The notes under the pieces: model-generated | What the model was told of the DNA's origin: nothing | What the model saw: the letters and a program-made list of their open reading frames with translations, nothing else | The model's database searches: none | Translations under genes and position numbers: made by a program | Part shown: one piece after another, positions 1 through 18,042 of the stretch | Numbering within the stretch: position 1 is the stretch's first letter | Layout: the number at the start of each line of letters is the position of its first letter | DNA from: Amoeboradix gromovi X-113 | Taxonomy: Eukaryota; Fungi; Sanchytriomycota | NCBI GenBank assembly: GCA_018985225.1 | Contig: JADGIF010000135.1 | Location: forward strand, 1-18,042 | DNA: 18,042 nt | Reading direction: 5' to 3'

Positions 1-235
1 TGTAATAGTGATACTTTATTTGAAATAAAGATTGGATGAAAGAGTAAGAGAATAGCTGTACAGAATATTTGTTTTTGAAATTTCGATACAAAAAGTTATT
101 TATTTTCCTTTTATACTCGTCAACTCCGCAGCTAGCTGAATGTCCACTCGCCTCTTAAATCCATAAATTAATAAAGCTGAAATAATGATTCAAACTTTAT
201 CAGAAAGTTAGTCCAGTTTTCATATTTGATGTCCC
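1..235 (-). mobile_element. Partial second copy of the TIR element at 8958-9416 (one end visible, runs off the window start)
   Basis: About 5-235 aligns co-linearly with about 9240-9416 (e.g. ttatttgaaataaagattggatgaaagagtaaga; ttttccttttatactcgtcaactccgca; gctgaatgtccactcgcctcttaaat). It ends in the TIR gttagtccagttttcatatttgatgtccc (207-235) followed by tttt, and has 31-nt and 23-nt segments that the other copy lacks. Confidence 0.9.
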
Positions 236-251
236 TTTTGTTTTAGTCCTG

Positions 252-1451
252 ATGAGTTTCTTTAATAAACCCACTACCTCTGGCTTTGGAACGCAGCAGA
301 GTACTGGAGGATTTGGGACACAGCCACAGGCTACTAATGCCGGATTTGGACAGCAACAACAACCTCTGCAAACAGGAGGATTCGGACAGCAGCAACAACA
401 GCAAGGCACTGGGTTCGGTTTCGGGCAGCAGCGTCCAACAACTAGTGGTTTTGGAACGCAGCAGAACAATGGAGGATTTGGACAGACAACTGGAGGATTT
501 GGACAGACAACTGGAGGATTTGGACAAACAACTGGAGGATTTGGACAGACAACTGGAGGATTTGGGACGCAGCCACAAGCTACGAATACCGGATTTGGAT
601 TTGCAAATACTGGACAAACCGGAGCTTTTGGTAATCAGAATAAACCTGGATTCACAACTAATCACCAACAAAGTGGATTTGGTTTGAACCAACCTCAGCA
701 ACAGAGTGGGTTTTCCTTTGGACAGCCTCAACAGAATCAGTTCATGCCACAGCAACAGGCGCCTGTCAACCCGCCCATTGTTGATGAACTTTTCAATGTT
801 TATGCTTGTTTTATGGATCCTTCTAAATCCGTATTTTTGCATCCTTTTTACAATCTCGTACATCCAAACGATAAAAATGCGTATGGAAAACCACCCCAAG
901 TCAATGATTTGCTATACCAGCAAGCTCAGCAGGCTGCGCCAGATGAGAATTTTGTTGTTGCTTTTGCTTTGGGTCCAAAGGATGTTCAAAATAGATTGAA
1001 GATTCAGGATCAAAACTTCTTGGATCTAGAAGACTCAGTAGCAAATATAGAAAATGAGGTATCATCTGTATCTAAACATATCGATGGTTATTCGAGTAGA
1101 ATTGAAAATTTGAAGAAAAAGCACTTAAGTTTAATTGAAAAGACTACTCAGGTAATTGTCTTAATAACTTAGATGTACATAAAACTTGCTGTTCATCAAA
1201 GGAGCTCTCTTACTCAACAAGAACTAGAGCTGTACGAGAAATTTAAAGAACTGCATGACAAATCACAAAAGTTGAAAATTAAGAAGAAAGAAAAGGAAGA
1301 ACAAGTGTATGATATTGATGAAGAAGCTATACCTGTATTTTATGACGCTTTATCTGAAATGAGCGATAGAATTCGTAAATTATCGTCGAAGATTCAGACT
1401 GATGTCAAACGGGCAATCGAAATGAACGAGCTTTTATCCACAATAAGATGA
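252..1451 (+). CDS. NUP57: FG-nucleoporin, Nup57/Nup54 family; exons 252-1151 and 1173-1451, 392 aa
   Basis: N-terminal Q-rich GFG/GGFG repeats, then Nup54-domain-like FYN...YGKPP...QQA...PD...G.KDV..RLKIQ and coiled coils. The two track ORFs join in frame across a 21-nt GT-AG intron. Confidence 0.8.
471..565 (+). repeat. Coding tandem repeat, 21-bp unit ggaggatttggacagacaact x ~4.5 (GGFGQTT)
   Basis: Units at 471, 492, 513, 534 and a partial unit at 555. Only one synonymous difference (cag/caa) among the four full units. Confidence 0.95.
1152..1172 (+). other. 21-nt spliceosomal intron (gtaattgtcttaataacttag)
   Basis: CAG|GTAATT...TAACTTAG|ATG, phase 0. The acceptor TAG is the in-frame stop of the upstream ORF, and removal fuses both ORFs. 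Confidence 0.8.
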
Positions 1452-1515
1452 AAATAATAAACCTCTATGGGAATACTTCATTTGCACCGAATGAAATTAC
1501 GTATATTTATTATAA

Positions 1516-2457
1516 CTAAAGATACGCAAGTCTTTTCAAGGTATCATAACCGGTCATCTTCTCGATTTTGGAAAGTCTTTCGAACTGAAATGGCATGTTC
1601 GGTGGAGGTTGAAAACTGAAGTCAGATATTGCCATTGGGTCTTCCAAAGGAAGTGAGGCGTTGGATTTCTTACGAGGGACAGGTGGTGGTGCATTTCTTT
1701 TCGGGGGAGGTGGTGGTGGCTTTCTTTTGTTTTTAGTTTCAAGGCTTTCAGAAGATTTGGATGGCATTAGGTTCTCAGAGGAGGATGGTGGTGTAAGCGA
1801 TTTTTTACGATTCAAGACTTCTTCAGAGTGATGGGGACTTTTAAAAGGTACTAGCGGAGGAGGTTTGCCTACTATAGACACCCCACTAGTAAGAGGCAGT
1901 GATGGCGGACGAGCACTTGGAGGGCGCTGATTAGGGATCATTGGGGGACTGGACACAGGGAGTGGAGGACGAGCAGCAGTTGTTGTAGGTCTATTAGGCT
2001 CTGGAGCCGAGATATGTGGAGCAGATAAATTTGGTGGCCTCATAGGTCTTGGAGGAGTTGGTCTAAGCGAAGGAGGCGCGCTGCTCATGCTAGGCAATAC
2101 TGGTTTCGGTGCTTGTAAAGCAGCACTTGGAGTTGGATTAGCAGCGAATTTAGGTGCACTTCCAGTTGCATTAGACTTCATAGCCAATCGGGCAGCTAAC
2201 TCATCGGCCATATTTGTGGGCGGTGCCATCCCGATAGCAGAAGGCTTCGAAGAACCCAACGATGACTGTATGTTATTTGAACTTTTTGGAGCTTCAATAA
2301 TTGGAGCTGACTTGTCTACAGTCTCAACTTTTCTTAATTTTACATTATTGCCTTTTTGAATTGCTTTTAACAGATCCTTCTTGTCCCCAGTCATTGGAGG
2401 AATAGATGCAGAAGCTACGGGCGGTGGCGGTGGTCCAGGTGGGGGAGGTCCTGCCAT
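1516..2457 (-). CDS. VRP1: Verprolin / WASP-interacting protein (WIP) family
   Basis: N-terminal polyproline, then WH2 motif DLLKAIQKG..VKLRKVETVDKSAPII typical of verprolin/WIP. The remainder is Pro/Ser-rich. Confidence 0.85.
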   Translation of the reverse strand: MAGPPPPGPPPPPVASASIPPMTGDKKDLLKAIQKGNNVKLRKVETVDKSAPIIEAPKSSNNIQSSLGSSKPSAIGMAPPTNMADELAARLAMKSNATGSAPKFAANPTPSAALQAPKPVLPSMSSAPPSLRPTPPRPMRPPNLSAPHISAPEPNRPTTTAARPPLPVSSPPMIPNQRPPSARPPSLPLTSGVSIVGKPPPLVPFKSPHHSEEVLNRKKSLTPPSSSENLMPSKSSESLETKNKRKPPPPPPKRNAPPPVPRKKSNASLPLEDPMAISDFSFQPPPNMPFQFERLSKIEKMTGYDTLKRLAYL

Positions 2458-2636
2458 TTATAAACTATTGAAGAAAACTAAAAGTTTCGTGTTGAACTCC
2501 AATTTTTAAAATTAAGAAATTTACTCTTCAATTCTAGTATCTCTAAAACATAGGCTTTAGGCGTATTTTTGATAATAACCAGCCAAGGTCATTAGTCCTG
2601 GGTCTATTAAACTTGAATTTATTTGAAACAATTGCC

Positions 2637-5600
2637 ATGGAAATTTTTACAAATTTTATGAAAAAATCGAGTTCAAAAGAAAGCCCCACACCACTCAATA
2701 CTGATTTATATTCAGACGAACAATTAAATAATTTACTAAATGAATTGGTGTTATCTCAAAGTCTTCCAGAAACTACTCTCGATAAGTTGAAGGATCTACC
2801 GAGAGAATCCAAATTAACTTTACTGACAAAACATCTTGCGGATAGGGACTCAATTATGGACACCCCCGATCAGTATATCCAAGCAGTTTTACGTAAACCA
2901 ATGAAAGAAATAGGCAAATTAAGAATGGCTCTGAACACTAAACCAGTCTCATTTGTTATTGAGTTTGCCAGTAAAAATGGCTTAGATGTGATCAAGGATT
3001 TGCTTTATGACGCTGTTCCATTCTTCATATTAGAATCTGATTTTCATGAAAAGCAACTGGACGATCATCCGTTTTTGTTCTATAAAACAAAAAAGTCTAG
3101 AGAACAATGTGAGAAACTATCTTACGAGGCAGCCCAATGTGTAAAGCCGCTCATTAAGCTGTCTGAAATATTGAAAACGATTGCGACAGATGATGTCTTG
3201 TTGACTCTACTCTGTATTTACACTACTTTTGGCAGCTATTTGACTCGTAAGATTGCTTGCGAAACGCTTACAGTCGTTCTGTATTATGATTCTAATTTGG
3301 TAGGAAAAGTTATGCAGTGTTTTACCAATTCAATTGAAATCAAGGATAGTATAATTCGGCAACATTACAGACATCCGCTAGAGAACCAGACTAATCTTTA
3401 TCAAATTGTACAAGATAAAAAAATGCTAGAAAATCCTTTCAATGATTGGATCGATTCTTTCGACAATGTACTGCTTGGCAGAGGTATTCTAGGATCCAAA
3501 GTACATAGCAATCTGATAGATAACATGACTGAGGACCAACTGAATGATTTTGCATTAAGCAATTGGATATTAATAAACGGTTTTTTACGTGTTCCTACTT
3601 CCATACCTTTGCGCATTCATATCCGCAATTTGATGCTGGCAGCGAACTTAAAAAAGATCCTTGATGCTTGTGTGCGTATGAATAACGAGTTAATCGGTTG
3701 GCAATTAAAGCAATATCGCGAAGATGAAAAGCTAGATTTAAAATGGTTTAACGATGTAAACCAGCTGAAAATGCAAGACTTTCAAGATCCTTCAGAATGT
3801 CTTGATTATTTACTAAGAAAGACTCAGCACTACCCGTCTGCATATTTTTATTTGACTAAACTAATGCAATTGTTAACATTAATCAGAGATGATCCTGAAC
3901 AGCAATTCGATGTTCATGTTCAGTATCTCAAATTGATATCAAATTTGGTCGAGAAGATCGTTCTTGATAATCAAGGTATTGACCCTAGTTTTACTAATTT
4001 ATACGGTGTGTCTGTATCTTCTATAATTGAAGGACTAGCGAACCAAGAACAGGTGGAACAGCTAAAGAACGCAGTTAAGGATTCCGATATAAAGTTGAAC
4101 TTGTTGAGAAAAGAAAAAGCAAAAGTAATCCTACAAACAGTCGATGATGGCAATACTAAGGTTGTGCACTCTCAGCAGATAGATCATCTGACCGACTTGC
4201 TAAATATATCGCAAAGTAATACAGATGCGTTACAAGACCAAATCAAGGAATTGGATGAGAAGTATAGAAATGTACTAAAAAATCACGATATGCATTTAGA
4301 AAAGCTACTAAAGGCATTAAAAGAATCGAATGATCTGAGTCAGCTTGACCAAATGAAAGAAATGCTGAGTAATGATTTTGCGACAAATTTTCCAACAGTT
4401 GCAAGCTCTTCGAATCCGTCCCAGATTGATTCTTTAAAAGGTGAGAACGCAAGGCTTCGGGATCAATTGAAGATATTGAGGCACAGGCAAACTGCTATCG
4501 CTGCCCCATTTGGGCAGCAAGATACAAGACCAGCTACTCCTCCAAATCAAGGAAAATCAGAATTTAAAAAAATACTTGAAAAACAAGCAAAAAAGAGCAA
4601 TAAAAATTTAGAATCGAAATCAGAATCGGTGGGAATTCCTCCACCTCCACCTCCACCACAGTTATCAGGATCAGCGTTTGTCAAGAAATATGAGCCAAAA
4701 ACGCAGTTAAAGCAACTTAATTGGGAGAAAATGCCTGAGCATGCTACCAGAGACACTATATTTGGGAACCTGAACTTCAATATCGAGGATGTGATGCAGA
4801 ATACCAACGTGTTCGGAGAGATGGAAGAAATGTTTGGCAATCAAGTTAAGACTTCATCAAGAGCAGATAGCGAGCTGAATTTGAATGATAATGAAAATCA
4901 AGGTTCCTTGTTTGTGAGCCACTCTGCACCATCTATAGATTTAAAACATGGCGCGGAGATCAGTGTTCTGGATGCTAAAAAGGCATATAATGTGAACATA
5001 ATGCTGCAGAGAATTAAACATATAACACCATTTGAGATAAAGCAGGCCGTGATAGAGATAAATAAAGACATACTGACGCCCCTGTTAATTCAGCAATTGA
5101 ATAAATTCATGCCGACTTCCAAGGAAATTGGCAAATTGCAAGCATACAAGCATAATAGAGCTAATTTGAGTAAGGTGGACAACTTCTTTGTGGAGTTATT
5201 CGAGATAAATAGACTCTCAAAGCGATTGGAGATTATTGAATTCATGTACTCATATGATGAAAGGCATCAAGACATTGAGAGGTTTATCTTTACACTAAAC
5301 AAAGGGTGTTTGGAGTTGAAAAATTCCAAGAGCTTCTCAAAAGTTTTGGAAATGGTCTTAGCTTTGGGCAACTTCATGAATTCTGGACACAGAGGTGGGG
5401 CTTATGGGTTCAAGATTACCAGTATCAATAAACTATCAGATACGAAATCATACGACAACTCTACCACACTATTACATTTTTTAGCAAAGATAACAAAAAA
5501 TAAGTTTCCCGATGCTTTGAACTTTGTCAATGAGTTTAATGGGATAAATGATGCCTCTAAAATAGATATAACATATGCCAAACAAGAATTGAGAGTACTG

Positions 5601-6054
5601 GGCAAAGGCTTAAACGACTTGCATGATGAGTTCGATTTGTTAGAGATCGAGAATTTGGATGTGTTCAAAGCAAAACTAACAAAGTTCCACAAGGTTAATG
5701 TGGAGAGAAACAACAAGTTGAAATTGGCTTTCGGCGAGGTAGAAAAGCTGTTCAATTCCACTTGTAAACTGTATGGAGAGAATCCTAGCAAGATGTCATG
5801 TGAGGAGTTTTTTGGAATATTTAGTACGTTTAAAACATCATTTGAGGTATTCGATATTAATTTAGAAAGCTTTGCAAGATATAAATGATAACACTACGAA
5901 GGAAGCTCCTAAAGTACATTTAAGGAAGACCACTCGTGAGTCAAGGGCGCCTTTGCCAATATCACAGCAAGAAGTAAACGAAGTGGACTCGCTTTTGGAC
6001 TCTCTAAAACAAGGACATTTAATATTGAAGAAAGAAATGGGAAACCCGCTGTAA
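2637..6054 (+). CDS. Diaphanous-related formin (GBD/FH3, short FH1, FH2, DAD); exons 2637-5846 and 5866-6054, about 1132 aa
   Basis: FH2 motifs LKQLNWEK, VLDAKKAYNVNIML, LALGNFMN..HRGGAYGFKI, TLLHFL. FH1 is GIPPPPPPP. Removing a 19-nt intron gives FKTSFE-KALQD and the DAD-like VDSLLDSLKQG. Start is uncertain (ATG 2637 or 2658; the track's 2613 is TTG). Confidence 0.92.
5847..5865 (+). other. 19-nt spliceosomal intron (gtattcgatattaatttag)
   Basis: GAG|GTATTC...TTAATTTAG|AAA. Removal puts ORF 5872-6054 (DAD-like motif) in frame with the end of FH2. Confidence 0.88.
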
Positions 6055-6569
6055 AACTGAGTAAACAATTTTCAATCACGTCCTATGTAGCATCATATCC
6101 ATTTATCGCCCGTACTTTTTGCAACACAGGTCTCTACAATCATACTCTCTTTTCTTGGATTTTCTGGTGTTATTGATTATTTAGAGTTGCATCAAGTTCA
6201 TTTATAGCCTCTACACTAGTTTGGCCAGTATTTTCGCCATCCGCTTCCAACAGTCCCTCAACATACTTTTCATAGAGCAAGTCTCTAATGTCAAAATCTC
6301 ACCAAAAAGAGGCCCAAAAATAGTGTACAAGACCTAAAAGAAGATTAAGGTTCAAAATAATCAATAAAGCCAGCACACTCAAGATGTGAGCGGTATATTA
6401 GCTTAGTTGCAAAAGTTTAAGCTTGAAAATACGAAATATGTTGATAGAGAACGACAATATTAATTTACTTTAGTAATGGCAGATACACGCACAAAGAAAG
6501 GGTCATTACAGGATCCAATGCTGGAAGCTGGTTGCGCAATGTCTATATGAGTAATTGCGTAGGGCGATT

Positions 6570-8924
6570 TTAGTTTACGTTCTCATTGAGCCATTGCATC
6601 GTCAACCCGTACCATTTTTTGGTTATATTTATACTTTTGTATACATTTGCCACATCGCCATCTACTTTGCAGCCTGGTCCCCTTGTATCATTCATTAAAA
6701 CATCTGATTGATGCACTATGCTCAGTTGTTTCAAGACATCCAGTGCTAGGTAATCATCGAATAGCAGCATGTAGCTTAAGACTCCTGAATCCTGATTCAG
6801 TTTGAATGATATCGATCCAATCTGAATCAGTTCTTCAATTGAAACTTGCTTAAAATAAACTATTTCAGTATTATTGAAGCACATGAAGGTAACCATGAAT
6901 GTTTTTTTGGAGAGCAGATCATTGACTTGGATGCTCTGTTTGTTTGTACATTCAATAATGAAATTAGCGTTATTATTTACACAGGTGGCAGTTGTAGTGA
7001 ATCGCGGCCAGGATTCCAAAGTATCTACAATATCGCATGCAGGAGTTTCACTATTAATAGATTGTCCCTGACACGAACTACGGGATCTCCACTGCTTGGC
7101 ATTCTCCATTTCGTGGCACTGAACAATTTGATAAATTTCATTGCAATTTTGTAAATTTGTATATCTTAACAATGAATACGAATTGTAAAAAGCATTAGGG
7201 TGATTTTTGTTTATTGAAGCCCTCATTACAAATTGCAGTATAGACTTGGCCTTCACACTAACCTTTCTGGACTCATTTACAAAGTGAATCGAGTTTAACT
7301 GCCGTGTCCATGTCCCCAGTAGTAACAGCATCACTTTCTCATGTACATCTTTAATTGGCGATTTTGGCTTGTTTCCACTAAACCATTCCTGTATACAACC
7401 CTGCTGTTTGATATTGTACAATTGCGCCTTATCACCATCACTGAAAGTGATATCGTATTTGCATTTAGATATTATCACAAGCATCTCAAATAAGGAGGTT
7501 TTGTTGTTTATTTGTTCAAGCAATCTCAAATCACTGATTGTCAGTCCATTTAGTACAAAACATTGCCCTAGTGATGTGGGTTTGAAACCAGTTACTAGCT
7601 CATGCTCTTCAAGGCTTTTCATCGCATTACTTACCAAAGAGCTGATAAATTCGTGAGCGCATTCACACTTTTGCATATCGTTGTTTAATCTACTAAACAG
7701 AAATGACTGCTTTAGCCATTTTATCACACTGTTGATAGTCTCAATCTTACCACGATCTATCAAATGTAGTAGGTGTTCGTTGAAATTCTGATGCAACGTG
7801 GATTCAAGCATTTGTTTAACGTTTGTACCTTCAGTGTTTACAATTTCATTTATTCCCAACCAAATGGCAAATTCTTTGATATTACTGAAGTTAGCGCCAA
7901 AAATGACTATTCTAGTGTTTATCGAGGATTTAACATTAACAAGCAACACTTCCAGTTCGTGGCTCAAACAAGCTCCTATATGATCTACAATTAGTAGTGA
8001 TATTTCTACCCTTTGCTTAGTCATTAATAAGCTCAGTTGGTTAGGTGTGCACACTACAACACTAGCACTAATCTCATGTGTGTTCATCACAGTACAATTT
8101 ATGCCTATTTGTCTAAATTTATTAGACCAATGCTGCTGCATTTTTAAGCAGGTGCGTAAATTGCTTTGCAGGCAAAATATCTGACTATCAGGGTATTTGA
8201 TAATAGAGCCGACAATAGCTACCTCCATTAATATTGTGTCCGACTCATCCTGTATTAGGATGTTATTGCCTCTTAGCAAAAATGGAATTACTCTGGATTG
8301 CGAATAAGAAAAAGAGGCGAAATCAAATAGCCTGTTAAATGGAACTGGTATTATGCTAGTACTAATATTACAAGCATGTTTTCCAGCCAACATGAAAGAA
8401 TTGACTTGTTTTCCTTTTTCATCTTCATTTAGTCTCTTAGACAGTTTGCTGTTACGTTTTTGTACTCGGGAATTTTTTGTTTTGGGTTTAGTACACGGCC
8501 TAGATTGCAGATCAGTTATATTATAGGACAATGGACTACTCAAGCTGCTGTACAAAGGTGATCTATTTCCTCCACCATTTTGGTGTCCAGGCACTATAGG
8601 ACTGTTAATTGACAATGTTGATGCTGAGCCTTTCCTATATTCTTGTAACTGTGGCGATATGACATTGCTTAAACTGTTCTCTCTTAGGTGTAGTGGTTGC
8701 TCGCTATCTTTCTTTGTATTTACCTCTCTCCATACTTGCGGTTCTTTACCTTCTCTAGCGTTACCTTGCATTACTTCTGGATCTTGTACTGGAGAATCTG
8801 GCATGAAAACCGGTGGAGAAGAATTTCTAATCAATTCAATCTCTTTAGGTTTCTTTTTAGGTGCCTTGTTTTCATTATTCACAGACTGTATAAACAGATT
8901 TGCAAACATAGATTCGTGTTTCAT
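6570..8924 (-). CDS. Mer3/HFM1-like Ski2-family helicase derivative, predicted catalytically dead
   Basis: Co-linear Mer3/Brr2-type motifs: FSYSQS (Q motif), WSNKF..IGI, VVCTP, RIVIFGANFSNIKEFAIWLG, LESTLHQNFNEHL, KWLKQSFLFSRL, PTSLG, Sec63-like region. Walker A and DExH are degenerate and no RecA2 is apparent. Confidence 0.7.
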   Translation of the reverse strand: MKHESMFANLFIQSVNNENKAPKKKPKEIELIRNSSPPVFMPDSPVQDPEVMQGNAREGKEPQVWREVNTKKDSEQPLHLRENSLSNVISPQLQEYRKGSASTLSINSPIVPGHQNGGGNRSPLYSSLSSPLSYNITDLQSRPCTKPKTKNSRVQKRNSKLSKRLNEDEKGKQVNSFMLAGKHACNISTSIIPVPFNRLFDFASFSYSQSRVIPFLLRGNNILIQDESDTILMEVAIVGSIIKYPDSQIFCLQSNLRTCLKMQQHWSNKFRQIGINCTVMNTHEISASVVVCTPNQLSLLMTKQRVEISLLIVDHIGACLSHELEVLLVNVKSSINTRIVIFGANFSNIKEFAIWLGINEIVNTEGTNVKQMLESTLHQNFNEHLLHLIDRGKIETINSVIKWLKQSFLFSRLNNDMQKCECAHEFISSLVSNAMKSLEEHELVTGFKPTSLGQCFVLNGLTISDLRLLEQINNKTSLFEMLVIISKCKYDITFSDGDKAQLYNIKQQGCIQEWFSGNKPKSPIKDVHEKVMLLLLGTWTRQLNSIHFVNESRKVSVKAKSILQFVMRASINKNHPNAFYNSYSLLRYTNLQNCNEIYQIVQCHEMENAKQWRSRSSCQGQSINSETPACDIVDTLESWPRFTTTATCVNNNANFIIECTNKQSIQVNDLLSKKTFMVTFMCFNNTEIVYFKQVSIEELIQIGSISFKLNQDSGVLSYMLLFDDYLALDVLKQLSIVHQSDVLMNDTRGPGCKVDGDVANVYKSINITKKWYGLTMQWLNENVN

Positions 8925-8957
8925 GCAAATATCAAAAATATCAAGTTAAATCATTTT

Positions 8958-8986
8958 GGGACACCAAATATAAAAACTAGACTAAC
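8958..8986. repeat. Terminal inverted repeat (29 bp), left in window coordinates
   Basis: Its reverse complement gttagtctagtttttatatttggtgtccc matches 9388-9416 with 2 mismatches. Confidence 0.92.
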
Positions 8987-9020
8987 TCGTTTTTAAGGTG
9001 CTCCATACGGAGGAAGTGCT
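8958..9020 (-). ncRNA. Candidate omegaRNA scaffold 3' portion (5' boundary unknown)
   Basis: Minus-strand RNA reads CUCC-GUAU-GGAG, then CACC-U-UAAAAAC-G-AG-UUAGU-CU-A-GUUUUUA-UAUUU-GGUG-UCCC. These are two adjacent hairpins ending at the element boundary, overlapping the 3' end of the TnpB-like frame. Folded by eye. Confidence 0.4.
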
Positions 9021-9314
9021 ATCATTAATAAAAGATCTTCTATTATACCAATTTTCTTTCATTGATGGTATTCCTCTTTTTAAAATAAAAGTAGAAGACT
9101 CTGCATCTCGTTCAAACATGAAAGGTCTTTGAGCATCTAAGCAAAAGGTGCATTTTCTTAGACGGTATTCTTTTCTAGAGTCATTTTGTAATGTTATACT
9201 AACATCATTACTCTTATCTATTCTAGTTTTTACAGAGTTATAGTGATATTTTATTTGAAATAAAGATTGGATGAAAGAGTAAGATAATAGCTGTACAGAA
9301 TATTTATTTTCCTT
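8982..9314 (-). pseudogene. ATG-less 110-codon open frame resembling the TnpB/Fanzor C-terminus (Zn-finger half and RuvC-III)
   Basis: Hand translation: ...SRKEYRLRKCTFCLDAQRPFMFERDAESSTFILKRGIPSMKENWYNRRSFINDSTSSVWSTLKTS*. CxxC (9152-9141), RD (9110-9105) and IL..G resemble the family pattern CxxC...(D/N)RDxNAAxNILxxG, but the NAAxN part is degenerate. Confidence 0.5.
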
Positions 9315-9387
9315 TTATACTCGTCAACTCCGCAACTAGCTGAATGTCCACTCGCCTCTTAAATAATGCTCCAAGTTGTTACTGAAA

Positions 9388-9416
9388 GTTAGTCCAGTTT
9401 TTATATTTGATGTCCC
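9388..9416. repeat. Terminal inverted repeat (29 bp), right in window coordinates
   Basis: Inverse of 8958-8986 and 28/29 identical to 207-235. Confidence 0.92.
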
Positions 9417-9422
9417 TTTTGT

Positions 9423-12400
9423 TTATTCTGGTGCATCAATCTGTTGTGCCGATGTAGTTCTCTGAATTTGCGAATTACAATATTTGTCCGGTAGTAATAA
9501 CAAATATTTTTCCACACAATCCCTAAATCTTTTCTTGTACTGCTTAGGTGATATTATCGTTGGTTCTCTATTCTCCCCAATTAAGCTCCCTCCCTTCTCC
9601 TTGAACACTGTCTCTAATTTCTTATCCCAAGTATATGTCCTAATAAAATCTACTACTCCTATAACGAGATCATTCGTATCTTGTACAATGCCTATAAGTA
9701 TTGAATAATCCATGACATTCTGGCTCTGCAAAAACAAAGTGTCGTTCCATATGCTGGCTCTAATAACTTTCTTGGCGTGTTCTCTTATAAACAAGGGATG
9801 TTCTTGCATGCTTTCAATTAAATTTTCATCATAGAGAACCGGTTTGCTGCTATCTACATGTCTGTTTCTAAAACTACCTTTCAGATCAAATATTTTATTT
9901 ACTTTGCAGTTATAGAATATGTTTTCCATAACCACTACATTTAACTTGTTTGTTTGACCAGTTGTAGTATTTTTGTAGTTTATTTTATAGCATCCAAATA
10001 TCTTGGCCAATACCGTTGGTAATGCATACAAAGTAGCCCTACTCATGTATTCAAAGTAAAATGGTGCAAATCTTAAAAATGCTTCAAATTCATGTCTAGG
10101 TAAACTTTTTATTATAAACCTCTCATCAAGAGTTTTTAGGAACCATGACTTGCTCTTCCCTCCGACATTCTTCATCTCTTCACTTTTGATTAATGATGTA
10201 ATGTACCAGGTTTCTATCTCGCAATTTGTTCTGATTACCCTGAATTGTTTAGCATAGTAGATTGTTAAATCGAGTTTAATCTTGCCTGTGTTCTCTGTTA
10301 TTCTGGCATGATGTTGGATGTATAGTTTGTCATCATATTTGTCCATCGGAATATCCTCTTCCAGCTCGCTTTGCATCATATTCTTAAATGCTTGTAAGTC
10401 CTTCTCAATGTCATCTGGTATAGCCTGCAGTTGCTCGATGTACATCTTATGGTTCAGTCCAAATGCAATAACGCTAGTTATCTCCTCATCCAATATCATT
10501 ATGCTACTATCGGGAGAGTAATACTCGTTGTCGCTTAGACGGATTTCTATTTTATCCAAAACAATATCCATCATGAAGCTGCTAGGTTTAACATCATCAT
10601 CGTCATCGTGCAAAGGGTATTGTTTGCCCAATTCTGGCAGATGCAAAACTTTGGTATCTAAATCTGCATCTGTATCCACGTCTGCATCAATTTTGCCCAT
10701 GGTGTTCAGTATATCGCTCTCTAGCTCATCTACAACGTCCATCAGGTGCTGTCCTGGAGAATGTCCCAGTTTAGGGAACGCTATCATTACCCTGTTAGTA
10801 TTGGTTGTCGTGTACCTGTTATAGCTCTTATTATAATACTTTGTAGGTGCAAATTGATTGCTGTAATCATGAATCATTTTCAACAACCTGGCCGTTGTTG
10901 GCGTAGTTGTTGGACTATTTGTAGTAGGAGTGCTACTATTAGTTTGCAAGGTCAAATAGAGTGTCAACTTGTTTATAATCTGGTTCCACTCTTCTGCCTT
11001 GTTATACAAAACATGCATGTATTTACACACACTGTTTACATCATTCATTTCACTGTTCTTGTACACAAATTGCAAATCCATAAGCGTGGTTGCGCATTCT
11101 ATCCTAGCCTTGTGAATCAAATCATAGAATTCTAATTGACATTGCTCTACCAACTCAACGTTAATTCGACTGATTAGACTTGCAAGATTATTGTTGAGAT
11201 GCAGATTCAAATCAGCATAGAACTGTATGCATTTGTCTTTTATGATGCGCGTAGTTTGATTTTTGAGCACATGGTGCAGCTGTAAATTGAATTTAGGTTT
11301 GATGTCGGGGATAATGACCCTGAATGGGTGTATCTTACTGGTGTGGAACCGAATCAAACAGCTGTCAAATAGAAAGTACTTGTCATGCAGCTGCATAATA
11401 TTATGATCGCAGCACGAATACCAAGACTGGTTATAATACAGCAACTCCAGGTACTTGCCAAATGAGTATTTCCACGTTAAGTCATTCATTAATTGGATTT
11501 TGGAACGTGTAAGACATAAAGTGCATATGGTGTACATTTCTATAACTCCTGGAGGGCTGGACTGAATGCTAATATTTGGGGTGGAAGGACTAGCGGGTGG
11601 TGTACTGCTTCCAGAAGGTATTTTGGTACTCGAAACACTGATCTTATAATTGTTGTGACAATAACTCTTGTTTATTGAATCTGACTTACTTTCGAATACC
11701 ACATCTTCTATATACTGACCAAGAGTAGTATCTGTAGATGTAAAATAATCAATGTGCAGCAACTCTGGGGGCTTTAGGTGATTACTTGCCATAAACAACA
11801 CGTATATGTTAAGGTGATATAAAGGGCTCGGTTTAAAGTCCATCTCCAACACCGAGTTAATGTTTGATTTGATTCGATCAAATTGCTTGATGAGTTGTAT
11901 GTCAGTATCGGGTCCATCAATTCCCGCTAGTACCATGTTTAAGTCGTGTTTATATTGATTGAGCAAGTTAGGTATTCCAAAATGAACATTAGGACTGGTT
12001 GAAATCAAGTTATTGTGCGCCTCTATTTTGCGATATAACAACGCTTGCAATTCAAGCACTTTGTCTAATGTGATAGTCGATGAAGACAAAACAGGCTGGT
12101 TGTTGTTTATTATCAAATTATCAGATTTAAAATCAAATGTTTCGCAACTTGTAGATTCTACAACGTGAGCTTCCAGATCAAGTAGCAATGAGTGCTCTAA
12201 TCTCAATGAATAGGCAGCTAGTATTAAATACTTTAATGTCTTTTTGACGTTTGAATGTGGCTCAATGTTGGGCCAGTGCAATAATATAGTGCAACCGCTT
12301 TTAGATTTACAGTGCTTTAGAAATATCAACGATTTCTTGTTTCCACTTTTATAATCAACTACCATTTCGACGTTAAATGAACCGCAAGTGCCCAGAGTAG

Positions 12401-13523
12401 GGTTCAGGGCCAATCTATCAATACTAGTAATTATATCAGCATTGGTAATGCGACTGATGTCTTTGATAACTTTTAACTTCACTTTATAAATCAGGGTAAT
12501 GTTTAGCTGTAGCAGCATATCAACAACTAGTCTACTAACAGAATCACTGCATATCAGAATGTTAGGCCCTAAAGACGCTATGCGTTGCACAAGCTTTGTT
12601 AGAAACTCCTTTTCCAAGTGAAGTAGATTTTCTAAGCTCGTAAATTCTTTTTTATAAAAGTTAAGTGGAAATGCAACAAGAAGGATGTTAGGAGCAATGA
12701 AAGAAGTTTGCATCCTATTGTGAGCAATGTACTTTGTGAAAACATAGGCGTCTATCACTTGCGATTGTTGGAAGCCACCAAGACAGGATTTGATCTTGAT
12801 AACTTCACGAATATCAGTGACATTAGGCAGATCCACCATCTTACTGGCCATCCAAGATATATCACAAGCAATTTTAGAACTTAAATGTGAGTTGAACAGT
12901 TGAAAACCAAGAGCTGAAAGATGGTGTTTACTTATGTCGTCCATATCATTGGGGTCATAAACTGATGAATGAGAAGAGATGGACCTTCTTCGCAGAGAGA
13001 TGTTTGACCTGCTGGAAGCCGATCTACGTAGTTGAAGGTCGTATGTGATAACTTCAGGCTCATTAACATTTTGAAACGACAAAAAAGGTTCAGAAGTATC
13101 ACTACCGCTGTCACTACTATAAACATCAAACGTCTCAACTGATGAATTGCGATGCAAGGAAACAGGCATTACACCTTGCTCCACTATAGGCTTTGGTATG
13201 TTACGAAAGCATTCTAAGCAAATGCGAACAGGCCCATTGAATCCAAACTGTGAACCAGGTATATGCAGGGTGCATGTATGACAATATATCCTGCCGCAAA
13301 GCCTGCAATGGTGTTTCCTTCTAAAAGTGGTGAATTGGTTGTTGCAAGAGAAACAATAGTCAATCATTTCATCGTTAACCCAGAATGAAGTGTCTTCTGC
13401 TTTTCTAAATATAAAGTTGCGCAACGTTTCTTTATTTTCCTTTTTTTCCTTGAGGATTTTGACTTTGCTTAAGAGATCCCGGACAGAGAGTTTTCTGTTT
13501 AATCTTTGGTTAGAGTTAGACAT
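9423..13523 (-). CDS. FAB1: 1-phosphatidylinositol-3-phosphate 5-kinase Fab1/PIKfyve
   Basis: FYVE (WVND..CFSC..RRKHHCRLCGRIYC), CCT/TCP1-like domain, TWKYSFGKYLEL region, and C-terminal PIPK (GGKSKSWF..TLDERFIIK, FDLKGS, MDYS, VDFIRTYTWDKKLE). Confidence 0.96.
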   Translation of the reverse strand: MSNSNQRLNRKLSVRDLLSKVKILKEKKENKETLRNFIFRKAEDTSFWVNDEMIDYCFSCNNQFTTFRRKHHCRLCGRIYCHTCTLHIPGSQFGFNGPVRICLECFRNIPKPIVEQGVMPVSLHRNSSVETFDVYSSDSGSDTSEPFLSFQNVNEPEVITYDLQLRRSASSRSNISLRRRSISSHSSVYDPNDMDDISKHHLSALGFQLFNSHLSSKIACDISWMASKMVDLPNVTDIREVIKIKSCLGGFQQSQVIDAYVFTKYIAHNRMQTSFIAPNILLVAFPLNFYKKEFTSLENLLHLEKEFLTKLVQRIASLGPNILICSDSVSRLVVDMLLQLNITLIYKVKLKVIKDISRITNADIITSIDRLALNPTLGTCGSFNVEMVVDYKSGNKKSLIFLKHCKSKSGCTILLHWPNIEPHSNVKKTLKYLILAAYSLRLEHSLLLDLEAHVVESTSCETFDFKSDNLIINNNQPVLSSSTITLDKVLELQALLYRKIEAHNNLISTSPNVHFGIPNLLNQYKHDLNMVLAGIDGPDTDIQLIKQFDRIKSNINSVLEMDFKPSPLYHLNIYVLFMASNHLKPPELLHIDYFTSTDTTLGQYIEDVVFESKSDSINKSYCHNNYKISVSSTKIPSGSSTPPASPSTPNISIQSSPPGVIEMYTICTLCLTRSKIQLMNDLTWKYSFGKYLELLYYNQSWYSCCDHNIMQLHDKYFLFDSCLIRFHTSKIHPFRVIIPDIKPKFNLQLHHVLKNQTTRIIKDKCIQFYADLNLHLNNNLASLISRINVELVEQCQLEFYDLIHKARIECATTLMDLQFVYKNSEMNDVNSVCKYMHVLYNKAEEWNQIINKLTLYLTLQTNSSTPTTNSPTTTPTTARLLKMIHDYSNQFAPTKYYNKSYNRYTTTNTNRVMIAFPKLGHSPGQHLMDVVDELESDILNTMGKIDADVDTDADLDTKVLHLPELGKQYPLHDDDDDVKPSSFMMDIVLDKIEIRLSDNEYYSPDSSIMILDEEITSVIAFGLNHKMYIEQLQAIPDDIEKDLQAFKNMMQSELEEDIPMDKYDDKLYIQHHARITENTGKIKLDLTIYYAKQFRVIRTNCEIETWYITSLIKSEEMKNVGGKSKSWFLKTLDERFIIKSLPRHEFEAFLRFAPFYFEYMSRATLYALPTVLAKIFGCYKINYKNTTTGQTNKLNVVVMENIFYNCKVNKIFDLKGSFRNRHVDSSKPVLYDENLIESMQEHPLFIREHAKKVIRASIWNDTLFLQSQNVMDYSILIGIVQDTNDLVIGVVDFIRTYTWDKKLETVFKEKGGSLIGENREPTIISPKQYKKRFRDCVEKYLLLLPDKYCNSQIQRTTSAQQIDAPE

Positions 13524-14422
13524 GTTTCAAAATATATATATTTTGGGACTGACTTTGCGAAAATGGCCCCAACTACAAGCTGGAGATTTACCTGCAAGAC
13601 TACCTCATAGCACTAGCCCATTCAGATGTTTTACCACCTAATTTGATTTCATGCGTAGTTGAATAACTATGTGCATGTTTATATTGATAGCAGCGTTGTT
13701 ATCCAAACAGATGCTTTGGTATAGCGTTGACCCGACCAAACACTTCGAGCGATATTATGTATGAACATGTTCTCTTCAACTCTTGCTCGCAGAAAACGCA
13801 TAGCTTAACTGTTTTGAACTCAGCAACGATAATAGCTTACAGTACTCTGCCAATAGTAAATCAGCTTTACTGCCGAATTTCTGGTGACGAGATTCTTGCA
13901 GCCATCTCCCAAGTAAATCGCTCTATCTTTCCACTCGTATATTCAACAATGAGCCCTCCTCAACTAAAAGAATCTTGTGATGTACACTCAAGGAGATATA
14001 ATGCAGGAATAAGCGATAAGATTGTTAAGCCTCCCAGCACTATGTCTATGATCGACTACTTGCTTCACAAATAACTTGATTGTCAGATTTCTCATGATTT
14101 TTATAATGCTTGTTGTTCGAGTTGCATGGAGACCGAAAAGATCGGAATGCAGTTTGTTTTGTTGTAATGGATCTAGGATGGTGACGCAATTCGGAAAATA
14201 CTAATAGAGAACTGCTACTTATGCTATACATTTTTGAACCAATTTAAGATGTAACTAACGTAAAAGAAACAAGAGGTATGGCTATAAGTACTGAAGCTCT
14301 ACTATAAAGCAATTAAGAGGTACTCAATTCATTATCAAACATCTACCGAGGGTGCTGTCAGGTCTTGGCTAAGTCATTCCCCCAAGGTTTGTCTCAATTT
14401 TCATCAACACAAAGGAGAGAAT

Positions 14423-15307
14423 ATGGAAGCCAATGCCAAAGGAACAGATATAGCACCATCGCATCCAGAAAGGGTTACTATTTCAGATATTAAAGAGAGT
14501 CTAAAGAGAGCAGAGATCAATCTCGAGGCAAATAGAACTACTTACGAAAATGAGCCGGAGTATCTATTGGCAAGTGCTAATATCTGTATGGATTATCACA
14601 ACAAGTCACAATTCGCAGATATGGGTGCAGAGGTTCTGAACGCTAGGGTTTTTGCCAAGTTATCAGAAGCCACCAGTATTGGTGTGTCCAACTTAAAGAT
14701 GGGAGATACTGAAATTAAACCCCAAGATTTGGGATTATTATACTCAAGTATGGAAAATTCAGAGTTCGGACTACACATAAATAAAACCAGAATGTATCTT
14801 TGTGATCACATTTGGAAAAACGTTTTCTTGGATAGGAACTCAGAGCCTGCAAATTCCAAAATTAAATCTTCGCAAGGCAATAAAAAATTGGATCTTCAGA
14901 GTGAAGTCGACGAGGATAACATGCAGGAGACAGCTGAATCAATTACGAAGGATAATTTCTTCATAGAGTCTTCTCATTATGTTAGAAAAGTTAAGGAGTG
15001 TCTTCAAATTCACGCCGTGCAACCTATATCCTTGTTTGATTTTGCATTCGACCCTGAAAGCTTTTCCAAGACAGTTGAGAACTTGTATTATATTAGTTTT
15101 CTTGTTAGGGATGGGAATTGCAAAATTACACAAACGGATGATATGATTTACATTCAAAACAGTATGTCCAAGGCTACAAAGGATGACTTTAGCAAAGGAT
15201 TTAAGAGGAAGTCATTTATTTTAACTCTAGAGACTCAGCAGTGGAGAGGAATTATCAGCAAATATGGAATTGAGTCCTCCATTATACCCAGCAATTTGGA
15301 TAATTAG
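14423..15307 (+). CDS. NSE4: SMC5/6 complex kleisin Nse4
   Basis: Nse4 C-terminal signature ISLFDFAFDPESFSKTVENLYYISFLVRDG and terminal QWRGIISKYGIESSIIP. Confidence 0.88.
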   Translation: MEANAKGTDIAPSHPERVTISDIKESLKRAEINLEANRTTYENEPEYLLASANICMDYHNKSQFADMGAEVLNARVFAKLSEATSIGVSNLKMGDTEIKPQDLGLLYSSMENSEFGLHINKTRMYLCDHIWKNVFLDRNSEPANSKIKSSQGNKKLDLQSEVDEDNMQETAESITKDNFFIESSHYVRKVKECLQIHAVQPISLFDFAFDPESFSKTVENLYYISFLVRDGNCKITQTDDMIYIQNSMSKATKDDFSKGFKRKSFILTLETQQWRGIISKYGIESSIIPSNLDN

Positions 15308-15314
15308 GAATCAT

Positions 15315-16079
15315 TCAGTAAACATTGGTTCTTTTCAATCTAACAGGTATCCCTCTTAGAAATTCGTGCAGCGTTATTGATTCCTTTTTGTTGTATAAAC
15401 TAAACTTTATTAACTCAATTTCCATGCTATTTACACTGCGAACAAAGTGCCTCTTTATCATGCTTATCGATGGATAGCATGAAAAGAATACAACCTCCCC
15501 AATTTCTTCTTTACATTCGAATTGAGTTTTCAAGAGAGATATCAAAAAGGTTGCAGATAACTGAAGGAACAAGAACTCAAACAACACATACACAGAGTAC
15601 AAATAAAATACGAGTACAGTCGGAAATGCTTGCAAAAACGGAACAAATATTATGGTGCCCAGTACGAGTTGATCAGTTTCAAAGAATTGAGTTTCAGTTC
15701 TATTTTTGAGAATGTTATATCTTTTAGATCTAAACAACAAGGACAGTGAATATAAAGCAGTTACAAACAGCCTATATATTCTGGCCATCACTATATAGAA
15801 CAAATAGTGACCAACGTATATCAAAAACAACAACTCAACAATGAATATCAAGCCAAAATCAAAACCAAGTAGAAACCCAATGTTGAGTATATCAACGTGT
15901 TCGGGAGTATATGCCGTACTCCATTTAAACAAGTTCACAAAGAAAACACTTAGTTCAGTATTTAATTTAATATTAAACGGATTGTTACCCAGATATTCCA
16001 TAGCATATTCATGATGTACTAATGAGTATGACACAGGAAAGCTAAAATACATCATCCAGCCTAAAATAAAATTTATCAT
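15315..16079 (-). CDS. GPI1: GPI-GlcNAc transferase subunit Gpi1/PIG-Q (short, core only)
   Basis: P..IKLNTELS.F and LYSLSLLFRSKRYNILKNR.....DQLVLGTIIF..PTVLVFY match the Gpi1 core. Multiple hydrophobic segments. Confidence 0.88.
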   Translation of the reverse strand: MINFILGWMMYFSFPVSYSLVHHEYAMEYLGNNPFNIKLNTELSVFFVNLFKWSTAYTPEHVDILNIGFLLGFDFGLIFIVELLFLIYVGHYLFYIVMARIYRLFVTALYSLSLLFRSKRYNILKNRTETQFFETDQLVLGTIIFVPFLQAFPTVLVFYLYSVYVLFEFLFLQLSATFLISLLKTQFECKEEIGEVVFFSCYPSISMIKRHFVRSVNSMEIELIKFSLYNKKESITLHEFLRGIPVRLKRTNVY

Positions 16080-16150
16080 GGTAATAACCCGTGTGTTTTA
16101 ATGAGCTTTTTATCAACAGTAAAATTTAGGGGTATTTTAACACTTTTGGT

Positions 16151-17237
16151 ATGAGTCAGTCGACGGCACTAATATTTCAAGATGAGATAGACTCTGAAAG
16201 CGTTAGATTTGTGCACTGCACCAATGATGGAACTAAATCCAGTATTATTCTTTTGAACGCTCTTAAAGCCATATTTCAAAAGCAACTTCCAAACATGCCT
16301 GGCGCTTACATCAGCAAAGTGGTTTATGACAGAAGTCATAACAGCATGCTCCTGCTAAAGAAGGAAGACACTGTTATCGGCGGAATATGTTATAAACCAT
16401 TTTTGCATCGCCGATTTGTTGAAATAGTTTTTGCTGCTGTAAAATCGAGCGAACAAGTCAAAGGGTACGGTTCTGCTATAATGAATCATTTGAAGACTCA
16501 AGTTAAAAATCTGGGGGATTATAGATATTTAATCACTTGTACTTCACGTTAACTTAGATGCAGACAATTATGCTATTGGGTACTTTAAAAAACAAGGATT
16601 CACCCAAGACTTTGGAGTACTTGACGAAAGGGTATGGAAAGGATACATCAAGGACTATGAGGGCGCTAATCCAATGGTTTGCGTTTTGATCCCGAAAGTC
16701 GATTACCTTGCAATAAAAGAAGATTTAGAAATTCAAAAACAAACACTGGACAACATTATATGTCAAATATCCTCACAAAAGACTAGGTATAAGGGCTTAG
16801 ATTTCAGTAAAGGACCTATTGATCCAATGCTTATACCCGGTGTCAGAGAATCAGGTTGGACCAAAGAGATTTCTGAAAACCACGCCATAAAATCAAAAAG
16901 AGTAAATTTGAACCTGTTCATGCAACTTTTAGACGATCTCAGGAACCACCACTCTGCATGGCCATTTACGAAACCTGTGGATGGAAATACAGTAAAGGAT
17001 TATTACACTTTGATAACAAATCCAATGGATCTTGAAAAGTTAGCATCAAAAGTAACAGGAAATGAGTATATTAGCATCGAGGCATTCAAAAGAGATGTGC
17101 AGCTGATATTTGATAATTGCAGACTCTACAACAGCAAAGACACTGCGTACTACAAGTGTGCTGTTGGATTAGAGAAATTTTTTAATGAGCAATTAATAAA
17201 GAGAGGTAAAAAGGAAGAAATAGCTGGACACAAATAA
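16151..17237 (+). CDS. GCN5: Histone acetyltransferase Gcn5 (HAT and bromodomain); exons 16151-16538 and 16558-17237, 355 aa
   Basis: FQKQLPNMP..YI, IGGICY, EIVF.AV..EQVKGYG. Splicing restores TYADNYAIGYFKKQGF, followed by GYIKDYEG. Bromodomain AWPF.KPV..DYY..ITNPMDL..NCRLYN. Confidence 0.97.
16539..16557 (+). other. 19-nt spliceosomal intron (gtacttcacgttaacttag)
   Basis: ACT T|GT...TTAACTTAG|AT GCA GAC AAT. Exact removal rebuilds the conserved Gcn5 T-Y-A-D-N motif and the downstream frame. Confidence 0.93.
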
Positions 17238-17292
17238 GTAAATACCATTTTAAATTTATTAAATTGATCGGGTTTTTGTTTCCAAACTTAGA

Positions 17293-17649
17293 CTAAATTA
17301 CATACATAACTTTGTGCCTTTTGACAATATTTAATTGTTTATAATAATAAACAAGCATTGACACATAAATCACAGATACAAATAGAACAATTAAGATAAA
17401 AATGCTTTTCTCAAGAGGCCTGTAATCTAAATCTAAACATAAGAGGACTAGAGTAGATATCATACCAATGATGAACAATGAGATGGTAATTTTAACATTT
17501 CTTTGGGTTCTAACAGTAAGCAAACCAGCACCAATGGTCGTAGTAATTAGTAATGGGAATACTTGAATCATTTCTGAAATTGAGAATAGCAAGAAAGCTA
17601 CCAGTATCATGAACAATGCAAACGCAGATTTTTGAAGTTTGTCTATCAT
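17293..17649 (-). CDS. Hypothetical small multi-pass membrane protein (about 4 hydrophobic segments)
   Basis: 118-aa ATG ORF filling the gap between genes, with four hydrophobic stretches and a basic tail. No family recognised. Confidence 0.55.
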   Translation of the reverse strand: MIDKLQKSAFALFMILVAFLLFSISEMIQVFPLLITTTIGAGLLTVRTQRNVKITISLFIIGMISTLVLLCLDLDYRPLEKSIFILIVLFVSVIYVSMLVYYYKQLNIVKRHKVMYVI

Positions 17650-17669
17650 ATGTTTTAAGAATTACATCA

Positions 17670-18042
17670 ATGAATCATAGCTTTAACAATCTAAAATACG
17701 ATATGGCAATATCACACGTTTGTTTGAAGAATCAGAGACCGGATACGAAGGATAATGCGGATAAAGGGATATCAAAAGACATTGAAAGGAGACAGATTAC
17801 CGATCTAATCAAAAAGAATGTTAGTCATGATCAAGTTCTAGTATACCATGATACACTGCAGGGCAAGATAGTGTATGGCCGATATCTGGTGCTGATTAAG
17901 CAATACGACCAAGCTTTTGAATTGTTCTTGACTCTACCAGAATGCTGCGAGTTCTAAGTAGCTGTATGCGAAAACTACCTAGGTCATGTTGACACGAGTC
18001 TGTACAGGTGCCAAAAGCTAGGCAACTTGCAGAGCACTATGT
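17670..18042 (+). CDS. TPR-like hypothetical gene, interrupted by TAA at 17955-17957, runs off the window
   Basis: YGRYLVLIKQYDQAFELF looks TPR-like. The same frame continues past the TAA as VAVCENYLGHVDTSLYRCQKLGNLQSTM to the window end. Could be a pseudogene or be spliced. Confidence 0.4.

Follow-up and report, generated by a model that had tools for sequence, protein, structure and literature searches.

The closest described system to the locus studied here is Spu-1 of Spizellomyces punctatus, with its protein SpuFz1 (PMC10432273, PMC3627910). Like the family in Amoeboradix gromovi, it belongs to a zoosporic fungus, has a single Fanzor1 ORF between 30-nt TIRs and many derivatives of about 500 bp, and shows conserved bases only outside the left TIR and a structured right end. 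Spu-1 comprises 42 gene loci and 134 ghosts without ORF sequence, with a TA-type site and the TAM CATA (PMC10432273, PMC3627910). In contrast, the A. gromovi family has about 800 copies in 10.5 Mb, GGGACA ends, a 4-bp ANNT site, and a longer, gapped left motif, and its copies keep pieces of the ORF. SpuFz1 has no sequence similarity to it, and RNA and cleavage have been demonstrated for Spu-1, whereas the A. gromovi family is known from sequence alone. A Spu-1 ghost is defined by having both IRs and lacking the ORF. The copy described here retains about 80 ORF codons, so the label “ghost”, given to it in an earlier sequence-only reading, has to be replaced by that of a deletion derivative (MITE). 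The family does share with the Spu-1 ghosts a motif outside the left IR only and a structured right end, which is predicted here.

The Sola2-Fanzor1 elements DFa-1/2/3 and PPa-1/4/5 of Dictyostelium fasciculatum and Polysphondylium pallidum (PMC3627910) are likewise TIR elements with AT-rich 4-bp TSDs, in which the same ends are found with different Fanzor cargo. Their TSDs ATAT, AAAT, and ATTT are the three commonest in the A. gromovi family. However, they are amoebozoan, have TIRs of 12 to 21 bp, and contain Sola2 transposase sequence inside the element, whereas L077, the intact relative described below, carries no transposase. The SfAV-type viral Fanzor1 elements (PMC10711439) are non-autonomous single-ORF TIR elements in large DNA viruses and are kin to elements of eukaryotic hosts. 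Their TIR and TSD belong to the RNA scaffold, the counterpart of which would be the hairpin predicted here. They differ in clade and hosts, and the relatives found here lie on unassigned metagenome contigs that appear giant virus-like.

Published work already covers Fanzor1 genes inside TIR elements, zoosporic-fungus derivatives poor in ORF sequence, and carriers of the Sola2 or viral kind. We found no mention of A. gromovi or of its Fanzor1 clade in the Fanzor papers and supplements examined. What is added here is a set of intact relatives sharing these ends, a map of the deletions, and a TAM prediction that is based on counts and open to testing.

A short TIR element between two genes

The window is the whole 18,042-nt stretch of A. 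gromovi DNA that was analyzed. Its features are as follows.

8958..9416, minus strand: non-autonomous TIR element (MITE) of 459 bp, derived from a Fanzor1-carrying transposon; the gene sense is minus
9387..9416, minus strand: left (5') TIR, GGGACATC type
8958..8987, plus strand: right (3') TIR, GGGACACC type, 30/31 identical to the right TIR of the intact L077 element
9417..9423, minus strand: left flank with the TSD AAAA (-4..-1), C at -5, A at -6, and A at -7, which fits W-V-C-A-N-N-T, a candidate TAM
8954..8957, minus strand: right copy of the 4-bp TSD (AAAA), whose first A can add one pair to the hairpin
9237..9386, minus strand: left arm, probably a leftover 5' non-coding region of the parent, without protein homology; homology to L079 begins at 9236
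8982..9236, minus strand: 3' end of the Fanzor1 gene, with zinc-finger linker, second CxxC (9152-9141), RuvC-III RD (9110-9105), and C-terminal tail; the stop is within the TIR
8958..9007, minus strand: 50-nt terminal hairpin, a prediction only and candidate 3' stem of an omegaRNA scaffold, overlapping the last codons
8938..8953, minus strand: putative guide flank, if an omegaRNA is made, placed by Fanzor1 architecture (PMC10711439) and upstream of the Mer3-like ATG (8924)
1..235, minus strand: second copy, left half only, truncated at the contig start, with left flank C-AAAA (236-240)

The 459-bp element delimited by the sequence-only reading is real. On the plus strand, TTTT precedes it at 8954-8957 and follows it at 9417-9420, and both junctions are present with zero differences on contigs of a public DNA run. 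An empty-site joint was not found in the contigs of public DNA run X1. The terminal repeats had been given as 29 bp (27/29); they exist, and we now measure arms of 30 nt each (8958-8987 and 9387-9416) with 93% complementarity. The second copy claimed for the window was found as well, as a left half. Both copies have an 8-nt left flank in common (236-243 and 9417-9424), including the AAAA site, which is in the minority (3/40 left ends); this may be chance or a local hop.

The element lies 6 nt past the stop codon of Fab1, whose last base is the -7 base of the left flank, and 33 nt ahead of the ATG of the Mer3-like gene, all on the minus strand. The gap from Fab1 stop to Mer3-like ATG measures 35 bp with the element left out. 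The Mer3/HFM1-like ORF (6570-8924) matches Sec63 Brl only, and a helicase Pfam match is absent. The element may now provide a terminator or promoter between the two genes, and read-through from Fab1 would transcribe it in the omegaRNA sense. The putative guide flank is unique in the genome at up to 2 mismatches.

The assembly of A. gromovi, an algal parasite, comprises 10.55 Mb in 1,319 contigs. The TIR pattern gives 1,626 matches compared with 0 for the reversed control, which corresponds to about 800 copies or one per 13 kb, a number derived from TIR ends and not from read depth. A chance origin of the TIR element is ruled out. The minis are 390 to 680 bp long and carry many small deletions, and the 30 copies nearest to ours differ by 2 to 6% from their own consensus. 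The family is short, TIR-bounded, flanked by a TSD, high in copy number, and without coding capacity, as is typical of MITEs.

The TSD consensus is ANNT. The 4-bp TSD that had been reported holds at this locus; across the family, it is perfect in only 14 of the 35 complete copies (among L001-L071), compared with 3.4 expected (permutation, P < 1e-4), and AAAA/TTTT is a minority form. Among the 35 pairs, 21 are mismatched, with 0, 11, 15, and 7 differences at the four positions. Point mutation as the cause is ruled out, since the first base never differs; this would point to flank re-pairing, through either recombination among copies or wrong joins in an assembly of amplified short reads. Donor-flank carry-over found no support, flank sharing not being linked to copy relatedness (P = 0.10 to 0.68, at low power).

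A Fanzor1 remnant and its intact relatives

The sequence-only reading had described a 110-codon minus-strand frame (9314-8982) ending inside the TIR. The frame is there, but only about codons 28 to 110 (9236-8985) are gene derived, the rest being non-coding left arm. The stop codon at 8984-8982 does lie inside the TIR, as in L077 and L079, which indicates an ancestral feature.

The window peptide alone yields no significant match in Pfam, NCBIfam, and PDB sequence searches, and a TnpB profile match is likewise absent. A profile test had been proposed for the 8982-9314 translation and a composite; it remained without a match for the peptide and below the cut-off for a fuller copy. Copies L042, L050, and L065 retain TS-x2-CxxC ahead of the second CxxC and RD, and a copy in which both CxxC pairs are present has PF07282 as its top Pfam row (E = 0.0023, sub-threshold). 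A profile of the copies' pieces, searched against 1.84 billion proteins, gave 12 matches, including complete proteins of 585 to 642 residues (P0008, P0011, and P0012). The window remnant is 55% identical to P0017 over 83 residues and 76% identical to the A. gromovi EukProt protein P0005 over 38 residues; the finger linker of P0005 is almost letter for letter that of the window peptide. A scan of IMG/VR gave no match.

All full-length relatives have the DPG, a Glu six residues before the first CxxC, the second CxxC, and the RD, with 199 to 218 residues from D to E. The RuvC-I DPG was found in P0008, P0011, P0012, P0013, and P0018 and in L079 upstream of P0017. The RuvC-II Glu in its alternative place (Ealt) is also present in P0017 and P0005. 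The DPG together with a Glu six residues before the finger is a Fanzor fingerprint seen in fewer than 1% of TnpB homologs (PMC10711439). As a whole, the motif agrees with the one given by Bao and Jurka (PMC3627910), D-x(125-275)-[TS][TS]-x2-C4 finger-x(5-50)-RD, with a spacing of 199 to 218, TS, two CxxC, and the RD 10 residues on. The window copy keeps the second CxxC and the RD, and its DPG and RuvC-II Glu are deleted.

The structure model of P0008 is of low confidence (pLDDT 46), and its top four Foldseek rows are SpuFz1 and GtFz1 at E values above 0.1. Its top seven VIA rows are all Fanzor1s (Z 7 to 10.6), with SpuFz1, PpFz1, and GtFz1 among the best rows. A second model is of low confidence as well (pLDDT 56); for the C-terminal model, the matches are to RuvC folds of TnpB and Cas12 (Z about 7). 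The Atlas groups P0008 and P0012 with TnpB-like DUF8286 clusters of Nucleocytoviricota (score 0.98, TM 0.70). None of the solved Fanzors has a sequence match to the clade, which marks it as divergent. The Fanzor1-type features of the clade are the length of 585 to 642 residues, in keeping with enlarged REC and RuvC insertions, the Fanzor1-like fold of the low-confidence model, a TIR carrier, and the absence of an IS607 recombinase in L077.

Motifs, profile relatives, and model matches support the remnant as the 3' end of a divergent Fanzor1-type gene, as the sequence-only reading had proposed, and none of the sequence-level outcomes named in advance as speaking against it, such as full-length copies encoding only a transposase, was found. 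That the remnant is the Cys-rich tail of a transposase or a chance frame, for which the missing Pfam and NCBIfam matches of the peptide could be cited, is refuted by the profile relatives with their Fanzor fingerprint (PMC10711439), the motif set, the Fanzor1 structural matches, and the lack of a transposase ORF in L077, leaving it a negligible probability. The copy at 8958-9416 makes no nuclease.

The remnant and its relatives share their ends. P0005 is encoded with 100% identity on contig C33 of the A. gromovi assembly, where the family right TIR follows about 110 bp downstream of the match. L077, on a metagenome contig, is a complete 2,071-bp element with a single ORF of 642 aa. A longer element with the same right TIR and a full RuvC protein, which had been suggested as a check, therefore exists; the DDE transposase that might also have been expected in it is absent. 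The right TIR of L077 equals that of copies L002 and L003 at 31/31 positions, with proteins 28% identical. In the metagenome loci L079 and L080, the RuvC half of the gene is followed by a related TIR, and L075, also a complete element, has GAG ends. The contigs L072, L075, L078, and L083 are densely packed with genes such as those for DNA ligase, dUTPase, TFIIB, and dCMP deaminase, and we infer that they are giant-virus-like.

Three further observations concern the metagenome loci. The intact L077 element stands directly after a histone H3-like gene (L077:1-144). L083 is a 70% relative of L077 on a contig with dUTPase and TFIIB genes. In a soil metagenome (L081:67-144), a right-type end faces an inverted Fanzor 3' remnant, the same mini-element style outside the assembly. 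In A. gromovi itself, the EukProt protein P0010 represents a more distant Fanzor1 subfamily, 33% identical to P0005 and 51% to P0008, in which KD replaces RD.

Longer copies keep the first 50 or so codons, comprising a basic N-terminus and the next strand and helix, and match the N-termini in L075 and L084. This piece is joined directly to the TS-x2-C motif, just past the RuvC-II glutamate, at a joint that, judging from L079, may fall within a microhomology no longer than 9 nt. The layout implies that the family lost the middle of the gene and that RuvC-II is absent from the window copy, which has also lost the N-terminal piece and most of the first CxxC, its homology starting at 9236. The claim that these elements “lost the 5' ORF” is therefore incorrect, since the founding deletion took the middle and longer copies retain the gene start. 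RuvC-I had rightly been called absent; RuvC-II, which had been called uncertain, is deleted from the window copy together with most of the first CxxC pair. No long frame holding the N-terminal piece was found in the assembly. On contig C1157, the RuvC region is covered by a 436-aa frame without stops that continues past the contig end and belongs to a sister subfamily (63%), and several gene pieces of 86 to 95% identity stop at contig ends.

The ancestry, ends, copy number, and deletion layout of the minis are shown by the sequences. As our main reading, to which we give a probability of about 85%, a TIR transposon with GGGACA ends, an ANNT target, and a single Fanzor1 cargo gave rise by internal deletion to the minis, including 8958-9416. 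The parent would have been a cut-and-paste element with one divergent Fanzor1 gene of about 600 codons, the last of which overlapped the right TIR and a terminal RNA hairpin. About 1.5 kb (REC, WED, RuvC-I, and RuvC-II) would have been lost by internal deletion, and further small deletions would have led to minis of the present lengths.

Right-end hairpin and left-flank motif

The last 50 nt of the element are predicted to form a hairpin between the right TIR and a degenerate internal TIR copy. Compared with shuffled sequences, right ends are more stably folded (mean z -1.9, n = 59) and left ends are not (z +1.1 to +1.3). The hairpin register is common to L077, L079, L080, L081, L083, and L075, with G.U pairs present, and the pairing is G.U rich in the right ends of L077 and L083 (z -5.0 and -3.3). 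Where the ends go from GGG to GAG, a G-C pair of the hairpin changes to A-U. Both differences between left and right TIR are needed for the hairpin, and substituting the left TIR costs 6.4 kcal/mol. Taken by itself, the window copy gives a hairpin that does not reach significance over 83 nt (z -0.9), and folding the alignment yields a weak structure (-0.39 kcal/mol, with compensatory change in 3 of 11 pairs). Conservation at 40 to 160 nt from the right end does not exceed that of the remainder, and the right end has no Rfam match.

Fanzor1 RNA scaffolds include TIR and TSD (PMC10711439), and a hairpin that includes the TIR fits them. We regard the 50-nt right-end hairpin as a candidate omegaRNA, and the conserved predicted fold, found in right ends and not in left ends, agrees with the earlier suggestion that an RNA-like right end was retained. 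The right end may still give rise to an omegaRNA that takes its guide from the flank and serves a Fanzor provided in trans, a possibility we would put somewhat below even odds.

The target resembles the palindrome TACANNTGTA, of which the left half is far stricter. Across the genome, C at -5 occurs in 231/241 left ends; in right-type ends, a class that may include left-end variants, the mirror position has it in 261/474 (P = 2e-34). The -7 base is A or T in 226/231 left ends, compared with at least 49/261 right ends with G or C (P = 5e-10), and at -6 the left ends have T in 4/231 and C in 29/231. The left flank is thus strict, W-V-C-A-N-N-T (96 to 98% at -5 and -7), and the right flank is not, showing the mirror half-site weakly (G at +5 in 51%, T at +6 in 49%). 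L075 has the same left motif despite its GAG ends; L077 and L083, from a different subclade, are without the C at -5.

The left-only motif of Spu-1 is its TAM (PMC10432273), and W-V-C-A-N-N-T is our candidate TAM. A filled right end reads CCC-ANNT and then the guide match. A plain CANNT TAM is ruled out, since the filled right end also reads C-ANNT plus target and the element's own locus would be cut; the strict -7 base would separate empty from filled sites. Known Fanzor1 TAMs are 4 to 5 nt long (PMC13565253), so that a bias of the transposase alone stays a real rival. We lean slightly towards the strict left flank mirroring a target choice that co-evolved with the Fanzor TAM.

Mobilization and the fate of the minis

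The genome has 29 matches to DUF7869, in frames of up to 687 aa, which we take to be Sola-type. GRG termini typify Sola2; the termini are GGG here and in L077, GAG in L075, and GTG at the left end of L083. The 4-bp AT-rich TSD is as in Sola2, with ANNT perfect well above chance. The minis were probably spread in trans by a TIR-binding DDE transposase encoded elsewhere in the genome, most likely of this Sola (DUF7869) type, which would have put them into W-V-C-A-N-N-T sites in fixed orientation. The proximity of TIRs to DUF7869 genes on contigs C556 and C558 was discounted as evidence, as TIR ends occur every 6.5 kb. On contig C488 (7415-12380), a DUF7869 gene (11139-11675) lies between two adjoining same-strand Fanzor1 pieces, probably a nested insertion. 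On the minus strand of contig C558 (3733-5625), a left TIR, a Fanzor N-terminal piece, and a DUF7869 frame stand in a row, possibly as a composite element or as chance neighbors.

A separate family in the same genome is of the IS607 type. In L041 (1473-3488, on contig C542), a resolvase frame overlaps a Fanzor2 gene that is open over 671 aa and carries the DPG, E, and RD. Like the minis, this family is represented by hundreds of short 3' remnants, but it has a serine recombinase partner, no such TIR, a D-to-E distance of 134 rather than 199 to 218, and no significant similarity to the Fanzor1 clade. The 560 PF07282 candidates in the genome are mostly its remnants and were ruled out as members of the TIR/Fanzor1 family. 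PF01385 matches five places, none coinciding with matches of the TIR/Fanzor1 family.

What the minis do now can be read in two ways. They may be inert passengers in which remnant and hairpin were kept along with MITE ends, the flank asymmetry being an orientation bias of the transposase on the palindrome rather than a TAM, an account that is a serious contender although we stop short of favoring it. The weak mirror half-site of the right flank speaks for it, as do the two TIR differences, which could orient insertion, the related TIRs without a -5 C in L077 and L083, and the many small deletions of the copies. It leaves unexplained why the strict positions match a need to tell self from non-self and why the right ends of L077 and L083 pair through G.U, and it has to contend with the left motif that L075 shares despite its different ends and with the left-only motif that is a TAM in Spu-1 (PMC10432273).

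In the other account, which we consider unlikely, the minis are live ghost loci. Each would make an omegaRNA whose guide is its own flank, an intact Fanzor1 would cut the site left empty by excision, and repair from the sister copy would bring the element back, so that homing drove the expansion and purged TAM-less copies. The skewed -5 and -7 positions, the ability of -7 to tell empty from filled sites, and the need of the hairpin for both TIR differences agree with it, and ghost omegaRNAs of Spu-1 are functional (PMC10432273). A source of Fanzor1 could be seen in the frame running off contig C1157 and in the pieces at contig ends, but that frame belongs to the sister subfamily. Furthermore, a 7-nt gapped TAM is unusual next to those of 4 to 5 nt (PMC13565253), purging to 96 to 98% requires very high turnover, and the region inward of the right end is no better conserved.

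Under the main reading, a Fanzor1 transposon reduced to minis by internal deletion, the right-end RNA of the parent would have guided Fanzor to the empty site, and repair would have restored the element. The most far-reaching version is an undescribed Fanzor1 clade, exchanged between giant viruses and a sanchytrid through a shared transposase, with a 7-nt gapped TAM (W-V-C-A-N-N-T) whose outermost base spares filled sites, a library of guide cassettes scattered over about 800 minis, and a genome-wide imprint on the flanks left by Fanzor restoring excised copies; taken as a whole, we hold it to be improbable.

The findings add a Fanzor1 clade without sequence match to solved Fanzors and a right TIR that a fungus and a probable giant-virus contig share without a difference, although their proteins are 28% identical. 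About 240 left flanks were scored, and they come with a TAM prediction in which one position would tell self from non-self. A short candidate RNA and the natural intact proteins P0008, P0012, and P0018 are further resources. Evidence for homing is listed for bacterial TnpB/IscB only (PMC13565253), and a homing imprint on about 800 minis, if true, would document restorative homing at population scale in a eukaryote. The family bears on the role of Fanzor in the persistence of eukaryotic transposons and on the co-evolution of a TAM with a DDE transposase whose ends resemble its target.
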